From assembly GCA_038046765.1 (NCBI GenBank), contig JBBSVN010000002.1, forward strand, positions 32,001-96,000: a stretch of DNA of 64,000 bases, written 5' to 3'. Source of the stretch: Candidatus Micrarchaeota archaeon. GTDB taxonomy: Archaea; Micrarchaeota; Micrarchaeia; Anstonellales; Bilamarchaeaceae. Under the pieces are notes generated by a model. That model saw only the letters and a list, made by a program, of their open reading frames with translations. It was not told the origin of the DNA and ran no database searches. Position 1 is the stretch's first letter; the number at the start of each line of letters is the position of its first letter. The position numbers were made by a program, and so were the translations under genes. Shown here one piece after another: positions 1-64,000 of this stretch.

Positions 1-2
1 CT

Positions 3-506
3 ATCTATGCTTATTGTTCTTTTAACGTAAACCCAGTATGTCTTGATTTTATTAAATCTCCTCAAAACTTTTATGAAATGCATGGAGACCTAAGATTTAA
101 TTATAAAATCTGTGAAGTAAATACTGCTTCTGGGGTGCAAAAACAACCTTGCGTTTCAAGCGCGTCTTACAAAGGAACTCAAATCAACTTTGATAATTCC
201 AGGGACATTATTGTTTTCCAGCCCGCTAAAGAAGATATCTATGCACGAAGTGGGGACATTATTCATCGGGCGCAGATAAAACTAAATGAAAATGGAAAAT
301 ACTACTATCTTACAAAAGGAGATAATAATCCTGTTTTTGATATCCAGGTTTATGATTATCTTAATGGTGCTGGTAACTTACCTGTTGAACAATCCAGGGT
401 AAAAGGAAAGACCTTGATTCGTGTTCCTTATTTGGGTTATTTCAAGTTGTTCTTATCTGGATTCTTTAATTCACCTGCCCAGTGTAAGACCCAACTAATT
501 AACTAA
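3..506 (+). CDS. Signal peptidase I (S26B/Sec11-like), 5' end outside window
   Basis: Frame open from the window start; DIIHR and YLTKGDNN motifs, then RVPYLGY. Confidence 0.8.
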   Translation: MYAYCSFNVNPVCLDFIKSPQNFYEMHGDLRFNYKICEVNTASGVQKQPCVSSASYKGTQINFDNSRDIIVFQPAKEDIYARSGDIIHRAQIKLNENGKYYYLTKGDNNPVFDIQVYDYLNGAGNLPVEQSRVKGKTLIRVPYLGYFKLFLSGFFNSPAQCKTQLIN

Positions 507-553
507 ATTCGTGACATTGTTTTTTATTTTGTTTTTATTAATACTCATTTTAG

Positions 554-1501
554 GTGATGCTTATGATTAATGCTAGTACTAGAAAACATATCGAAAATAA
601 AAAACCAGTTGAGATTCACACAGATTACAAATGTACCATAAAAAGTCCATTTGCTTTAAGACGCGAAAAAGAACTGGAAGCAAAAGCACAACTGGTTGCA
701 GAACAAAAAGCAGCTGAACATAAAAAAGCAGTCTTGGAAGAAGAAAGGAAAAAAGCTGTTTGGGAAGAATTCGCTGCGACAACAAAAAAACAAAATGATT
801 CTACCCTCTTATTTTTAGATGCAGTTAAAAGAAATCATTTGCCCGCTATGTGCAGTGCATTAGATAATGGTGCACGCATAAATGACCGAATTAACGGTGC
901 TGGTGCCACTGCTTTAATATATGCCGCATATATGGGATACATTGATATAGTTAAATTACTTCTTGAAAAAGGGGCAGACAGGACACTCAAAGCTAAACAG
1001 GATTGGGGACCTTTAATTTGTGCTGCGGATAATGGTCATCTGGAATTAGTTAAATTTTTTGTTGAAAGAGGAGTTTACAAAGTTGATGAAAAAGATGAGT
1101 GCGGACAAACTCCTCTAATGATGGCATGCAATAAAAATCATCTTGAAATTATTCGTTTTCTTGTAGATCATGGTTCAAATGTAAATGAAAAAAGTAATGT
1201 CAGTAAAACTCCACTCATGACGGCAGTTATGGGGGATGCGAGTATACCTGTCTTCGAATTACTTTTATCAAAAGGTGCCAATATCGATGCTCAAAATATT
1301 GATGGACAAACTGCGCTTATGCTAGCTATAAATCATTTTCGTGTAGCTCATGTTCGTTTTCTTTTATCAAAAGGTGCAGACTTATATAAGCTGCGAGATC
1401 GACAGAATAAAACTGCTTCGGATTTAACCCCCCAGGAATCACGGATTAAAGATTCTTTGGTAAATGACATTCGAGAACTTATGTTAGAACGTATGCGTTA
1501 G
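554..1501 (+). CDS. Ankyrin-repeat protein
   Basis: About 5 repeats such as GATALIYAA, GQTPLMMAC, KTPLMTAV, GQTALMLAI, after an N-terminal coiled segment. Confidence 0.9.
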   Translation: MMLMINASTRKHIENKKPVEIHTDYKCTIKSPFALRREKELEAKAQLVAEQKAAEHKKAVLEEERKKAVWEEFAATTKKQNDSTLLFLDAVKRNHLPAMCSALDNGARINDRINGAGATALIYAAYMGYIDIVKLLLEKGADRTLKAKQDWGPLICAADNGHLELVKFFVERGVYKVDEKDECGQTPLMMACNKNHLEIIRFLVDHGSNVNEKSNVSKTPLMTAVMGDASIPVFELLLSKGANIDAQNIDGQTALMLAINHFRVAHVRFLLSKGADLYKLRDRQNKTASDLTPQESRIKDSLVNDIRELMLERMR

Positions 1502-1542
1502 CTTAGTTATGAGATGCGGCGTCTTTGCGGAACAGATTAAAT

Positions 1543-2268
1543 CTATCCGTAATGTTTTCCGCCTAATTCCTGGGTTATGACTTCGCTTAAACTTTTCTTA
1601 AGTTCGTCCTTCTCATTCTTTGGAAGTTTCATCGACTCAAGTTTTTCATCCCATTTAATTATCGATGCACCGATTCTTTGAGCTAGCATTTCGCTATCAG
1701 AATATCTAGCATATCTTAACAAGCATTTTAATGCATAAGGGGCAGCAGAGTCTCCCAATGCTTCAATTACTGCGTTACGTAGAATATGCATACTTTCGAT
1801 TTCTATTCCAGAAAATACTGAAAAATGATATGTTAGTATTTTTGCAGCGTCTGTTCCAGGCAGTTCCCCAAGTATCTTGATCAGTTCAATAATTCCTTCA
1901 AGAGATGCCGTATAATTGAACATTCCCTTATAGACGTTCGCTCTTATCTGTGCAGTCTCTAAGTTAGGGGCTTTTTGTTTGTGGTATTCAAAATTTTGCA
2001 TTACTTTTAATTCATTTACCTTTGCCACATTTTCATGTATCATGTATAATACAATTTGCTTTATTGTCTCGTTTCCTTTGGTGTAAATTTCTTTTATTTT
2101 TTCCCGTGCTTCATTCATGTTTTCTTCTTTTGTTGCTACCGGGTAAAAATTAAGTGCAAAAAATGCCTGATCAAGAATTTTTACTTTTTCTTGTATCATC
2201 TGTTCTTCTGCTTTTTGATCTAATTTTGATTTATCATCTTTCTCGCTAATTTGTGTATCTTTTTTCAT
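1543..2268 (-). CDS. Hypothetical alpha-helical (HEAT-like) protein
   Basis: Long ORF; LRNAVIEALG/LKCLLRYA HEAT-like helices; ATG at 2268 preferred. Confidence 0.55.
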   Translation of the reverse strand: MKKDTQISEKDDKSKLDQKAEEQMIQEKVKILDQAFFALNFYPVATKEENMNEAREKIKEIYTKGNETIKQIVLYMIHENVAKVNELKVMQNFEYHKQKAPNLETAQIRANVYKGMFNYTASLEGIIELIKILGELPGTDAAKILTYHFSVFSGIEIESMHILRNAVIEALGDSAAPYALKCLLRYARYSDSEMLAQRIGASIIKWDEKLESMKLPKNEKDELKKSLSEVITQELGGKHYG

Positions 2269-2331
2269 AGGTATCAACTTACATGACTACTAATCCGTTT
2301 GTTTTTATATTCTTTGCCATTATATTTTTTA

Positions 2332-2910
2332 ATGCAAGAAATTTATTTCGCTACAAGCAATTTACATAAATTTGAAGAAGCCACTAATATCCTTAAACAA
2401 TTCTGTCCCAATATAAACTTTATTCAGTTTCCTTTTAATCACATCGAAATTCGTTCTGATAATTTAGATGACGTTGCAAAAGAAGCAGCACAGTCAGCTT
2501 ATTGCGAAATAAAAAAGCCGGTTTTTGTTGATGATACAGGGTTTTTTATCAAATATCTTAATGGTTTTCCGGGTACTTATTCTGCGTGGGTTCTTAAAAA
2601 ACTAAGTAACACACTCATCTTAAAATTAATGGAAAACGTAAAAAATAGACGAGCGTCTTTTAAAACAGCAATTGCTTTTGCACGTCCTAGCAAAGAAGTT
2701 GGAGTTAAAATTGAGATTTTTACTGGTCAATGCAACGGTTCAATTTCGCTTGTTTTGCGTGGAAAAGATGGTTTTGGATATGACTCAATTTTTGTTCCTG
2801 CAATGCATAATAAGACATTTGCAGAAAGCATAATATTAAAAAACAAACTTTCCCATAGATATAAAGCATTAAGAGAATTTGCGAATTATCTAAATCGTAA
2901 TTTTCAATAA
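2332..2910 (+). CDS. rdgB: Non-canonical purine NTP pyrophosphatase (RdgB/HAM1)
   Basis: FATSNLHK, VDDTG, GFPGTYS, GFGYDSIF and SHR motifs; ATG at 2332. Confidence 0.95.
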   Translation: MQEIYFATSNLHKFEEATNILKQFCPNINFIQFPFNHIEIRSDNLDDVAKEAAQSAYCEIKKPVFVDDTGFFIKYLNGFPGTYSAWVLKKLSNTLILKLMENVKNRRASFKTAIAFARPSKEVGVKIEIFTGQCNGSISLVLRGKDGFGYDSIFVPAMHNKTFAESIILKNKLSHRYKALREFANYLNRNFQ

Positions 2911-3027
2911 AACTTATTGAAGTATCTAAGCTCTTAACGTTAATATTTTGTGCTTAATTTTATGACGACTTGCCTTCGCCCCGTCATTTAATTAAGACGA
3001 AATCGTATAAAATCGAGGTGTTTATTA

Positions 3028-3483
3028 GTGGCAAGATTACATTCGGGTAAGCACGGTAAATCCGGCAGAAAAAGACCCAAGGCAGAACTTTCACAAGTAA
3101 AGCCAACAATATCTGAAAAAGAAATAAAAGAAATCATTTTAAAAATGGCAAAAGAAGGTACAATGCCGTCTAAAATTGGCGTAACCTTAAGAGATAAATA
3201 TGCTGTTGGGAGTATTCGATCTGTTTTAGGGGTAACCTTATCAAGATTCTTAAAAGAGTCAAATATTTCTTCTGATTATCCGGAAGACATGTTCACTCTT
3301 ATAAAAAGGGCCTTAAATCTTAGAAAGCATTTAAAATCTTTCAAGAAAGATGTACATAATAATGTTAAACTTTCTCATATCGAGTCTAAAATTCAAAGAC
3401 TTGCAAAATATTATATCTCAAGAAAAAGGCTTCCTAGCGACTGGAAATACGATCCAGAAAAGGTAGCACTTGTTGTCAAATAA
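3028..3483 (+). CDS. rps15: 30S ribosomal protein uS15 (S15/S13e)
   Basis: MARLHSGKHGKSG, PEDMFTLI, ESKIQRLAKYY, WKYDP; GTG start after GAGGTG. Confidence 0.97.
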   Translation: MARLHSGKHGKSGRKRPKAELSQVKPTISEKEIKEIILKMAKEGTMPSKIGVTLRDKYAVGSIRSVLGVTLSRFLKESNISSDYPEDMFTLIKRALNLRKHLKSFKKDVHNNVKLSHIESKIQRLAKYYISRKRLPSDWKYDPEKVALVVK

Positions 3484-3502
3484 ATTTTAATTAGGTGATT
3501 CT

Positions 3503-4090
3503 CTGGCAAAAAAGACAAAAATTGTTGATAAATGGAAAATGAAAAAATGGTACACTTTAGTTGCGCCACCGCTTTTTGACAACAAAGAAATTTTCGAAGT
3601 TGTAGCTGCTGATGATAAAATTTTAATAAACAGAATAATACGAGCAAATTTACTCGACCTTATATCTGTTTCATCCCAAGCTGCAATGCTTACATCTCTT
3701 AACTTTAGAATACATGAAGTAAAAGGGGCACAGGCATTCCTTAAGCTTATTGGGCATGAAGTATCTCCAACATATATAAAAACTTTCGCAAGAAGGGGCA
3801 AATCATTGATTCATGTAGTATGTGATATACATACAAAAGATGGCGAGCAGGTAAGGATTAAAAGTGTAGGTGTTACTTCTGGTAAAATAAGTAATACTAC
3901 TGCAACAAACCTAAGATTATCTCTCAAGGAAGAAGTAATCAAGAACTGCGATGGCCTTACTTATGATGAATTAATGCAAGAAATACTATATGGAAAACTT
4001 GTTTCAAAAATCTTTAATAAGCTTAAGCAGATTGCATCGATGCGAAGAGTTGAAATAAGAAAGACCGAACGAAAGGAAACTTTCAAGTAA
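3503..4090 (+). CDS. rps3ae: 30S ribosomal protein eS1 (S3Ae), probable CTG start
   Basis: DKWKMKKWYTLVAPPLF and RRVEIRK; GGTGA SD precedes an in-frame CTG at 3503. Confidence 0.92.
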   Translation: MAKKTKIVDKWKMKKWYTLVAPPLFDNKEIFEVVAADDKILINRIIRANLLDLISVSSQAAMLTSLNFRIHEVKGAQAFLKLIGHEVSPTYIKTFARRGKSLIHVVCDIHTKDGEQVRIKSVGVTSGKISNTTATNLRLSLKEEVIKNCDGLTYDELMQEILYGKLVSKIFNKLKQIASMRRVEIRKTERKETFK

Positions 4091-4164
4091 CTATCTATTT
4101 TTTAATTTTCTTTTTATTTTTATATCCTTTTTCTAATATAAAATAATATTATTGGCTGATAATT

Positions 4165-4479
4165 ATGATGGATCCAAGGCAAATGGGAAAAATGATGAAA
4201 CAAATGGGTATTAATACAAATACCATCGCTGCAAGGCGGGTAATAATCGAAACTGATGATAAAAATATAATTATCTCTAATCCTGAAGTCACTGAAATTG
4301 CAATGCAGGGACAAAAATCCTATCAGATTGCAGGCACCATCTCTTATGAAGAAACAATAAAAGAAGAAGATGTGACCTTAGTTATTGAACAAACTTCATG
4401 TACCAAAGAGCAGGCAATTGAAGCATTAAAAAAATCCAATGGGGATATTGCAGAAGCGATAATTATACTTAAAGGCTAA
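4165..4479 (+). CDS. nac: Nascent polypeptide-associated complex protein
   Basis: DPRQMGKMMKQMGI; C-terminal UBA-like EALKKSNGDIAEAI. Confidence 0.95.
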   Translation: MMDPRQMGKMMKQMGINTNTIAARRVIIETDDKNIIISNPEVTEIAMQGQKSYQIAGTISYEETIKEEDVTLVIEQTSCTKEQAIEALKKSNGDIAEAIIILKG

Positions 4480-4559
4480 GTCCGGTTCCTGTTTCTTTTG
4501 ATTAGTCATTAAAAAACATTCGTTATACTGTATTACTATTATTTAATTTGGTTGTGTAT

Positions 4560-5117
4560 ATGGCAGTTAAACGTGAACTTACTTATATCGTTGCTCTAAT
4601 TGTTATTATTGCTATTCTTATAAGCGTAGTTAACTTTTTCAAAAAAGATGTTGAAGAAGCAGATGCAAAAAAGTTTATTCAGGAGGATTTAGCCAATAAA
4701 TATCCTGATGGCGATATTTCAATAATCGATGTAAAAGAAAATTTTAATTCTGCAGGTTCAAAATATTTTCAAGTAAAAGCAAAAGTTACACGAGATTACT
4801 ATTCTATCTGTCCCCAAAGAATTCATTTCTATTATAATTATCCTGAGCAAAATTTTGTACCTCAACCAGCTGAATACATAACAAATAATTGTCAGGTGTG
4901 CTTAACAGGAAACTGTGTTATTGCTTTTCCAGAGGAAGCAATAATTGCATCAAGGACATTAAACGGTAGTGCTGGTGCCTCTAGTTTCATTAATTCTACA
5001 AATGCAATACCTATGAGCGTAAACCTTTTGAATAATTCTTGGCAAGTTGTCTGGAAATCTATTCGTTCAAATGCGACTTATACTGTTTACGTAACAACAG
5101 ATGGAAAAATAAAATAA
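4560..5117 (+). CDS. Membrane-anchored exported hypothetical protein
   Basis: N-terminal TM helix; Cys cluster CQVCLTGNC; N-x-S/T sequons. Confidence 0.6.
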   Translation: MAVKRELTYIVALIVIIAILISVVNFFKKDVEEADAKKFIQEDLANKYPDGDISIIDVKENFNSAGSKYFQVKAKVTRDYYSICPQRIHFYYNYPEQNFVPQPAEYITNNCQVCLTGNCVIAFPEEAIIASRTLNGSAGASSFINSTNAIPMSVNLLNNSWQVVWKSIRSNATYTVYVTTDGKIK

Positions 5118-5152
5118 AGACTTAACTAAACTACAAAAAGACTTTTTAGGAT

Positions 5153-6127
5153 TTAGAATATTTCTATCTGGTTATCTATAACTTCTATTTTTTTATCTAA
5201 AAATTTCTTTATTATTTCTATGTTTGTTTTTGTATGCTCAGTTATCTCGCTGGTTTTATAGCTTGTACTTTCGCTGGCTAACGCCCCATAAATAAGTAAT
5301 TGATCAGCTAAATGCAAATCAACATCACTGCCAGTTTCTTTCATTAGATTCTCGTATGCTTCTTGGCCTACTTCCTCTGATTTCTTTCCTCTTTCTCCTA
5401 AAACGTAAGCGCCTCTAAAACCAGAACAAGCAGTTACTGCATTTCCGGGGCTAGGTGTCTGTTCTTGGATTATTTTAACATAACTAATTTCATTTTCCAT
5501 GAAAATCTTTTTCTCTCTTATTGCAATTACTTCTGGTAAACTACCCACTCTTATTATTACTTTTGTCTGCTCGTTGTTAAACCAGCGCGTTCTACCTGCG
5601 AGCGTGGATGGTTTTATTTTTATTTCTATTTCTCCACCTCCTTTTGGGTAATAACCTGATCTAAACAGTTTAGTTTCAATTTCTACTCCAAATTCCTTTA
5701 TTGCCTTTATAAAAATTTCTTCAAAGTAGTCATAACTGGGAGACTTCATTACATGCGTTCCGCCAATTATTTTTATTATACTTTCCTTTTTTGCGAATAA
5801 TAATATTGGAATCACACTTTGCGCTACTAAAGTTACGCTTCCAGCGGTTCCAATATTAAAATCATATTTGCCCCCTATAATTTCTCCTGGTGTAAAACTT
5901 AGTTCCTTACTACCCAGTTCCGCTCCAATAAGCGTTCCCCTACAAACATTTCGAACTGCTTTAGCTGCCATTAAATGTTGCGGTTGTAAGCCTGGATTTG
6001 GCCTTTTAGCTCTTATATTAATTATCTTGAAAGGTTTTCCGGTTATTGAAGAAAGCGTTAAAGCTGTTCTTATAACTTGCCCGCCACCTTCACCCTCACT
6101 ACCATCGATTTCTATTATGTCTTGCAT
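5153..6127 (-). CDS. rtcA: RNA 3'-terminal phosphate cyclase
   Basis: IDGSEGEGGGQVIR, RPNPGLQPQH, GYYPKGGG, DLHLADQL, TEHTKTN. Confidence 0.97.
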   Translation of the reverse strand: MQDIIEIDGSEGEGGGQVIRTALTLSSITGKPFKIINIRAKRPNPGLQPQHLMAAKAVRNVCRGTLIGAELGSKELSFTPGEIIGGKYDFNIGTAGSVTLVAQSVIPILLFAKKESIIKIIGGTHVMKSPSYDYFEEIFIKAIKEFGVEIETKLFRSGYYPKGGGEIEIKIKPSTLAGRTRWFNNEQTKVIIRVGSLPEVIAIREKKIFMENEISYVKIIQEQTPSPGNAVTACSGFRGAYVLGERGKKSEEVGQEAYENLMKETGSDVDLHLADQLLIYGALASESTSYKTSEITEHTKTNIEIIKKFLDKKIEVIDNQIEIF

Positions 6128-6129
6128 GT

Positions 6130-6600
6130 TTATACCTTTGAAATGTCCTCTATTTTTGCATGATTTACCCTAATAATCTCTTTGGGGGATATTTTTGTTA
6201 ATGCGTTAGTTGATCCGCCACCACTATAAACGATTTCCTTTTCAAGTACCTCTTTATCGATAAAAAATGTTGTCCAATATCCAAAAGACGGAGTTCCGCC
6301 AGCTGGGTATCCGGTTTTTTCTAAAACTTCATCTGATCGCGCCAAGCGTAATTTTCTTGTTCTTAGTATATCTGCTAGTTTCCTTAAATCAAGTTTTTTA
6401 TTTCCGCCTATTATGCAAACAATTAATTTGCCAGATTCCTCGTTAATTACACAGACATTTTTAACAAAATCTTCAACCTTCGCATTAGCTGTTACTGCTG
6501 CTTCTTGCACGCTGTGGCAAGACGTTTGGAAAACTAGGTGTTCTGCCTGAACGTTATTTACTTTTATGTAGTCGATTAGTTTCTGGTTGTATTCGTTCAT
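6130..6600 (-). CDS. YbaK/EbsC aminoacyl-tRNA deacylase family protein
   Basis: VKN, TGYPAGGTPSFG, YSGGGS; ATG at 6600 about 25 bp below a TTTATA box, so the longer track ORF start is doubtful. Confidence 0.88.
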   Translation of the reverse strand: MNEYNQKLIDYIKVNNVQAEHLVFQTSCHSVQEAAVTANAKVEDFVKNVCVINEESGKLIVCIIGGNKKLDLRKLADILRTRKLRLARSDEVLEKTGYPAGGTPSFGYWTTFFIDKEVLEKEIVYSGGGSTNALTKISPKEIIRVNHAKIEDISKV

Positions 6601-6825
6601 TATTAATATTAGTAAACTAGGGTATAAATAACGTTCACAAACAGAAATTTTTAACTTCGTAAATAGAACTAGGCCGATGGCACGATGTCCATCGGCAAGG
6701 CGACCAGTTATCCTCCCATGCACTCAAAATGAGCGTAAAATTCAATAATTAAATTCTTTATTAAATTATTTGCGTCTCCCAACACAAATATTTCTATTAG
6801 TATAACAACATCAACTATTTAAAGG

Positions 6826-7365
6826 TTATTGTTTAGTTTTGTTAATTGTCTTACCAAGTGGATTTGGTTCAAGTTTTATTTCTCCTTTAAAATTCTTATC
6901 AAATTCTCTGGTAAGTTCATTGCCTTCTACAATCCTGTCTAGTGTTATTGCTAAAGCAGCAACTTCGCTATGTGGCTGGCTGGTTATCGAAATATTAAAA
7001 TCAGCTAATTCGTAAACTTCACGTTCAACTTTTTCTGCCCCGACTATGACAAGTAGTTTATCTGCATTTTTTATCGCGTTCGTTTTTTCTGGTAAGGGCA
7101 TTCCGTACATCGTTAAGTGAACAATCGCAAACCCATCTTCTTTGTAACGCTTAATCAATTTAAGATATGTCTTCTCGTAAGTAATCGTAAAATTTCCGCC
7201 CCAAGCCTTAACGATCCCAGAAACACTCGTTTCTAAACTCTCATCATGCTGTCCAGAATAGAATATTTCGCTCGCTCCAAATGCTCGGGCGACTAAACAA
7301 ACATGCGTAGTAATTCGCTCATCACGGGGAAGACGGTGGCCTAAACGTAGAATTGAGATTTGCAT
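6826..7365 (-). CDS. trm56: tRNA (cytidine56-2'-O)-methyltransferase aTrm56
   Basis: LRLGHR..RDERITTHV, VHLTMYG, VGAEKV, QPHSEVAALA. Confidence 0.97.
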   Translation of the reverse strand: MQISILRLGHRLPRDERITTHVCLVARAFGASEIFYSGQHDESLETSVSGIVKAWGGNFTITYEKTYLKLIKRYKEDGFAIVHLTMYGMPLPEKTNAIKNADKLLVIVGAEKVEREVYELADFNISITSQPHSEVAALAITLDRIVEGNELTREFDKNFKGEIKLEPNPLGKTINKTKQ

Positions 7366-7388
7366 AAATAAACTTAGAGAACTAGTAA

Positions 7389-8144
7389 TTATAATCCTTC
7401 ATCAGGAGTCCATTCATATTCAACTCCTGCTTTCCTATAATCTGCATAAGATGGCTTTGCTGGATCTTTCAAATAAATTGCATTTACAAAATGATATTCT
7501 GGTATTCTTCGACCTATATCTAATATGTGTCCTAAGATTGTAGCATATCCCCAAGCTCCTCGTCTTTCTTCTTTTAATAGTTCGTCAACAGTTCGAACAA
7601 GTGTATGTCCTTCGTTTGAAACTTCCTCGCCCTTTGCAAGCGCTTCGCTAACTGCATCAAAAAGGTTTGAATCAATTCGGGAAGTAAAAATACTTGATAG
7701 ATAAGTAAGTGAACCTGTTCGGCCGATCGAAGCGCCTTCAACCGTAACTAGAAAATCAGAATATGCCATCGTACTTTCCAATATTGCATCTCTTAAACTA
7801 AAAATTAAATCTGTTGGAGCATAAACTCTGTCTTTTAGGTAACTTTGGGTATCTGCTTTAACCGTTGTAGCTCCAATGGTAGCACTTATTGACCCACCAA
7901 CCCCCTCCACAATAGGTGTTGCGCTCATTTCCTCATTAATCTCTCTTTTTAAAGTATCAAAAGGCGAAAAATCCGACGTTCGTTTACCATCTGCTTTTTT
8001 ACCTCCTGCATTTCCTCCTTTAAATGCGAAGTTTTTGGCAAAAACTCTAATCGCATACTCGTCATTATATCTAAAGATCATAAATCTTTCTTGTCCTGAT
8101 TTAGGTAAAATTAAAGTTGCTGCTGATTGGTGTCTAACTTTCAT
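7389..8144 (-). CDS. Divergent NUDIX-like hypothetical protein
   Basis: GG...SPFDTLKREINEE resembles a Nudix box with an insertion. Confidence 0.45.
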   Translation of the reverse strand: MKVRHQSAATLILPKSGQERFMIFRYNDEYAIRVFAKNFAFKGGNAGGKKADGKRTSDFSPFDTLKREINEEMSATPIVEGVGGSISATIGATTVKADTQSYLKDRVYAPTDLIFSLRDAILESTMAYSDFLVTVEGASIGRTGSLTYLSSIFTSRIDSNLFDAVSEALAKGEEVSNEGHTLVRTVDELLKEERRGAWGYATILGHILDIGRRIPEYHFVNAIYLKDPAKPSYADYRKAGVEYEWTPDEGL

Positions 8145-8249
8145 ACATTCATAATGTCAAAAACAGTTTATAAATATGGTGGTTTAAAGTAATTGATAGC
8201 GTACTTATAACCCCAAGCCTTTTAAATCAAACATTCCCGTTCTATATAT

Positions 8250-9104
8250 ATGTTATTAGACGGTATCCTTTTTTCAAGTACAAAGCTTAATGGCGAAGAA
8301 ATCAGAATCTTTATTTCATTCTTAGGTCTACTTGCAACAACTTACTATGATTTATTTAACAATAAAAATGTTCCAAACAAACTGCTTTATGCTTTTTTAG
8401 GCTTAGCAATTTTAACAAACATTCTTTTCTTTAATCAAGAATTGGTTGTTTTTGCATTAGTTCAAACCTTATTTTTTGGTGGTTTCTTTTATTTAATGTA
8501 CCGCCAAGGCCAGATGGGAGGAGCAGACGTTTTTGCATTAGTTTCTTTAATCCTGTTGCTTCCAATCCACCCTTCAATTACAAACATGACTTTAAATTAT
8601 CCTCTAGTAGTTTCACTCCTTGTATTTTCAGGGGTTCTTTTTGCGTTATATGCAATTATTTTTCTATTTTCTAAAGTTATAAAACTAAAAGGAACAAAAC
8701 CCAATCTGTTCGCGATCTTATATCTGATTCCTTACACTGCATTTGCTTATTTCTACCTAAATTCATTTCTTTTCTCACAATTATATTTCATCATAATTAG
8801 CGTGCTAGTTTTAGCTAGTACATTCTTTTTAATGTATAAAAAAGATATTACTAAAGCGCTAAGCGAAAAAATTAAATTATCAAAAGTTGAAGAAGAGGAC
8901 GTTGTTGTGTTAGAACCATACACCAAAGAAGAACTAGAAAAGTATAAATTACCTAGAGTTATTAGTTATACTGAATTAGATCGACTTAAAAAGTTGGGAC
9001 TAAATGAACTTTATATCTATACTAAGCTCCCACCTTTTCTACCATTTCTCTTGGTTGGTCTTCTATTGTCCATGCTATTTGCAAATAATTTGATTATGAT
9101 ATAA
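8250..9104 (+). CDS. A24 prepilin/preflagellin peptidase (FlaK/PibD-like)
   Basis: Polytopic; YYDL and MGGADV aspartates; C-terminal PPFLPFL. Confidence 0.88.
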   Translation: MLLDGILFSSTKLNGEEIRIFISFLGLLATTYYDLFNNKNVPNKLLYAFLGLAILTNILFFNQELVVFALVQTLFFGGFFYLMYRQGQMGGADVFALVSLILLLPIHPSITNMTLNYPLVVSLLVFSGVLFALYAIIFLFSKVIKLKGTKPNLFAILYLIPYTAFAYFYLNSFLFSQLYFIIISVLVLASTFFLMYKKDITKALSEKIKLSKVEEEDVVVLEPYTKEELEKYKLPRVISYTELDRLKKLGLNELYIYTKLPPFLPFLLVGLLLSMLFANNLIMI

Positions 9105-9132
9105 ATTAATATGAGTACAATTGTGGATCATT

Positions 9133-10329
9133 ATGGTTAGTTTTTCAAATGCAATTGAATACCTCCTTACATTCTTTTTCTTGTATGCTACAGTGTTTTT
9201 TATGCTAATTGCAATAAAACATAGAAATGAACTAGAAAAAAAACCTGCCTTAGGTAAAAATCGGCCATATATCTCAATAATTATTCCGGCATACAATGAA
9301 GAAAAATCTATAAAAGATTGTATTATCACACTTCTAAAATCAAATTATCCAAAGGATAAATTAGAAGTAATTGTAGTTGATGATGGCTCAACTGATAAAA
9401 CTTATCAAAAGGCAAAAGAGATCAATGACTCTCGGTTAAAAGTTCTAACTAAACCAAATAGTGGAAAAGCTGCAAGTATTAATTTTGGAATTGACAAGTC
9501 ACGCGGGGAAATAATTGCTACTCTTGATGCTGATTCTTACGTTACTCCTGATGCCATAATAAACATGATTCCTTATTTTGATGAAGATAATGTTGCAGCC
9601 GTAACTGCAGCAGTTAAAGTAAAACAAAAAGATCAAACTAATCTTCTAAGGGATATGCAACGACTTGAATATTTGTTTATCATATTCACAAGAAAAATAT
9701 TAAATTTTGTAGATGCGGTTCCTGTTACTCCTGGTCCATTAAGTATGTTCAAAAGGGAGATTTTTGATAAAATTGGCAAATTTGATGAGAAAAATATAAT
9801 GGAAGATCAGGAAATTGCACTAAGAATACAAAGTCATAACTATAAAATAAAAAGTTCAATGGATGCCGAAGTTTATACTGATGTCCCAGAAAATTTTTCA
9901 GAACTATTAAAACAAAGAGTAAGGTGGCACAGGGGAGGTCTTAGGAATAACATCAAATACATGTATATGATTTCGCCCTTATATGGGGACTTTGGTCTTA
10001 TGATGATGCCTATGACCTTTATTGCAATAATTGCATTAGTCGGAGTCTTCCTTATTTCTTTCTTATATTATACTTCCAGTTCATTCTATTATTTCCAAAA
10101 ACTCGGTGTAGATGGATTTCTATTATCTTTATCTCCATTACACTTTATTGCAGGAGTACTTTTTATAATTAATCTCTCCTGGATTATTTGGGGGCTTATG
10201 ATATTCAAAAAAGAGAAAATAAGCATTGCTCAGGTTTTTATATATATGATTGCTTACTTTTATCTTGTTACGATCTACTGGGCAGTTGCCTTGTATAAAG
10301 AATTAAGGGCTCAAAAGCTCACATGGTGA
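9133..10329 (+). CDS. GT2 processive glycosyltransferase (cellulose/PNAG synthase-like)
   Basis: IIPAYNEE, DDGSTD, DADS, EDQE and QRVRW motifs; C-terminal TM helices. Confidence 0.92.
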   Translation: MVSFSNAIEYLLTFFFLYATVFFMLIAIKHRNELEKKPALGKNRPYISIIIPAYNEEKSIKDCIITLLKSNYPKDKLEVIVVDDGSTDKTYQKAKEINDSRLKVLTKPNSGKAASINFGIDKSRGEIIATLDADSYVTPDAIINMIPYFDEDNVAAVTAAVKVKQKDQTNLLRDMQRLEYLFIIFTRKILNFVDAVPVTPGPLSMFKREIFDKIGKFDEKNIMEDQEIALRIQSHNYKIKSSMDAEVYTDVPENFSELLKQRVRWHRGGLRNNIKYMYMISPLYGDFGLMMMPMTFIAIIALVGVFLISFLYYTSSSFYYFQKLGVDGFLLSLSPLHFIAGVLFIINLSWIIWGLMIFKKEKISIAQVFIYMIAYFYLVTIYWAVALYKELRAQKLTW

Positions 10330-10336
10330 AATAAAA

Positions 10337-10984
10337 ATGATTGAAAGAAAAATAAATTTACCGCTTTATGTGCTGGCGTTTGTCATAACTATAATTATTT
10401 TTGGTATTGGTGTTTATTTTGGTTCAGTAATTGATAATTCAAATAATCAGAACATAAAAAATGATGTGTCTGACCTATCAAACAAGATATATGCCACTCA
10501 AATGTTACTTTTAAGCGATGATAAGGAAATTGCATGCGTTGCACTTAAAGAACAATTAAATAGTTTTGATTCACAAATTAATGATGTTGGTCAAAAACTC
10601 TCTTACCTTGAAAATTCCAGATCGGCCGTTGATAATGAGCTAAAAAAGCAATATTTCATTCTCGAAACTAATTCCTATTTGTTATCAAAAAAACAAAACT
10701 CCAATTGCAACTTTACTAATTCCAAAAAAGATGTTTTGATACTTTATTTCTATTCAAATAAAAACTGCGAAAACTGTGTAAAGCAAGGAGTTGAGTTAAC
10801 TGAAGCAAGGACTTCTTTTAATGGTACTAGGACATACTCCTTTGATGGTGATTTAAATAGTCCAGTTGCTGATGCATTAAAAAATAAATATAATGTAACA
10901 AGTTATCCGACAATAGTAATTAACGACCGGGTGTTATCAGGTTACTACTCAAAAGATCAGCTGATATCTGAGTTTAAAAAGTAA
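10337..10984 (+). CDS. Membrane-anchored thioredoxin-fold protein
   Basis: N-terminal TM; YFYSNKNCENC and YNVTSYPTIVIN. Confidence 0.7.
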   Translation: MIERKINLPLYVLAFVITIIIFGIGVYFGSVIDNSNNQNIKNDVSDLSNKIYATQMLLLSDDKEIACVALKEQLNSFDSQINDVGQKLSYLENSRSAVDNELKKQYFILETNSYLLSKKQNSNCNFTNSKKDVLILYFYSNKNCENCVKQGVELTEARTSFNGTRTYSFDGDLNSPVADALKNKYNVTSYPTIVINDRVLSGYYSKDQLISEFKK

Positions 10985-11024
10985 AACTTTTAATATAAGG
11001 TACGTTACTAAATTTTGCATAAAG

Positions 11025-11591
11025 GTGATTATTTTGGTATTTATGATTGTTTTAATTTGTCTCGGAGGCGCAATATTATTAGCGGGTTTATTCGCAATTT
11101 TAACTTTCAATAATTTAATTAGCCTCAAAAATCGTGTTGATAATGCATGGTCTCAGATCGATGTTCAGTTAAAAAGAAGATATGACCTGATACCTAACTT
11201 AATTGAAACAGTTAAAGGATATGCAAAACACGAGAAGGAAACTTTATCTGACATAACAAAATATCGTGCACAACTTGTTACTGGAACTACTGAACAAAAG
11301 GCACAGGCTAACAACATGTTAACTGGGGCATTAAAATCCTTATTCGCAGTAGCTGAAAACTACCCTCAACTTAAGGCCAATGAAAATTTTAAAATGCTTC
11401 AAGAAGAATTAGCCGGAACTGAAAATAAAATTGCATATGTTAGGACAGCTTACAATGATAATGTTCTATCATATAATAATGCGATTCAGATGTTTCCAAA
11501 CAGTATCTTTGCGAATATGTTTAACTTTGTACAAAAGACTTATTTCGAAGCACCTGCTGCAGAAAGGGAAAACATAAAGGTAAAGTTTTAG
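11025..11591 (+). CDS. lemA: LemA family protein
   Basis: AWSQIDVQLKRRYDLIPNL, VAENYPQLKAN. Confidence 0.96.
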   Translation: MIILVFMIVLICLGGAILLAGLFAILTFNNLISLKNRVDNAWSQIDVQLKRRYDLIPNLIETVKGYAKHEKETLSDITKYRAQLVTGTTEQKAQANNMLTGALKSLFAVAENYPQLKANENFKMLQEELAGTENKIAYVRTAYNDNVLSYNNAIQMFPNSIFANMFNFVQKTYFEAPAAERENIKVKF

Positions 11592-11620
11592 CTTGTAGCT
11601 TTTAGCATGTAGCTGGTAGC
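11589..11620. repeat. 7-bp-period TAGCnnn array (5 units)
   Basis: TAGC at 11589, 11596, 11603, 11610, 11617. Confidence 0.85.
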
Positions 11621-11621
11621 A

Positions 11622-12515
11622 ATGACTTACGATAAAATCAGTTTCTTTGACGCTGCTGCAGCTAATAAAACAAAATCAGTTGTTCTTTTAGTTTTTTTAT
11701 TTTTATTTTATCTAGTCGTACTATTCGTTTTTTCTTATGTCTTTGAGCTAGGTGTGCTCGGCTTCATTTTGGGTGTTTTTTCTTTATTTTTCTATGCACT
11801 AATTACTTATTATGCGGGAGATCAAATTCTTCTATCATTAAGTGGCGCTAAAAAAATTGAACAAAAAGATTTTCCATATATATTCAATACTGTTGAAGGT
11901 TTGGCATTGGCTGCACAAATTTCAACTCCTCAAATTTATTTGATTAGTGATGATTCGCCAAATGCATTTGCAACTGGAAGAGACCCCGCACATTCTGCTT
12001 TGGCTATGACAACCGGATTGCTTCAGCTCCTAAATAGGGAAGAAATCGAAGGAGTAATTGCACATGAGATGTCTCACATTGCCAACTTCGATATTCGAAT
12101 GACTATGATCGCAACTGTTTTTGGAGCTTCTATTGCGCTTTTAAGCGGTATCGCTACAAGAATGCTCTGGTTTGGCGGAGGAAGGCGGGATCGAGACCGG
12201 GGTAGTGGCGGGTTAGCTCTGCTCGGTATACTATTCCTTATTCTAGCCCCCATATTTGCTCAACTAGCTCAATTAGCCCTTTCAAGACAAAGAGAATATC
12301 TCGCTGATACTACTGGTGCTAGGATGATTAGAAACCCAAATGCTTTAGCTAATGCATTAGAAAAGATTGGTAAATCCAATGTTCCTCTTGAGAACGTTAC
12401 TGATGCTACGGCTGGTTTATATTTTGCACTTCCTAAGGCAAATGGTTTTTTCCAGTTATTTGCTACGCATCCCCCAATTGAAGAACGGATTAAACGATTA
12501 AGGGGAATGTACTAG
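11622..12515 (+). CDS. htpX: Zinc metalloprotease HtpX (M48)
   Basis: PNAFATG, AHEMSH, SRQREYLAD, THPPIEERI. Confidence 0.96.
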   Translation: MTYDKISFFDAAAANKTKSVVLLVFLFLFYLVVLFVFSYVFELGVLGFILGVFSLFFYALITYYAGDQILLSLSGAKKIEQKDFPYIFNTVEGLALAAQISTPQIYLISDDSPNAFATGRDPAHSALAMTTGLLQLLNREEIEGVIAHEMSHIANFDIRMTMIATVFGASIALLSGIATRMLWFGGGRRDRDRGSGGLALLGILFLILAPIFAQLAQLALSRQREYLADTTGARMIRNPNALANALEKIGKSNVPLENVTDATAGLYFALPKANGFFQLFATHPPIEERIKRLRGMY

Positions 12516-12538
12516 TTATTGGCAATGAGCTGTGCGCA

Positions 12539-13072
12539 ATGAGCATTGAGCAAGTTTATGTCGTAAATGAAAAAGATGAAATCCTATATAAGCTACCTAG
12601 ATCAGAAGTCAACCAAAAAAATCTTATCACACGTGCAACAATCGTTCTTGTTTTTAATTCTAAAAAAGAAATTCTAATTACCAAACGCTCGAAAAACAAA
12701 AGATCGAATCCCAATTTATGGGAAATCGGACAAGGAGGCGTAGTAACTGCTGGAGAAACTTATGAACAGAATTCTATTCGAGAATTATTTGAAGAAACTG
12801 GTTTAAAAAGAAACGAAAGCGAATTAGTCTATTTGTTTGACTACAAATTCAGTTCAAACACTATGAGATACAATTCAAAAGTTTTTTCCTGTAAAATGAA
12901 TATTACTGAAAACATTTTTCTGCAAAAATCTGAAATAGAAAAAGGCGAATTTATTTCTTATGAAAAATTAAAAGAAAAAGTAGGGTTAACCCCGGAGTTA
13001 TTTACTCCGGACAGTTTAGAATTTATTAAAATTTATACTAGCTTTATTTCTTCTTCTTATCAAGCGGTGTAA
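12539..13072 (+). CDS. NUDIX hydrolase (IDI/YfcD-like)
   Basis: GGVVTAGETYEQNSIRELFEETG Nudix box. Confidence 0.88.
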   Translation: MSIEQVYVVNEKDEILYKLPRSEVNQKNLITRATIVLVFNSKKEILITKRSKNKRSNPNLWEIGQGGVVTAGETYEQNSIRELFEETGLKRNESELVYLFDYKFSSNTMRYNSKVFSCKMNITENIFLQKSEIEKGEFISYEKLKEKVGLTPELFTPDSLEFIKIYTSFISSSYQAV

Positions 13073-13919
13073 TTCCAGCTGCATCTGAAATTATAACTGA
13101 AACATCGGTGCCTTCTGGAATTACGTACTTTGTGTTTTGTGAAAGTGCCCGTTCTGCTACCTCAAGTTTCTTTAAAACCTGTGCATCTCCCTTGAAATAC
13201 TTTTGAGCTGACTCATTAACAATTCTAATTGCTTCTGCTTCTGCCTGAGCTCTTAATTCAACTGCCTTAGCTTGTCCTTCTGCTTCTTTAATTGATGCTC
13301 GCTTTGCACCATCTGCCTGTGTTTCAACCGCAGTAGCCAAATCAACTGCAGCTACTTTTTCATTTTTAGCCTTTACAACATTATTCATTGCTTGTTGAAC
13401 ATCTGCTGGCGGATCAATTCTTTGAAGTTCAACTCTAATAACATCGATCCCCCAAAGATTAGTTTCTTTGTCAAGTTGCTGCTCAAGCGCTTCGTTAATT
13501 TTTTGTCTGTTTTCATTAGCTTCTGATAATGTTAACGTGCCCATAATTGCACGTAAAGTTGTCTGGGCTAATGATGGTATTGCTGTTCTAAAATTATCGA
13601 TGTTATAAAGCGCTTTCACAACGTCATTTATTCGGTAATATACAATTGCGTCTACTTCTGTATTTAAGTTATCCTTTGTAATTACTGTTTGTTTTTCAAC
13701 ATCAAATCTGTTTTCAGTAGTCGGAACCAAAATAATTCTTTCAATAAATGGTATTATTATAACTAATCCTGGTTCAGAAACTCTGTTAAATTTACCAAAA
13801 TTTTCAATTATCGCCTTTTCAACTGGTCTTACAATTCTTATGCTTGAAAAAGCAAAAAATAATGCAACTAACAAAACTATAAAAAGCCAGAATCCATCTA
13901 TAAATAATATTTCGTACAT
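13044..13919 (-). CDS. SPFH/band 7 (stomatin/QmcA-like) membrane protein
   Basis: N-terminal TM, VITKDN, LAQTTLR, WGIDVIRVELQRI; ATG at 13919 preferred. Confidence 0.92.
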   Translation of the reverse strand: MYEILFIDGFWLFIVLLVALFFAFSSIRIVRPVEKAIIENFGKFNRVSEPGLVIIIPFIERIILVPTTENRFDVEKQTVITKDNLNTEVDAIVYYRINDVVKALYNIDNFRTAIPSLAQTTLRAIMGTLTLSEANENRQKINEALEQQLDKETNLWGIDVIRVELQRIDPPADVQQAMNNVVKAKNEKVAAVDLATAVETQADGAKRASIKEAEGQAKAVELRAQAEAEAIRIVNESAQKYFKGDAQVLKKLEVAERALSQNTKYVIPEGTDVSVIISDAAGITPLDKKKK

Positions 13920-13981
13920 AATATTATTTACATCCGATCGTTTTAAAATATGTCCACTAAAATAAGTGTAATTCAATATTT

Positions 13982-14125
13982 CAGTAAATCTCAAAGTAAA
14001 TTCTGGCATGAGAAGGTCAAACACCTGCCGACATCGCCATCAGTATTTTTTAGTGCGATGTCTTACGGGTATAATCTATGAGCGATCTCTCACCACTTTG
14101 TTGGGGAGAATGTTAGGGATTATCG
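13982..14125 (+). ncRNA. Putative structured ncRNA of unknown family, copy A
   Basis: Colinear with 34855-34997 (minus); core 40/51 identical; GACATCGC/GCGATGTC stem covaries with copy B. Confidence 0.6.
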
Positions 14126-14159
14126 TATTACGTAAAACCGTCATCTTTATAACTATTAA

Positions 14160-14585
14160 ATGGGTATGTTTACTATGAATCAAACAGATTATGATCAACA
14201 ATTGGATAGTATTTACAAAAATCTCCCTGAAAAACTTACAAAAGGAGAACGGTTTGAACCACCTAAACTTGAATTTTTTACAGAAGGTAATAAAACTATT
14301 GTAAAAAATTTCTTTGTAATCTGCGATAAGTTAAGGCGAACCAAAGAGATGGTTTCAAAGTATTTTTCAAAAGAGCTTGCAGTTCCAGTTACTATCGAAG
14401 GTGACAGGCTTATTTTACAAAGAAAACTTATGTACGATACTTTAAATCGAAAGCTTGAAGAGTATATAACTAAATATGTCGTATGTAAAGAATGTAAAAG
14501 ACCCGACACTAACGTTGTTGAATTAGGTCATGGCTTACGCAAACTCGTTTGTGAAGCGTGCGGAGCAAGTACTCCGATAAATTAA
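14160..14585 (+). CDS. eif2b: Translation initiation factor aIF-2 beta
   Basis: ERFEPP, GNKTIVKNF, CKECKRPDT...CEACGA zinc ribbon. Confidence 0.96.
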   Translation: MGMFTMNQTDYDQQLDSIYKNLPEKLTKGERFEPPKLEFFTEGNKTIVKNFFVICDKLRRTKEMVSKYFSKELAVPVTIEGDRLILQRKLMYDTLNRKLEEYITKYVVCKECKRPDTNVVELGHGLRKLVCEACGASTPIN

Positions 14586-14607
14586 ATATATTAATTGAGG
14601 TCGTTTA

Positions 14608-14901
14608 ATGGAAGTACCAACTAGTGAACCTATAAGAATTAGAATGCCGCGTGAAAAAGATCGCGAAGTTTTAGGGGTTGTTATAGGTGTAATGGGCGGA
14701 AGCCGGATGCGTGTCGCCTGTAAAGATCAAAAAGAAAGAATGTGCCGGATACCTGGAAAATTAAAAAATACAATTTGGGTAAAAGATGGAGATGTAGTAA
14801 TAATTAAACCTTGGGAAATTCAAGGAGACATTAAAGGAGATATCGTTTGGAGATATAACCCTCACCAGGCAAGGATGTTAAAAGAGAAAGGGATGGTTTA
14901 G
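14608..14901 (+). CDS. eif1a: Translation initiation factor aIF-1A
   Basis: RMCRIPGKLK..IWVKDGDVVIIKPW, KGDIVWRY. Confidence 0.97.
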   Translation: MEVPTSEPIRIRMPREKDREVLGVVIGVMGGSRMRVACKDQKERMCRIPGKLKNTIWVKDGDVVIIKPWEIQGDIKGDIVWRYNPHQARMLKEKGMV

Positions 14902-14918
14902 CTTTTAGGTGTAGGTTA

Positions 14919-15653
14919 ATGAAACCATCTAAGCGCCCATCAAAGGAAGATTTTGTTTTAACTGAAAGAGAAAAAGTTGAAAATGAGGTTTTTGACAAAG
15001 AAACTCTTAAGGTTTTATCTCGTATTATAAAAAAAGGGTTAGTAAGTTCAGTTGATTATCCTATTTCTACTGGTAAGGAAGCTAATGTTTTTCGAGCAAC
15101 AACCCCCTCGGGGGAATTTATAATTGTCAAGGTTTACAAAATCGATACCAGTCCTTTTTTTAGAAGAGAAGAATACCTTACTGGAGATCCAAGATTTGCT
15201 AAAATAAAACACAATAATAAGGACATTGTATTTACGTTTGCTAAAAAAGAATTCAAAAATCTGCAAATCTGTGAGAATGCGGGAGTAAATGCACCTCGGC
15301 CAATCTATATGGAAAAGAATGTCCTTCTAATGAGTTTTCTTGGTGTTGATGGGTTACCATACCCGACATTAAATCAGGTGGGGCCAAGAAGTGAAAAAGA
15401 TCTAGAAAGCGTACTTAAAGATATTAAAAAAATGTATTGCGCTGGTTTAGTTCACACCGACTTAAGCGAGTATAATCTTCTTTTGGGTGATTTTCCCTAT
15501 CTAATAGATTTTGGTCAAGGGGTTATTACAAGTACTCCTAATGCAGATAAATTCCTTCAAAGAGATGTTTTAAATGTTTTAAACTATTTTAGAAAAGCAG
15601 GTTATATAAGAGATTTTGAAAAAACTTTGGCGTTTATCAAAAATAAAAAGTAA
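14919..15653 (+). CDS. rio1: RIO1 serine kinase
   Basis: ISTGKEANVF, LVHTDLSEYNLL, IDFGQG. Confidence 0.95.
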   Translation: MKPSKRPSKEDFVLTEREKVENEVFDKETLKVLSRIIKKGLVSSVDYPISTGKEANVFRATTPSGEFIIVKVYKIDTSPFFRREEYLTGDPRFAKIKHNNKDIVFTFAKKEFKNLQICENAGVNAPRPIYMEKNVLLMSFLGVDGLPYPTLNQVGPRSEKDLESVLKDIKKMYCAGLVHTDLSEYNLLLGDFPYLIDFGQGVITSTPNADKFLQRDVLNVLNYFRKAGYIRDFEKTLAFIKNKK

Positions 15654-15926
15654 ACGCTTAAAAATCTACCCGCTAACGACGAAAAACATACGTTTATTTT
15701 ACTCCAAATTTGTTTTAGATATTTTTTAAACTGCTATAAAGTAAAATTCGTTCGTCGTGAAATTTTTTTAGTTTGCGAAAAAGTATGAAAATAAATATTT
15801 TTAATGGCGTAGCTGCGAATTTTTCATTTTGTTGGTCGCAACGATTTATGAGCTATCGAACGAACCGCCGTTCTGTGAGTCAGGGAAAAATCTTTTGCGC
15901 TTACAATAAAAAATAGTGTATTACTT

Positions 15927-17720
15927 TTAGTTATCTTTGTGCTTTATTTTTTCTTTTTTGGGTTGATTTAGGTCATAATAATCTAAGCTACCAATTACGT
16001 TTGTTCTTAGCAGGTTGATTGGATTAGTTTCTAGCATAAAGAATCCGCTTGATGCTGCTCTGATGCAATTCCATAAGAAGAATATCGATGCTAAACCAAA
16101 GATAATTGATATATTGTAAAATATCTTTGGTAGTCCGATTGTATTTACTAAAATATGGAAATTTGAAAATAACGAAAACGATAACCACGTCAAAAATAAG
16201 TTTCCAAGTATTGCCCCTTGTTTTGCTTCAGGAGTTGTTCTTGCAAATGCTTCATAAACCGTAGATAATACTCTTTTTAGCGATACAATTATTCTTGCCA
16301 TCGGTACAATACAAGTTACTAGAAGCATGAATAAAACTAGTTTATTGACTTCGATATCAAATGGTAATATGCTTACTGCATAACCTGAAAAGTAAGCGCT
16401 AAAGAACCAGCCAATTATAACTAGGGCGGATACGTGTTGAATATGCGATTTTACTTGTTCAAATTCACTAAAACATACTTTGTGGAAAACACCATCTGGT
16501 TCAAAAGTAGAAATTACATTTTTTAAATAACAAGATGCATCTGTTATTGTTCTTTTGAAATCTGCTGAAATACTTTTTCTTACAAATGAATGTATTTTTT
16601 CATATCTGTCCATTAAAAATGAACAAAGTAATGCTGTTATAAGTACGCTTCCACCTGCGATGCTTACGATATTTGGCCCGAATATCGGTGCGCCTTCTTT
16701 TGCTATAAGTAGTGAAAATTCTCCTAATGGTAACATCGCAAGGCCAGAAAATACTGCTGACCTGGAATTGGATGTTATAAGAAAAACAATTAACGCAGTT
16801 ATTGTAAAAACTACAATCACAAAAACAATTATGAGTACCAAAAGTATTGGTAGAGAAGATAAAACTATTTTTGGGTCAACAAGCATTCCTACAGATAAAA
16901 AGAAGAATGATGAGAAAACCAAACTAAATGGTCTTATCGCCTTTTCCATTTCACGTCCTTTTGGGAGTGTTGAGACTAAACTGCCTGCTAAAAATGCTCC
17001 GATTGATGCGCTAAAACCTAAAAAAGTCGCAAAAAGACTCATTACAATACAAAGTATAAATGAAAAAAGTATTGTTGTATCATCTGCCTGATATTTAAGG
17101 AAATCTTCAGAAAATCTTTCTAGGATTTTTTTGAATATATAGTAACCAAGTATAAGCATTCCAAAAGAAAGGAAAACTGCCCATGTAAATGATTCGGTTG
17201 TATATGCTGCTCTTTTTAAATTCGATAAGAATGTTAAAACAAAAATTGCAATTATGTCTTCTATAATTAGCATTGTAACTAGTACTGGAACTTCCTTTCT
17301 TCTTGAATATCCTTTTTGCTCTAATATTTTCATTATGATTGCAGTACTTCCCATCGAAAACATGGAAGCAAAAAATATTGCGTAAAGATTTTCAAAACCA
17401 AGTATGACTATTGCTTGGTGCATTACCATAAATGTTATAAAAACTAGTATGAAACTTCCTAATATTGCACGTATTCCTAAACTTAAAAGTTTTGAAATAC
17501 TAAATTCAATTCCTATTGTAAAAAGTAAAAGTACTGCGCCTATTTCCGCAAGCGTTTCAATCGATGCGTCACTAACCAGGCCTAACGCAAAGGGACCTAT
17601 AATTACTCCTGCAGCAAGTAGTCCTGCTACTGGTGGTAGCTTTAACCTTACAGAAAGTATTCCTGCTATTGCTGAGAAAAGTAAAACTAAACCGAATGAT
17701 ACTACGTCGATTCCTTGCAT
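15927..17720 (-). CDS. CPA2 (Kef-type) cation:proton antiporter with extra C-terminal TM region
   Basis: AEIGAVLLLFTIGIE, STAIIMKIL, IIEDI, GAFLAG, GEFSLLIA. Confidence 0.9.
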   Translation of the reverse strand: MQGIDVVSFGLVLLFSAIAGILSVRLKLPPVAGLLAAGVIIGPFALGLVSDASIETLAEIGAVLLLFTIGIEFSISKLLSLGIRAILGSFILVFITFMVMHQAIVILGFENLYAIFFASMFSMGSTAIIMKILEQKGYSRRKEVPVLVTMLIIEDIIAIFVLTFLSNLKRAAYTTESFTWAVFLSFGMLILGYYIFKKILERFSEDFLKYQADDTTILFSFILCIVMSLFATFLGFSASIGAFLAGSLVSTLPKGREMEKAIRPFSLVFSSFFFLSVGMLVDPKIVLSSLPILLVLIIVFVIVVFTITALIVFLITSNSRSAVFSGLAMLPLGEFSLLIAKEGAPIFGPNIVSIAGGSVLITALLCSFLMDRYEKIHSFVRKSISADFKRTITDASCYLKNVISTFEPDGVFHKVCFSEFEQVKSHIQHVSALVIIGWFFSAYFSGYAVSILPFDIEVNKLVLFMLLVTCIVPMARIIVSLKRVLSTVYEAFARTTPEAKQGAILGNLFLTWLSFSLFSNFHILVNTIGLPKIFYNISIIFGLASIFFLWNCIRAASSGFFMLETNPINLLRTNVIGSLDYYDLNQPKKEKIKHKDN

Positions 17721-17922
17721 GGGATTACACTACTTTTATTTAATTATTTTATTAAATTAATTTTTGTGGGATGTTCAAAATCAAATCTATTTTTTGGATT
17801 ATCTTCATTTTACCTAGTTTGGTTTTGAACAGATCGAGCCAATATATATTGGCTTGGGATAACTGAAACTGAACTTTATACAAAGCGAATATATTAAAAG
17901 GTTTTTATAAAATCAGTAGCAT

Positions 17923-18171
17923 TTATTCATAAACATTTTTTCTGTGCCCTATTTTTAAGATTATTATCTGCTGATTCTGTTCATTTATATCTAGAATTAC
18001 TCTATAATCCCCTGCTCGTAACTTATACGCATTTGAACCTGTTAGTCTTATACAATAGTGGTGCGGTTGTAGTTGTATCCGCTCTAATACTGCAACGATT
18101 CTGTCTTGAATTTCCTTTTCAAGATTCAAAAATGCTTTTTTTGCAGTATCACTTATAATGATGTCGTACAT
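17923..18171 (-). CDS. relE: RelE/ParE family toxin
   Basis: YKLRAGDYRVI, IGHRKNVY. Confidence 0.92.
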   Translation of the reverse strand: MYDIIISDTAKKAFLNLEKEIQDRIVAVLERIQLQPHHYCIRLTGSNAYKLRAGDYRVILDINEQNQQIIILKIGHRKNVYE

Positions 18172-18386
18172 TATTTCATCTCTTTCTTCAAATCTGCAAG
18201 TCCTACAAATTTTCCTTTTCTAACCTCATTTCGTGATGCTTCTACTTCTTTTATAAAATTAGGGTTGAGCGCAAGTCTGTCTTCTATCATATCTTCTATA
18301 ACTTGCTCATAAGTTTCGTTGTAAGATAACTTCATTAGTTCAAGTTTCTTTCTTAGTTCTTCGGAAACCTTAATTGTAGTATACAT
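18171..18386 (-). CDS. Antitoxin (RHH-like) paired with RelE
   Basis: TTIKVSEELRKKL..ETYEQVI; stop overlaps the toxin start (TAATG). Confidence 0.85.
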   Translation of the reverse strand: MYTTIKVSEELRKKLELMKLSYNETYEQVIEDMIEDRLALNPNFIKEVEASRNEVRKGKFVGLADLKKEMK

Positions 18387-18434
18387 AAATATACTATGGT
18401 ATACAAAGGTATAAAAACTTGTTGTTATTGTATA

Positions 18435-18648
18435 TTAATTCTCCTTTCCAAAAATCTCAAGAACTTTAATCTCCTTTTTGCTAAAGCCATCTTTTTTGAG
18501 TTGCTCAATTATTTGTTCGTGCGCGTGTTCTTCTTTTAATTGGTGTTCATAAACTTCTCTAAGCAGATGATTCTTGTCTATATTCCGCAGCCAGGAAAGA
18601 GTCTTCTAGCAATCAAGAGCATAAAATTCCGTAATAAATAAGGCTAAT
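18435..18648 (-). pseudogene. Possible degraded gene remnant
   Basis: Coding-like frame KTLSWLRN...IFGKEN* preceded by an in-frame TAG (18606-18608), with no start codon. Confidence 0.35.
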
Positions 18649-18649
18649 A

Positions 18650-19612
18650 TTACGTTTTTTGATACCATACTTCTATTTTGTCAATAAGTTTTGATACAAA
18701 GTATAAACAAATAATTGCGAATGTTGAGAATAAGACTCCTATTTTCCAGTTTATACCTAGGGGAAATGTGTTTGTTTTTAAAGCTACATAAAATGTTAAA
18801 GGGATTACGAAAACTAAAAAGAGTAGAATCCAGAATCTTAAAGGTTTTCTGCCGCAATATTCAAGAAAATTAAAGATCTTTTGTACCTGGATATTGCTAT
18901 TAATTCTTGAATTTATTTCGCTAATTACATAAAGACTTATTAGTGAAGCTACTATCGAAAGTGTCATAAAAGAGGGTGATCCCTTCATTTTATCTGGAAA
19001 AATCATTAATAATAATGCTACGTTTAGTGTTGCATAAACTAGAAGTATATCTGTAAAACCCCTTCTTTTAATTATTCTTTTACCGACAACTACCCCGCCT
19101 AGCATTACTGGCAAATAAAATATTGCTCCTTGGTATCCACCTAAATAATACTGATCAAAGAAGGTTTGCATATACGGGAATAATAAGAAATAAGAAAATA
19201 GAATGAACACAGATAGCCCTAACACTAGTTTCTCATCTTGTTCGGTTAATAATAATGCTGGTAAAAATAAAATTGTGTTTAGCATCATCTCGTCCATATA
19301 CAAAACTCCTCCTGCTGAAAATGGCGTTATTATTACTGATATTAATGTAAGTTTCCCCAATTTTTCTATTATATCTAAAATCATTTCTTTTGTTCCTTTC
19401 TCTTTACGCTTTTTGACAAAAAAAGGAAGCGATAACCCACTTGCAAAAAGAAACATTGGTAGTACAAAATCTCCAAAGTGCAATATGCCTTTTACATTGT
19501 GGGATAGAAAATCGGGTGTAATGCTTAATCTAATTAACAGAGTAAAAAAAATCATCAATATTATTGCTAAACCACGAAAAATATCTATTGATTTAATTCT
19601 TTGAAAATTCAT
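18650..19612 (-). CDS. HGSNAT-like membrane acyltransferase (DUF1624-type)
   Basis: RIKSIDIFRGLAI, DFVLPMFLFASG; polytopic. Confidence 0.8.
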   Translation of the reverse strand: MNFQRIKSIDIFRGLAIILMIFFTLLIRLSITPDFLSHNVKGILHFGDFVLPMFLFASGLSLPFFVKKRKEKGTKEMILDIIEKLGKLTLISVIITPFSAGGVLYMDEMMLNTILFLPALLLTEQDEKLVLGLSVFILFSYFLLFPYMQTFFDQYYLGGYQGAIFYLPVMLGGVVVGKRIIKRRGFTDILLVYATLNVALLLMIFPDKMKGSPSFMTLSIVASLISLYVISEINSRINSNIQVQKIFNFLEYCGRKPLRFWILLFLVFVIPLTFYVALKTNTFPLGINWKIGVLFSTFAIICLYFVSKLIDKIEVWYQKT

Positions 19613-19692
19613 AGAAATCCTTCGTTTTTAATAACCTAGAAATTAAAAATTAGAAAGATAATAAAAATATAAAAAAGGAAAAATAAATATAA

Positions 19693-20073
19693 TTATGCGC
19701 AATTGTTCAAAGTTAGTCCATTTACATTCCCGCTATTACTTACAATAGATGCAAGTATTGTCGGTATTATTATGTAAATTAATACACCAATAATTGCACC
19801 AGTAAACATTGCTGTAGCCCACACTGTTGCTCTTGCTCTTGTTTCAGCACCAAGTAATTGACCTACTGCATATATTACTGCTGACATAACTACAAGTAAA
19901 ACAACTGCTATTCCCAACATTGTTTTTGCAGACTTACATAACTCAAATAATGCTATGTTTACCCCCGTTAGTCCGCCTGCATAAGTAATTGTTGCAAAAC
20001 CCATTAAAAATAATAGAATTGTGAAAAGTTTACTAAATTTATTTAACTTTACTAATATACCCGACACGTTCAT
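19693..20073 (-). CDS. TrbC/VirB2-like pilin candidate
   Basis: Signal-like segment ending TYA, then two hydrophobic helices joined by a short charged loop (AETRARA). Confidence 0.6.
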   Translation of the reverse strand: MNVSGILVKLNKFSKLFTILLFLMGFATITYAGGLTGVNIALFELCKSAKTMLGIAVVLLVVMSAVIYAVGQLLGAETRARATVWATAMFTGAIIGVLIYIIIPTILASIVSNSGNVNGLTLNNCA

Positions 20074-20197
20074 TACTTCACCTCAATATTCATTATCTTG
20101 AGCTAAATTTGTTATTCAGCTCAATCTATCCAGAATCAAAAATATAAAACTCTATCATAATATAAGTTTACTTAGTTGATTCTGTATATAAATTAAA

Positions 20198-21754
20198 TTG
20201 TTCGCTATTCTATATAATAAGAAAACATTTATAAACAATATTCTATTGGTGTTTTATTTGTCGGGTTTTAAAAATTTCATAGAAAAACTTTCTGATAGAA
20301 GAATTATTATCATATTAGTTCTTCTTGCAATTATTACTAGATTACCTATCATAAGTTACTTTCCATTTCTGGTTGATGAAGCTACTTATAGCATAATGAT
20401 AAGTGAACAACTAGAAAAACCATCTCTAATCCCTAATTTTTTGGGGTATCCCACTTTTTGGAAACCAATTCTCTTTTACTGGGTTTATGCATTTTTTGTT
20501 GGTTTCCTAAAAAATTTTCCAATACCTATTGAAGCAGTTTATCGATTACCCACTGAATTATTTGGTTTAGCAAATATTATTATTCTATATATGTTTCTAC
20601 GAAATAATAAATTTAATAAAACATTTGCATTTTTGATGTTGTTAATTTATACATTAATTTTCCTTAATGTTTATGTTTCCAACACTCTTTTTGTCGATAC
20701 GATGCTTAATACATTCATTCTAGGTTCCTTATATTTTTACACAAAAGAAAATCCAAACAATAAAGACTATTTTTTAGCATTTGCTCTTTCTTTTGGTGCA
20801 TACTATGTAAAATTAATTACTGCATTTATCATCCCAGTTCTAGTAATTGGGTACTATTATTTCAAGGATAAGAAAATACTTACAAAAAAAGTATTTATTT
20901 TGTCTCTTCTAGCAGTTCCACTTGCCATGGTTTTACAGTATTTTATCTACGCTCAATTACTTACAACTCCAGTACTAGGTGATAGCTATTCCAAAGAGCT
21001 TTTTGATCGTTTAAATCCAGAAACGATATTATCTAAAATAAATGAAACATGGCGTATTTTCCAGTATATAAATATGTTCTTAATATTCGCAGTTGCAGGA
21101 TTCCTTAAATATTCCAAAGAAAACAAATTTATGTCTATCTGGTTTGTTATCTTTTTTTTAACCATATTAACTAATGTTGGCTATTTTTGGTATTATGTTA
21201 CCGTGTTACCACCTATAGCTTATTTTGCATTAATGTTCCTTTGCGAAGGAAAAAAAGAAAATTATGATCGTTTCTTTCAGCTAATGCTTATCGTTGCAAT
21301 TATTTTTAACCTAGTCGTTGGCTTTTTTGCTTCCAATGGTATTTACGAATACTACAATCCAGCACGTGTAGCTGGTCAAATGATTGTTGGAAAAAACAAT
21401 GTCGAAATCATTGGTTTACCCGCACTAACTACTGTTGCTTATAAGGTAATTGAAGAAAAAAGAATAGGGAATGCAACTGATTTTGGGTGGATTCTTTTTA
21501 CTGATTTAAATGTATCTTCTGATCAGGTAAATAATTTCATTAATAATTACGATTATAGCTCAAATAGTTTAAATATTTCCGATGGTTCCTTTTCAAGAAT
21601 GTACTGGGACTATAAAATATTTAGAAAAACAACATCTGTTAAGAAATTTGACTATTTAGTTTTACCTGGTTTTTCAGAGTACTACGAAAATATATCTATA
21701 AATGGTACAATTTTATACCAATATAAATATGCAACTGTTATAAAGATCAATTAA
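20198..21754 (+). CDS. GT-C fold glycosyltransferase (PMT/ArnT-like)
   Basis: DEATY and KPILFYW motifs; about 11 TM helices plus an extracellular C-terminal domain. Confidence 0.85.
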   Translation: MFAILYNKKTFINNILLVFYLSGFKNFIEKLSDRRIIIILVLLAIITRLPIISYFPFLVDEATYSIMISEQLEKPSLIPNFLGYPTFWKPILFYWVYAFFVGFLKNFPIPIEAVYRLPTELFGLANIIILYMFLRNNKFNKTFAFLMLLIYTLIFLNVYVSNTLFVDTMLNTFILGSLYFYTKENPNNKDYFLAFALSFGAYYVKLITAFIIPVLVIGYYYFKDKKILTKKVFILSLLAVPLAMVLQYFIYAQLLTTPVLGDSYSKELFDRLNPETILSKINETWRIFQYINMFLIFAVAGFLKYSKENKFMSIWFVIFFLTILTNVGYFWYYVTVLPPIAYFALMFLCEGKKENYDRFFQLMLIVAIIFNLVVGFFASNGIYEYYNPARVAGQMIVGKNNVEIIGLPALTTVAYKVIEEKRIGNATDFGWILFTDLNVSSDQVNNFINNYDYSSNSLNISDGSFSRMYWDYKIFRKTTSVKKFDYLVLPGFSEYYENISINGTILYQYKYATVIKIN

Positions 21755-21762
21755 TTTTTATT

Positions 21763-23202
21763 GTGAATATTATGAACCTTCAAAACAAACAAATTCTTCT
21801 CTTCGTCTTCCTAGCAGGATTTTGCAGTATGCTTGTTGAAATAGCTGGAGCAAGGTTAATTTCATCTTATCTGGGGAATACAATCTATACCTGGGCGGCA
21901 ACGATTGCATTAGTTTTAACTGCTCTTAGTATTGGTTATTACTGGGGCGGAAGTTACGCTGATCGATCAAAAGATCAAAAGAACTTCGCCCAGCTTTTCT
22001 TCTTTGCTTGCATTGCAACTCTTCTAGTTCCAGCTTTAGGAAATATACTTATTCCTGTAACTGTTTTCTTACCTCTTATGATTGCGAGCATAATCGCCGC
22101 ATTAGTGTTGATTCCAGCGGGTGTTTGCTTTGGTGCAATTCCACCTTATGCAATAAAACTATTATCAGAAAAAGATAAAGAAGGCGAGATTGCAGGAGAG
22201 ATATTTGCAGTCTCAACAGTTGGAAGTATAACCGGGGCGCTTGGGACGGGGTTTATCTTAATTCCTAATTTGAATCTTACGCACGTTTTCATACTCGGCT
22301 CGCTTTTAATGCTTGGGGTGTTCGCCTTTTTTGGAAAAATTAAACGACCGCATATTTTCAATATATTTCTGGTTTCTGCAATGTTGTTATTTTCTCAATT
22401 TTCAGTTGGAGCCTTTTTCCCAAATGCTAAGATACTGTACGAAAAAGATGATTTGTATTACAATATAAAAGTCGTGCAGATGGATTATAAGGGTCAACCA
22501 ATAAAAGTTCTTTTTTTAGATAGTGCGGCATCTTCTGGCGAAACCCTGGATGGTAAACCTGCCTTTGAATATGTAAAATCAGGTGAAATAGCCTATCAGT
22601 TAGTTGATGCAAAATCTGCGCTTCTTTTAGGTGTAGCTGGGGGGACACAAGTCGAACAGATAAAAAGTTATTATCCTAAAGCATCTGTTGATGGAGTTGA
22701 CATTGATCCAAATCTTGCAGAAATCGCCCAAAGGTATTTCTCATTGAAACTTGATAATCGAACAAACATAAGTACTAATGATGCAAGAATATTTGTTCAA
22801 ACTACAAATAAAAAATATGATTTAATTATTATGGACACTTTTAGAGGGGTAAGTATGCCACCTCATTTGGTAACTAATGAATATTTCTCTAGCCTAAAAA
22901 AACGTATTAATCCAAATGGCGTTCTTTTACTTAATGTCATCTCAGCAATAGAAGGAGATAAATCAAACAGGATTAACTATATGTATAACACAATTTCAAA
23001 TAATTTTGAAAATGTCATTCTACTTCCACTAGATGAAAATCAAAACAAATCAAATTCACAGAATATACTTGTTATCGCAAGTGATGCTGACATTCGCTCT
23101 TTTAAGCAAAAATACAAAGACAGAATATACTCTGGTTCAATTCCAAAAACAGAACTTTTAACTGATGAGAAAAATCCTTCAGAACTGTTTGTCTGGAGAT
23201 AG
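21763..23202 (+). CDS. Fused membrane domain / spermidine synthase-like SAM methyltransferase
   Basis: TM N-half (LGNTIYTW); LLLGVAGG, VDIDP, DARIFV, YDLIIMD. Confidence 0.88.
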   Translation: MNIMNLQNKQILLFVFLAGFCSMLVEIAGARLISSYLGNTIYTWAATIALVLTALSIGYYWGGSYADRSKDQKNFAQLFFFACIATLLVPALGNILIPVTVFLPLMIASIIAALVLIPAGVCFGAIPPYAIKLLSEKDKEGEIAGEIFAVSTVGSITGALGTGFILIPNLNLTHVFILGSLLMLGVFAFFGKIKRPHIFNIFLVSAMLLFSQFSVGAFFPNAKILYEKDDLYYNIKVVQMDYKGQPIKVLFLDSAASSGETLDGKPAFEYVKSGEIAYQLVDAKSALLLGVAGGTQVEQIKSYYPKASVDGVDIDPNLAEIAQRYFSLKLDNRTNISTNDARIFVQTTNKKYDLIIMDTFRGVSMPPHLVTNEYFSSLKKRINPNGVLLLNVISAIEGDKSNRINYMYNTISNNFENVILLPLDENQNKSNSQNILVIASDADIRSFKQKYKDRIYSGSIPKTELLTDEKNPSELFVWR

Positions 23203-23232
23203 GTTTAAAATAAGTTAAGGAATAAGTAATCT

Positions 23233-23454
23233 ATGACGAAAACAGAAAAACAATTTAATGTAATTATTGAAGAAGGAGAAGATGGGTATTTGCTATCTGA
23301 AGTGCTAGAGTTGCCTGGATGTCATACACAGGCTAAAACTTTAGATGAATTGATGCAAAGGACAAAAGAAGCCATAGAATTGTGTTTAGAAGCAAATGAA
23401 GAATTAGTAAAAGAACGATTTGTAGGATTGCAAAAAATAATGGTTTCTGTATGA
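23233..23454 (+). CDS. hicB: HicB antitoxin
   Basis: LPGCHTQAKTLDELMQRTKEAIEL. Confidence 0.92.
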   Translation: MTKTEKQFNVIIEEGEDGYLLSEVLELPGCHTQAKTLDELMQRTKEAIELCLEANEELVKERFVGLQKIMVSV

Positions 23455-23678
23455 GTAAATTACCTCTTTTGTCAGCTAGAGAAATAATTCGAATTCTTGA
23501 AAAATTAGGTTTTGAATTTATGCGTCAAAAAGGAAGTCACATGTTTTTTAGGTACGCAGATGGTAGAACTACAACTATCCCAAACCATCCTGGTGAAGAT
23601 ATAGATCGTGGGCTTCTTAATAAAATAATTCGAAAGGATCTTGGAATTTCAAGAGAAGAATTTATGGAATTATTATAA
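23451..23678 (+). CDS. hicA: HicA toxin
   Basis: LGFEFMRQKGSH, TTIPNH; 4-bp overlap with hicB. Confidence 0.92.
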   Translation: MSKLPLLSAREIIRILEKLGFEFMRQKGSHMFFRYADGRTTTIPNHPGEDIDRGLLNKIIRKDLGISREEFMELL

Positions 23679-23699
23679 TTACCTATCTTTGTGTTTTAT

Positions 23700-24464
23700 A
23701 TGCTACTCAAACTTCACATAAACAAATCCGTTCACGATAATGCTTCACTATACTATCAAGAGGCAAAGGAAACTAAAAAAAGAATCGAAGGAGTACACGC
23801 TGCAATTGAAGAAACAAAAAAAGAGATGCTTAAAAGCGAAAAAGAGTTTATTGCTAAAAAGAAAATTATAAAAGTTAAAAAAGAAAAAAAATGGTTTGAA
23901 AAGTTTCATTACTTTTACACAGAATCTGGCAAACTTGCTGTTGGCGGAAGAAACGCACAACAAAACGATATTGTCTATAATAAATACTTTGAAGAAGCCG
24001 ATTTATTTTTTCATTCAGATATACAAGGTGGAACTGCAATTGTTCTTAAGGATGGGTTAAATGCTAGTGAGGATGAACAAAAGGAAGTAGCTCAATTTGC
24101 AGCAAGCTTTAGCAATGCATGGAAAAATGCCAATGCATCTGTAGATGTTTATTCTGTTAAAAAAGAACAAGTATCTAAGCATTCTCCTGGTGGTTTTATT
24201 CCAACTGGTGCCTTTGCTATAATTGGGGAAAGAAAGTGGTTTAAAAGTACTAAACTGGGGCTTAAAATCGGGTTAGATTCTGGTGTTCCCGTAATTCTTC
24301 CTGAAGTTTCTATTAAACAAATAACTAGTGCGATACTTCTAGTTCCATCCAAAGCAGGCAAGGAAAAGGGAGAACTAACAAAAACAATTGCTAAACGATT
24401 TGCTGTTCACGCGGATTCTGTAATGGAAATACTTCCAAATGGAAGGACTAAGATTGTGCAGTAA
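23700..24464 (+). CDS. NFACT-R (Rqc2/RqcH C-terminal) domain protein
   Basis: NASLYY, WFEKF, GGRNAQQND, FFHSDIQG, GAFAIIGER. Confidence 0.88.
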   Translation: MLLKLHINKSVHDNASLYYQEAKETKKRIEGVHAAIEETKKEMLKSEKEFIAKKKIIKVKKEKKWFEKFHYFYTESGKLAVGGRNAQQNDIVYNKYFEEADLFFHSDIQGGTAIVLKDGLNASEDEQKEVAQFAASFSNAWKNANASVDVYSVKKEQVSKHSPGGFIPTGAFAIIGERKWFKSTKLGLKIGLDSGVPVILPEVSIKQITSAILLVPSKAGKEKGELTKTIAKRFAVHADSVMEILPNGRTKIVQ

Positions 24465-24479
24465 TCATTCTGATTTTAT

Positions 24480-24530
24480 ATAGGAACTAAGTAGGAACAA
24501 AAAATCAGTTCCTATGTTGTTCCTATGTTG
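24480..24530. terminator. Inverted repeat between convergent genes (TAGGAAC x2 / GTTCCTA x2)
   Basis: Tandem TAGGAAC copies face tandem GTTCCTATGTT copies between the NFACT and valS stops. Confidence 0.45.
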
Positions 24531-24531
24531 T

Positions 24532-26919
24532 CTAAAATTCAACCTTAAATTCTCCTTTACTAGTTTCGACATTTTCAACTTTAGTAATTGACTTTAATTC
24601 TCCTATTAGTTCGTTTGAAAATTCTTTTTCAGTAGTTATAGTGCACTTTGGTATTGCCTGGTTTTGGGCAACTCGCGTGCTAGCTTTGTATCTTCTTATT
24701 TCCCCAATAACTTTATTGAACTCTTCAATTAGTTCAATTACTTGTTTGTTTATCTGTCCTGATTTTGGCCAGCTAGATCTATGAATTGTTTTATTAGATC
24801 TTGCATCATGTTCAAAAATCTGTTGATAAATCTCCTCGCTAATGTGCGGTGCAATTGGTGCAATTAATTTAATTGAGTTAAATAATATATAACAAAGAAC
24901 TTCCTGTGCTTCTGTCTTTAATTTCTCATCAGTTCCATAAATTCTGTGTTTTACATATTCAAGGTAATTATCACAAAAATCCTTCCAAAAGAAATTGTGG
25001 AACTTGTTTAATGCATAATGATACTCGAAACTTTCAAAGTGCTTTGTTGATTCTTCTATTAACTGGTTTAGCCTTGAAACAATCCAAATATCAAGTGGAT
25101 TTTTAGAAGAAATCTCACTAACTTCTCGTTTTCCTTTATAATCTGCAATCGATATTTCAACAAACTTCGCAGCGTTCCAAAGTTTATTCATAAAAGATTT
25201 TGAAAATTTTATATCTTCATAACTAAATGGTCTGTCTTTTGCCATTGCCCCTGAAAGTGCTGCCCATTGCCTAATCGCATCAGTTGGGTACTCTTTTAGA
25301 AGTTCGGCTGGAGCGATTATGTTGCCCAAACTTTTACTCATTTTTTTACCATCGGGTGCTAAAACATTGCCATTAAGCAAAATCTCTTTCCAGGGAGCTT
25401 TGCCAGTTAATCCGACTCCGCTTCGATAAATCGTATAAAACGCCCAAGTTCGGACAATTTCAACGCCTTGTGGTCTAAGTGAGATTGGGTAAAGTTTAGC
25501 GTGCATTTCCAAATTATCTGGCCAGCCTGAAATTATTAATGGAGTAATACTAGAATCTACCCAGCAGTCACATGTACTCGTTTCTGCCTTCATAACTGTG
25601 CCGCATTTGCATTTTTTTTCTTTTGCGTTTTCGGCATAATATGGAAGCTCGCTTAAATCTGCGGGCGTAGTAGAATCGCATTTTTCACAGTAGTAAAACG
25701 GAAGCGGAGTACCAAAAATTCTTTGTCTTGAGATAACCCAGTCCCAGTCCGCATTATCGACCCAATCAGTTAAATATGTTATTCCAAAATCAGGAATCCA
25801 TTTAACACCGTTTGCGAATTTTTTTATTTGGCTCGCACTTTCTTTTATGTTTGCAAACCATTGTTTGGAATTTAATAATTCGATTGGTGTGCCGCATCGA
25901 TCATGAACTTTAACTGTCTGTGTTAAGGGCTCTTGCTTAATTAAAAGTTCTTTTTCTTTTAAAAGTTCGATTACTTTCTTTCTTGCTTCTTCACATTTTA
26001 ACCCATCATAAATATTCGAATTGATTATTTTTCCGATGCTGCTTACTGCCTGCGTTAATTTTAATTTGTGTCTAAAGCACCAGACAACATCTGCCTTATC
26101 TCCGTAAGAACTAACCATTGCCATTCCAGTACCAAATGTTGCATCAACATCTTTATCTGCAATTATTGGAATTTCCTGATTGGTTACTGGTACTATCGCA
26201 ATGCCTCCAATAAGTTGTTTATTTTTCTCATCTGTCGGGTTTACGATTAAAGCATTTACTGCGTGAAATAATTCCGGACGAGTAGTTGCAATGGGTATTT
26301 CTTTACCTGTTTTTTTATCCTTGAATTTAACATAATTTAAACTTGTATTTCTGCTTAAATCATCGAGTTCTGCCTTAGCTATTGCTGAATTGCATTTAGT
26401 ACAAAAATAAACTGGGTACTCGCTTCGATAAACCATTTTTTTATTATACATTTCTATTAGTGAAAGTTGGACTTTTCTATGGTATTCTTTGTCCATTGTT
26501 CGATATTCATAAGTCCAGTCTGGCGAAAAACCCATTTCATTCATCTGGGTTTTCATCCTTGCAATCATTTCAACTGTCCATTCGATGCATTTTTGTCTAA
26601 ACTCTGTTGGTGGCAGTCTTCCATATTTTTTTTCAACTTTGACTTCGGTCGGAAATCCTTGGGTATCCCAGCCTTGGGGGTAAAAGACATTAAATCCTTT
26701 CATTCGTTTAAAACGTGCAATAAAATCAAAATAACTGTAGCTTAAAACATGGCCCATGTGAAGCTCTCCACTTGTAAATGGAGGAGGGGTATCGATTGAA
26801 TATATCTGTTTTGGGTCTAGCGTTTTGAGTTTTGCTTCATCAAACGCATAAATTTTATGTTCCGCCCAATATTCCTGCCATTTTTTCTCTGTTTCATGAG
26901 TAAAATTTTTATCAAGCAT
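24532..26919 (-). CDS. valS: Valine--tRNA ligase
   Basis: DTPPP..LHMGH, DWVISRQR, KMSKSLGN. Confidence 0.97.
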   Translation of the reverse strand: MLDKNFTHETEKKWQEYWAEHKIYAFDEAKLKTLDPKQIYSIDTPPPFTSGELHMGHVLSYSYFDFIARFKRMKGFNVFYPQGWDTQGFPTEVKVEKKYGRLPPTEFRQKCIEWTVEMIARMKTQMNEMGFSPDWTYEYRTMDKEYHRKVQLSLIEMYNKKMVYRSEYPVYFCTKCNSAIAKAELDDLSRNTSLNYVKFKDKKTGKEIPIATTRPELFHAVNALIVNPTDEKNKQLIGGIAIVPVTNQEIPIIADKDVDATFGTGMAMVSSYGDKADVVWCFRHKLKLTQAVSSIGKIINSNIYDGLKCEEARKKVIELLKEKELLIKQEPLTQTVKVHDRCGTPIELLNSKQWFANIKESASQIKKFANGVKWIPDFGITYLTDWVDNADWDWVISRQRIFGTPLPFYYCEKCDSTTPADLSELPYYAENAKEKKCKCGTVMKAETSTCDCWVDSSITPLIISGWPDNLEMHAKLYPISLRPQGVEIVRTWAFYTIYRSGVGLTGKAPWKEILLNGNVLAPDGKKMSKSLGNIIAPAELLKEYPTDAIRQWAALSGAMAKDRPFSYEDIKFSKSFMNKLWNAAKFVEISIADYKGKREVSEISSKNPLDIWIVSRLNQLIEESTKHFESFEYHYALNKFHNFFWKDFCDNYLEYVKHRIYGTDEKLKTEAQEVLCYILFNSIKLIAPIAPHISEEIYQQIFEHDARSNKTIHRSSWPKSGQINKQVIELIEEFNKVIGEIRRYKASTRVAQNQAIPKCTITTEKEFSNELIGELKSITKVENVETSKGEFKVEF

Positions 26920-27014
26920 AGTAATCACACATCAAATTAATACAAATTATCTGTTAGTTTAATACAAACTATTTACTGCAAATAATTTAAATCACGAACG
27001 GTCTAATAAAACTC

Positions 27015-27791
27015 ATGGAAATTATTTTTCTTGGTACTGGTGGGGGGCGGGTAAACCTTTTGAAGCAAATTCGATTAACTGGGGGTTTTAGGATAAATTC
27101 AAAATCTGCAAATATCCATGTTGACCCGGGTCCTGGTGCTCTAATTAATAGCATAAACGCAAACCAAAATCTTTTTGATTTAGATGTAGTTATTGTGAGT
27201 CATACTCATATTGATCATTCAAATGACGCAGGTCTTCTAATTGAAGCAATGAGCGATCATGCATTAAAAAATGGAGGAATACTTATTGCAAGTGATAACA
27301 GCTTAGGTACAACTACATCTGATCACGTAATATCTAAATTTCATCAAAAACTCGTTCTTGAAAATTATACTGCTAAATGGGGCGACAAAAAAACATTTAA
27401 AACAAAAAAGACAAATCGTTCTTTTGAAATTGAAATATTAAAAACTGATCATGGCGATTCTAGTGGATTTGGGTTTAAACTTTTTGTCGATGGAAAAATA
27501 ATTGGCTATACAAGCGATACTGGGCTCTTTGAAAATATGGGGAGTTTATACCAAGGTTGCGATGTTCTAGTTCTAAACTGTTTAAAATTAAAACCGGACA
27601 ATTTCAATAAGCATTTGTCAGTTGATGATTCAATCCAGTTGTTAAAAGTTGTAAAACCAAAACTCGCAATACTAAATCATATTGGAACGCACATAATCGA
27701 AGCTGGTCCGGAACTTATTGCAAAACGGATTGAAAAGGAAACTGGGGTTAAAACTGTTGCTGCGAAAGATTTTCAGATATTTCGCTTATAA
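27015..27791 (+). CDS. Metallo-beta-lactamase fold hydrolase
   Basis: FLGTGGG, DPGPG, SHTHIDH, YTSDT. Confidence 0.9.
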   Translation: MEIIFLGTGGGRVNLLKQIRLTGGFRINSKSANIHVDPGPGALINSINANQNLFDLDVVIVSHTHIDHSNDAGLLIEAMSDHALKNGGILIASDNSLGTTTSDHVISKFHQKLVLENYTAKWGDKKTFKTKKTNRSFEIEILKTDHGDSSGFGFKLFVDGKIIGYTSDTGLFENMGSLYQGCDVLVLNCLKLKPDNFNKHLSVDDSIQLLKVVKPKLAILNHIGTHIIEAGPELIAKRIEKETGVKTVAAKDFQIFRL

Positions 27792-28299
27792 AAATCTAGC
27801 CTTAAGATATGGAGAAAAATAGTTCCCGTATTTTTTCTGCAAATCCTTCCTCATCCAGTCATCTGCTTTTATTATTTTTCTGCAGTTTTCGCTCTTACAA
27901 TTACATTTTAAGTCTTCCATGCTTGATTCACAAAATGCGTAGTCTAAAGTCAACTCTTCTCCCTTTTGTATATCTCTTATTGCAACTAAACGAAGCGATC
28001 CATTAAATCCGCAATTAGGCTCGCAAGAGTGATTGAAAGATGCTGTTTGTTTTATTTCTTCTTTTGAAGTTGGGACAATAAAAAATTCATCATCGTACTG
28101 TATTCCAATGTGGTACATTTTTTTCCAATAATCTTTTATTTGTGATTTATGTACTATACTTCCTCCAAAAACGCAAATAGTTTCATTTTTTTTTTATATT
28201 ATCTGTTGCAATCGCACCAAGACCTTGGATTTTTGAATCGATCGACCTTACTTTCGCGCTTATCCATCTATGAGGTATCGAAGAATGTAAATCTTGCAT
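27786..28299 (-). pseudogene. SET-domain methyltransferase with post-SET, frameshifted in an A10 tract
   Basis: Upstream frame gives SKIQGLGAIATDNIKK; removing one A from 28186-28195 joins it to NHSCEPN/ELTLDY/CNCKSENCR (170 aa). Confidence 0.85.
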
Positions 28300-28520
28300 T
28301 ATTTTCTTACTCAACTTAAATTTTTAATGTTTCCTCATAATTTGCTATCATTTTTCCTAAATTCATGAATTGCCGGCAACACCAAGAGAGAATCATTTGT
28401 GTGTTGCCCTACTTGTTTGCAATTTGAAGAGCCGCTTTTTTCTTTGTAATAAGTTGATACTTAGCCTAGACTTAGCTTTTTAAATAACATACTCGTTAAT
28501 CTAAGAAAGGAGGATCAGTT

Positions 28521-29330
28521 ATGAATCAACAAAAAATGTTTATGTACGGAACAGTCGCAACTGCGTTACTAGGATTTATTATAATTATCACTAGTGGCGG
28601 AGCTGGTTTACTTGGTTTAATAGGTGGTCTTTTTGCCGCGATAGGTGCTGTTTTTGCAGTTCTTGTAATAAAATATGGATACTTAATCATCCCGTTAATA
28701 ACTCAAAGAACAAAAACAGTTATCTTAACTGATACGGGATATGAAATACCCTCTTCTCAAGATGTTATTGTAAAGAATGTTAACGGTGTTTACTACGCAT
28801 CCAGTTTCCTGGTAGTTAAAGTATATGAATCAACTACTGAAAAAACTACTGAAGAAACTCTGGCCTACAACGAATTTTTTGAAAGAGCAATTTCAAATAT
28901 GAAATACGTTACAAAAATTTCATTACTTTTATATGTTGAAGAAATTGGAGAGCGAAGAAAACTTTTGGAAGCAAAACGCGCTGAAGCACAATTAAGGTTA
29001 GCAAGAGAACGGGAAAAAGCAGAAGCTGATGTTCTTAAAGTAGATAAGTTGGAGCGTGAAGTAGCTTTTAGAAATGCACAACTTAACGAAATAATTAAAG
29101 GAGTAAAACCGATGGGTTTAGTTGCCTATGCAATGACAACTGCTGCTGAATTAAGTAAAGATGCTGCGATTGCAACAGTCAAATCCAGGGTCAATGAACT
29201 TAAATCGGTTCTTGCGAACTCGCTTAATGTTGAAGTAGATATCGTAACTGGAGATCAGATGATGAAATGCTTCGAATGGGAAACATTCCTTCCAACAAGT
29301 CCACAGGAGCTTGAAGAAGCAGTCAGTTAA
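28521..29330 (+). CDS. Membrane protein (2 N-terminal TM) with coiled-coil cytoplasmic domain, VirB3/VirB4-N-like
   Basis: Gly-rich TM hairpin; first gene of the ATPase operon; AGGAGG SD. Confidence 0.55.
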   Translation: MNQQKMFMYGTVATALLGFIIIITSGGAGLLGLIGGLFAAIGAVFAVLVIKYGYLIIPLITQRTKTVILTDTGYEIPSSQDVIVKNVNGVYYASSFLVVKVYESTTEKTTEETLAYNEFFERAISNMKYVTKISLLLYVEEIGERRKLLEAKRAEAQLRLAREREKAEADVLKVDKLEREVAFRNAQLNEIIKGVKPMGLVAYAMTTAAELSKDAAIATVKSRVNELKSVLANSLNVEVDIVTGDQMMKCFEWETFLPTSPQELEEAVS

Positions 29331-29364
29331 TGTTAAATGGTTCAAAATTCAAAACGGGATAAAA

Positions 29365-30942
29365 ATGGTATTACCTCTAAAACTAAGTCGAATTTCAAAT
29401 AAAGAATTAGCTAAACGTAATCCGTTTATCTACCCGCCAGAGCCGCCCTTAGATGTAACTATGGGTGACCCCACCGATTCTATTTTTATCGGAAGAACTC
29501 AAATATTTAAGGCACCTTTTTACTGGTCATTTGAGAATGTCGCAAATCCGCACATTGCAGTTGTAGGAATCAGTGGATCTGGTAAAAGTTATTTTATTAA
29601 AACATTTCTTATTCGTGCGTCTTATGTGTGGAATTCAAATGCATTAATCATTGACTGGGCAGGAGAATACCGTGATTGGGTAAAAGAAACAGGAGGAAAA
29701 ATCATTTCACTTGGTAAAGGATCATACTTAAATTTACTCGATTTAGGTGGCATGGCGCCATACGACCGGATAAAACAAATTGTGCGTACATTAGAACTCT
29801 TAACTGATATAAAAAATTATCCCGAACAGCGAAGACTGACCGAGCAAGCAATCGAAAAAGCATATTTGGAAAATAAATTTAAACTAGATGTTGCTGAACA
29901 AAAAGATGAATTAGGAAAAACCAGGGCACCACCAACACTAAAAGATGTTGTAAAAATTCTGGAAGAACAAGCAAAACTTGGTTCATACGAATTTCCTGCG
30001 GAATTAGAAAATGCAATCTATCGATTAAAGCAATTTACAAAAAGCGGTCAGGATTATTTTGCACAGCAAAGTACTGTTAAACTTGATGACATTATAGATA
30101 GTGGTATGGTTGATCTTGATGTTTCGGGTTTACCAAGCGAGGAATTTCGTGCTTTAGCTGCTCTTACGATTCTACAATTTGTAAAAGAAAAAATGCGTGC
30201 AACAGGTTGGGCAAAAACTAAAGGTCTAAGACTTATTGTTGTTTTAGACGAAGCGTGGAAAATTGCAAAAGAAGATAACAGCGATGCAGTTATGATTGTC
30301 CGTGAAGGTAGAAAATACAACTTTGGGATAATTGTAGCAAGCCAGAACCCAACAGATATAAGTGAAGCAATATTTAGCAACGTTGGAACAACCTTTATTC
30401 TTAAGGTAAAATTTGAACGGTTTTTAGATTACTTGCAAGGTAGTCTTAACTTTAGTAACTACATGAGAAATGAAATCCAAAGGTTTGGGGTAGGTCAGGC
30501 TGCAGTAAACATGGCATTAACAACTCCGACTCCATACCCATCGACATTCATAGTTGAAAAAATCAAAGGCGAAGAACCAGTTAAGGAATATTTCCTTGAC
30601 CTATCGAGCGTTCTTACGCAAAAGCAACTGAGGGAGGTTTCTGTGTCACGAAGTATATCCTTTATAAAAGAAGATTTGAGAAAGAAACTAAGGCAGTATG
30701 GTGTTAGTGAGGAAAAAGTTGAAGAAACTACAAAACTTTTAGAAAAAAGCAACCGACACATAGATGTAGTTACATTTGTTATCCTTCTTGAGCGATATGG
30801 TCTAGCAAGAAGAAACATAACCGAGTTCCTTAAAGAAGCAGGTATTGACGATATTACGATTATTAATATATTTGGTAAGGTTGACTTAAAGAAAACCGAA
30901 TTTGGAGGTAAGGAAATAACTCAGGTTGTACTTGAAGATTAA
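29365..30942 (+). CDS. VirB4/HerA/TraG-like P-loop ATPase
   Basis: NPHIAVVGISGSGKS, IIDWAGEY, VVLDEAW, REGRKY..IVASQ. Confidence 0.88.
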   Translation: MVLPLKLSRISNKELAKRNPFIYPPEPPLDVTMGDPTDSIFIGRTQIFKAPFYWSFENVANPHIAVVGISGSGKSYFIKTFLIRASYVWNSNALIIDWAGEYRDWVKETGGKIISLGKGSYLNLLDLGGMAPYDRIKQIVRTLELLTDIKNYPEQRRLTEQAIEKAYLENKFKLDVAEQKDELGKTRAPPTLKDVVKILEEQAKLGSYEFPAELENAIYRLKQFTKSGQDYFAQQSTVKLDDIIDSGMVDLDVSGLPSEEFRALAALTILQFVKEKMRATGWAKTKGLRLIVVLDEAWKIAKEDNSDAVMIVREGRKYNFGIIVASQNPTDISEAIFSNVGTTFILKVKFERFLDYLQGSLNFSNYMRNEIQRFGVGQAAVNMALTTPTPYPSTFIVEKIKGEEPVKEYFLDLSSVLTQKQLREVSVSRSISFIKEDLRKKLRQYGVSEEKVEETTKLLEKSNRHIDVVTFVILLERYGLARRNITEFLKEAGIDDITIINIFGKVDLKKTEFGGKEITQVVLED

Positions 30943-30956
30943 TCTTTTAAATAAAT

Positions 30957-31421
30957 ATGTCAGGTGAGTTTATTAAAAAATGCATAATCTGTCAAAAAGA
31001 TATTGAAAACGAAAATGCGGTAAAGGTAAAAGATGATAAGATAATTACTACTATTCGTGCGATAAAAACAAAATTAAATGCTGTAAAAGGAAATGAACTT
31101 TATGTTTGTGAAAAAGATTTAGAAGTTCACGCAAAAAAAAGAAAAACTTATGAAAAAGATACTTTTATTGCTATGGTAATTGCTGGTCTAGCCTTTTTAT
31201 TTTTACTACTTCTTCCAATTATTCAAGGTAGAATCGACATTCAGTTCATAATCGCATCACTAATCATTTGCCTTGCGATTGTTTTTATGGCAGTTATACT
31301 AAAATATGTTCCAGCTACGCAAGAAACAAAGCTAAAATCTTCGGTACAAGAATCTGTGTCTGTAGATCAATATCGAGTTTCAGATACAAAAAAGAAAAAA
31401 ACTCAACTAAATAAAAAATAA
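30957..31421 (+). CDS. Small 2-TM protein with N-terminal CxxC...C/H motif
   Basis: CIIC, YVCEKDLEVH and two TM helices. Confidence 0.6.
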   Translation: MSGEFIKKCIICQKDIENENAVKVKDDKIITTIRAIKTKLNAVKGNELYVCEKDLEVHAKKRKTYEKDTFIAMVIAGLAFLFLLLLPIIQGRIDIQFIIASLIICLAIVFMAVILKYVPATQETKLKSSVQESVSVDQYRVSDTKKKKTQLNKK

Positions 31422-31455
31422 GTAAAATAATTCAAAATCATGAAATGTGGTATAT

Positions 31456-32211
31456 ATGGCAGTTACAAACCCCGCATCAAAACCAACACCGCAGTTAAAT
31501 AAATCTTCTCCGGGCGTTGATGGATTTAAATTGAAAGCTAGTCTAAAGGGAAAGATGGAAGATATTTCCTCTGCCTTACGTACCGTCTCATTTTTGGAAG
31601 TCGGTGCTGAAAGAGAGGCAGTTAATGCTGCATACATTGAAAGCAGGGACATTAACAAAATGCCATACCTGTTTAGTATATTGAAAATAAAAAATGACGA
31701 ACTGGAGATAGTATATACGATTCCATCGGAAATTTCACCTAAAAAAAGAAGACTTGACATGATTCGGTATTTGCTTAATATTCTTAGTCTTATTGAACCA
31801 TATTATAAAGTAGAAACTACCTCAATCTATCAATTGATTGAAAACGCTGTAAAAGAAATAAGTGAAATAGTTTCACTTGACTACAGTAAACTTTATACTT
31901 CGTATGATACTTTGAAAAAAGAACTTGATGATACAAAGAGGAAACTTGGTAGGTTTACTCAAGAAAATCAGAGCCTTACTAACAGAAATTTTGAACTGAA
32001 AAACAAGAATGATGAAGTGATGCTTCGGTTAAAAGACCTAGAAACATACTCTGATGATATCTTAAAGGCAAAAATAGCGGAGTGGATTGTTGAGCACAAT
32101 GGCGAGATTAATATCTATGAATTTTCCAAAGTTTTCAAAGTGCAAGAAACACGTATTGAACAAATGCTCAATGTACTTATGAATGAAGGATACATTGAAT
32201 CAACTGCATAA
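31456..32211 (+). CDS. Coiled-coil protein with C-terminal winged helix
   Basis: Heptad-rich centre; EINIYEFSKVFKVQETRIEQMLNVLMNEGYI wHTH pattern. Confidence 0.6.
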   Translation: MAVTNPASKPTPQLNKSSPGVDGFKLKASLKGKMEDISSALRTVSFLEVGAEREAVNAAYIESRDINKMPYLFSILKIKNDELEIVYTIPSEISPKKRRLDMIRYLLNILSLIEPYYKVETTSIYQLIENAVKEISEIVSLDYSKLYTSYDTLKKELDDTKRKLGRFTQENQSLTNRNFELKNKNDEVMLRLKDLETYSDDILKAKIAEWIVEHNGEINIYEFSKVFKVQETRIEQMLNVLMNEGYIESTA

Positions 32212-32236
32212 GCTAAATTTATAAGAAGGGCATTTT

Positions 32237-34816
32237 ATGGTCGAACTAAAAAAAATAAAAATTGAAAAAAAATTCTACCATTTCGATGTAAAGAAAAGGT
32301 ATCAGAAGTCAAATAAATACAAGCTAAAGCAAAGGACTGCTCTGGATAATTTTCGGTCTATGCTAAGTGCTCCAAAAACTAAAACGCAGGATACTTCAAA
32401 AAATCTTAAACCTTCGTCTCCACTTAACTTTAAGATTATCGGACTCTTTGTTTTAATTGCATTTTTGGTGGGTTTAGGCCTTACTCTTTATCTTAGTGCC
32501 CAAATTGCACAAATTACCTACGTACAACCTACTATACTTGCACCTGTTGGAAACTTGGATGCCAAGATATTATCTAGTGGTGTAATTACTTCGGGTTCTA
32601 GAATCGAAGACCTTAATTCAGGAGTTGTACTTTTAGATCTTAACTATGTGGGAATAACAAACTACTCTGTAAATTTAACTTTATATAAACAATTACTCCC
32701 TAATCAGATTTTCATATTATCAACTAATAAAATGGAACAAGCAGATGGTTATCCTGTTTTTTTCCAGACACTTAAGGATGAGCTAAATAAGAAAGGCCTC
32801 AGTGTAAGTCAGGTGACTATCGCACAACTTGAGTCCATACCAAAAGGCGCTCTTATAATCGTTCCAACTGGGGTAATACCGCAGGAATTGCTTGGGATAA
32901 ATAGTAAAGCAACAATCACTTCGTTAATTGATAGGGGGGACGTAATTGTATATATTGGTCAACCCTTTAACAAGATGATCGGGGAAAACGGTGTCGTATT
33001 AACCCCTCAAGATATCCAAAATAGTTTTCCAATTCGGTTTGATGAATCGGCCGTGCTAAAAAGTACTTCTGATATTAATCTTTATCCTGCCTATCAGGTA
33101 AAAGATGCAGTTGGTTATAAATCTGATTTAATATATGGTTCAGTTAGCGTAGTTAAAAGTGATTCTGGCGGTGCAATTCTATTTCTTCCATCTACTCTTG
33201 ATGCTGGCTGGGTAGATCAGGAGAAACGAAGCGCTCCTAGTTTAGCTGGTAAGGATGTTGCTAGGGTTATTTATCAGACAAAATGGGTAGATCAGGAGGG
33301 GGATACAAAATCTTATTCTGGCGGGTTTACCAATGAAAGCCAGTTAACAAAAAGTTTCTTTACAAATACTTTCAAGGCAGATCAAAGAAGCGTTAAAATT
33401 GAAATTAATGGGTTTAGCGCAGCCGGTGTTGATACTGTTGATCGTACTCTTATTACTAGTTTGTCTAGTTCAATAGCTGGCGATTTATATCTTGAAATCG
33501 ATGGTGGCGGGTTTACTACTGTTCCAAAAGTAATTGGTGAAGAAAATCTTAGGATTACTGCAAGACTCAAAAATCCTGTATCTATAGAAAAATCACTTTA
33601 TATATCTATAACTAAAGATGGGAAGGAAATTTCGGATAAAATTCCTCTTGGTATAATTAATTTACAATCTGATTTTACTACGAGTATTCCAATTGACTTA
33701 GATTCTGGAGAATACATCTTATCTGTTGTTGATGAAGATGAAACTATTTACTCTCAAAGCATTCTCAAAGTTGTTTTTGTAGATGTTGCGTATTTTGGCC
33801 AAGGAGGTACTAAACATAAATATTATTTTCAGATACAAAAAGACGGTCAAAAAACCGAAATCAATAATGTACTTGTAAGCATACAAGGTGGCAAGTATGG
33901 TATTTATAATTTCTCCAAGGTTTCGGACATTGTTATTGATACTGAAAAAGCTACTAACGGTGAAGAACTTGCCTCCCGCAGTTATGATTTTGCGTTTACC
34001 TTTGGTAAAATTCAGCCAAAAATCGTTAAGGTTTCAAAAGTAAAATCAAAACCAATTTGGGAAGAACAGCCACTGTTTCTTGTTGCTGGTTTAATCTCAC
34101 TTCTTATTGTAGGTATTGGTGTTGTATTTGCAAGAAAAGAACAACCCGTTTATCTATTGGATATTCCTGATTTCCCCCCCATTGCTAAAACTAAAATCCC
34201 AATAAAAACAAACGAAGTCATCGCATTATTTGATTCTGTAAATGATGCGTATAGGTGGAAATGCACTCCCCTTACCCTTGCTGAAATAAAAAATGGATTT
34301 AAGAAAATATTTCATGGAGGAAAGCCAATACTAATAACTGATTATAATACTCAGTTTATTATTGAAGATCTGATCAAGAAAGATCTTGTATCTACATCAC
34401 TTGAATATTATGGTCTTAAATCATGGGAGAGTAAAACAAAAACTCCTATGCAATATATGGCAATATTTAGAAAGTTAAGGGACATTTTTGTTAATAATGC
34501 TATCCCATTTACTCAAATCGGGGAAAGCGAAAATTGCGATACTACTATTAGTATTGTTGGTCAAAATATGTATTTGCATATTTATTACAATGGAGGGGAT
34601 GCTGTTCTGCTGCTTAAAAATATTTTATCTAATATAAAGCTTGGCCTAAATATTGTTGTTTTAAAAGGTGAAGATGAGAAAAATAATTTTCAAAACCTTC
34701 TTTCATCTTCAAATACTGGTGCAATGATAACTAAATTAGAAATCGAAAATGGTACTGTACAACTGATGGGTATCGAAGAATTTGAAAAGATGGTTGTAGA
34801 GTTAAAAACTATCTAG
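32237..34816 (+). CDS. Large 2-TM protein with ~520 aa extracellular loop and cytoplasmic C-terminal domain
   Basis: TM at about aa 66-87 and 612-632; beta-rich loop; last gene of the operon. Confidence 0.65.
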   Translation: MVELKKIKIEKKFYHFDVKKRYQKSNKYKLKQRTALDNFRSMLSAPKTKTQDTSKNLKPSSPLNFKIIGLFVLIAFLVGLGLTLYLSAQIAQITYVQPTILAPVGNLDAKILSSGVITSGSRIEDLNSGVVLLDLNYVGITNYSVNLTLYKQLLPNQIFILSTNKMEQADGYPVFFQTLKDELNKKGLSVSQVTIAQLESIPKGALIIVPTGVIPQELLGINSKATITSLIDRGDVIVYIGQPFNKMIGENGVVLTPQDIQNSFPIRFDESAVLKSTSDINLYPAYQVKDAVGYKSDLIYGSVSVVKSDSGGAILFLPSTLDAGWVDQEKRSAPSLAGKDVARVIYQTKWVDQEGDTKSYSGGFTNESQLTKSFFTNTFKADQRSVKIEINGFSAAGVDTVDRTLITSLSSSIAGDLYLEIDGGGFTTVPKVIGEENLRITARLKNPVSIEKSLYISITKDGKEISDKIPLGIINLQSDFTTSIPIDLDSGEYILSVVDEDETIYSQSILKVVFVDVAYFGQGGTKHKYYFQIQKDGQKTEINNVLVSIQGGKYGIYNFSKVSDIVIDTEKATNGEELASRSYDFAFTFGKIQPKIVKVSKVKSKPIWEEQPLFLVAGLISLLIVGIGVVFARKEQPVYLLDIPDFPPIAKTKIPIKTNEVIALFDSVNDAYRWKCTPLTLAEIKNGFKKIFHGGKPILITDYNTQFIIEDLIKKDLVSTSLEYYGLKSWESKTKTPMQYMAIFRKLRDIFVNNAIPFTQIGESENCDTTISIVGQNMYLHIYYNGGDAVLLLKNILSNIKLGLNIVVLKGEDEKNNFQNLLSSSNTGAMITKLEIENGTVQLMGIEEFEKMVVELKTI

Positions 34817-34817
34817 C

Positions 34818-35008
34818 TTGCAAGATTACCTAAACTTTCGCAAAGCGACTTCCTCAGTAAACCAGAACATACTTTCCCACTAAGCAGAAAGAGGTCATTC
34901 ATATTACATACCTGCAAGGCATCGCACTAAAAGTATCTAATGGCGATGCCAGCAAGTGAATGTTTCTTCAGTACTTAATTTACTTTGGGGACTACTGTTC
35001 CTGCAACT
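34818..35008 (-). ncRNA. Putative structured ncRNA of unknown family, copy B
   Basis: Homologous to 13982-14125; GGCATCGC/GCGATGCC stem; outer TTGCAGGA/TCTTGCAA closing stem. Confidence 0.6.
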
Positions 35009-35125
35009 CGAAGTGCTCAATTTTAATCATTCGTTGTTCACTATCTATCAAAATAAGAAAATAAATATCTGGTTTAAATTAATATCCCGCCTAAAAATAT
35101 AAAAAATAAAAAAAGTTAATTAAAC

Positions 35126-35824
35126 TTATAATTTTATTCCATTTAATTCTTCTAATCGTGTCATTTCCTCTAAGAACTCCAAATCCTTCTCACACTTGTT
35201 GCACTTAAAGCCGCAGTTTGATGCGTGTTCAAAACTTACTAAGCTCTCCAGACCACAACTAGAACAAAAATAGTTTTCACCGTTTAAATCCAAGGTTGCT
35301 CTTTTTTCTTTAAGTTTGGTGTTTAACCATTCCTCAATTTTTTGGCTATTTAAAGTCCAGCTGTATGAAAACCATCCCGTTTCACTGTCTTTTTGTCTTA
35401 AGTAGTTAACCAATCCTTGGCTATGCAACTTGTTTAGTGTTGCCCTTACATCGCTTATTTTCAGTTTTAAATTTTTCGATAATTCTTCATCGCTAGTAGA
35501 TGTTGCGAAGTTCTTTATTATTGCAAGAGTATTTTCTCCTGCTAGATCTATTAAATATTGTCTAGCTACTGCACTTGAAAGTATTGCTCCAAGTCTTTTC
35601 TTTTCCAGTTTTTCCCTCTCTAGTTTTAACTTTTGTTCAAGTTCCGCACTTTCCTTTTCAAGATCTGCTTTCTTTGTAGCTTTTTTAGTTTTAAGGTCCT
35701 CCTTGATCTTTGCCTTTAATTGCTTATTAGCTTGCTTATCTTTAATACTTTTATTTACAACTTTGTTTACAATTTTTACATCTTTCTTTTTTGCAATAGG
35801 TTTTGAAGTTTTCTTTTTTGCCAT
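35126..35824 (-). CDS. tfe: Transcription factor E (TFE alpha) with Lys-rich N-terminal extension
   Basis: SDEELS..DVRATLNKL, KDSETGWFSYSW, FCSSC...FKCNKC. Confidence 0.9.
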   Translation of the reverse strand: MAKKKTSKPIAKKKDVKIVNKVVNKSIKDKQANKQLKAKIKEDLKTKKATKKADLEKESAELEQKLKLEREKLEKKRLGAILSSAVARQYLIDLAGENTLAIIKNFATSTSDEELSKNLKLKISDVRATLNKLHSQGLVNYLRQKDSETGWFSYSWTLNSQKIEEWLNTKLKEKRATLDLNGENYFCSSCGLESLVSFEHASNCGFKCNKCEKDLEFLEEMTRLEELNGIKL

Positions 35825-37086
35825 GTTATCACCCTGTTTAAGGATATTAATTCCTCAATTGTTATATTTAAAACTTTCGGAAACAACCGCAAATCACTAT
35901 TTTTGACAATTTCTTTGTTTTTCAACATTTTACCATAAATAAACATCAATTTTGTGTATGTATTCTCTATCGAGAATTCATTCGATTTTAGTATATTGTT
36001 TTTCCTTATATTTGCGCATAATTGCGGATCCAATAATAATTTGTCTATTGCTATTGCAAAATGTTTAGGGTCTCCCTTTTCAACAAGAAACCCATTTGAA
36101 AAATCTTTTACATAATCAATTACTCCTCCACTTCGAACTCCTACAACTGGGAGTCCGGCAGTCATTGCTTCTAAAAATGTTAAGCCGCTTGTTTCAGTAT
36201 CTGAAGGTGATGCAAAAATTTCCGTATTATAATATATGCTTCTTAACATTTCGTCTGTTACAAAACCCGTAAATATTATGTTTCTTATTTCAAGTTTTTT
36301 TGCAAGTTCTTTATATTTTTCTATATATGGTCCGTCCCCTGCGATTATTAGCAGTAAATTTATATATTTCCTTTCAAGTATCTTATAAGCTTTAAGTAAA
36401 ATTTCAAGTTTTTTTTCAAAGCTTATTCTACCAATGTATGAAATTATTCTGACATTTTTTTGTATGTTATATTTTTCAAATAATATTCCATCGAATTTTT
36501 GTAAATATTCTCTCCTGAATTTTTGATGATTTATTCCGTTTGGCAAATACACGACATTTTTAAGCCCGTATTTTTTTAAGATATGTAAAAATTCTCTTGA
36601 TGGCGAGGTCACAACATCAAAATTTGAATATATTCTTCTTATAAGTTCAGTTGTTGTCTTTTTGTAAACTGGTTCAAATACTGTAAGTTTACCCTTTGTT
36701 AAATGTGGAAAATAATCTGGAAGATGCGTATGGTATGTTGCGATTGTCGGAATTCTTAAAAGTTTGGCTGCTGCTAAACCCTGTATTCCAAGATTTACTG
36801 GGATATGCAAATATGCAATATCGACTTTTTCCCTTTCCATTATTTTGTAAATATCAAGAAAAGAAAGTTTTGCCATGCTATATCCCTTATAAAAAGGGAA
36901 TGGTCTTCCCGGTACATGGATAACTTTAAAATTAGGGGATTTTGGGTCAATTGTTAGCTTTTTCTCTCCTGGAGTAAATAGAATTACCTGATGCTCTTTA
37001 GTTAATAAAGGAATTAGGGTGGATAAAAAAACAACCACTCCATTTTTTTGTGGTTCGTATGTTTCAGTAAACAAGGCAATCTTCAT
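35776..37086 (-). CDS. GT4 glycosyltransferase
   Basis: MKIALFTETYEPQKNGV, TYHTH, GRISFEK, ETSGLTFLEAM; overlaps the tfe start. Confidence 0.92.
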   Translation of the reverse strand: MKIALFTETYEPQKNGVVVFLSTLIPLLTKEHQVILFTPGEKKLTIDPKSPNFKVIHVPGRPFPFYKGYSMAKLSFLDIYKIMEREKVDIAYLHIPVNLGIQGLAAAKLLRIPTIATYHTHLPDYFPHLTKGKLTVFEPVYKKTTTELIRRIYSNFDVVTSPSREFLHILKKYGLKNVVYLPNGINHQKFRREYLQKFDGILFEKYNIQKNVRIISYIGRISFEKKLEILLKAYKILERKYINLLLIIAGDGPYIEKYKELAKKLEIRNIIFTGFVTDEMLRSIYYNTEIFASPSDTETSGLTFLEAMTAGLPVVGVRSGGVIDYVKDFSNGFLVEKGDPKHFAIAIDKLLLDPQLCANIRKNNILKSNEFSIENTYTKLMFIYGKMLKNKEIVKNSDLRLFPKVLNITIEELISLNRVITWQKRKLQNLLQKRKM

Positions 37087-37106
37087 ATAAATCAGCTATT
37101 CGCCGT

Positions 37107-37165
37107 TGGCAGGTAGCATGTAGCAAAAATTACTATATGGCTACAAGCTAATGGCTACTTGCTAA
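37107..37165. repeat. Inverted pair of TAGCnnn heptamer arrays
   Basis: TRGC at 37107/37114/37121; GCTA at 37140/37147/37154/37161. Confidence 0.75.
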
Positions 37166-38257
37166 TTACTTAGATATATTTAAACAGTATGTTTGCTTTG
37201 TTACATTGTTAATTTGGTTGCAGAAAGTCTGATTTTTGTTCTTTCCAGCCATTTCAGTATAACAATCGTCCTTAAATTCAGACGAACCGACACTTTGGCA
37301 TATTCCTGTGTTATTTTGCGATATTGCAAAGTTTATGTAACAGATATCTGATTTAGCTCCTGCTGCATTGCATAACTCTTTATATCCTAAGTCAAAGGAC
37401 ATTGAAAATACGCACGAATCTTTTTCCAAAGATGTCGGCTTAGCATAACAATTTCCGAGTTGTTGTTTTAGTATTATCTCTTGTGCAACTAAATCACTTA
37501 TAGTTATATTTTCAGTTATGTTTGGTCGATCTAAAAGTGTCTTTGCCTTATCTTTATCCGATTGTTCTATTAAATAAAATTCGTTGGTTCTGTTGCTCCC
37601 CAAATAATCATAGTCGAATTTTTTGTATAATGTTACTCCTTCATCTGTTATGCATACACTTGATCTGAAAAATTTAGGGCTGCTTGGTCCAATTCCGAAT
37701 TTTGGTGCATCACTTAATGAAAGTACGGAATAATTGAGTGTGTAGTCTATAAAGTTGCACGTTCTTCCCTCAATAGTTTTATTTACTGCCTGTCCTATGA
37801 ATTGTATTACGCTTTTGTTATAAATCAAAGTTTTCAAATTTTCTATTGTTTTTTCTGTACTCTTATCATCAAAAATAAGGCTACTTAATGTTTTTACATA
37901 ATTTGCATTCTCATCAACTTCACCGCACGATTCATTGTCATCTAGAAGTTTTACGCACATTATTGTCTGGTTGTCAAAAAGATATAATTTCTTTTCGCTT
38001 ATGACTGATTTAATTTCTACATACTCCCCATTGGGGTACTTTGCAATTATGTCCGTATTATTATAACTATTTATTTTTTCATTATAATTATAGTAATATG
38101 TTGTTTTTCCCTTTGCAATCTGGAAACTTTTTATATAAAGCTCCTTAATTTGCTTTTGAGTATCTGTTTTTTGCGCATTTTGCTGCACAGAATATACTAT
38201 AAAACCTCCAAGTAAAATAATTACGACTAACATTACTACAAAATTTGTTTTTGACAT
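37166..38257 (-). CDS. Membrane-anchored exported protein with Cys-rich C-terminal repeats
   Basis: N-terminal TM; repeated KD.C...A.....C motif. Confidence 0.65.
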   Translation of the reverse strand: MSKTNFVVMLVVIILLGGFIVYSVQQNAQKTDTQKQIKELYIKSFQIAKGKTTYYYNYNEKINSYNNTDIIAKYPNGEYVEIKSVISEKKLYLFDNQTIMCVKLLDDNESCGEVDENANYVKTLSSLIFDDKSTEKTIENLKTLIYNKSVIQFIGQAVNKTIEGRTCNFIDYTLNYSVLSLSDAPKFGIGPSSPKFFRSSVCITDEGVTLYKKFDYDYLGSNRTNEFYLIEQSDKDKAKTLLDRPNITENITISDLVAQEIILKQQLGNCYAKPTSLEKDSCVFSMSFDLGYKELCNAAGAKSDICYINFAISQNNTGICQSVGSSEFKDDCYTEMAGKNKNQTFCNQINNVTKQTYCLNISK

Positions 38258-38430
38258 AAGAATACCTCTAATGATCTTATTAATAAGTTTTCCTACGTAG
38301 TATTAAAAAGCATATCCTTATTTTTATAATTCTTATTCTAAAACATAATAATAAATTACTTAGCTGTGTTATGTGCTCTAAAATTAAATGTGTTTTAAAC
38401 ACTAAACAAAAAATTTTGTGGTGAGGAGAA

Positions 38431-38877
38431 ATGGGATTTCTTGATTTTTTAAATAAAAAAAATGAAAGTGCAAGTGAAGACATTGAACTGCAGGAAGCTA
38501 ATGCCAGAAGTGAAACTAGGATCAAAATGAATATTAGTTTTTCTCCACTACGGCTTAGTGCAGGTAAGGAAAGTAAGATAAAAATGATTGTCAAGATAAA
38601 AAATGAATCGAATACACCTATGTTGATCTCAGTAGATGCACTTTTATCCAAAAAAGACCTGATTGGCTTTGACTCTGCATGCGTTAGCAAACACAGTGAA
38701 AAGAAAATCGGCGAAATAAAAGCAGGAGAAACAAAAGAAGCTGTTTTCGATATCTGTTCATCAAATCAGACGAAACAGGGTAATTACAACGTAGGGGTTA
38801 ACGTATATTCGCACTACCTTGATTACGATAAGGTCATTAACTATGTAAAAAGAGTAATTAGCCTAAGGGCCGCTTAA
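38431..38877 (+). CDS. Hypothetical Ig-like beta-sandwich protein
   Basis: Beta-strand pattern IKAGETKE...GNYNVGV; GAGGAG SD. Confidence 0.55.
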   Translation: MGFLDFLNKKNESASEDIELQEANARSETRIKMNISFSPLRLSAGKESKIKMIVKIKNESNTPMLISVDALLSKKDLIGFDSACVSKHSEKKIGEIKAGETKEAVFDICSSNQTKQGNYNVGVNVYSHYLDYDKVINYVKRVISLRAA

Positions 38878-38895
38878 TTTTTTATTTTCATTTTT

Positions 38896-39156
38896 TTATT
38901 CAATTAATTTTTTTCGAATATCCTCTATCAAACTTGCTAAGTACTTTCCTTTTTCAGTAAGCTTGATTATTCTTTTCTTACCTATTATTTCTGTTGTAAC
39001 TATCCCATCTTTTTCAAGTTTGGGTATAAAATTAGCTATAAACACATAAGTTACGTTTGCTGATTTTGCGAGTTTTGAGAGATACCAATCAATGTTCTGA
39101 TCACGTAGCGTTACAAGTACTCTACACGGTTTTTCCCTTAAAAAAGAGTCAATCAT
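38896..39156 (-). CDS. Winged-helix transcriptional regulator (MarR-like)
   Basis: SKLAKSANVTY..LEKDGIV..IKLTEKG. Confidence 0.8.
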   Translation of the reverse strand: MIDSFLREKPCRVLVTLRDQNIDWYLSKLAKSANVTYVFIANFIPKLEKDGIVTTEIIGKKRIIKLTEKGKYLASLIEDIRKKLIE

Positions 39157-39225
39157 AAATTAGATAATCCGAATCAGTATTTAAACTTTTATAATAAGTC
39201 TGTTAATTCGTGTGTTAGAATAATT

Positions 39226-39526
39226 CGCCTCCACCGCGATTTTCAAGTCTTGACGTTTTGCGTCTTGCGTTTCGTTCTAAGAATTATCGCAAGGCTTCCC
39301 GATTGAAAGAAGAATTTCTTTCAATGGGCGCAATGAACGTTGCGATGTTCATTCGCGTTGACCAAGACCTTTACCTTTGCCGCAAGAAATTGCTCTGTCA
39401 AAAGTAATGGTTTTGAACACGGATTATAAGATTTCTGCTAATTTATATTAGCCGCAGTCTTACGTCCTTTTGGCTCTAGATACCAAATCATTTGGCATCT
39501 ATAAATCCAGGTTAGACTATGGAGGC
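39226..39526 (-). tRNA. tRNA-Arg(GCG) with three BHB-type introns (D-loop ~39469-39503, 37/38 39433-39451, 59/60 39240-39411)
   Basis: Acceptor GCCTCCA/TGGAGGC+G; D stem GTCT/GGAC; anticodon stem TAAGA/TCTTA with GCG at 39453-39455; T stem CCGTG/CGCGG; spliced length 75 nt. Confidence 0.93.
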
Positions 39527-39839
39527 ATTAAATTATTTTCCATTCTATTTTATATTTAGTCAATATAATTAAAAACTAATCCTTACAAATGACTATTAAC
39601 GGATTAATCTATAATTGATCATAATTGCCATTTAACACACATCATACCATACCTTTAAATACTTATATATCAAATATTCTTATACGTTCTTTTAGTAAAT
39701 TACACGCTTAAATAAATCAACCCTTTTACGAGGGTTAATTGTGATTTTTATTTGAACAGGCTTATTGCTCTATCCTTAAAGTAAGATGCTTAGGGAATTA
39801 ACGTGGGCTTAAGATCTTTACTAAATCTAAGGTGAATCA

Positions 39840-39992
39840 ATGAAAAAATGTTTATCTTGCGGCAGAAATTGCAAAGAATTTGCATCATTTATGTGTCCAA
39901 GTTGTTTAAATACAGAAGTAGTTAGATGTTACTCATGTAGGGAAGTAAGAAATGCTTACACTTGCGGTGGATGTGGATTCGTAGGTCCATAA
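39840..39992 (+). CDS. Small double zinc-finger protein (HVO_2753/DUF1610 type), not in the ORF track
   Basis: MKKCLSCG..FMCPSC..RCYSCR..YTCGGCGFVGP; usual position before ef1b. Confidence 0.9.
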   Translation: MKKCLSCGRNCKEFASFMCPSCLNTEVVRCYSCREVRNAYTCGGCGFVGP

Positions 39993-40003
39993 AAGGTGAT
40001 TTT

Positions 40004-40261
40004 ATTTCATACGATGTCGCAGTTGATTTGAAAATATACCTAGAAGATGTTACTAAAATTAACGAAGTAAAAATAGAAGTAGAGAAAATAGGAAAAGTCC
40101 AGAATATGCGAGAAGAGGAACTAGGATTTGGTATTAAGACACTTAAATTAACTATTTTACTTAATGATTCTGAAGGCGGCATGGATGCTGCTGAAGAAAA
40201 AATTAAAAATATAAAATATGTTAGCGAACTTGAAGTCGAAAATATTACTCGAATTTCCTGA
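40004..40261 (+). CDS. ef1b: Elongation factor 1-beta, probable ATT start
   Basis: EEELGFGIKTL; no suitable ATG; AGGTGA SD precedes an in-frame ATT. Confidence 0.88.
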   Translation: MSYDVAVDLKIYLEDVTKINEVKIEVEKIGKVQNMREEELGFGIKTLKLTILLNDSEGGMDAAEEKIKNIKYVSELEVENITRIS

Positions 40262-40295
40262 TTATTTACTATATTATAAGTCAATTGGTGATTAT

Positions 40296-40979
40296 TTGGT
40301 AGAAAAGAAAAAAGAACATCAAAAAGAACAACAAGTCAAGAAACAACCTGTCAAGGAAGAAAAAGTAAGTGACAATCCAGAATTTAAGGGTATTGTTAGA
40401 ATTGCAGGAAAAGATGTACGAGGTAATGTCCCTCTTAAACGAGCACTCTTAAGAGTAAGAGGTATTGGTTCAACAACGAGCGTTATTATTTCTAAAATCA
40501 TAAATAATGAACTTAAAATTTCACCAGATAAGTTGTCAGGTGACCTTAAGGATGAAGAAATTGAAAGTATTGATAAGTTACTTTTTAGTATTCATACACA
40601 TAACTTGCCTTCATACTTGATGAATAAACAATCTGATTTTATTGATGGTAGTTCAAAGCATTTTATCATGAACGATCTTTTATTTTCAACTAAACAGGAT
40701 TTAGAGCGTGAAAAAAAACTCTATACCTGGAAGGGTTATAGGCATTCTTACGGACAAAAAGTCCGAGGTCAAAGAACTAGAAATACTGGTAGAACTGGTA
40801 TGGCGGTAGGTGTTCTTAGAAAATCTATTATTGGTGCAGCAGCCGCTGCAGCAGCTCCTAAAGAAGGGGCAGGTGCACCAGCAAAGGCAGCACCAGCATC
40901 AGGAGGTGCGGCAGCACCAAAGGCAGCACCAGCCGCAAAGGCAGCAGCACCAGCAGCAAAACCAGCTGAAAAGAAGTAA
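40296..40979 (+). CDS. rps13: 30S ribosomal protein uS13, probable TTG start, Ala/Pro/Lys tail
   Basis: IVRIAGKD, WKGYRHSYGQKVRGQRTRNTGR. Confidence 0.95.
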   Translation: MVEKKKEHQKEQQVKKQPVKEEKVSDNPEFKGIVRIAGKDVRGNVPLKRALLRVRGIGSTTSVIISKIINNELKISPDKLSGDLKDEEIESIDKLLFSIHTHNLPSYLMNKQSDFIDGSSKHFIMNDLLFSTKQDLEREKKLYTWKGYRHSYGQKVRGQRTRNTGRTGMAVGVLRKSIIGAAAAAAAPKEGAGAPAKAAPASGGAAAPKAAPAAKAAAPAAKPAEKK

Positions 40980-41006
40980 TATTAATTCAAACCAAGGTGT
41001 TTATTG

Positions 41007-41555
41007 ATGGGAGATCCACCAAAATTGAGAAACAAATATGAAAAACCAAAGATGTTATGGGATAAAGATAGGCTTGATGAAGAAAAAACCTATAAACGAG
41101 ATTATGGTCTTAAAAACATGCGAGAACTTTGGATATGTGTCGCGCTATTAAAGAAATATCGAAGAGAAGCAAGAAGGTTGCTATCTGTAAGCGATGAAAT
41201 TCGTACTAAAGACCAGGTAAAAATACTATCTAAAGTTGCAAGACTTGGAATACTTAAGGATGGCGCAACTCTAGATGATATTCTTTCATTAAGTGTAAAA
41301 GATGTTCTTGAAAGACGATTACAAACTATTGTAAAAAGACAAGGTCTTGCGAAATCTATGGCACAAAGTAGACAATTAGTGTCCCATGGTTTTATATCTG
41401 TAAAAGGGAGGAAAGTAACCTCTCCTAGTTACATCGTAACTATTGATGATGAAAAAATGCTCGGCTATGCAAAAGAAATCGATTTGGAGGCAAAGCCGAC
41501 CACAGAAACAACTAAAGTTGACCAAACAACTGCGGCAGTAGCCAAAGGTGAATAA
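41007..41555 (+). CDS. rps4: 30S ribosomal protein uS4
   Basis: MGDP, YGLKNMRELW, LERRLQT, RQLVSHG. Confidence 0.96.
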   Translation: MGDPPKLRNKYEKPKMLWDKDRLDEEKTYKRDYGLKNMRELWICVALLKKYRREARRLLSVSDEIRTKDQVKILSKVARLGILKDGATLDDILSLSVKDVLERRLQTIVKRQGLAKSMAQSRQLVSHGFISVKGRKVTSPSYIVTIDDEKMLGYAKEIDLEAKPTTETTKVDQTTAAVAKGE

Positions 41556-42149
41556 ATGGCAGAAGTAAAAGAAAAGAAAGAACACAAGGAAGTTTCAAAG
41601 AATACTACGAAAGATACTAAAGAAAATCATAAAGAGACAAAGGTTAAAGAAACTGTTAAAGAAACTCCGAAAGAGGCTCCAAAAGAAGCTCCAGCAGAAG
41701 TATCGAAGGAATCTGCTACGCAAGTTGCTGCAGTATCTGCTCCAAAAATCGAACCTCCAAAAAGAAAATCCCGATATGCAGTTTTACATGTCTTTTCTTC
41801 TAAAAATGATACTATTATTACTGCTACTGATGTTAGCGGTGCCGAAACACTCGCATGGGCAAGTGGTGGTATGGTAGTTAAGGCAGATCGAGAAGAAGGT
41901 AAACCATATGCTGCAATGCAGGCTGCATTAAAAGTTGTTGGTAATTTAAAAGATAAGGGTGTAACTCATGTTCATATCCGAATTCGAGCTCCCGGTGGTT
42001 CAGGAATAAAAACTCCTGGTTCGGGTGCGCAATCTGTTGTAAGAACTATTGCAAGAAGCGGTATTCGAGTTGCAAGAATAGAAGATGTAACTCCACTTCC
42101 AACTGATTCAATGAAAAGAAAAGGTGGACGAAGAGGAAGACGAGTCTAG
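41556..42149 (+). CDS. rps11: 30S ribosomal protein uS11 with charged N-terminal extension
   Basis: [34 protein letters not shown]. Confidence 0.96.
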
Positions 42150-42160
42150 GTGCTATTTTC

Positions 42161-42739
42161 ATGAAGGTTGATTTTGAAAAAGAACAAGCAAATCGGATAC
42201 AATTTTCACTAGTTGGTGTTAGTCCAACCTTTGCAAACGCAATTAGGCGATACGGTATGATGCGTATTCCAGTAATGGCAATTGATAACATCACCATCTA
42301 TGAAAATACCTCCTCTATGTTTGATGAGTACTTAGCACAGCGGATTGGTTTAATTCCTCTTGTTACGCCTGCTAAAATTCCTGCAGAATCTGAAGCAGTT
42401 TTTATTCTTGATGAAGTTGGTCCAAAATTAACAACTTCAAAAGATTTAAAAAGTAGCGACAGCGAAATTGTTCCAGCTCGTGAAAATGTTACAATAATTA
42501 CTCTTGGCGAAAAACAAAAATTAAAACTAGAAGCAAAAGCCAAGCTTAATATTGGAGCAACACATGCTAAATATCAATCAGGAATTTTAAGCTACGAAAT
42601 TGTTGGTGATGATAAATTCATTTTCAAAGTTGAAAGTCTTTATCATATGCCTACAAGAGAGATTGTAATGCGGGCATGCGACTTAATTGAAGACGATATA
42701 ACTACTATCGTTAAGGAGTTGAAGAAAGTTGTTAAGTAA
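42161..42739 (+). CDS. rpoD: RNA polymerase subunit D (Rpo3), short form
   Basis: FANAIRR, ENTSSMFDEYLAQRIGLIPL, HAKYQ. Confidence 0.93.
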   Translation: MKVDFEKEQANRIQFSLVGVSPTFANAIRRYGMMRIPVMAIDNITIYENTSSMFDEYLAQRIGLIPLVTPAKIPAESEAVFILDEVGPKLTTSKDLKSSDSEIVPARENVTIITLGEKQKLKLEAKAKLNIGATHAKYQSGILSYEIVGDDKFIFKVESLYHMPTREIVMRACDLIEDDITTIVKELKKVVK

Positions 42740-42806
42740 TTTCTTTTTTTATATTCTCTAATTCAAATATATATGCTTTTTAAACTTTCTTAGTTCTTTA
42801 ATAATT

Positions 42807-43133
42807 ATGGTTAGTGCATTAAAGAAACAGCAAGAAGATAAAAATTTATTCACTACGTTTAGAGTTGGAGATCGCGAGAACGGGGATCTTATTTTTGTAA
42901 GTGGAGACGTTAACAGAAACGATCTACTAAGAAGTATTAGAAATCCCGCATCTCGAGATAAGGTCATTAATAATATGATTAAATTAAATGGATCAGACCT
43001 ATCGCTCCAAGTTATCCATTATTTAGACATGATGGGTGGATATGCAATAATTGTCCGAGAAAAATTAGGTCAAAAATCTCCCGATATGCTTGCTGCAGTT
43101 CCAAAGAAAATTAAGAAAGAAAGGAAGAGCTAA
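42807..43133 (+). CDS. Hypothetical protein
   Basis: 108 aa ORF downstream of a TTTTAAA box; no family recognised. Confidence 0.5.
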   Translation: MVSALKKQQEDKNLFTTFRVGDRENGDLIFVSGDVNRNDLLRSIRNPASRDKVINNMIKLNGSDLSLQVIHYLDMMGGYAIIVREKLGQKSPDMLAAVPKKIKKERKS

Positions 43134-43168
43134 AAGCTACCAGCCAAATGCCACTAGCTAAAGGCTAA
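43129..43168. repeat. 7-bp-period GCYAnnn array (6 units)
   Basis: GCTA/GCCA at 43129, 43136, 43143, 43150, 43157, 43164. Confidence 0.8.
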
Positions 43169-43171
43169 TAA

Positions 43172-44269
43172 CTACGGTAACCATTTCTTTTTCTTAATCT
43201 TGTCATTAATATATTCTCCAACGAACGTTAACCTTTCTCCTTGTAACGCATCTTGTTCAATCTTTTTCTTAGTTGATAAAACCTGTTTTAGGTTACTTAC
43301 CCATTCTTTATGTACGTTTATCCAAGGATAACTAAGCATTTCTTCAGCTCGTTTTACGTCTACATCCTTTGCTTTAATAGTTAATTTTTGTAAAAATTCA
43401 AATTCTTGAATATCATCCATAGTAACTCCTAAAAACTTAGCTTCAGGAACTGCAAAATCACGACCTAAATAAGCTAGGTTCATACTTCCGGTTTTAATTG
43501 TCCAGTATATATACCATCCCCAGGCATCACAGTCCATAAGTGTATAGACTGGTAATTTTTTATCAGCTAGTTTTCTAAGTAATCGCCTGGTTCCACGTGA
43601 TGCTTGCCCCTTTGGTGTAACTAGAATACAGTTTTCTTTTTTCCAGAATTTATCTTCGTTTAATCTCTGCCAAAGTGCATCTTTTTCAACTACTAGAACG
43701 TAATCTGCTTCTAAGTTTTCAATAGACATTCCATTATCTACATCGCTTGGGATCATCCATCCGCTTCGACCTTGTTTACTTAAATCAATGACATTTTCTT
43801 CGCCTCCAAATTTATCACGAATAGTCATTGCGCCAGCAACTACCCCTTTTCGGTCTGTTGTTAAGTGCATATCCTCTCGTTTTATCCCTAAGCCAACTTC
43901 TAAATCCTCAACAAGCGCATTCGATTCGCTTTGTTCGTTAAATAAATCTTCATCTAAATCTTCTCCAAGTGTAAACTTAAGCTGGTAAAATAAACCTCTG
44001 ATACTTGTGTGTAATCCCTCATCAATAAATTTTTTGGTTTTTGTTGCGATTGCGACAGTTTGCATAAAAGTTCTTGCCTGTGCAACACTTAGGAATCTCC
44101 TTATTTCCTGTCTGTTGCCTAGTCTAAGGCATCCGACACTTTCATCATAAATCGTATTCGCTTTTGATCGTACTACTGTTTCAAAAGTAGGGGTATTATC
44201 AGCTTTTATTTCACCTACCATCTTTTTTCCCATATCTTCTAATTTTTTTACTGCGATCTTATCAGTCAT
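43172..44269 (-). CDS. top6A: DNA topoisomerase VI subunit A
   Basis: SIRGLFY, VVEKDA, KGQASR, DCDAWG, KIEQDAL. Confidence 0.96.
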   Translation of the reverse strand: MTDKIAVKKLEDMGKKMVGEIKADNTPTFETVVRSKANTIYDESVGCLRLGNRQEIRRFLSVAQARTFMQTVAIATKTKKFIDEGLHTSIRGLFYQLKFTLGEDLDEDLFNEQSESNALVEDLEVGLGIKREDMHLTTDRKGVVAGAMTIRDKFGGEENVIDLSKQGRSGWMIPSDVDNGMSIENLEADYVLVVEKDALWQRLNEDKFWKKENCILVTPKGQASRGTRRLLRKLADKKLPVYTLMDCDAWGWYIYWTIKTGSMNLAYLGRDFAVPEAKFLGVTMDDIQEFEFLQKLTIKAKDVDVKRAEEMLSYPWINVHKEWVSNLKQVLSTKKKIEQDALQGERLTFVGEYINDKIKKKKWLP

Positions 44270-44295
44270 AAATATTCACCAGTGATTGGCAATAA

Positions 44296-45939
44296 TTATT
44301 CACCATCAGTTTCCTCTTCTTTTCCCTCATTCTTTTTCTCTTCTGTTTTCTCCTCTTTTTTGCCTTCGGTTTTAGGTTCGTCCTTTTCAATTAATGAATA
44401 TTTTTCAACAACAATTCTCATAAGCTGTTTCTTTAATTCTTCTTTTGCGTCCTTACCTTTTGCGCTAGTTAATTCAGTTAAATCCTTTGAAATCTGTTCG
44501 ACATATCGCGAAATTGCTTTCTTCTTGCTTTCCATTTCATGTACTCTTCTTTTTCCGCTAATATGTTTTTGAATACCGCGCGCAGCTTCCATTATCGCAT
44601 TTCTTATTTCATCCATTACATCTTCTTCAGTGGAAATTGCCTGCTTTCCAGCACCAGTATATGGGACGTGGACGCTAACTAAGTTCACAAGTACTGCAAT
44701 AGGTTCGTCTTCAAATGCCTTTAAGTCGTATCGTCCCCAGTCTATGTTTCTTATCGATTCGGTTATTGCACATCCGCCTCCATCAAAAAGTAACGGGACT
44801 CGGTTTGCAAATCTCATCGTTTCTCCTTTTTTGCCGGCTTCGGCTACTCCGCCACCATATGCAATCGCGGATTCAACCATGAACGGTACTCCTCCCTTAT
44901 AAATTTTAGGAGACCTTTCTGCCACTACCAAAAATTCCGGATTAAATATATTCATGAAAGATTTTTGAATTTGTTCTGCGCCTATCGGGACAATCGAATC
45001 TGTTTCAGGAGCGATCCACTTTACTTTTTTAAATGACTGAACAATCTGTTCCGCATCCTCCCAGCTCATATCGTCCGGGTCTTTTTCAAAGTTTACTGTT
45101 GGAACCAGTGTTGATAGTTCGTTAACCTTATTTGCACTTACCCTGGTTAAACAGTTTTGTAAAAATGAGCCTATTTTTTTGTATTCCCGTTGCGATTTTG
45201 CCAAATCAAGTAAATCATGGGCTCCAATTCCAAGTGGATGTGGTTTTATTTCTTTTGGTCGTGGCGGATTCGCTTCTATTGATCTAGGGAAAACTACTGT
45301 TTCCCCGTTAGGTTCAGTCAGAATTATTTTTGTATGTGGGTTAGCTAAAGCAGTCCGTCTTAAATATTCATAAACACCATGGTTGCTCCTTTCATATTTT
45401 ACATCCTTAAATTCTGCTTCATAAGAAAGACCTGTTTTTTCTAAGCAATCTTCTTCAACCAAATTAATCAGGTCAGCGTGATTAGTTTTAAAATCAATTC
45501 CTATCTCGCAGGATATTTTTTTTCCTTTATAATAGGAAATTGCTCTTGGGTGTTTTCCTGTTGTAAGTAAAGAGTACATTGTACAACCAGCTGCACCAAT
45601 TCCCTGTTGACCTCTTTGCTGTACATATCTATGGAATTTAGTTCCTGCTAACATTTGTCCAAGTGCTTTACCTAAATGTGTCTTTGGGATACCTGGCCCG
45701 TTATCCTCAACAGTTAAGCCATAATGATCTTCAGATAATTCCTTAACTCGAACTTGTATTTCTGGAAGTACTCCTGCTTCTTCACAAGCGTCTAAACTGT
45801 TTGAAACTAATTCGTGAACGACTGTTGTAAGGCTTCTTACCTTGCCGCTAAATCCTAGCATTTGTTTATTCTTTTTAAAGAATTCAGCTACGCTATGCTC
45901 CTTAAAGTTGGAAAATATCTTATCGTGTCCGTCTGCCAT
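44296..45939 (-). CDS. top6B: DNA topoisomerase VI subunit B
   Basis: ELVSNSLDA, VEDNGPGI, RGQQGIG, RFANRVPL. Confidence 0.97.
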   Translation of the reverse strand: MADGHDKIFSNFKEHSVAEFFKKNKQMLGFSGKVRSLTTVVHELVSNSLDACEEAGVLPEIQVRVKELSEDHYGLTVEDNGPGIPKTHLGKALGQMLAGTKFHRYVQQRGQQGIGAAGCTMYSLLTTGKHPRAISYYKGKKISCEIGIDFKTNHADLINLVEEDCLEKTGLSYEAEFKDVKYERSNHGVYEYLRRTALANPHTKIILTEPNGETVVFPRSIEANPPRPKEIKPHPLGIGAHDLLDLAKSQREYKKIGSFLQNCLTRVSANKVNELSTLVPTVNFEKDPDDMSWEDAEQIVQSFKKVKWIAPETDSIVPIGAEQIQKSFMNIFNPEFLVVAERSPKIYKGGVPFMVESAIAYGGGVAEAGKKGETMRFANRVPLLFDGGGCAITESIRNIDWGRYDLKAFEDEPIAVLVNLVSVHVPYTGAGKQAISTEEDVMDEIRNAIMEAARGIQKHISGKRRVHEMESKKKAISRYVEQISKDLTELTSAKGKDAKEELKKQLMRIVVEKYSLIEKDEPKTEGKKEEKTEEKKNEGKEEETDGE

Positions 45940-45963
45940 AATTATCACTAGTTAATATTTTAT

Positions 45964-46050
45964 TAGCCTGTAGTCGGTAGCAAGTGGTACATAGCCAAGA
46001 CGAATTTAATTTTCGTTGCTACTTGCTAAATCGCTAAAAGCTACTTGCTA
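45964..46050. repeat. Inverted pair of TAGCnnn heptamer arrays
   Basis: TRGY units every 7 bp from 45964 to 45992; GCTA units 46018-46047. Confidence 0.75.
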
Positions 46051-46140
46051 AATTTTAATAAATGTGGATGACTAAAGTAGTTTAAAAGTAAAATCATTTA
46101 AATGTGATTGAAACAAAAGCGACAATTTGAGAACTTAAAC

Positions 46141-47280
46141 TCATGGACTTATTAAGACGCTATAATTATTTGAAGGAGGAGTTTGTTCGACAAAAAGAAC
46201 TATCTCTTTATCATCGTTAGGATATATCGAAATCGTTATGCTCGCGTTATTACAATCAAAATAATCATAAAAATCAAAGTTAAGCTGTTTATTCGCCTTA
46301 AAATCATAACCTGCGAGAATAAGATCGTCTTCGCCGTTTTGCTTTAGATAAACTAATTTATCCTCCGTTGTGAATGCGTATGCTTGGGTTATACCCGCTA
46401 AATTCCAAAATGTTTTGACTAAAGTTAAATCCTCTGTAGAATAAATATCTAACATGTATCCTTCCTTTATATTTTCAAGATGGCCAACTGCAGCAAAATT
46501 ATTTCCTAGTTCTATTTGCCCAATTTCTATATTAGATTTAAATGACTTTCTTAACTGATCTTTGGTTCTTACAAGATCTATCCCAAATCCATCAAATGAC
46601 TCTGTAACAAATGCGTTTGGTGAAAATGGTCTAAAAGAACTAGCTAACGCGGGAGAGTTAAATCCAATAAGTTTTGTACTTTTATTTGTTACATCATAAG
46701 CGAATACGTCAAATAATGGATATTTTTCGCTTGGAGGGATGAAAATTACCTGTCCATTTGCGATGTTTGCCTGAAATCCAGGTATGTTCGTATCTTCAAT
46801 CTGGTCGGAATTTAAATCGAGTATCTGCATATTCGTTGGTTTTCCGGTTTCGCAAGTTTTGTAATCTAATACTTGTGGCAGAGCGCTAATTGCAATTTTT
46901 GTCTGGGATATTATTGATGTCGCAATCTCCCCCTCGATTAAGAGTTTTCTTTCTGTATCGTTTAAATTGCTCTTATAAAGCTGTGAAAATACGTGTGTTT
47001 CTCCATCTAAATCTATACAATTTTTTAGATTCTTTGTATAATATATATTATTTTTAAATCGAAAAACAGGTCCATCATTTTTATTATTTATGGCTGCTTT
47101 GGCTTGGGCTTTAGGTTCACATGTTCCCTCTTTAGTCTTATAAATAGTATTTTGGTTTTCATCGCAAGCAAAATTTGAACTAGATAATAATGGCGCGAGT
47201 GCAAAAAAGACAGAAGAAATAATTGCTGATTTAAGTGTTTCGCGCATGCGACAAATCAGCGTTTTTTTAGCTGTGTGCAT
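46141..47280 (-). CDS. Exported orphan protein, beta-propeller-like
   Basis: Signal-like hydrophobic segment; repeated xYDxxxK blade-like motifs. Confidence 0.5.
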   Translation of the reverse strand: MHTAKKTLICRMRETLKSAIISSVFFALAPLLSSSNFACDENQNTIYKTKEGTCEPKAQAKAAINNKNDGPVFRFKNNIYYTKNLKNCIDLDGETHVFSQLYKSNLNDTERKLLIEGEIATSIISQTKIAISALPQVLDYKTCETGKPTNMQILDLNSDQIEDTNIPGFQANIANGQVIFIPPSEKYPLFDVFAYDVTNKSTKLIGFNSPALASSFRPFSPNAFVTESFDGFGIDLVRTKDQLRKSFKSNIEIGQIELGNNFAAVGHLENIKEGYMLDIYSTEDLTLVKTFWNLAGITQAYAFTTEDKLVYLKQNGEDDLILAGYDFKANKQLNFDFYDYFDCNNASITISIYPNDDKEIVLFVEQTPPSNNYSVLISP

Positions 47281-47354
47281 GATATATGTTGCTTAAGCTC
47301 AAGTTTAAAGTACCTTGTCCCATCGTTGTTTTTGCTATCTCAAAATCTATTTTT

Positions 47355-47876
47355 TTACCCAAGCAGTCTTTCACCTATAATTTTTCTTCGTATTTTTGAT
47401 AAATACTCAAACACTGCTATGTGCGTTGAACCAGTTAATATCATGTCTACTGCCTGCTTAGCATATTCCATGGTATCTATTTTGGCAATTATCCCTACTG
47501 TGTTACCATATATGCTTAGTCTAGACTCAGTTGCGCTTTCTATTTCAAGTTTTACTTTGCCTTCCTCACCAATGACCCTTGATTTTAATCGGGTTATTCC
47601 TTTCTCATTTCTTGAATAATCCTTCAAGGAAATTAAATAAAACTGGCAGTCGTTTTTAATTATTCTTAAGGCATCCCTAACTCCGAATCCTCTTCCAATT
47701 GCTTTTACAACATCTTTTGCAAAATAGATATCTGCCACTTCCCCGCTTATCTCTACTTCGCCTTCCTGACTTATTTCCAGTTTTACATTACAAACTTTTT
47801 CAACTTCATCTTTTGCTTCGTGGTTTGTACCAATTAAACTGGATATTCTTTCTAAGGGTATTTTTACTATTTCCAT
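47355..47876 (-). CDS. dim2: KH-domain pre-rRNA processing protein Dim2/PNO1
   Basis: VKAIGRGF, RVIGEEGK, GSTHIAVF. Confidence 0.92.
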   Translation of the reverse strand: MEIVKIPLERISSLIGTNHEAKDEVEKVCNVKLEISQEGEVEISGEVADIYFAKDVVKAIGRGFGVRDALRIIKNDCQFYLISLKDYSRNEKGITRLKSRVIGEEGKVKLEIESATESRLSIYGNTVGIIAKIDTMEYAKQAVDMILTGSTHIAVFEYLSKIRRKIIGERLLG

Positions 47877-47889
47877 AATTACAACCTTT

Positions 47890-48789
47890 TTATTTAGAGT
47901 ATCTTAGACGTTTGACTCCCTGTACACTCTCTTTTAATTTTGCTACCTGTTTTTTGAGGGCTTTACTTTCCATACTTTTATTGCCAATTATTTTATCAAA
48001 TGCTTTTCTTACATCTTCATCTGTTTCTAATTGGATTTGTCTTTTTACTGCTTCAACTACGGTACCATCTTGGGTATATTCCTTTAGTATGTACGCAATT
48101 AATCTTCTTGTCTCCACATCCCAGTGCGAGAGAAGTTGCAATATTAAATTCTTGGCGTCTAGGTCAGAATCATTTACAAGCATTGCTAGGCATAATATCG
48201 CATTATGTTGGTTTTGCTCAATATCATTTCTTGCAATAATCATTAGTTCTTTCTTTAGTTTCTTGATAATTGAAATATTTTTTATTTCTATCAGGTATGC
48301 CAGTATTGCAGACATTGCCGTATTATCCCTTATCATTTGTGAAAAATTGGATTCAATTATGTTCGCGTATTTTTCATGGCTTTCAAGTCTTTTTAGTGCA
48401 ATTCCAATTGATTTTATTGGTTTATTTTTCATGCTATAACTTTCAATTATAAAATATGCAAAAAGCTCTTCCCATGATTGGTCTAGTATCAGCATCAAAG
48501 TATACATTGCTATAAAATTTTTAGATAATCCATAATAAGATTTTTCTTCCTTAGCCAGTTCACTTAAGGCAATTCTTATAATCGAATTCTGGTGATTATC
48601 TAAGGATGTAATATATTGTGCATTAACTTCACTTTTTGTTGCGTAGCTACCCATTATGCTCCAGAATATGTCTCTGACATTTGCATCGGGGGTAGAAGCA
48701 TATTTTTTAAGGTCTAATTTTTTTGGTTTTGGTGCTTCTTGTACTGGTGTGCTTGAATCATCGTCTCCTCCAAATGCTTGTTCTGCCAT
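47890..48789 (-). CDS. HEAT-repeat hypothetical protein
   Basis: LSHWDVETRRLIA, ETDEDVRKA; ATG at 48789 (the track start lies in a repeat). Confidence 0.6.
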   Translation of the reverse strand: MAEQAFGGDDDSSTPVQEAPKPKKLDLKKYASTPDANVRDIFWSIMGSYATKSEVNAQYITSLDNHQNSIIRIALSELAKEEKSYYGLSKNFIAMYTLMLILDQSWEELFAYFIIESYSMKNKPIKSIGIALKRLESHEKYANIIESNFSQMIRDNTAMSAILAYLIEIKNISIIKKLKKELMIIARNDIEQNQHNAILCLAMLVNDSDLDAKNLILQLLSHWDVETRRLIAYILKEYTQDGTVVEAVKRQIQLETDEDVRKAFDKIIGNKSMESKALKKQVAKLKESVQGVKRLRYSK

Positions 48790-48806
48790 ATTTTCACCAT
48801 TAGCTT

Positions 48807-48888
48807 TGAGCATTGTGCCGTGCGCTAGTGAGCATTAATGCCTTCTTAGTTCGTGGCTCAAAGCGCATTGCCCACTACCCAGTGCTTA
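48807..48888. repeat. Inverted pair of TGnGCnn heptamer arrays
   Basis: TGAGC/TGTGC/TGCGC units face GCTCA/GCGCA/GCCCA units; same family at 12526-12551 and 53002-53027. Confidence 0.7.
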
Positions 48889-49036
48889 AATAAATGTTAT
48901 TATTAGTGTATACATTAAGATGTTTTCTTATATTTAAAGCTTATGTTTTAAGTTCCACTTAACATTTTTGAAGAATTAGTTTATTAATTCAATAAAAATC
49001 ATTAATAAAAAAATTAAAAATAAAAAAAAAATAAAT

Positions 49037-49393
49037 TTATTTCTTAGAAGCCAAGTTGTAAATTGCCTTTAATGCAACTACGACTGCTGCTGGTGCTACA
49101 AATACACCTAGTGCGCTAACTATTCCAGTTATAAAAGGAATTACCATTCCTAATGCTGGAAGAGCTTCTAATCTTGAAAATGGAGCACCTGTTGTCAGTA
49201 ATGCTATTGCTGCAACTAAAAATGCCGTGGTTTCTTTTTCACCTACATTCATTAAGCCTACTACTAAACCTAAGAGTGCGAGTATTCCGTATATTATTGC
49301 GATATAGCCACCTAATGCTGGAGCTGCTAAACCAATAATTACGCTAATTCCTACACCTACTAAAAATGCCCATTCTCCCCATTTTTCATCCAT
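49037..49393 (-). CDS. Small 4-TM membrane protein
   Basis: Almost entirely hydrophobic; GLMNVGEKET motif; AGGTGA SD. Confidence 0.75.
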   Translation of the reverse strand: MDEKWGEWAFLVGVGISVIIGLAAPALGGYIAIIYGILALLGLVVGLMNVGEKETTAFLVAAIALLTTGAPFSRLEALPALGMVIPFITGIVSALGVFVAPAAVVVALKAIYNLASKK

Positions 49394-49624
49394 GCTTAAA
49401 TCACCTAATTTTTTTATTATAATTTTGCTTTTGTATTAGAGGATATTACAAAGAAAACTGGGCGTATATTTATAAATGTATCTTTTAGCGACTTCGTCGT
49501 TAGCCATATGCTGATTCTAGGTATATTTAGGTATAAAATGGTTTAATTGAATAATAAAATTAGAATTGTATTTTAAAAAGTAAAAATAAAAACTAAGAAA
49601 AAGTTAAAAGAAAAAAAAGTTTAA

Positions 49625-50332
49625 TTATTCTTTCTTGGTTTTTTTCTCTTCTTTTTCCTTTAATCCATATTCGTAAAGCAAACCTGCAACTAGTGCACCA
49701 ACAATCGGTCCAACTACGTAGGCTAACTGGTTTACTAAAAAGGTCTGCGTTGCAATTGCTGGTCCAAACCACCTAGCTGGATTCATTGCTGCCCCGCTAA
49801 TTAAGCCCCCAACTAAAATATCAAATGTTAAGACTAATCCGATCGCGATTCCATAAAATCCTGCCGGTGCTTTTTTATCAGTAGAACCAAATACTGCTAG
49901 GGCTAGGAAAAATGTAAGTACACCTTCAACGAGTAATCCAGTAACAAGCGGCATATCGCTATTAAATCCATATACTACCTGTTTTGAAACTGCTCCGCTC
50001 GAAACCTGTAAGAATATCGTGTATACTAAAAATCCCGCTACAATTGCACCAAGTAACTGTGAAATAATATACGCTACTGTAGTTTTCAAATCGATTTTTT
50101 TAGTTGCTGCCATCGCAATCGTAATCGATGGGTTAAAATGAGCTCCGCTTATGTGCGATAATGCATAAATCATAGTCATGAGTACTAAACCATGTGCAAG
50201 TGCAATTCCCACTAATCCAAGTGCGGTTCCATTTGTTGCCAAATTTATAGAAACTGCACTCATTCCAATAAAAACAAGGGCAAAAGTTCCTAAGAATTCC
50301 GCTAAATATTTTCTGTAATCTAAGGTTATCAT
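49625..50332 (-). CDS. MIP family aquaporin
   Basis: AEFLGTF, SGAHFNPS, AMNPARWFGP. Confidence 0.96.
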   Translation of the reverse strand: MITLDYRKYLAEFLGTFALVFIGMSAVSINLATNGTALGLVGIALAHGLVLMTMIYALSHISGAHFNPSITIAMAATKKIDLKTTVAYIISQLLGAIVAGFLVYTIFLQVSSGAVSKQVVYGFNSDMPLVTGLLVEGVLTFFLALAVFGSTDKKAPAGFYGIAIGLVLTFDILVGGLISGAAMNPARWFGPAIATQTFLVNQLAYVVGPIVGALVAGLLYEYGLKEKEEKKTKKE

Positions 50333-50436
50333 AGTAGATCATAGAAAACTAAACATTTTTTAATCGTTATGCTCTAAATTATGTTTAACAATTATTAATT
50401 ATTATTTTAGTTTAATACTAAATAGGTGAAAATAAC

Positions 50437-50952
50437 ATGGGAATTAGGCCAGCACACGCAATAAGAGATATTAACAAAGTCGCATGGACGAGATTTTCAA
50501 GGTCAAAGCCAAGAAAATCTTATATTAAATCTATGCCACACCAGGATATAAATGTATTTAGAATGGGTACTGATAAAAAAGAATTTGATGTATCTATCGA
50601 TCTAGTTTCAAAAGGAGACTTGATCCTAAGAGATAATGCTCTTGAAAGTGCCAGACAAGCAAGTAACAAATACATGGAAAAAGCCATGGTTGGTGAATAC
50701 TACTTTATTGTTCGTGTATTTCCACATCACGTTGTAAGGGAAAACAAGATGATTGCTGGAGCTGGTGCAGATCGTCTTCAAAAAGGTATGAGGCAATCAT
50801 TTGGACGACCAACTGACAAGGCAGCAAGAATTGACAAAGGCACTGCCGTATTCACTGTTAGAACCTATAAGAAACACGCTTCAATCGTTTCAAAAGCATT
50901 TGCAAGAGCAACGAAAAAACTTTCTGGTTCTTATTCAGTAAAAGCTCAATAA
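50437..50952 (+). CDS. rpl10e: 50S ribosomal protein uL16 (L10e)
   Basis: ALESARQ, RENKMIAGAGADRLQKGMRQSFGRP. Confidence 0.97.
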   Translation: MGIRPAHAIRDINKVAWTRFSRSKPRKSYIKSMPHQDINVFRMGTDKKEFDVSIDLVSKGDLILRDNALESARQASNKYMEKAMVGEYYFIVRVFPHHVVRENKMIAGAGADRLQKGMRQSFGRPTDKAARIDKGTAVFTVRTYKKHASIVSKAFARATKKLSGSYSVKAQ

Positions 50953-51111
50953 GTTCTATTTTTTATTATTTTTTTTATATTTATTATTCTTATTTTTCAT
51001 TCTACTTACTAGCTGTGTTTATATCTGCATCGTTATGGTAAGGTTTTTAAACACAATCAAACACTATTATATTTACATTTTAATGTTTCAAAGCTAATGC
51101 GGGTGTTATTT

Positions 51112-52989
51112 ATGACTACTTTCGATGAAGATATTATAAGTACGGATATTGACAGAATAATAAAAATTGTTTCAAATAGGAAAAAGATTAGCCTAAATGA
51201 TTTAGAAAAACAAACAGGGATTAACCGTAAGGTTCTTGAAACATGGGTAAAAGTACTTGAAGATGAAAAAGTTATTTCCGTTGATTATGGTTTAACTTCT
51301 AAGACTATTAGTTGGATGGGTGGAGATGCAGAAGAAATTGAAATGCAAGTAGAAGAAAAAGAGATCATCCAATCCCACTGGAAGTCTCACGTACAGGAAC
51401 AAAAATCAGCAGGCACTAATTTCGATTCGTATTCCTCAGAATCAGAATATGAAAAAGTAAACGGGACTAAAGAAACTAAAATTGCTCCAAATATTTCAAG
51501 TTTAAAACAAATCATGATGGATGATGTCTCTGATCAGGCTACCGAAAAAGAAGCCAAGGAAGAATCTAAACAAATCTCCTTGGATTTTGATGCCCCAATA
51601 ATTGATAGTGAAATTACAATGTCTGATTCAAACGTTTTAGTTCAAGAAGAAAAAGAAACCGAAACAGCAAAAACTGTTGAACCAGAACCATCTGTTATTC
51701 AAACTCCTGTTAAGGTAGAAAAAATTTCCGATTTGCAAAAAGAGTCTGCACCTTTGTCTATCAGAGAAGTAATTAAATCTAAAGAAAAATTAGTTTCAAT
51801 TGCAAAAGCTCAAGTTTCAGATTCAAAAGTTAATATGAAAGATGCTGTTTCAATATATTTAAGGGAAATTGGCAAACAAAAGGGCGTTTTAGAACAGTTA
51901 AAAAAAGAAAAAGAAAAAATTTATGATCAAAGATCTAAATCTCTTGAAGCTAAAGTTGATTCTCAAATCGATTCAATAGCTGAAAAAATACTTGAAAAAG
52001 AAGGCAGAATCATTGAATTAAAAGAGCAGATGTTAGATTTACCAGACAAAGTTTCTGAGTTAGATAAACTTCAAAACTTAATGGGTAAAATTGAAGTTGA
52101 AAGTAAAGATGCAATTGTCAAAACACGTCAAAAACTTAGTGAATTAGCTGCAAGCATAGAGTCTTCAAAATCTGCAGTAAAATCAAAAATGGATCAAGGT
52201 AACGCTCTAATTTCAAAAGAAATACAAAAAATAAATGAACTTGAACAAATAGAAGCCCGCGTGTTACAAAGCATTGAAAAAGCAAATGGCAGTATCTCCC
52301 AAACCAAATCTGAACTTGATAAATTAAACGCCAGCGTTGATCAGATGTCTGATGAGATTAGTCATCTTACTGAAATGAAAACAGATATAAGTGAAATTTG
52401 CCATAGCATAAAAATTTCTGTTGAATCTAAGGAACAGGAAATAAGTTCTTTGGCTAATGAATTAGATGATATCGGTCGGATTGAACAGTGGATAAGTGAA
52501 TACGTAAATGATTATGAACAAAAAATTGTCGAAGTAACAGATTACATCAATCGAAGCGAGGATGAAATTGGTGAACTTAGACAGGCATCTGAAGCAGAGT
52601 ACATAAAGCGTTACTTAGCAGAACTTGATGATATTACAAGAAATTACGAAAAAGAAAGCGAGGAAATAGAAATACAAGGGCAGGAACTTGATTATTCAAT
52701 CGGTCAGGCAAAACAGAAACTTGATGCTCTAGTTAATGAAAGTAAATTGCTTCTTAAAAAGTACCATGGCCAAAGTGGTTCTGTAATAAATAGAGCAAGC
52801 TTTGAAGAAACTTTATCTCGTGTCAGACAAGGAGCTGAATCTGTAAATAAAAAACTTGCAGAAAAATCAAGCGAAAGGGAAAAACTAAAAGATGAAGGGC
52901 GCGCAGTTAAGGACAAACGAACTAAAAAAGAAGAAGAAATTAAAGTCAGGGCTAAAGACAGAAGAAGAAAAGGAAACGGGAAGAAATAA
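51112..52989 (+). CDS. N-terminal winged-helix, long coiled-coil protein
   Basis: ISLNDLEKQTGINRKVLETWVKVLEDEKVI wHTH, acidic linker, ~350 aa of heptads. Confidence 0.7.
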   Translation: MTTFDEDIISTDIDRIIKIVSNRKKISLNDLEKQTGINRKVLETWVKVLEDEKVISVDYGLTSKTISWMGGDAEEIEMQVEEKEIIQSHWKSHVQEQKSAGTNFDSYSSESEYEKVNGTKETKIAPNISSLKQIMMDDVSDQATEKEAKEESKQISLDFDAPIIDSEITMSDSNVLVQEEKETETAKTVEPEPSVIQTPVKVEKISDLQKESAPLSIREVIKSKEKLVSIAKAQVSDSKVNMKDAVSIYLREIGKQKGVLEQLKKEKEKIYDQRSKSLEAKVDSQIDSIAEKILEKEGRIIELKEQMLDLPDKVSELDKLQNLMGKIEVESKDAIVKTRQKLSELAASIESSKSAVKSKMDQGNALISKEIQKINELEQIEARVLQSIEKANGSISQTKSELDKLNASVDQMSDEISHLTEMKTDISEICHSIKISVESKEQEISSLANELDDIGRIEQWISEYVNDYEQKIVEVTDYINRSEDEIGELRQASEAEYIKRYLAELDDITRNYEKESEEIEIQGQELDYSIGQAKQKLDALVNESKLLLKKYHGQSGSVINRASFEETLSRVRQGAESVNKKLAEKSSEREKLKDEGRAVKDKRTKKEEEIKVRAKDRRRKGNGKK

Positions 52990-53133
52990 ATTGCCTAGCT
53001 CTGAGCAATGCGCATTGGGCAGTGAGCTCGTGACACAGTTCACACTAATCGAAACAATTTTCTCTCTTTATTTACTATTTCTATTGTTAAAAAACAAAAT
53101 TATTAAATATATCTAACCTATCCAATAGATTCT

Positions 53134-53460
53134 GTGTTATGTCCGATATGCGAAAAAGGAAAGATGAACGAAAAAATAGTTGATGTAGTACGACACGGAA
53201 TATTCCTAGGTCATTTTAAGGCAGATGTTTGTAATGCATGCAACGAAGAGATATTCGATTCCAAAATAGCTGCTAAAATTGAATCCAGAATGAAGGAACT
53301 TGGGTTATTTGGTACTCAAAAAACTACCGTTTATCAGATTGGTGGGAATGTTGCAGTTGCTCTAAAGGCCGAAATAGCCAAAGCATTGGGAGTTACAAAA
53401 TCTTCTAAACCTACAATTATCGCACAACCTGCGGAAAAAAGAATCATTTTGGAATTTTAG
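53134..53460 (+). CDS. Zinc-finger (YgiT-like) + AbrB-like antitoxin/regulator, solo
   Basis: CPIC...CNAC then VYQIGGNVAV; paralogue of 63529-63858. Confidence 0.75.
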   Translation: MLCPICEKGKMNEKIVDVVRHGIFLGHFKADVCNACNEEIFDSKIAAKIESRMKELGLFGTQKTTVYQIGGNVAVALKAEIAKALGVTKSSKPTIIAQPAEKRIILEF

Positions 53461-53576
53461 AGAATTCTGTAATAAAGTATTCGCTAACTGGAAATCTCCA
53501 AAACCCCAAACTCGAAACTCCAGACTAGAGACGCTAACCCATCAGTTTTATATTTAGTTCTTAGTCTATTTTATAC

Positions 53577-53830
53577 TGGGCTAGAGTGGGTCTAGGGGTC
53601 CCAGTCCGTAAATCCCCTTCAGACGGCTCGAATGCTCGGGGCGTTGTAGTTTTTTAATGCGTCTTTTACCTAAAGCGTCGAAGTCCTGCCTTATATGGCA
53701 GATTTAGCTAATGAACCAGGCCAGACCGAAAGGAGCAACCTTAAATTTCCTATGCTGCGCTTGTAAGATACAGGATGGAGCCTAAAGTAGAAGCTCCACA
53801 TTAAAAAATTGCAGCTAACCGAGAAGCCCA
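53577..53830 (+). ncRNA. ffs: Archaeal SRP RNA (7S)
   Basis: Helix 1 TGGGCT/AGCCCA; Alu-like 5' domain; helix 8 AGGCCAGACC-GAAA-GGAGCAACCT; TTTATA box about 30 bp upstream. Confidence 0.92.
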
Positions 53831-54404
53831 TTTGACATATATTTTACTAAGGCAAATTACCGGGTTAGTCTCATGCTTTACATATCGACGCCCTTGCGGA
53901 AGCAGATTTTACTAGATAAATTTGTGCCAATCTGCTTCAGTAGATAATTTGCAAATACTAAACTACTGTTTAGATTCTGTTCGTATCGGTAAACTATTTG
54001 TTTATATTCATAATTTACTTATCTTTTAAGGTCGAATAAAAATGGGAAAACAAAGTTTTGGCTCAATTAAGTAATATCTAAATCGACCGTTTAATATCTA
54101 CGCACGGGGAAGTTTCCGGTAAACGAATCGATTTCTTAATGCGTCAAATTCTTCGATCTCGCTAAAAAAGCAAATCCTTTATAAAATTTATCTTGGAAAG
54201 CAATTTGATAAAACATTTGCGATTACACGCCACTAAGTAAACTTATTAACAACAACTTCATAAAAAATAACAAAAAACAAAGCGAAAAACTTATTAAACA
54301 ACCTAAAAATCCTACGCATATTTAAAAAATAATTGTTTCATTAAACGAACAGACAAATTTTAATGCAATAATTTATTAGGATGTTGCAATTAATTGGTGA
54401 TAAA

Positions 54405-54794
54405 ATGGGATTACTAGATAAAGTCTTTGGCGGAAAACAAGAAGTAACAGAAGTACCTGATTTAGAAGAAGTCATGGAAGCAGAAGGGGATGTAGTAAAC
54501 CCACCAGCAGATTTCTATGTTAAAAAAATTAACTTAAGAAACGAAGGTGACGCAGAACTAGCTGCAAAAGAATTGGCTCAAAAAAATATTGTATTGTTAA
54601 ATATTGAACCACTATCAAAACAACCAAACAGGTTAAAGACAATTATTGGAAAATTAAAAAACCAAACTTCAAAAATAAATGGGGACATGGTTCTTTTGAC
54701 TGCAACTGTTTGTGAACACGAGAAGGAAAGATATGTTATCTTAACCCCAACAAATGTTAAGGTAGTAAAATCTAAACCACATCCACCTAAGTAA
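54405..54794 (+). CDS. sepF: Cell division protein SepF
   Basis: KNIVLLNI..LK...INGDM...YVILTPTNVKV. Confidence 0.88.
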   Translation: MGLLDKVFGGKQEVTEVPDLEEVMEAEGDVVNPPADFYVKKINLRNEGDAELAAKELAQKNIVLLNIEPLSKQPNRLKTIIGKLKNQTSKINGDMVLLTATVCEHEKERYVILTPTNVKVVKSKPHPPK

Positions 54795-54859
54795 ATATAA
54801 TTTTTATTCTTTTTATATTTTTAATCTTATCTTGTGCTTATTTTTATTTTCGTTCAAAT

Positions 54860-55609
54860 TCACTGTATCTGGAATTTCTCTTTATTTAGGACAAAAATAA
54901 ATACTTCTCCAAATATTTCATCCTGTTTTATATCTACGTACTCCTTTTGCGTAAGGTGCAGTATTGAAACTAGCGTATAAATCATATCTCTAGCTCCCGC
55001 ATTTTTAGATATTTGCGAAAAAGTAGTAATCCCCTCGCTATCTATGTTATCCTTTATTTTAATCAATATCTCGTTCATTTTTCGCTCGATATCCTTATCA
55101 TCAAGTTTCATATTAATTATTGTATCAATTCCTCCCCGTTGCTTTGGAATTCTTACAATATTTTCATATTTTATTATCTTGTCCATTTCTTCCATTAATT
55201 GTGCAGCCGTTATCTGCATTTTTGGTGGAATACGCGATGAAAAAGTCAGTTCGGGCATATCCTCTACAAAAATCTGCGGTGGCTCATCCGAATAAAATTG
55301 TACACTTTCTTCCTGTATCTTGAGGTAATCACTTTTATAACGAAGTAAAATCGATGCTGCGAGGATTACGTTTGCAGGAACCATTAGTTCAAGTGTTTTT
55401 AATTCTTTTATCTTTTTTAAGTATTCTTGGCAAAGTTTGACAATATTCACATCCCAAGGGTCTATTTTTTTCTTATCAATTAGTTCCAATAATATTTGTT
55501 TCCATGTCGGCTTACTAACCATGTTTTCGACATCAAAATCTTTTGGATGTGAATTTTGTGCAGGTGCGTTAATTGTTATTGTTGCCTGTGGAACTGGATT
55601 TTCTGCCAT
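54860..55609 (-). CDS. scpA: Kleisin ScpA
   Basis: IDPWDVNI, ASILLRYKS, C-terminal wH IKQDEIFGEV. Confidence 0.92.
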   Translation of the reverse strand: MAENPVPQATITINAPAQNSHPKDFDVENMVSKPTWKQILLELIDKKKIDPWDVNIVKLCQEYLKKIKELKTLELMVPANVILAASILLRYKSDYLKIQEESVQFYSDEPPQIFVEDMPELTFSSRIPPKMQITAAQLMEEMDKIIKYENIVRIPKQRGGIDTIINMKLDDKDIERKMNEILIKIKDNIDSEGITTFSQISKNAGARDMIYTLVSILHLTQKEYVDIKQDEIFGEVFIFVLNKEKFQIQ

Positions 55610-55695
55610 AGTGTTTTATTAACTATGTTGCTTTTATATATTTGTTTATTGTAACGATTATTTGAATCATAATCTTAAGAAAAAAAGGTGATAAA

Positions 55696-56793
55696 ATGCA
55701 AAGACATGACGCGTTAGTACTAAATTCCAGTGAACCTTTGTCAAAGGCAATGCATCACATTTTGGAATCTGGGTTGGCAGTAGTTGTCGTAAAAGAAGGC
55801 GATTATCTTGGTATAATCGATGATCGAAATATCAGTTTTGGTATTAGCGATGCTAGTAAAATAAAATGTGAAACAGCTACGACCCAAGCACCGTGCCTAT
55901 TAGAAACTTCTTCAGTTGAAGATAAATTAAATGCATTTTTAAGCGGACACTTTAAATCACTACCAGTTAAGGAAGCAGATACTAAATTATTCAAAATAAT
56001 TACACGGGTTGATTTGTTAAAAGAAATTCTTGAAAATAAATTATTTCCAAAAACATCTGTAATGACGCTGGCAAATAAACCCGTTTTTACTGTTGATGAA
56101 AATGATACTGTTGCACATGCAAGAGCCCTTTTAAAGGACAATAATACGCACAAGCTTGTTGTAACTAAAAATGGAAAACCGATTGGAGTCGTTTCAACAT
56201 TCGATTTACTTTCGACCATCGCTCCCCCAAAAGGGAAAAAAGATAATATCCTAAGCCAAAAAGATAAACCAGATAGCCCAGCTAAAGTAAGCAGCTTCTT
56301 AAAAGACTGGACTTTTTCCGTAGAAGAAAATACTTCTGTAGAAGATGTCATTAAAAAAATGGTTGAAAAAAATGTCGCTGCAATTTTGGTTACAACAAAC
56401 GGTAAACCATCTGGAGTATTTTCAGCATTCGATCTGTTCAATTTAATATCTCAATCAAATAAGCCAGCTGGAGTCCAAATTACCATTAGCGGTCTTCACG
56501 AAGAAGCAGGGATGGATTATCAAGAAACTAAAGAAATTGTCTCCAAGGTATTAGATAAATTTTCCAAGTCTCTTGAAATTCGTGATGTTAATATACATTT
56601 TAAACATAGTAAAAGCATGTTTGAAGCTCACCTTAGTGCGCAAGTAAAAGGCGAGCGGTTAAACTGTTCAACACAAAAACACGACTTTAAAACTGCTCTT
56701 GATACCGTTGCAGCAGAATTATATACTTTACTGTCTAAGAAGAAGAGTATTCTGACGTACAACAAAGGAAAGGGTCGCGAAAAAGAGGAATAA
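55696..56793 (+). CDS. 4xCBS + C-terminal HPF/RaiA-like domain protein
   Basis: Four CBS motifs, then ITISGL..alpha..beta3..ALDTVAAEL in the HPF topology pattern. Confidence 0.75.
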   Translation: MQRHDALVLNSSEPLSKAMHHILESGLAVVVVKEGDYLGIIDDRNISFGISDASKIKCETATTQAPCLLETSSVEDKLNAFLSGHFKSLPVKEADTKLFKIITRVDLLKEILENKLFPKTSVMTLANKPVFTVDENDTVAHARALLKDNNTHKLVVTKNGKPIGVVSTFDLLSTIAPPKGKKDNILSQKDKPDSPAKVSSFLKDWTFSVEENTSVEDVIKKMVEKNVAAILVTTNGKPSGVFSAFDLFNLISQSNKPAGVQITISGLHEEAGMDYQETKEIVSKVLDKFSKSLEIRDVNIHFKHSKSMFEAHLSAQVKGERLNCSTQKHDFKTALDTVAAELYTLLSKKKSILTYNKGKGREKEE

Positions 56794-56795
56794 TT

Positions 56796-57230
56796 ATGAT
56801 TTGGTCAAAAAAAGGACAGGTAAGTATCGAACTCTTAGTTATAGTAGCTACTGTCCTACTTATTTTTGTCCCTTTACTAGTTAGTGTTTATTTTAAGGCT
56901 AATGAAGCTAATGCTTCTATTGAGTCTTATAAAGCGCAATTAGGAGTATCCCGAATTGCGAATCTAGTTAATTCGATTGGGAATCTTGGGGACGGTTCAT
57001 TTATAATTGCGCAAGTGTACGTTCCAAAAAACACCAAGCAGATTAAATTCTTAAGTTCGGGTAATGGTGGAGAAGTAGTTTTTGTTTTGGATTCGGGCGG
57101 TCAAAGTATTGATTATGCTGAAAGCGTAAAATATCCGGTTATCGGAAGCACGATTAATACGCCTTATGAGGGGGTTATTTTACTTAATATTACTTCGGTT
57201 AATAATCAGGTTAGTGTTAGGAAGATATAA
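56796..57230 (+). CDS. Class III signal peptide (type IV pilin-like) protein
   Basis: KKG/QVSIE cleavage motif followed by a hydrophobic helix. Confidence 0.85.
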   Translation: MIWSKKGQVSIELLVIVATVLLIFVPLLVSVYFKANEANASIESYKAQLGVSRIANLVNSIGNLGDGSFIIAQVYVPKNTKQIKFLSSGNGGEVVFVLDSGGQSIDYAESVKYPVIGSTINTPYEGVILLNITSVNNQVSVRKI

Positions 57231-57233
57231 AAT

Positions 57234-57266
57234 TAGCTTGTAGCTAGTGGCAAGTAGCAGGTGGCA
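57234..57266. repeat. 7-bp-period TRGCnnn array (5 units)
   Basis: Units at 57234, 57241, 57248, 57255, 57262. Confidence 0.8.
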
Positions 57267-57270
57267 TACT

Positions 57271-59952
57271 TTAATTTTCGTAATCTGTTGCGTATCCGCT
57301 GCTAAATATTCTCTTACTATTGAAGTACAACACATCATTAATTTTTCCATTTTCACTTAATACAAACATTTTAATTGCGGTCGGTTCCTTTGGGGCAAAA
57401 ACCATTGCGTTTAATGCTCGATAGAACACTGCACCGATTCCATTCATTTTCTTTCCTGTACTACAAGAATCTAGAACAATTGTTGGTTTTTTCTTTTTTG
57501 TGAAGTACTTTGATAATCCTTTTAACTCAGCTTCATCTCCTACGTCTAAAAGTCCAAATTCGGGGTTGCTAGGTGTATTGCCAAGTTGTATATCTTTTTC
57601 CGTTCCATGACCACCTACAATTAGCGTATCTATTTCACCATAGTTTTTGTAAACAAATGGAAATCTACTATAAAATTCTCCTTCATTATTAGCTTGATAT
57701 ACTAATGCTTTATATCCATTCTTCAGCATGTTCATTTTTGATCTAGTATCGTAAAATCCACCATTCCAATCTTTTGGCGAAATCATTGCAATCAAAACTG
57801 GTTTGTCTCTGTTTGTACCTATTCCTATGTTATACTGCAATTCATCAAGAAACTCCGGGCTAAAACCTACGAATCTTGTCAGACCGTTATACTTGTGAAT
57901 GTACTCTGTTTTTTCCCTTCCTATCGCTGCAACAGCATAAGCAAAATTGTATCTGTTTTCATTTGTGTTTGGTACATTTGTTTTTTTCATTATTTCCATG
58001 GCAATTTCAAGGTCATATAAACCAATTTGTTTGTGGACATAAAATCTTGCGACATTTTTATTTGGGAATGGGCTTAATAGTTTTTCAAATTTTGGGTCTG
58101 TTTTAATCCTTTGGTTAAAATCATCAAAGTTGGTTGCATGGCCCTCCAAAATCGCATCAATATAATTCGTTACATAAGTTATGCTATATCTCCTATCAAT
58201 TCTTCTGGTGCTCATGAGTAATTTTGTTGTATCATCTATGAAAACTTTACTATTATGCATTTTATCGTTATTTTTTTGAATTAAATCATTAAAAGAATGG
58301 TAAACATACTCCTGCCAGGTAGAATGGTTTTTTGTCAAAATTGCTAGCTCCGAAGCATAAACTTCCAAAAAAGATTTAATTTCATCAACGGATGTATTTT
58401 GTGCATTGTAAGATATTAGCAATTCTACAGTGTGATTAAGTTCTGAGTTTATTCTTCTTACTCCTAGATTATGTTTCATTATAACTGTAAATAAGTCAAC
58501 CATCTCTGGTTTGAAAGTACCTAGCTTGATCGTGTTATCAATAACCCCAAAGTCAAAATATACTCCTCCTTTACTTTGGTTTAATTTTATTATATTTGCG
58601 ATAACTGCAATTAAATCCTCTTCCTGTTTTTTATTGGCCCCCTTATTTGCGAGGCTCCAAACTATTTCTCTTGCTCTTTTCATGTGTTTTTGATCTATTT
58701 TGCTAAAATCTATTGCTAAAAATTGTTGTTCTACACTTGATTTATTCTGTTCTGTTTTTCCTTTTTCAGCTTTTGCAACTTCCTTCTCTGGTTTTTTAAG
58801 ATAAATGTTATTAACAAACTCATCAAAGCCCTGTGCCTTGTTTTTATCCATCGCATCCAGATATTTGTTTACAAATGCCTGTTCATCACGTTTTCCCATC
58901 TTACTAGAATATTCGAATAATTTTTTGGTATTTTCAACTATCCAGTTTTCACTTTTGTTTTGAATCATCTTATTAAAAATGTAGTAAGGATAAAATTCCT
59001 TTGTGGTATGTGTTAATCGTGCCATTTGCTTTGTGTACATCTTGAAAAAATCTAAAAGTTGAGTTGCATTTAAATTTTCATTTTTTATTACTAGTAAATT
59101 TATTGTAAACATTAACTGTGAGTTTATGTCTCTGCTTCCGTTAATCGTTTGCATTGCAATAGAAAATAGTTCACACATCTCTGGTTTGAAATTAACTGAA
59201 GAAATCGTCCTTGCGATTGTATTAAGGTCGTAATCCCTTTGACCTTGGTTCTTATTAATTTTTATTGTATTTGCAATGACTGCAATAAATTTCTGTTGTT
59301 CATCAACTGAGACATTTTTGTAAACTAAATTTGCTATGATTTCGTACGCATGTTTCCTATAATTCTTTTCAATCCCGCTAAAGTCCAATCTCTTAGTAGA
59401 TTCTTCTCCAATTATTTCTACTTTTCTTGCGAATTCTTCTCTTTCTTCAATCTGTGTTCTATAAAAATCAAGTTTATTATTTATTGATTTGTTGTTTGTA
59501 CTTAACAAATTTGCAGCCATTTTTTGCGTTTGTTTCTCTGTTGTGTTTCCAATTCCAATATCGCTGAACATCGTTTTTAGTGCTTTTACTAATTCATCCT
59601 TTATTTTTTCTAAGGTCTGGTTTCTTCTTTTTATTGCTAAATCTTTTGATTTTGAGTCTATCTCATCTTTGACAATTTGTGGATCCAATTCAATTTTAAT
59701 TTCTTTTTTCAAAACCTTTTGTTTGGCTTCTTCTGCTTCTCCTTCAATATAGCTTACCTCTACCTCAAAATTTATTTTTAATTTTTCAATCGTAGGAGCT
59801 TGTTTTTCCGCTATGACTTGCACTTCAAGCGGTTTTTCTTCTTTCTTACATCCATAAATCGTAGAAAAAGCTAAAGCCGCAGCTAATGCTTTAGTTTGGG
59901 CACTTCTTGCAAGTTTTTGCATCATGCCTAGCTTTAGCTGGCTATCTTTCAT
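57271..59952 (-). CDS. Large lipoprotein-like protein with internal duplication and C-terminal clan-CD-like (His-Gly/Ser-Cys) domain
   Basis: ALAFSTIYGC; two ~200 aa repeats; LIVGGHG and IVLDSCSTG. Confidence 0.6.
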   Translation of the reverse strand: MKDSQLKLGMMQKLARSAQTKALAAALAFSTIYGCKKEEKPLEVQVIAEKQAPTIEKLKINFEVEVSYIEGEAEEAKQKVLKKEIKIELDPQIVKDEIDSKSKDLAIKRRNQTLEKIKDELVKALKTMFSDIGIGNTTEKQTQKMAANLLSTNNKSINNKLDFYRTQIEEREEFARKVEIIGEESTKRLDFSGIEKNYRKHAYEIIANLVYKNVSVDEQQKFIAVIANTIKINKNQGQRDYDLNTIARTISSVNFKPEMCELFSIAMQTINGSRDINSQLMFTINLLVIKNENLNATQLLDFFKMYTKQMARLTHTTKEFYPYYIFNKMIQNKSENWIVENTKKLFEYSSKMGKRDEQAFVNKYLDAMDKNKAQGFDEFVNNIYLKKPEKEVAKAEKGKTEQNKSSVEQQFLAIDFSKIDQKHMKRAREIVWSLANKGANKKQEEDLIAVIANIIKLNQSKGGVYFDFGVIDNTIKLGTFKPEMVDLFTVIMKHNLGVRRINSELNHTVELLISYNAQNTSVDEIKSFLEVYASELAILTKNHSTWQEYVYHSFNDLIQKNNDKMHNSKVFIDDTTKLLMSTRRIDRRYSITYVTNYIDAILEGHATNFDDFNQRIKTDPKFEKLLSPFPNKNVARFYVHKQIGLYDLEIAMEIMKKTNVPNTNENRYNFAYAVAAIGREKTEYIHKYNGLTRFVGFSPEFLDELQYNIGIGTNRDKPVLIAMISPKDWNGGFYDTRSKMNMLKNGYKALVYQANNEGEFYSRFPFVYKNYGEIDTLIVGGHGTEKDIQLGNTPSNPEFGLLDVGDEAELKGLSKYFTKKKKPTIVLDSCSTGKKMNGIGAVFYRALNAMVFAPKEPTAIKMFVLSENGKINDVLYFNSKRIFSSGYATDYEN

Positions 59953-60026
59953 AATAAGATTAAGATTAATACACTTTTAAAGGCTTTCTATAACTGTAAA
60001 AACAAGAAAAAACTATTAAAAAACAA

Positions 60027-61766
60027 TTAAATAGGTATAATCGATCTAATAAATAATAAAACAATTGCAACGTTCTTAAGAATTTTCATGTAAAGTTTGT
60101 AATGCCATTGATTTCTCTTATTAATTTGTCCTAGTAAATCCTTAAACGCCTCTTTTTCACCAGGTCCCATTTTGCTTTCAGTTACTTTTTTATGTTCTTT
60201 TCCATCTACGATCGTAAGCTCCTCCTGTTTACCTATCTGCTTTTTAGCTTGTTCATACCAAGGTGGAAGAGACGATTTTCTCTTGTTTATTGCTTTAATA
60301 AAATCATTTGTAATTAATGGCCTTTGAATTATGTCTTTTTTAGCTTTTTCTTCAGCTTCCTGTGGGTTTAATCCTTTTTTAAGATTTTCTTCGGTTTTTT
60401 TCTGAATTGCGAAAAATGCTTCTCTCCAAGGGTAACCTGCCGCTTCTTCAACAATTGCTTTCATATCCGATGACGAATAACCGGTTGTGGCTAATCCAAG
60501 GAACCAGAAAGGAATACCTGGTCCAAGCGGCCTTTTCTTTGCATGAAGTTTTAATATAGCAATTCTTGATGTGAAATCTGGTTCAGGAAGATAAATCGCC
60601 TTACTAAATCGACCGCTTCGTCTTAATGCTGGGTCAACATCCCACGGTGCGTTTGTAGCTGCAATTGTTAATACATTTTGGTTGTTTGCTTCGACACCGT
60701 CTAGTTCGTAAAGCATTTGGTTTACGGCCATTTTCATGTACTGTTGGCCTTCCTGTGCGTCTCGTCTACCACCAATCGCATCAACTTCATCAAAAAATAA
60801 TATGCATGGTGTATTCTTTCTAGCCAGTTCGAATACCTTATGAATATTCTTTTCAGTGTTACCTACATACATATCTAATAAATCGCTTAATTTTGCGTTA
60901 ATAAATCCTGACTTACATTCTCCTGCAGCAGCCTTTACAATGAAAGTTTTTCCACAACCTGGTGGTCCGTACATTAATATTCCTCCGCCACCTAATTTAC
61001 CATATTTTTTAGCCAGGTCTGGGTTAATCATTGGATAAACTACTGCCTCTCTAATTTCTTCTTTCATCTTGCTCATACCAGCAACATCATTAAAGCTCAT
61101 GTTTGGTTTTTGAAGCATTTTTATGTCTCCAGCACCACCTGATTTTCCGTCCCCACCTTCGCCTCCTTTACCTTCCTGGTCTTTTTTCGCTTTCGCGTTT
61201 TCTAAATGGGTCTTTGCCTCAGTAAGGCCTGGGTTAATTGACAGAGCTTTTTCATAATCTGCAATTGCGTCGCCAATATTTCCAGCGTATTCAAACGCCA
61301 GTCCTCTTAAGTGGTATGCTTCTGCAAAATCATTTTTAAGCGTAATTACTTTGCTAAAATCTTCTATCGCCTTTTCGTATTCTTCTAAGGATGCGTAACT
61401 TAATCCTCGGTTATAAAATGCCTTAAGATAATTCGGGTTAAGCGTAATTGCCTTATCGTAATCCTTTATCGCTCCTAGAAAATCCTGCTTTCTATAAAAA
61501 GCATCCCCCCGATTATTATATATAATTGGGTTTTGGGGGTCTAATTCTGCACTCTTTGTATAATCCACAACTGATTTTTCAAAGTTCTTTAATTGGTAAT
61601 AGCTTAATGCACGGTTAAAATAAGCTTCAGAGAAAACGGGGTTTAGTAAGATTGCCATGTTGTAATTTTCAATAGCCTTCTCGTAATCCCCCTTTTCGTA
61701 ATAATCATTACCTAATTGGTAATATGTTTTTGCATCAACAGTATTAGATTTTTTATACTCAACCAT
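60027..61766 (-). CDS. TPR-repeat + single AAA ATPase (CDC48/Vps4-like clade)
   Basis: About 5 TPRs; GPPGCGKT, FFDEVD, ATNAPWDVDPALRRSGRF. Confidence 0.9.
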   Translation of the reverse strand: MVEYKKSNTVDAKTYYQLGNDYYEKGDYEKAIENYNMAILLNPVFSEAYFNRALSYYQLKNFEKSVVDYTKSAELDPQNPIIYNNRGDAFYRKQDFLGAIKDYDKAITLNPNYLKAFYNRGLSYASLEEYEKAIEDFSKVITLKNDFAEAYHLRGLAFEYAGNIGDAIADYEKALSINPGLTEAKTHLENAKAKKDQEGKGGEGGDGKSGGAGDIKMLQKPNMSFNDVAGMSKMKEEIREAVVYPMINPDLAKKYGKLGGGGILMYGPPGCGKTFIVKAAAGECKSGFINAKLSDLLDMYVGNTEKNIHKVFELARKNTPCILFFDEVDAIGGRRDAQEGQQYMKMAVNQMLYELDGVEANNQNVLTIAATNAPWDVDPALRRSGRFSKAIYLPEPDFTSRIAILKLHAKKRPLGPGIPFWFLGLATTGYSSSDMKAIVEEAAGYPWREAFFAIQKKTEENLKKGLNPQEAEEKAKKDIIQRPLITNDFIKAINKRKSSLPPWYEQAKKQIGKQEELTIVDGKEHKKVTESKMGPGEKEAFKDLLGQINKRNQWHYKLYMKILKNVAIVLLFIRSIIPI

Positions 61767-61870
61767 TAGAATCACAATAAATTACTAGGTTATCTTTTTT
61801 ATTATTTTTTCTTCGCACTATCTTTTCTACCAGAAAATATTTAAATAACTACTCACGTTTTATCTGATTT

Positions 61871-63103
61871 TTAGTTTTTATTATTTTCTAAAATTTCTTC
61901 AATTCGTAGCAACTGATTGTATTTGGCAGTTCGCTCCCCCCGTGCGGGCGCTCCTGTTTTTATAAATTCACTTTCTATTCCAACTGCAAAATCTGCAATA
62001 AAACTATCTTCAGTTTCTCCGCTCCTGTGGCTTACTGCTATTTTCCAGTTATTTTTTCTGCATAAATCTTTTGCGGCTATCGCTTCGCTAACTGTTCCGA
62101 TTTGATTTATTTTTAATAATAGTGCGTTACACGATTGTAATTTTATTGCTTGTTCTATTCTTTTTGGATTTGTAACTAAAAGGTCATCTCCAACTACCAT
62201 CGCTTTTTTTTCTACTTCATCAGTAAGCATCGCAAACGTGTGAAAGTCTTCCTCTTCAAACGGGTCTTCAATACTTGTAATTGGATATTTTTCAACTAAA
62301 TCAATGTAAAAATCAAGCATAGCACTTGAACTCATTTGTCTGCCATCCATTGTATACGACTTTGTTACTCCATCGTGAAATGAAGAAGCTGCTGCATCTA
62401 GCGCTATTGTAGTTTCGTTTTTGTATCCTGATTCTTCTATTGCTTTTATTATTTCTTCAATTGCCTGTTCGCATTTATCTAATTGCGGAGCATACCCTCC
62501 CTCATCGCCTACATTCTTTGCACTTGGGCCGTATTTTTCAACTAATTGTTTTCCTAAAATGTGATAAATTTCACTCGCCATCAGTAATGTCTGCTTGAAA
62601 TTTTCGCCCTTTGGAATTATCATAAATTCCTGTATTGCAAGTTTTCCTCCAGCGTGTTTACCGCCATTTAAAATGTTAAACATAGGTTGAGGTAATTTCT
62701 TTCCGCCTAAATATTCAAAATAATTCTTTCCTGCTGCATTAGCTAGTGCTTTTCCAACTGCCATAGATGTTGCAACAAGAGCGTTCGCGCCTAGTTTTGA
62801 TTTGTTCTCTGTTCCATCAAGCTCAATCATTCTTGAATCTGCGTCGCTTTGTTCTTTTACTGCTTTTTTCGTTAAGGGTTTTGCAATTATTTTATTTACA
62901 TTTTCAACAGCTTGTTCTACTCCTTTACCTAGGTATCTTCTACTTATCTTATCGCGCATTTCAATCGCTTCATGCATTCCAGTACTTGCGCCGCTAGGGG
63001 CAGCTGCTCTACCGAAGAATTTATCTCCGATTATATCTACTTCAACTGTTGGATTTCCCCGTGAGTCTAAAATTTCCCTTGCTTTTACGTTTGTGATTTT
63101 CAT
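61871..63103 (-). CDS. eno: Enolase
   Basis: REILDSRGNPTVE, GDEGG, VSHRSGETED, KYNQLLRIEE. Confidence 0.98.
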   Translation of the reverse strand: MKITNVKAREILDSRGNPTVEVDIIGDKFFGRAAAPSGASTGMHEAIEMRDKISRRYLGKGVEQAVENVNKIIAKPLTKKAVKEQSDADSRMIELDGTENKSKLGANALVATSMAVGKALANAAGKNYFEYLGGKKLPQPMFNILNGGKHAGGKLAIQEFMIIPKGENFKQTLLMASEIYHILGKQLVEKYGPSAKNVGDEGGYAPQLDKCEQAIEEIIKAIEESGYKNETTIALDAAASSFHDGVTKSYTMDGRQMSSSAMLDFYIDLVEKYPITSIEDPFEEEDFHTFAMLTDEVEKKAMVVGDDLLVTNPKRIEQAIKLQSCNALLLKINQIGTVSEAIAAKDLCRKNNWKIAVSHRSGETEDSFIADFAVGIESEFIKTGAPARGERTAKYNQLLRIEEILENNKN

Positions 63104-63213
63104 GAAGATAACACCTCGAAAATGAGTTTGTACTAGTTTGTTAGCGATTGGATTAATGTCTTTTGATTTTATATAATTATCATTTGTGTAATATTTCTAT
63201 TTATTTAATCTAT

Positions 63214-63262
63214 TGTGGCAGTCTTCTGGCAAAGCATATACCTGCCAGAATGGTTCCGGAAA
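63214..63262. repeat. 49-bp hairpin-containing direct repeat, copy 1
   Basis: 43/49 identical to 63864-63912; TTCTGGCA/TGCCAGAA stem. Confidence 0.9.
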
Positions 63263-63311
63263 GAACATATATTTATAATTACACGTATATACAATAAATC
63301 TAGGTATATAC

Positions 63312-63518
63312 ATGGAATTCGTTTTCACCAAACACGCCCGTCAAAGGATGTACGAAAGAAAGATAACTGTTGAAGAGATTAAATCTACAGTTAATAGAGG
63401 TATGAAATGGTTCATGAAAAACGAAGGCGAAACTGGGAGATGGCACGCTAAATTTGGTGCAGTTGAAATTGTATTTGAACGAGAAGAAGATTATGTTATT
63501 ATTGTAACTGTGTTTTGA
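63312..63518 (+). CDS. DUF4258 (RelE-like fold) putative toxin
   Basis: FTKHARQRMYERKIT...IIVTVF. Confidence 0.85.
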   Translation: MEFVFTKHARQRMYERKITVEEIKSTVNRGMKWFMKNEGETGRWHAKFGAVEIVFEREEDYVIIVTVF

Positions 63519-63528
63519 GGTGTTGTAT

Positions 63529-63858
63529 ATGAAATGTCCAAATTGCTATTCAAACTTAAAAAAAGGAATTGTAAAAGAGGAGTACTTGGGGCACAGCCTA
63601 GGTGAATACGATGGGTTTACCTGTTCCAATTGTGGCGAAACGCTATTAACTGAAGCAAGTGTCGTAAAAGCTCAGGAAAAAGTAAAAGAATTAGGTTTAT
63701 TCGGTTTAGCGCAAAAAACAACTATCGCTAAAAGCGGGAATTCCTTAATCGTTCGTATAAAAAAGAATGTTGCAGATTATCTTGGTCTTTTTGAAGGGGA
63801 AGAAGTTTTAGTTCATCCGGAGGGCAAGAAAAAGATTGTCATTGAAGTTGCAAACTAA
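63529..63858 (+). CDS. Zinc-finger + AbrB-like antitoxin
   Basis: CPNC...CSNCGE; KSGNSLIVRIKKNVADYLG. Confidence 0.82.
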   Translation: MKCPNCYSNLKKGIVKEEYLGHSLGEYDGFTCSNCGETLLTEASVVKAQEKVKELGLFGLAQKTTIAKSGNSLIVRIKKNVADYLGLFEGEEVLVHPEGKKKIVIEVAN

Positions 63859-63863
63859 TTCTA

Positions 63864-63912
63864 TGTGGCAGTCTTCTGGCAGAGCATATCATTGCCAGAA
63901 AGGTTCCTGAAA
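63864..63912. repeat. 49-bp hairpin-containing direct repeat, copy 2
   Basis: Exactly 650 bp from copy 1; same invariant stem. Confidence 0.9.
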
Positions 63913-64000
63913 AGAAAACAAGAAGGTTTTAATAAGCACGTTGAGGAAATAAACGTATGTTTATATTTCTCTTTGCTCCTCCTCCAGTTGTTAAAAAAGA

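Follow-up and report, generated by a model that had tools for sequence, protein, structure and literature searches.

What kind of machine, if any, is encoded by five adjacent genes that recur side by side in the Micrarchaeota, a phylum of tiny symbiotic archaea? We analysed a window of 64,000 nucleotides from a Candidatus Micrarchaeota archaeon, in which these genes, here called A to E, occupy positions 28521..34816 of the plus strand with intergenic gaps of 34, 14, 25 and 25 nt. Gene A (28521..29330) encodes 269 residues with transmembrane (TM) segments at 16-34 and 39-57. Gene B (29365..30942) encodes a protein of 525 aa without TM segments, gene C (30957..31421) one of 154 aa with TM segments at 71-89 and 97-115, gene D (31447..32211) a soluble protein of 254 aa without TM segments, and gene E (32237..34816) one of 859 aa with TM segments at 67-85 and 613-631. 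The list of open reading frames thus bears out the original prediction of five co-oriented and closely packed genes. For B the reading frame and its motifs stand as well, but translation most likely begins at ATG 29365 rather than at TTG 29311. We prefer the ATG because the database protein P0001 has 525 aa and most orthologues have 520-530 aa; with this start A and B do not overlap.

The setting appears chromosomal and non-mobile, as had been claimed. The GC content of the operon (0.342) equals that of the genome, and the 64-kb window contains no tRNA genes. The flanking genes are of the housekeeping kind: Pfam recognises an NFACT protein, an MBL-fold hydrolase, a SET protein and TFE, to which inspection of the translations by eye adds ValRS and a glycosyltransferase. 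Neither the open reading frames of the window nor the seven neighbours searched with Pfam include a relaxase, an integrase or Mre11/Rad50. Viral contigs yielded no relatives, and 72,556 plasmids yielded none with 80% coverage. A scan for promoters and terminators with sigma-70 models, which are unsuited to archaea, stayed at chance level.

Conservation of the five genes as a unit had been set beforehand as a test, and the outcome favours the claim. The order A-B-C-D-E is kept in 59 of 60 loci with sufficient flank and in 27 of 31 loci of another set, and B-C-D-E is kept in all 15 distant loci; these sets overlap in part and related genomes are not independent. Among 151 Micrarchaeota genomes, ATPase B is present in 134, a CedA/VirB6-like family that we call M in 135 and the C-terminal domain of E in 131. 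All three are missing from the same 16 genomes, so the system is not required for the lifestyle of the whole phylum. Usually there is a single B orthologue per genome, and B is 43-77% identical in an alignment of 54 rows that also contains paralogues. The tail of B exists a second time as a separate gene, termed B', in 12 of the 15 distant loci. Paralogous modules also occur, as pilin-M-A-B-D in five of nine loci and as pilin-M-A-B-E in two further loci.

Is B a DNA-repair HerA helicase whose neighbours are incidental, or the motor of a type IV secretion system (T4SS)? All the P-loop ATPase motifs noticed at the outset are located in B: GISGSGKS at residue 68, DEAW at 295, REGRKY at 313 and ASQ at 325. 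The Pfam families AAA_10 and P-loop_TraG match above cut-off. Among the NCBIfam models B scores 79.9 bits with CedB, 78.6 with VirB4_plasma, 72.8 with CD1110 and 70.6 with CedD, against 43 and 36 bits with the HerA models, all far under the cut-offs. At 80 of the 700 bits demanded for CedB and 71 of the 600 demanded for CedD, B does not count as an orthologue of either. We calculated a maximum-likelihood tree of 32 rows, with VirD4 omitted and CedB, CedD and TedB sequences absent. The B clade (100/100) joins the VirB4s at 95/91 and the HerAs form a 100/100 clade of their own. The separation from repair HerA that had been predicted therefore holds in the topology, but the AU test does not reject a tree in which B is constrained to group with HerA (p 0.317).

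This AU result speaks for the repair helicase, as do DUF87 being the top Pfam match of B and the HerA label which such proteins carry in GenBank. On the other hand, the Walker A motif of B lies at residues 68-75 and Pfam finds no HAS-barrel in the protein. The genome has another, repair-type HerA on contig C10, which scores 171 bits on helicase_HerA compared with 36 for B, and NurA sits on contig C20, unlinked to the operon. Together with the separate HerA clade and the neighbours kept as a unit, this largely refutes the repair reading, and we consider it extremely improbable. B is, as far as its sequence tells, a soluble VirB4/CedB-type ATPase core of the FtsK-HerA class with a helical tail of about 110 aa. 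It provides the VirB4-family ATPase expected in the T4SS superfamily, with the AU test not decisive.

Gene A supplies a second part of VirB4. The protein is a two-TM hairpin joined to half of the VirB4 N-terminal alpha/beta domain (NTD) with a coiled-coil insertion, similar to TrsD or to the N-terminus of CedB/CedD. Its fold matches the VirB4 NTD, with Foldseek E-values above 1e-3, and superposes on residues 219-380 of TrwK from R388. The A profile matches TrsD-like plasmid proteins (E = 0.035 against a single one) and recovers coiled coils alone from the PDB sequences; comparison of A with B gave no match. It had been proposed that A and B resemble a split VirB3-VirB4. The split VirB4 stands; as for VirB3, no VirB3 or PrgI family of Pfam or NCBIfam matches A at E = 0.1, though the hairpin is in the expected position. 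The A family is stand-alone, since the 150 best of its 234 matches include no fusion to an ATPase, as judged by length. A separate TrsD-like gene plus ATPase is also found at plasmid loci of monoderm type (L171, L192, L194, L195 and L196), and the split of VirB4 is an arrangement already known from monoderm conjugation systems. According to section 9 of PMC11868833, the N-domains of CedB and CedD correspond to different parts of the VirB4 NTD, and this fits the tandem A genes seen in 11 of the 15 distant loci. We suggest that A, which carries the VirB4 NTD of the T4SS superfamily here, is probably the membrane anchor and scaffold of ATPase B.

The three remaining proteins have the general build that was originally described, namely a two-TM protein with a Cys motif, a coiled-coil/winged-helix protein and a two-TM surface protein of 859 aa. 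C is small and has an N-terminal CxxC...CxxC-like domain; it belongs to no known family, and Pfam and NCBIfam give no match above cut-off. In 33 aligned rows, C9 is present in all, C12 and C51 in 29 each, while residue 54 varies, being C in 18 rows, D in eight (the present protein included) and H in six. This domain probably binds zinc. D consists of an alpha/beta domain (residues 23-122, with a KA1/TBP-like look), a coiled coil of about 75 residues and a truncated C-terminal winged helix. The best structural and sequence match of the terminal 55 or so residues is the winged helix of the archaeal ESCRT-III protein CdvB (PDB 2xvc), which likewise stops directly behind its final strand; a generic Lrp-type winged helix reaches an equal structural score. 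Foldseek found nothing for D at E = 1e-3 or better. Unlike CdvB, D lacks the Snf7/PspA helical core of ESCRT-III, its N-terminal region being the alpha/beta domain and one long helix. In CdvB the winged helix binds a strand of CdvA in trans. D is a probable cytoplasmic adaptor, and a predicted complex of B with residues 20-254 of D scored 0.00 against a mark of 0.32, which is uninformative either way.

E is predicted to expose an extracellular region of about 530 aa (86-612) and to end in a conserved cytoplasmic domain (632-859). In 41 rows, N-glycosylation sequons amount to 1.67 per 100 aa in the middle region, 0.23 in the N-terminus and 0.50 in the C-terminus. Conservation in E peaks at residues 641-760. 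As a weak lead, the C-terminal domain may combine a winged helix with a PD-(D/E)xK-like fold which lacks the usual catalytic motif; the Atlas leads are a score of 0.79 and PF13814 in 11% of one cluster. The profile of this domain matched three proteins in total, of 114-394 aa. For whole E, neither PDB sequence search nor the Atlas indicates a family, and no Pfam family occurs in more than one of the 41 full-length members.

Candidates for the channel and the pilus are found outside the operon. Family M proteins have 4-10 predicted TM segments, and the genome encodes 13 of them, with two arrays of six. Directly upstream of the operon lies an M array in 10 of the 15 distant loci; in three others this place is taken by a pilin-like gene. 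CedA is matched by three of 46 members (best E = 5.3e-6, under the curated cut-off) and not by the other 43, and the M profile recovered no match from the PDB sequences, any solved VirB6 included. The N-terminus of M matches the pilin family (hhalign E = 1e-4, probability 57%), which parallels the resemblance of the CedA N-terminus to CedA1 described in PMC9905601. Two M genes even carry fused whole pilin domains. In a tree obtained with a quick method, the operon-linked copies cluster by array position; positions 1, 3, 4 and 6 of the two arrays of this genome pair with SH-aLRT values of 81-91, which is unsure because of long branches. One M array is followed by a gene for a membrane-anchored protein of 1444 aa.

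The window itself contains a VirB2/TrbC-like pilin gene at 19693..20073 on the minus strand (126 aa). Its product is found with E = 6.7e-5 by a profile of five other pilin-like proteins that excludes it, and in some relatives a gene of its family sits immediately before A. Among the 12 proteins of this family, five match T4SS_pilin (best 8.3e-7) and five match TrbC (best 1.2e-5), in both cases below the curated cut-offs, while the protein of 19693..20073 matches neither. The family compares with the TrwL pilin at E = 0.44, and a search of the genome for VirB2-like pilins gave nothing over cut-off. Channel-like and pilin-like genes thus co-occur with the operon and are often linked to it. Since they lie outside, the five genes would be the motor and accessory part only.

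How does this set compare with known systems? Ced (CedA, CedA1, CedA2, CedB, CedD and CedE in Sulfolobales and Desulfurococcales) and Ted (TedA, TedB and TedC in Thermoproteales) import DNA. The present system resembles them in being chromosomal, in showing no relaxase, in its VirB4-type ATPase with CedB as the top NCBIfam score, in its half-NTD architecture, and in having candidates for a VirB2-like pilin and for a VirB6-like channel with a pilin-like N-terminus. In contrast to Ced, where they are fused, the TM segments and the half-NTD are encoded apart from the ATPase. The candidate channel paralogues number 6-13 rather than one or two, C, D, E and B' are additional, a CedD-like partner over cut-off was not found in this genome, and expression probably occurs without UV induction. 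We therefore call the system T4SS/Ced-like but not a member of Ced. The Patescibacteria T4SS and the conjugation modules of monoderm MPF_FATA type (PrgI/TrsC - TrsD - VirB4) have a separate TrsD-like gene ahead of the ATPase, as here, and in Actinobacteria the counterpart is SCO6880 plus an ATPase. PMC12102498 describes the Patescibacteria T4SS as chromosomal and relaxase-less, with pilin arrays and TrsD, and as essential for epibiotic growth. The B clade is, however, apart from seven plasmid VirB4s and from the CD1110-type VirB4s of some Micrarchaeota, PrgI/VirB3 is unmatched, and counterparts of C, D and E were not found. Compared with R388 (MPF_T), A corresponds to one half of the NTD alone, and VirB8, 9, 10 and 11 are absent from the operon.

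A and B are homologous to VirB4 and the gene order is conserved. We estimate the probability that the five genes are part of a T4SS-derived machine at about 0.9, and the claim of a T4SS/Ced-like system that is kept as a unit and differs from repair HerA is supported. What we say next about its assembly, about the functions of C, D and E and about substrate and direction is inferred. The operon would supply motor and accessory proteins to a T4SS-like machine that has become fixed in the chromosome (domesticated). The hairpin of A would sit in the membrane and two A halves, a homodimer here and two paralogues in many relatives, could rebuild the VirB4 NTD and hold a ring of ATPase B. The channel through the membrane would be built from CedA/VirB6-like M paralogues, and a short pilus or conduit from VirB2-like pilins. 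E would reach into the envelope or the zone of contact with its large, glycosylated domain and keep a nucleic-acid-type domain in the cytoplasm, with C and D serving as adaptors.

What would such a machine transport? As with Ced and Ted, the most likely job is import of nucleic acid, and we give even odds to a contact-dependent uptake from a host or neighbour cell, for nutrition or recombination. Against import, a second, VirD4/CedD-like ATPase over cut-off was not found, while Ced requires CedD, as PMC11823120 states. The genome, which is 89.7% complete, has no match over cut-off to the coupling protein family PF10412 (VirD4/TcpA); a third weak match lies on contig C7. The B profile finds B, a B paralogue and the repair HerA, nothing else. 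Export, with effector proteins (or DNA) being delivered to the host, would be the customary T4SS direction, and some protein-secreting T4SSs do without a coupling protein, according to PMC12102498. A secretion role is suggested in PMC10266531 for VirB4-like giant proteins of Nanohaloarchaeota, and host-interacting Rickettsiales and Patescibacteria are known to have expanded sets of VirB6 and VirB2 paralogues. We nevertheless regard export as rather unlikely: no effector-like genes accompany the operon, whose neighbours are variable and housekeeping, and the relaxase-less chromosomal relatives tested so far in archaea (CedA, CedB and CedD) work in import.

It is quite unlikely, in our view, that nothing is translocated and that the machine serves only to build and anchor an attachment structure or a VirB2-type pilus. 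Assembly is the general role of VirB4, and the lack of a coupling ATPase over cut-off, the large extracellular region of E and the membrane-anchored protein behind one array would all suit such a structure. For this purpose alone, five conserved domains on the cytoplasmic side (among them C, D, the tail of B and the C-terminal domain of E; two show winged-helix features) seem excessive, and the most conserved part of E is cytoplasmic. Finally, the T4SS parts could have been co-opted internally, for membrane remodelling, DNA pumping at the division site or bridging of conspecific cells, with the winged helix of D as recruiter. The CdvB match of D points this way, as does an orthologue which is usually single per genome, well conserved and probably abundant. 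We judge this improbable in view of the equal score of the Lrp-type winged helix, the missing ESCRT-III core and alpha/beta N-domain of D, the linked pilin-like and CedA-like genes, and the absence of the whole set from sixteen genomes.

Evidence of expression comes from the cultured micrarchaeon ARM-1. There the run BCS90994/5/6/7/9 has masses of 56.5, 12.6, 15.1, 28.3 and 90.9 kDa, within the ranges of B, B', C, D and E, an assignment made by order, mass and annotation and not by sequence. Masses and iBAQ values are from the co-culture proteome (supplement of PMC11329633). The iBAQ of the ATPase is 2.3e9; ribosomal protein S19e reaches 7.4e9 and the other HerA 0.47e9. Thus, the system is probably expressed and abundant in ARM-1. 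Host-contact structures of ARM-1 have been imaged (PMC11329633). We rejected the idea that the nanotube imaged in this co-culture is the pilus of the system, because the tube is host-derived and its lumen of 4.4 nm (PMC11329633) is wider than the 1.6-2.6 nm of known conjugative pili.

Our literature search found no published description of this Micrarchaeota operon. We consider it a strong and apparently unpublished candidate for how Micrarchaeota draw material from other cells. More speculatively, and doubtful at present, it might be the principal device by which Micrarchaeota feed on or contact other cells, and the third T4SS lineage to have been domesticated independently in archaea. A hetero-oligomeric ring of six distinct CedA-like proteins, a split VirB4 motor and the giant protein E would together make up an envelope platform, possibly the 21-nm barrel of ARM-1. 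Host nucleic acid would be pulled in through this platform, and the cytoplasmic domain of E would process it.

The operon bears on how DPANN archaea get nucleotides and other host material, and it offers BCS90994-BCS90999 of the cultured ARM-1 as concrete candidates for host-contact proteins. Unusual would be the multi-paralogue channel, accompanied by three accessory proteins of no known family. Domesticated conjugation machines would then extend past Ced/Ted and the Patescibacteria, and the feeding apparatus, if true, would parallel the essential T4SS of the latter.

Five open reading frames with the transmembrane segments and motifs of the original prediction are borne out on re-reading the window at 28521-34816. 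Their coordinates stand, except for the start of gene B, the VirB4/HerA-like ATPase, which is most likely the ATG at 29365 (525 aa). With this start the genes A-B-C-D-E are separated by gaps of 34, 14, 25 and 25 nt. The operon has the mean GC content of the source genome (1.5 Mb, 89.7% complete) and is flanked by housekeeping genes, and no tRNA gene is found in the 64-kb window, which spans C2:32001-96000. By eye, the stretch directly upstream of gene A (28479-28513) contains a TATA-like TTTAAATA and a Shine-Dalgarno-like AGGAGG. A small SET-domain gene (PF00856; 27786-28118, minus strand) is divergent from the operon and is absent from the recurring neighbour clusters of the relatives' loci.

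The original prediction required the neighbours to be conserved as a unit, and the gene order bears this out. B is matched in 41/41 relatives; in a sample of 151 genomes from across the phylum, 134 have a match at E <= 1e-30. Its taxon-labelled relatives are Micrarchaeota or subgroups, apart from a few records titled 'archaeon' and two titled 'ainarchaeum'. In 27 of 31 best-match loci, picked for long contigs, A-B-C-D-E follow each other on one strand; A is absent in one, E is inverted in two (L056 and L058) and one stops short of any recognisable E. A further 80 loci gave the same order in 59 of the 60 with adequate flanks, and the 20 shorter ones are compatible with a truncated version of it; the locus sets overlap partly, and kin among them are not independent. 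All 15 loci examined in more distant families retain B-(B')-C-D-E, B' being a separate gene for a second copy of B's helical tail; A is present twice in 11 of them and not at all in two. Within the window's own family, L060 and L061 also carry a duplicated A and a separate B'. We found no relative of B on viral contigs and none spanning 80% of B among 72,556 plasmids. An additional stretch of about 540 aa is present in some B orthologues (L088:7488-10628, and the 1016- and 1067-aa open frames in G007:C9 and G140:C37); in L088 it sits immediately after Walker A, and it is probably an intein.

The putative missing parts of the machine are located elsewhere in the genome. Family M, membrane proteins with 4-10 predicted transmembrane segments, has 13 members, namely two arrays of six (C4:20311-28872 and C10:32268-40293) and a single copy within C4:101849-103768. 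M occurs in 135 of the 151 genomes, among them all 134 with B; M, B and the C-domain of E are all absent from the same 16. Directly 5' of A we find an M array in 10 of the 15 distant loci and pilin-like genes in three more, as well as in 6/80 of the further loci. Only 3 of 46 M members match the channel protein CedA, weakly (best 5.3e-6), and 5/12 members of the pilin family match T4SS_pilin and 5/12 TrbC, all below curated cut-offs; M as CedA-like and the pilin family as T4SS_pilin/TrbC-like are candidate assignments. The M N-terminus matches the pilin family, which echoes the relation of CedA to its pilin-like partner CedA1 described in PMC9905601. One pilin-family member lies in the window (19693-20073), and a whole pilin-like domain is fused N-terminally to two M genes (C4:27160-28872 and C4:20311-21699; L071). 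A 1444-aa Cys-rich membrane-anchored protein without Pfam match follows the M array on C10 (C10:41225-45556; L072:9726-14057), and proteins of 1100-1450 aa come after E in L082, L088 and L090.

A paralogous module is scattered over the source genome in pieces: B2-D2 (C4:73525-75649), M-A2 (C4:101849-103768), a pilin-like gene (C12:34652-34906) and, where C7 ends, a gene resembling E. In relatives the order is pilin-M-A-B-D in 5/9 loci. One such module (L190:3077-6949, genome G164) has a short diverged ATPase of 359 aa and diverged A and D, and is possibly decaying or non-catalytic. Some 1.5 kb separate the paralogous ATPase from a gene resembling a reverse transcriptase (C4:70753-71978, minus strand), which is split over two ORFs, has a YVDD motif and by eye looks like a DGR- or intron-type enzyme.

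In its proposed working the machine resembles the crenarchaeal DNA-import systems Ced and Ted; unlike theirs, its ATPase B falls outside CedB and CedD. A coupling ATPase is not detectable in the source genome, at 89.7% completeness. Some Micrarchaeota have separate full-length CD1110-type VirB4 genes (L181, L182, L185, L186 and L184), which group with bacterial VirB4 and not with B and probably belong to mobile elements. TM-anchored ATPases in two relatives (L183:129-2399 and L187:1140-3716) score best in NCBIfam with CedD and CedB, and could be true Ced-like partners. Genome G112, without the operon system, encodes a protein of 3395 aa that contains a HerA/VirB4-like domain, and next to it comes a second ATPase gene (L191:2904-13088); the arrangement is similar to the nanohaloarchaeal giant proteins described in PMC10266531.

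In the cultured micrarchaeon ARM-1, Supplementary table 1 of PMC11329633 contains the consecutive proteins BCS90994 ('HerA', 56.5 kDa), 90995 (12.6), 90996 (15.1), 90997 (28.3) and 90999 (90.9), all detected in 4/4 co-culture replicates; BCS90998 is missing from that table. All five fit the mass ranges that 12 loci give for B, B', C, D and E, and by order, mass and label, not sequence, the proteins are probably these five. Their iBAQ values are 2.3e9, 0.68e9, 0.85e9, 1.7e9 and 0.79e9; S19e reaches 7.4e9 and the other HerA 0.47e9. The main text mentions neither VirB nor T4SS; within the envelope of ARM-1 it reports an unidentified 21-nm barrel which docks a host-derived tube, and a link of this barrel to the operon's machine is speculation.

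T4SS and Ced/Ted themselves are known. A literature search, with subscription journals and bioRxiv supplements outside its scope, gave no description of a VirB4/Ced-like system in Micrarchaeota, and the available part of a 2025 T4SS review (PMC12857230) mentions neither DPANN nor Micrarchaeota. The operon apparently lacks a published description, though a prior mention is possible.

We suggest, with a probability of roughly 0.9, that the operon is part of a domesticated T4SS-like envelope machine. That B is instead a repair HerA seems very improbable, and an internal role in membrane or division processes is improbable. Export by the machine is unlikely, and a role limited to attachment slightly more so. 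For the T4SS-like machine itself we put at about even odds that it would import nucleic acid upon contact.
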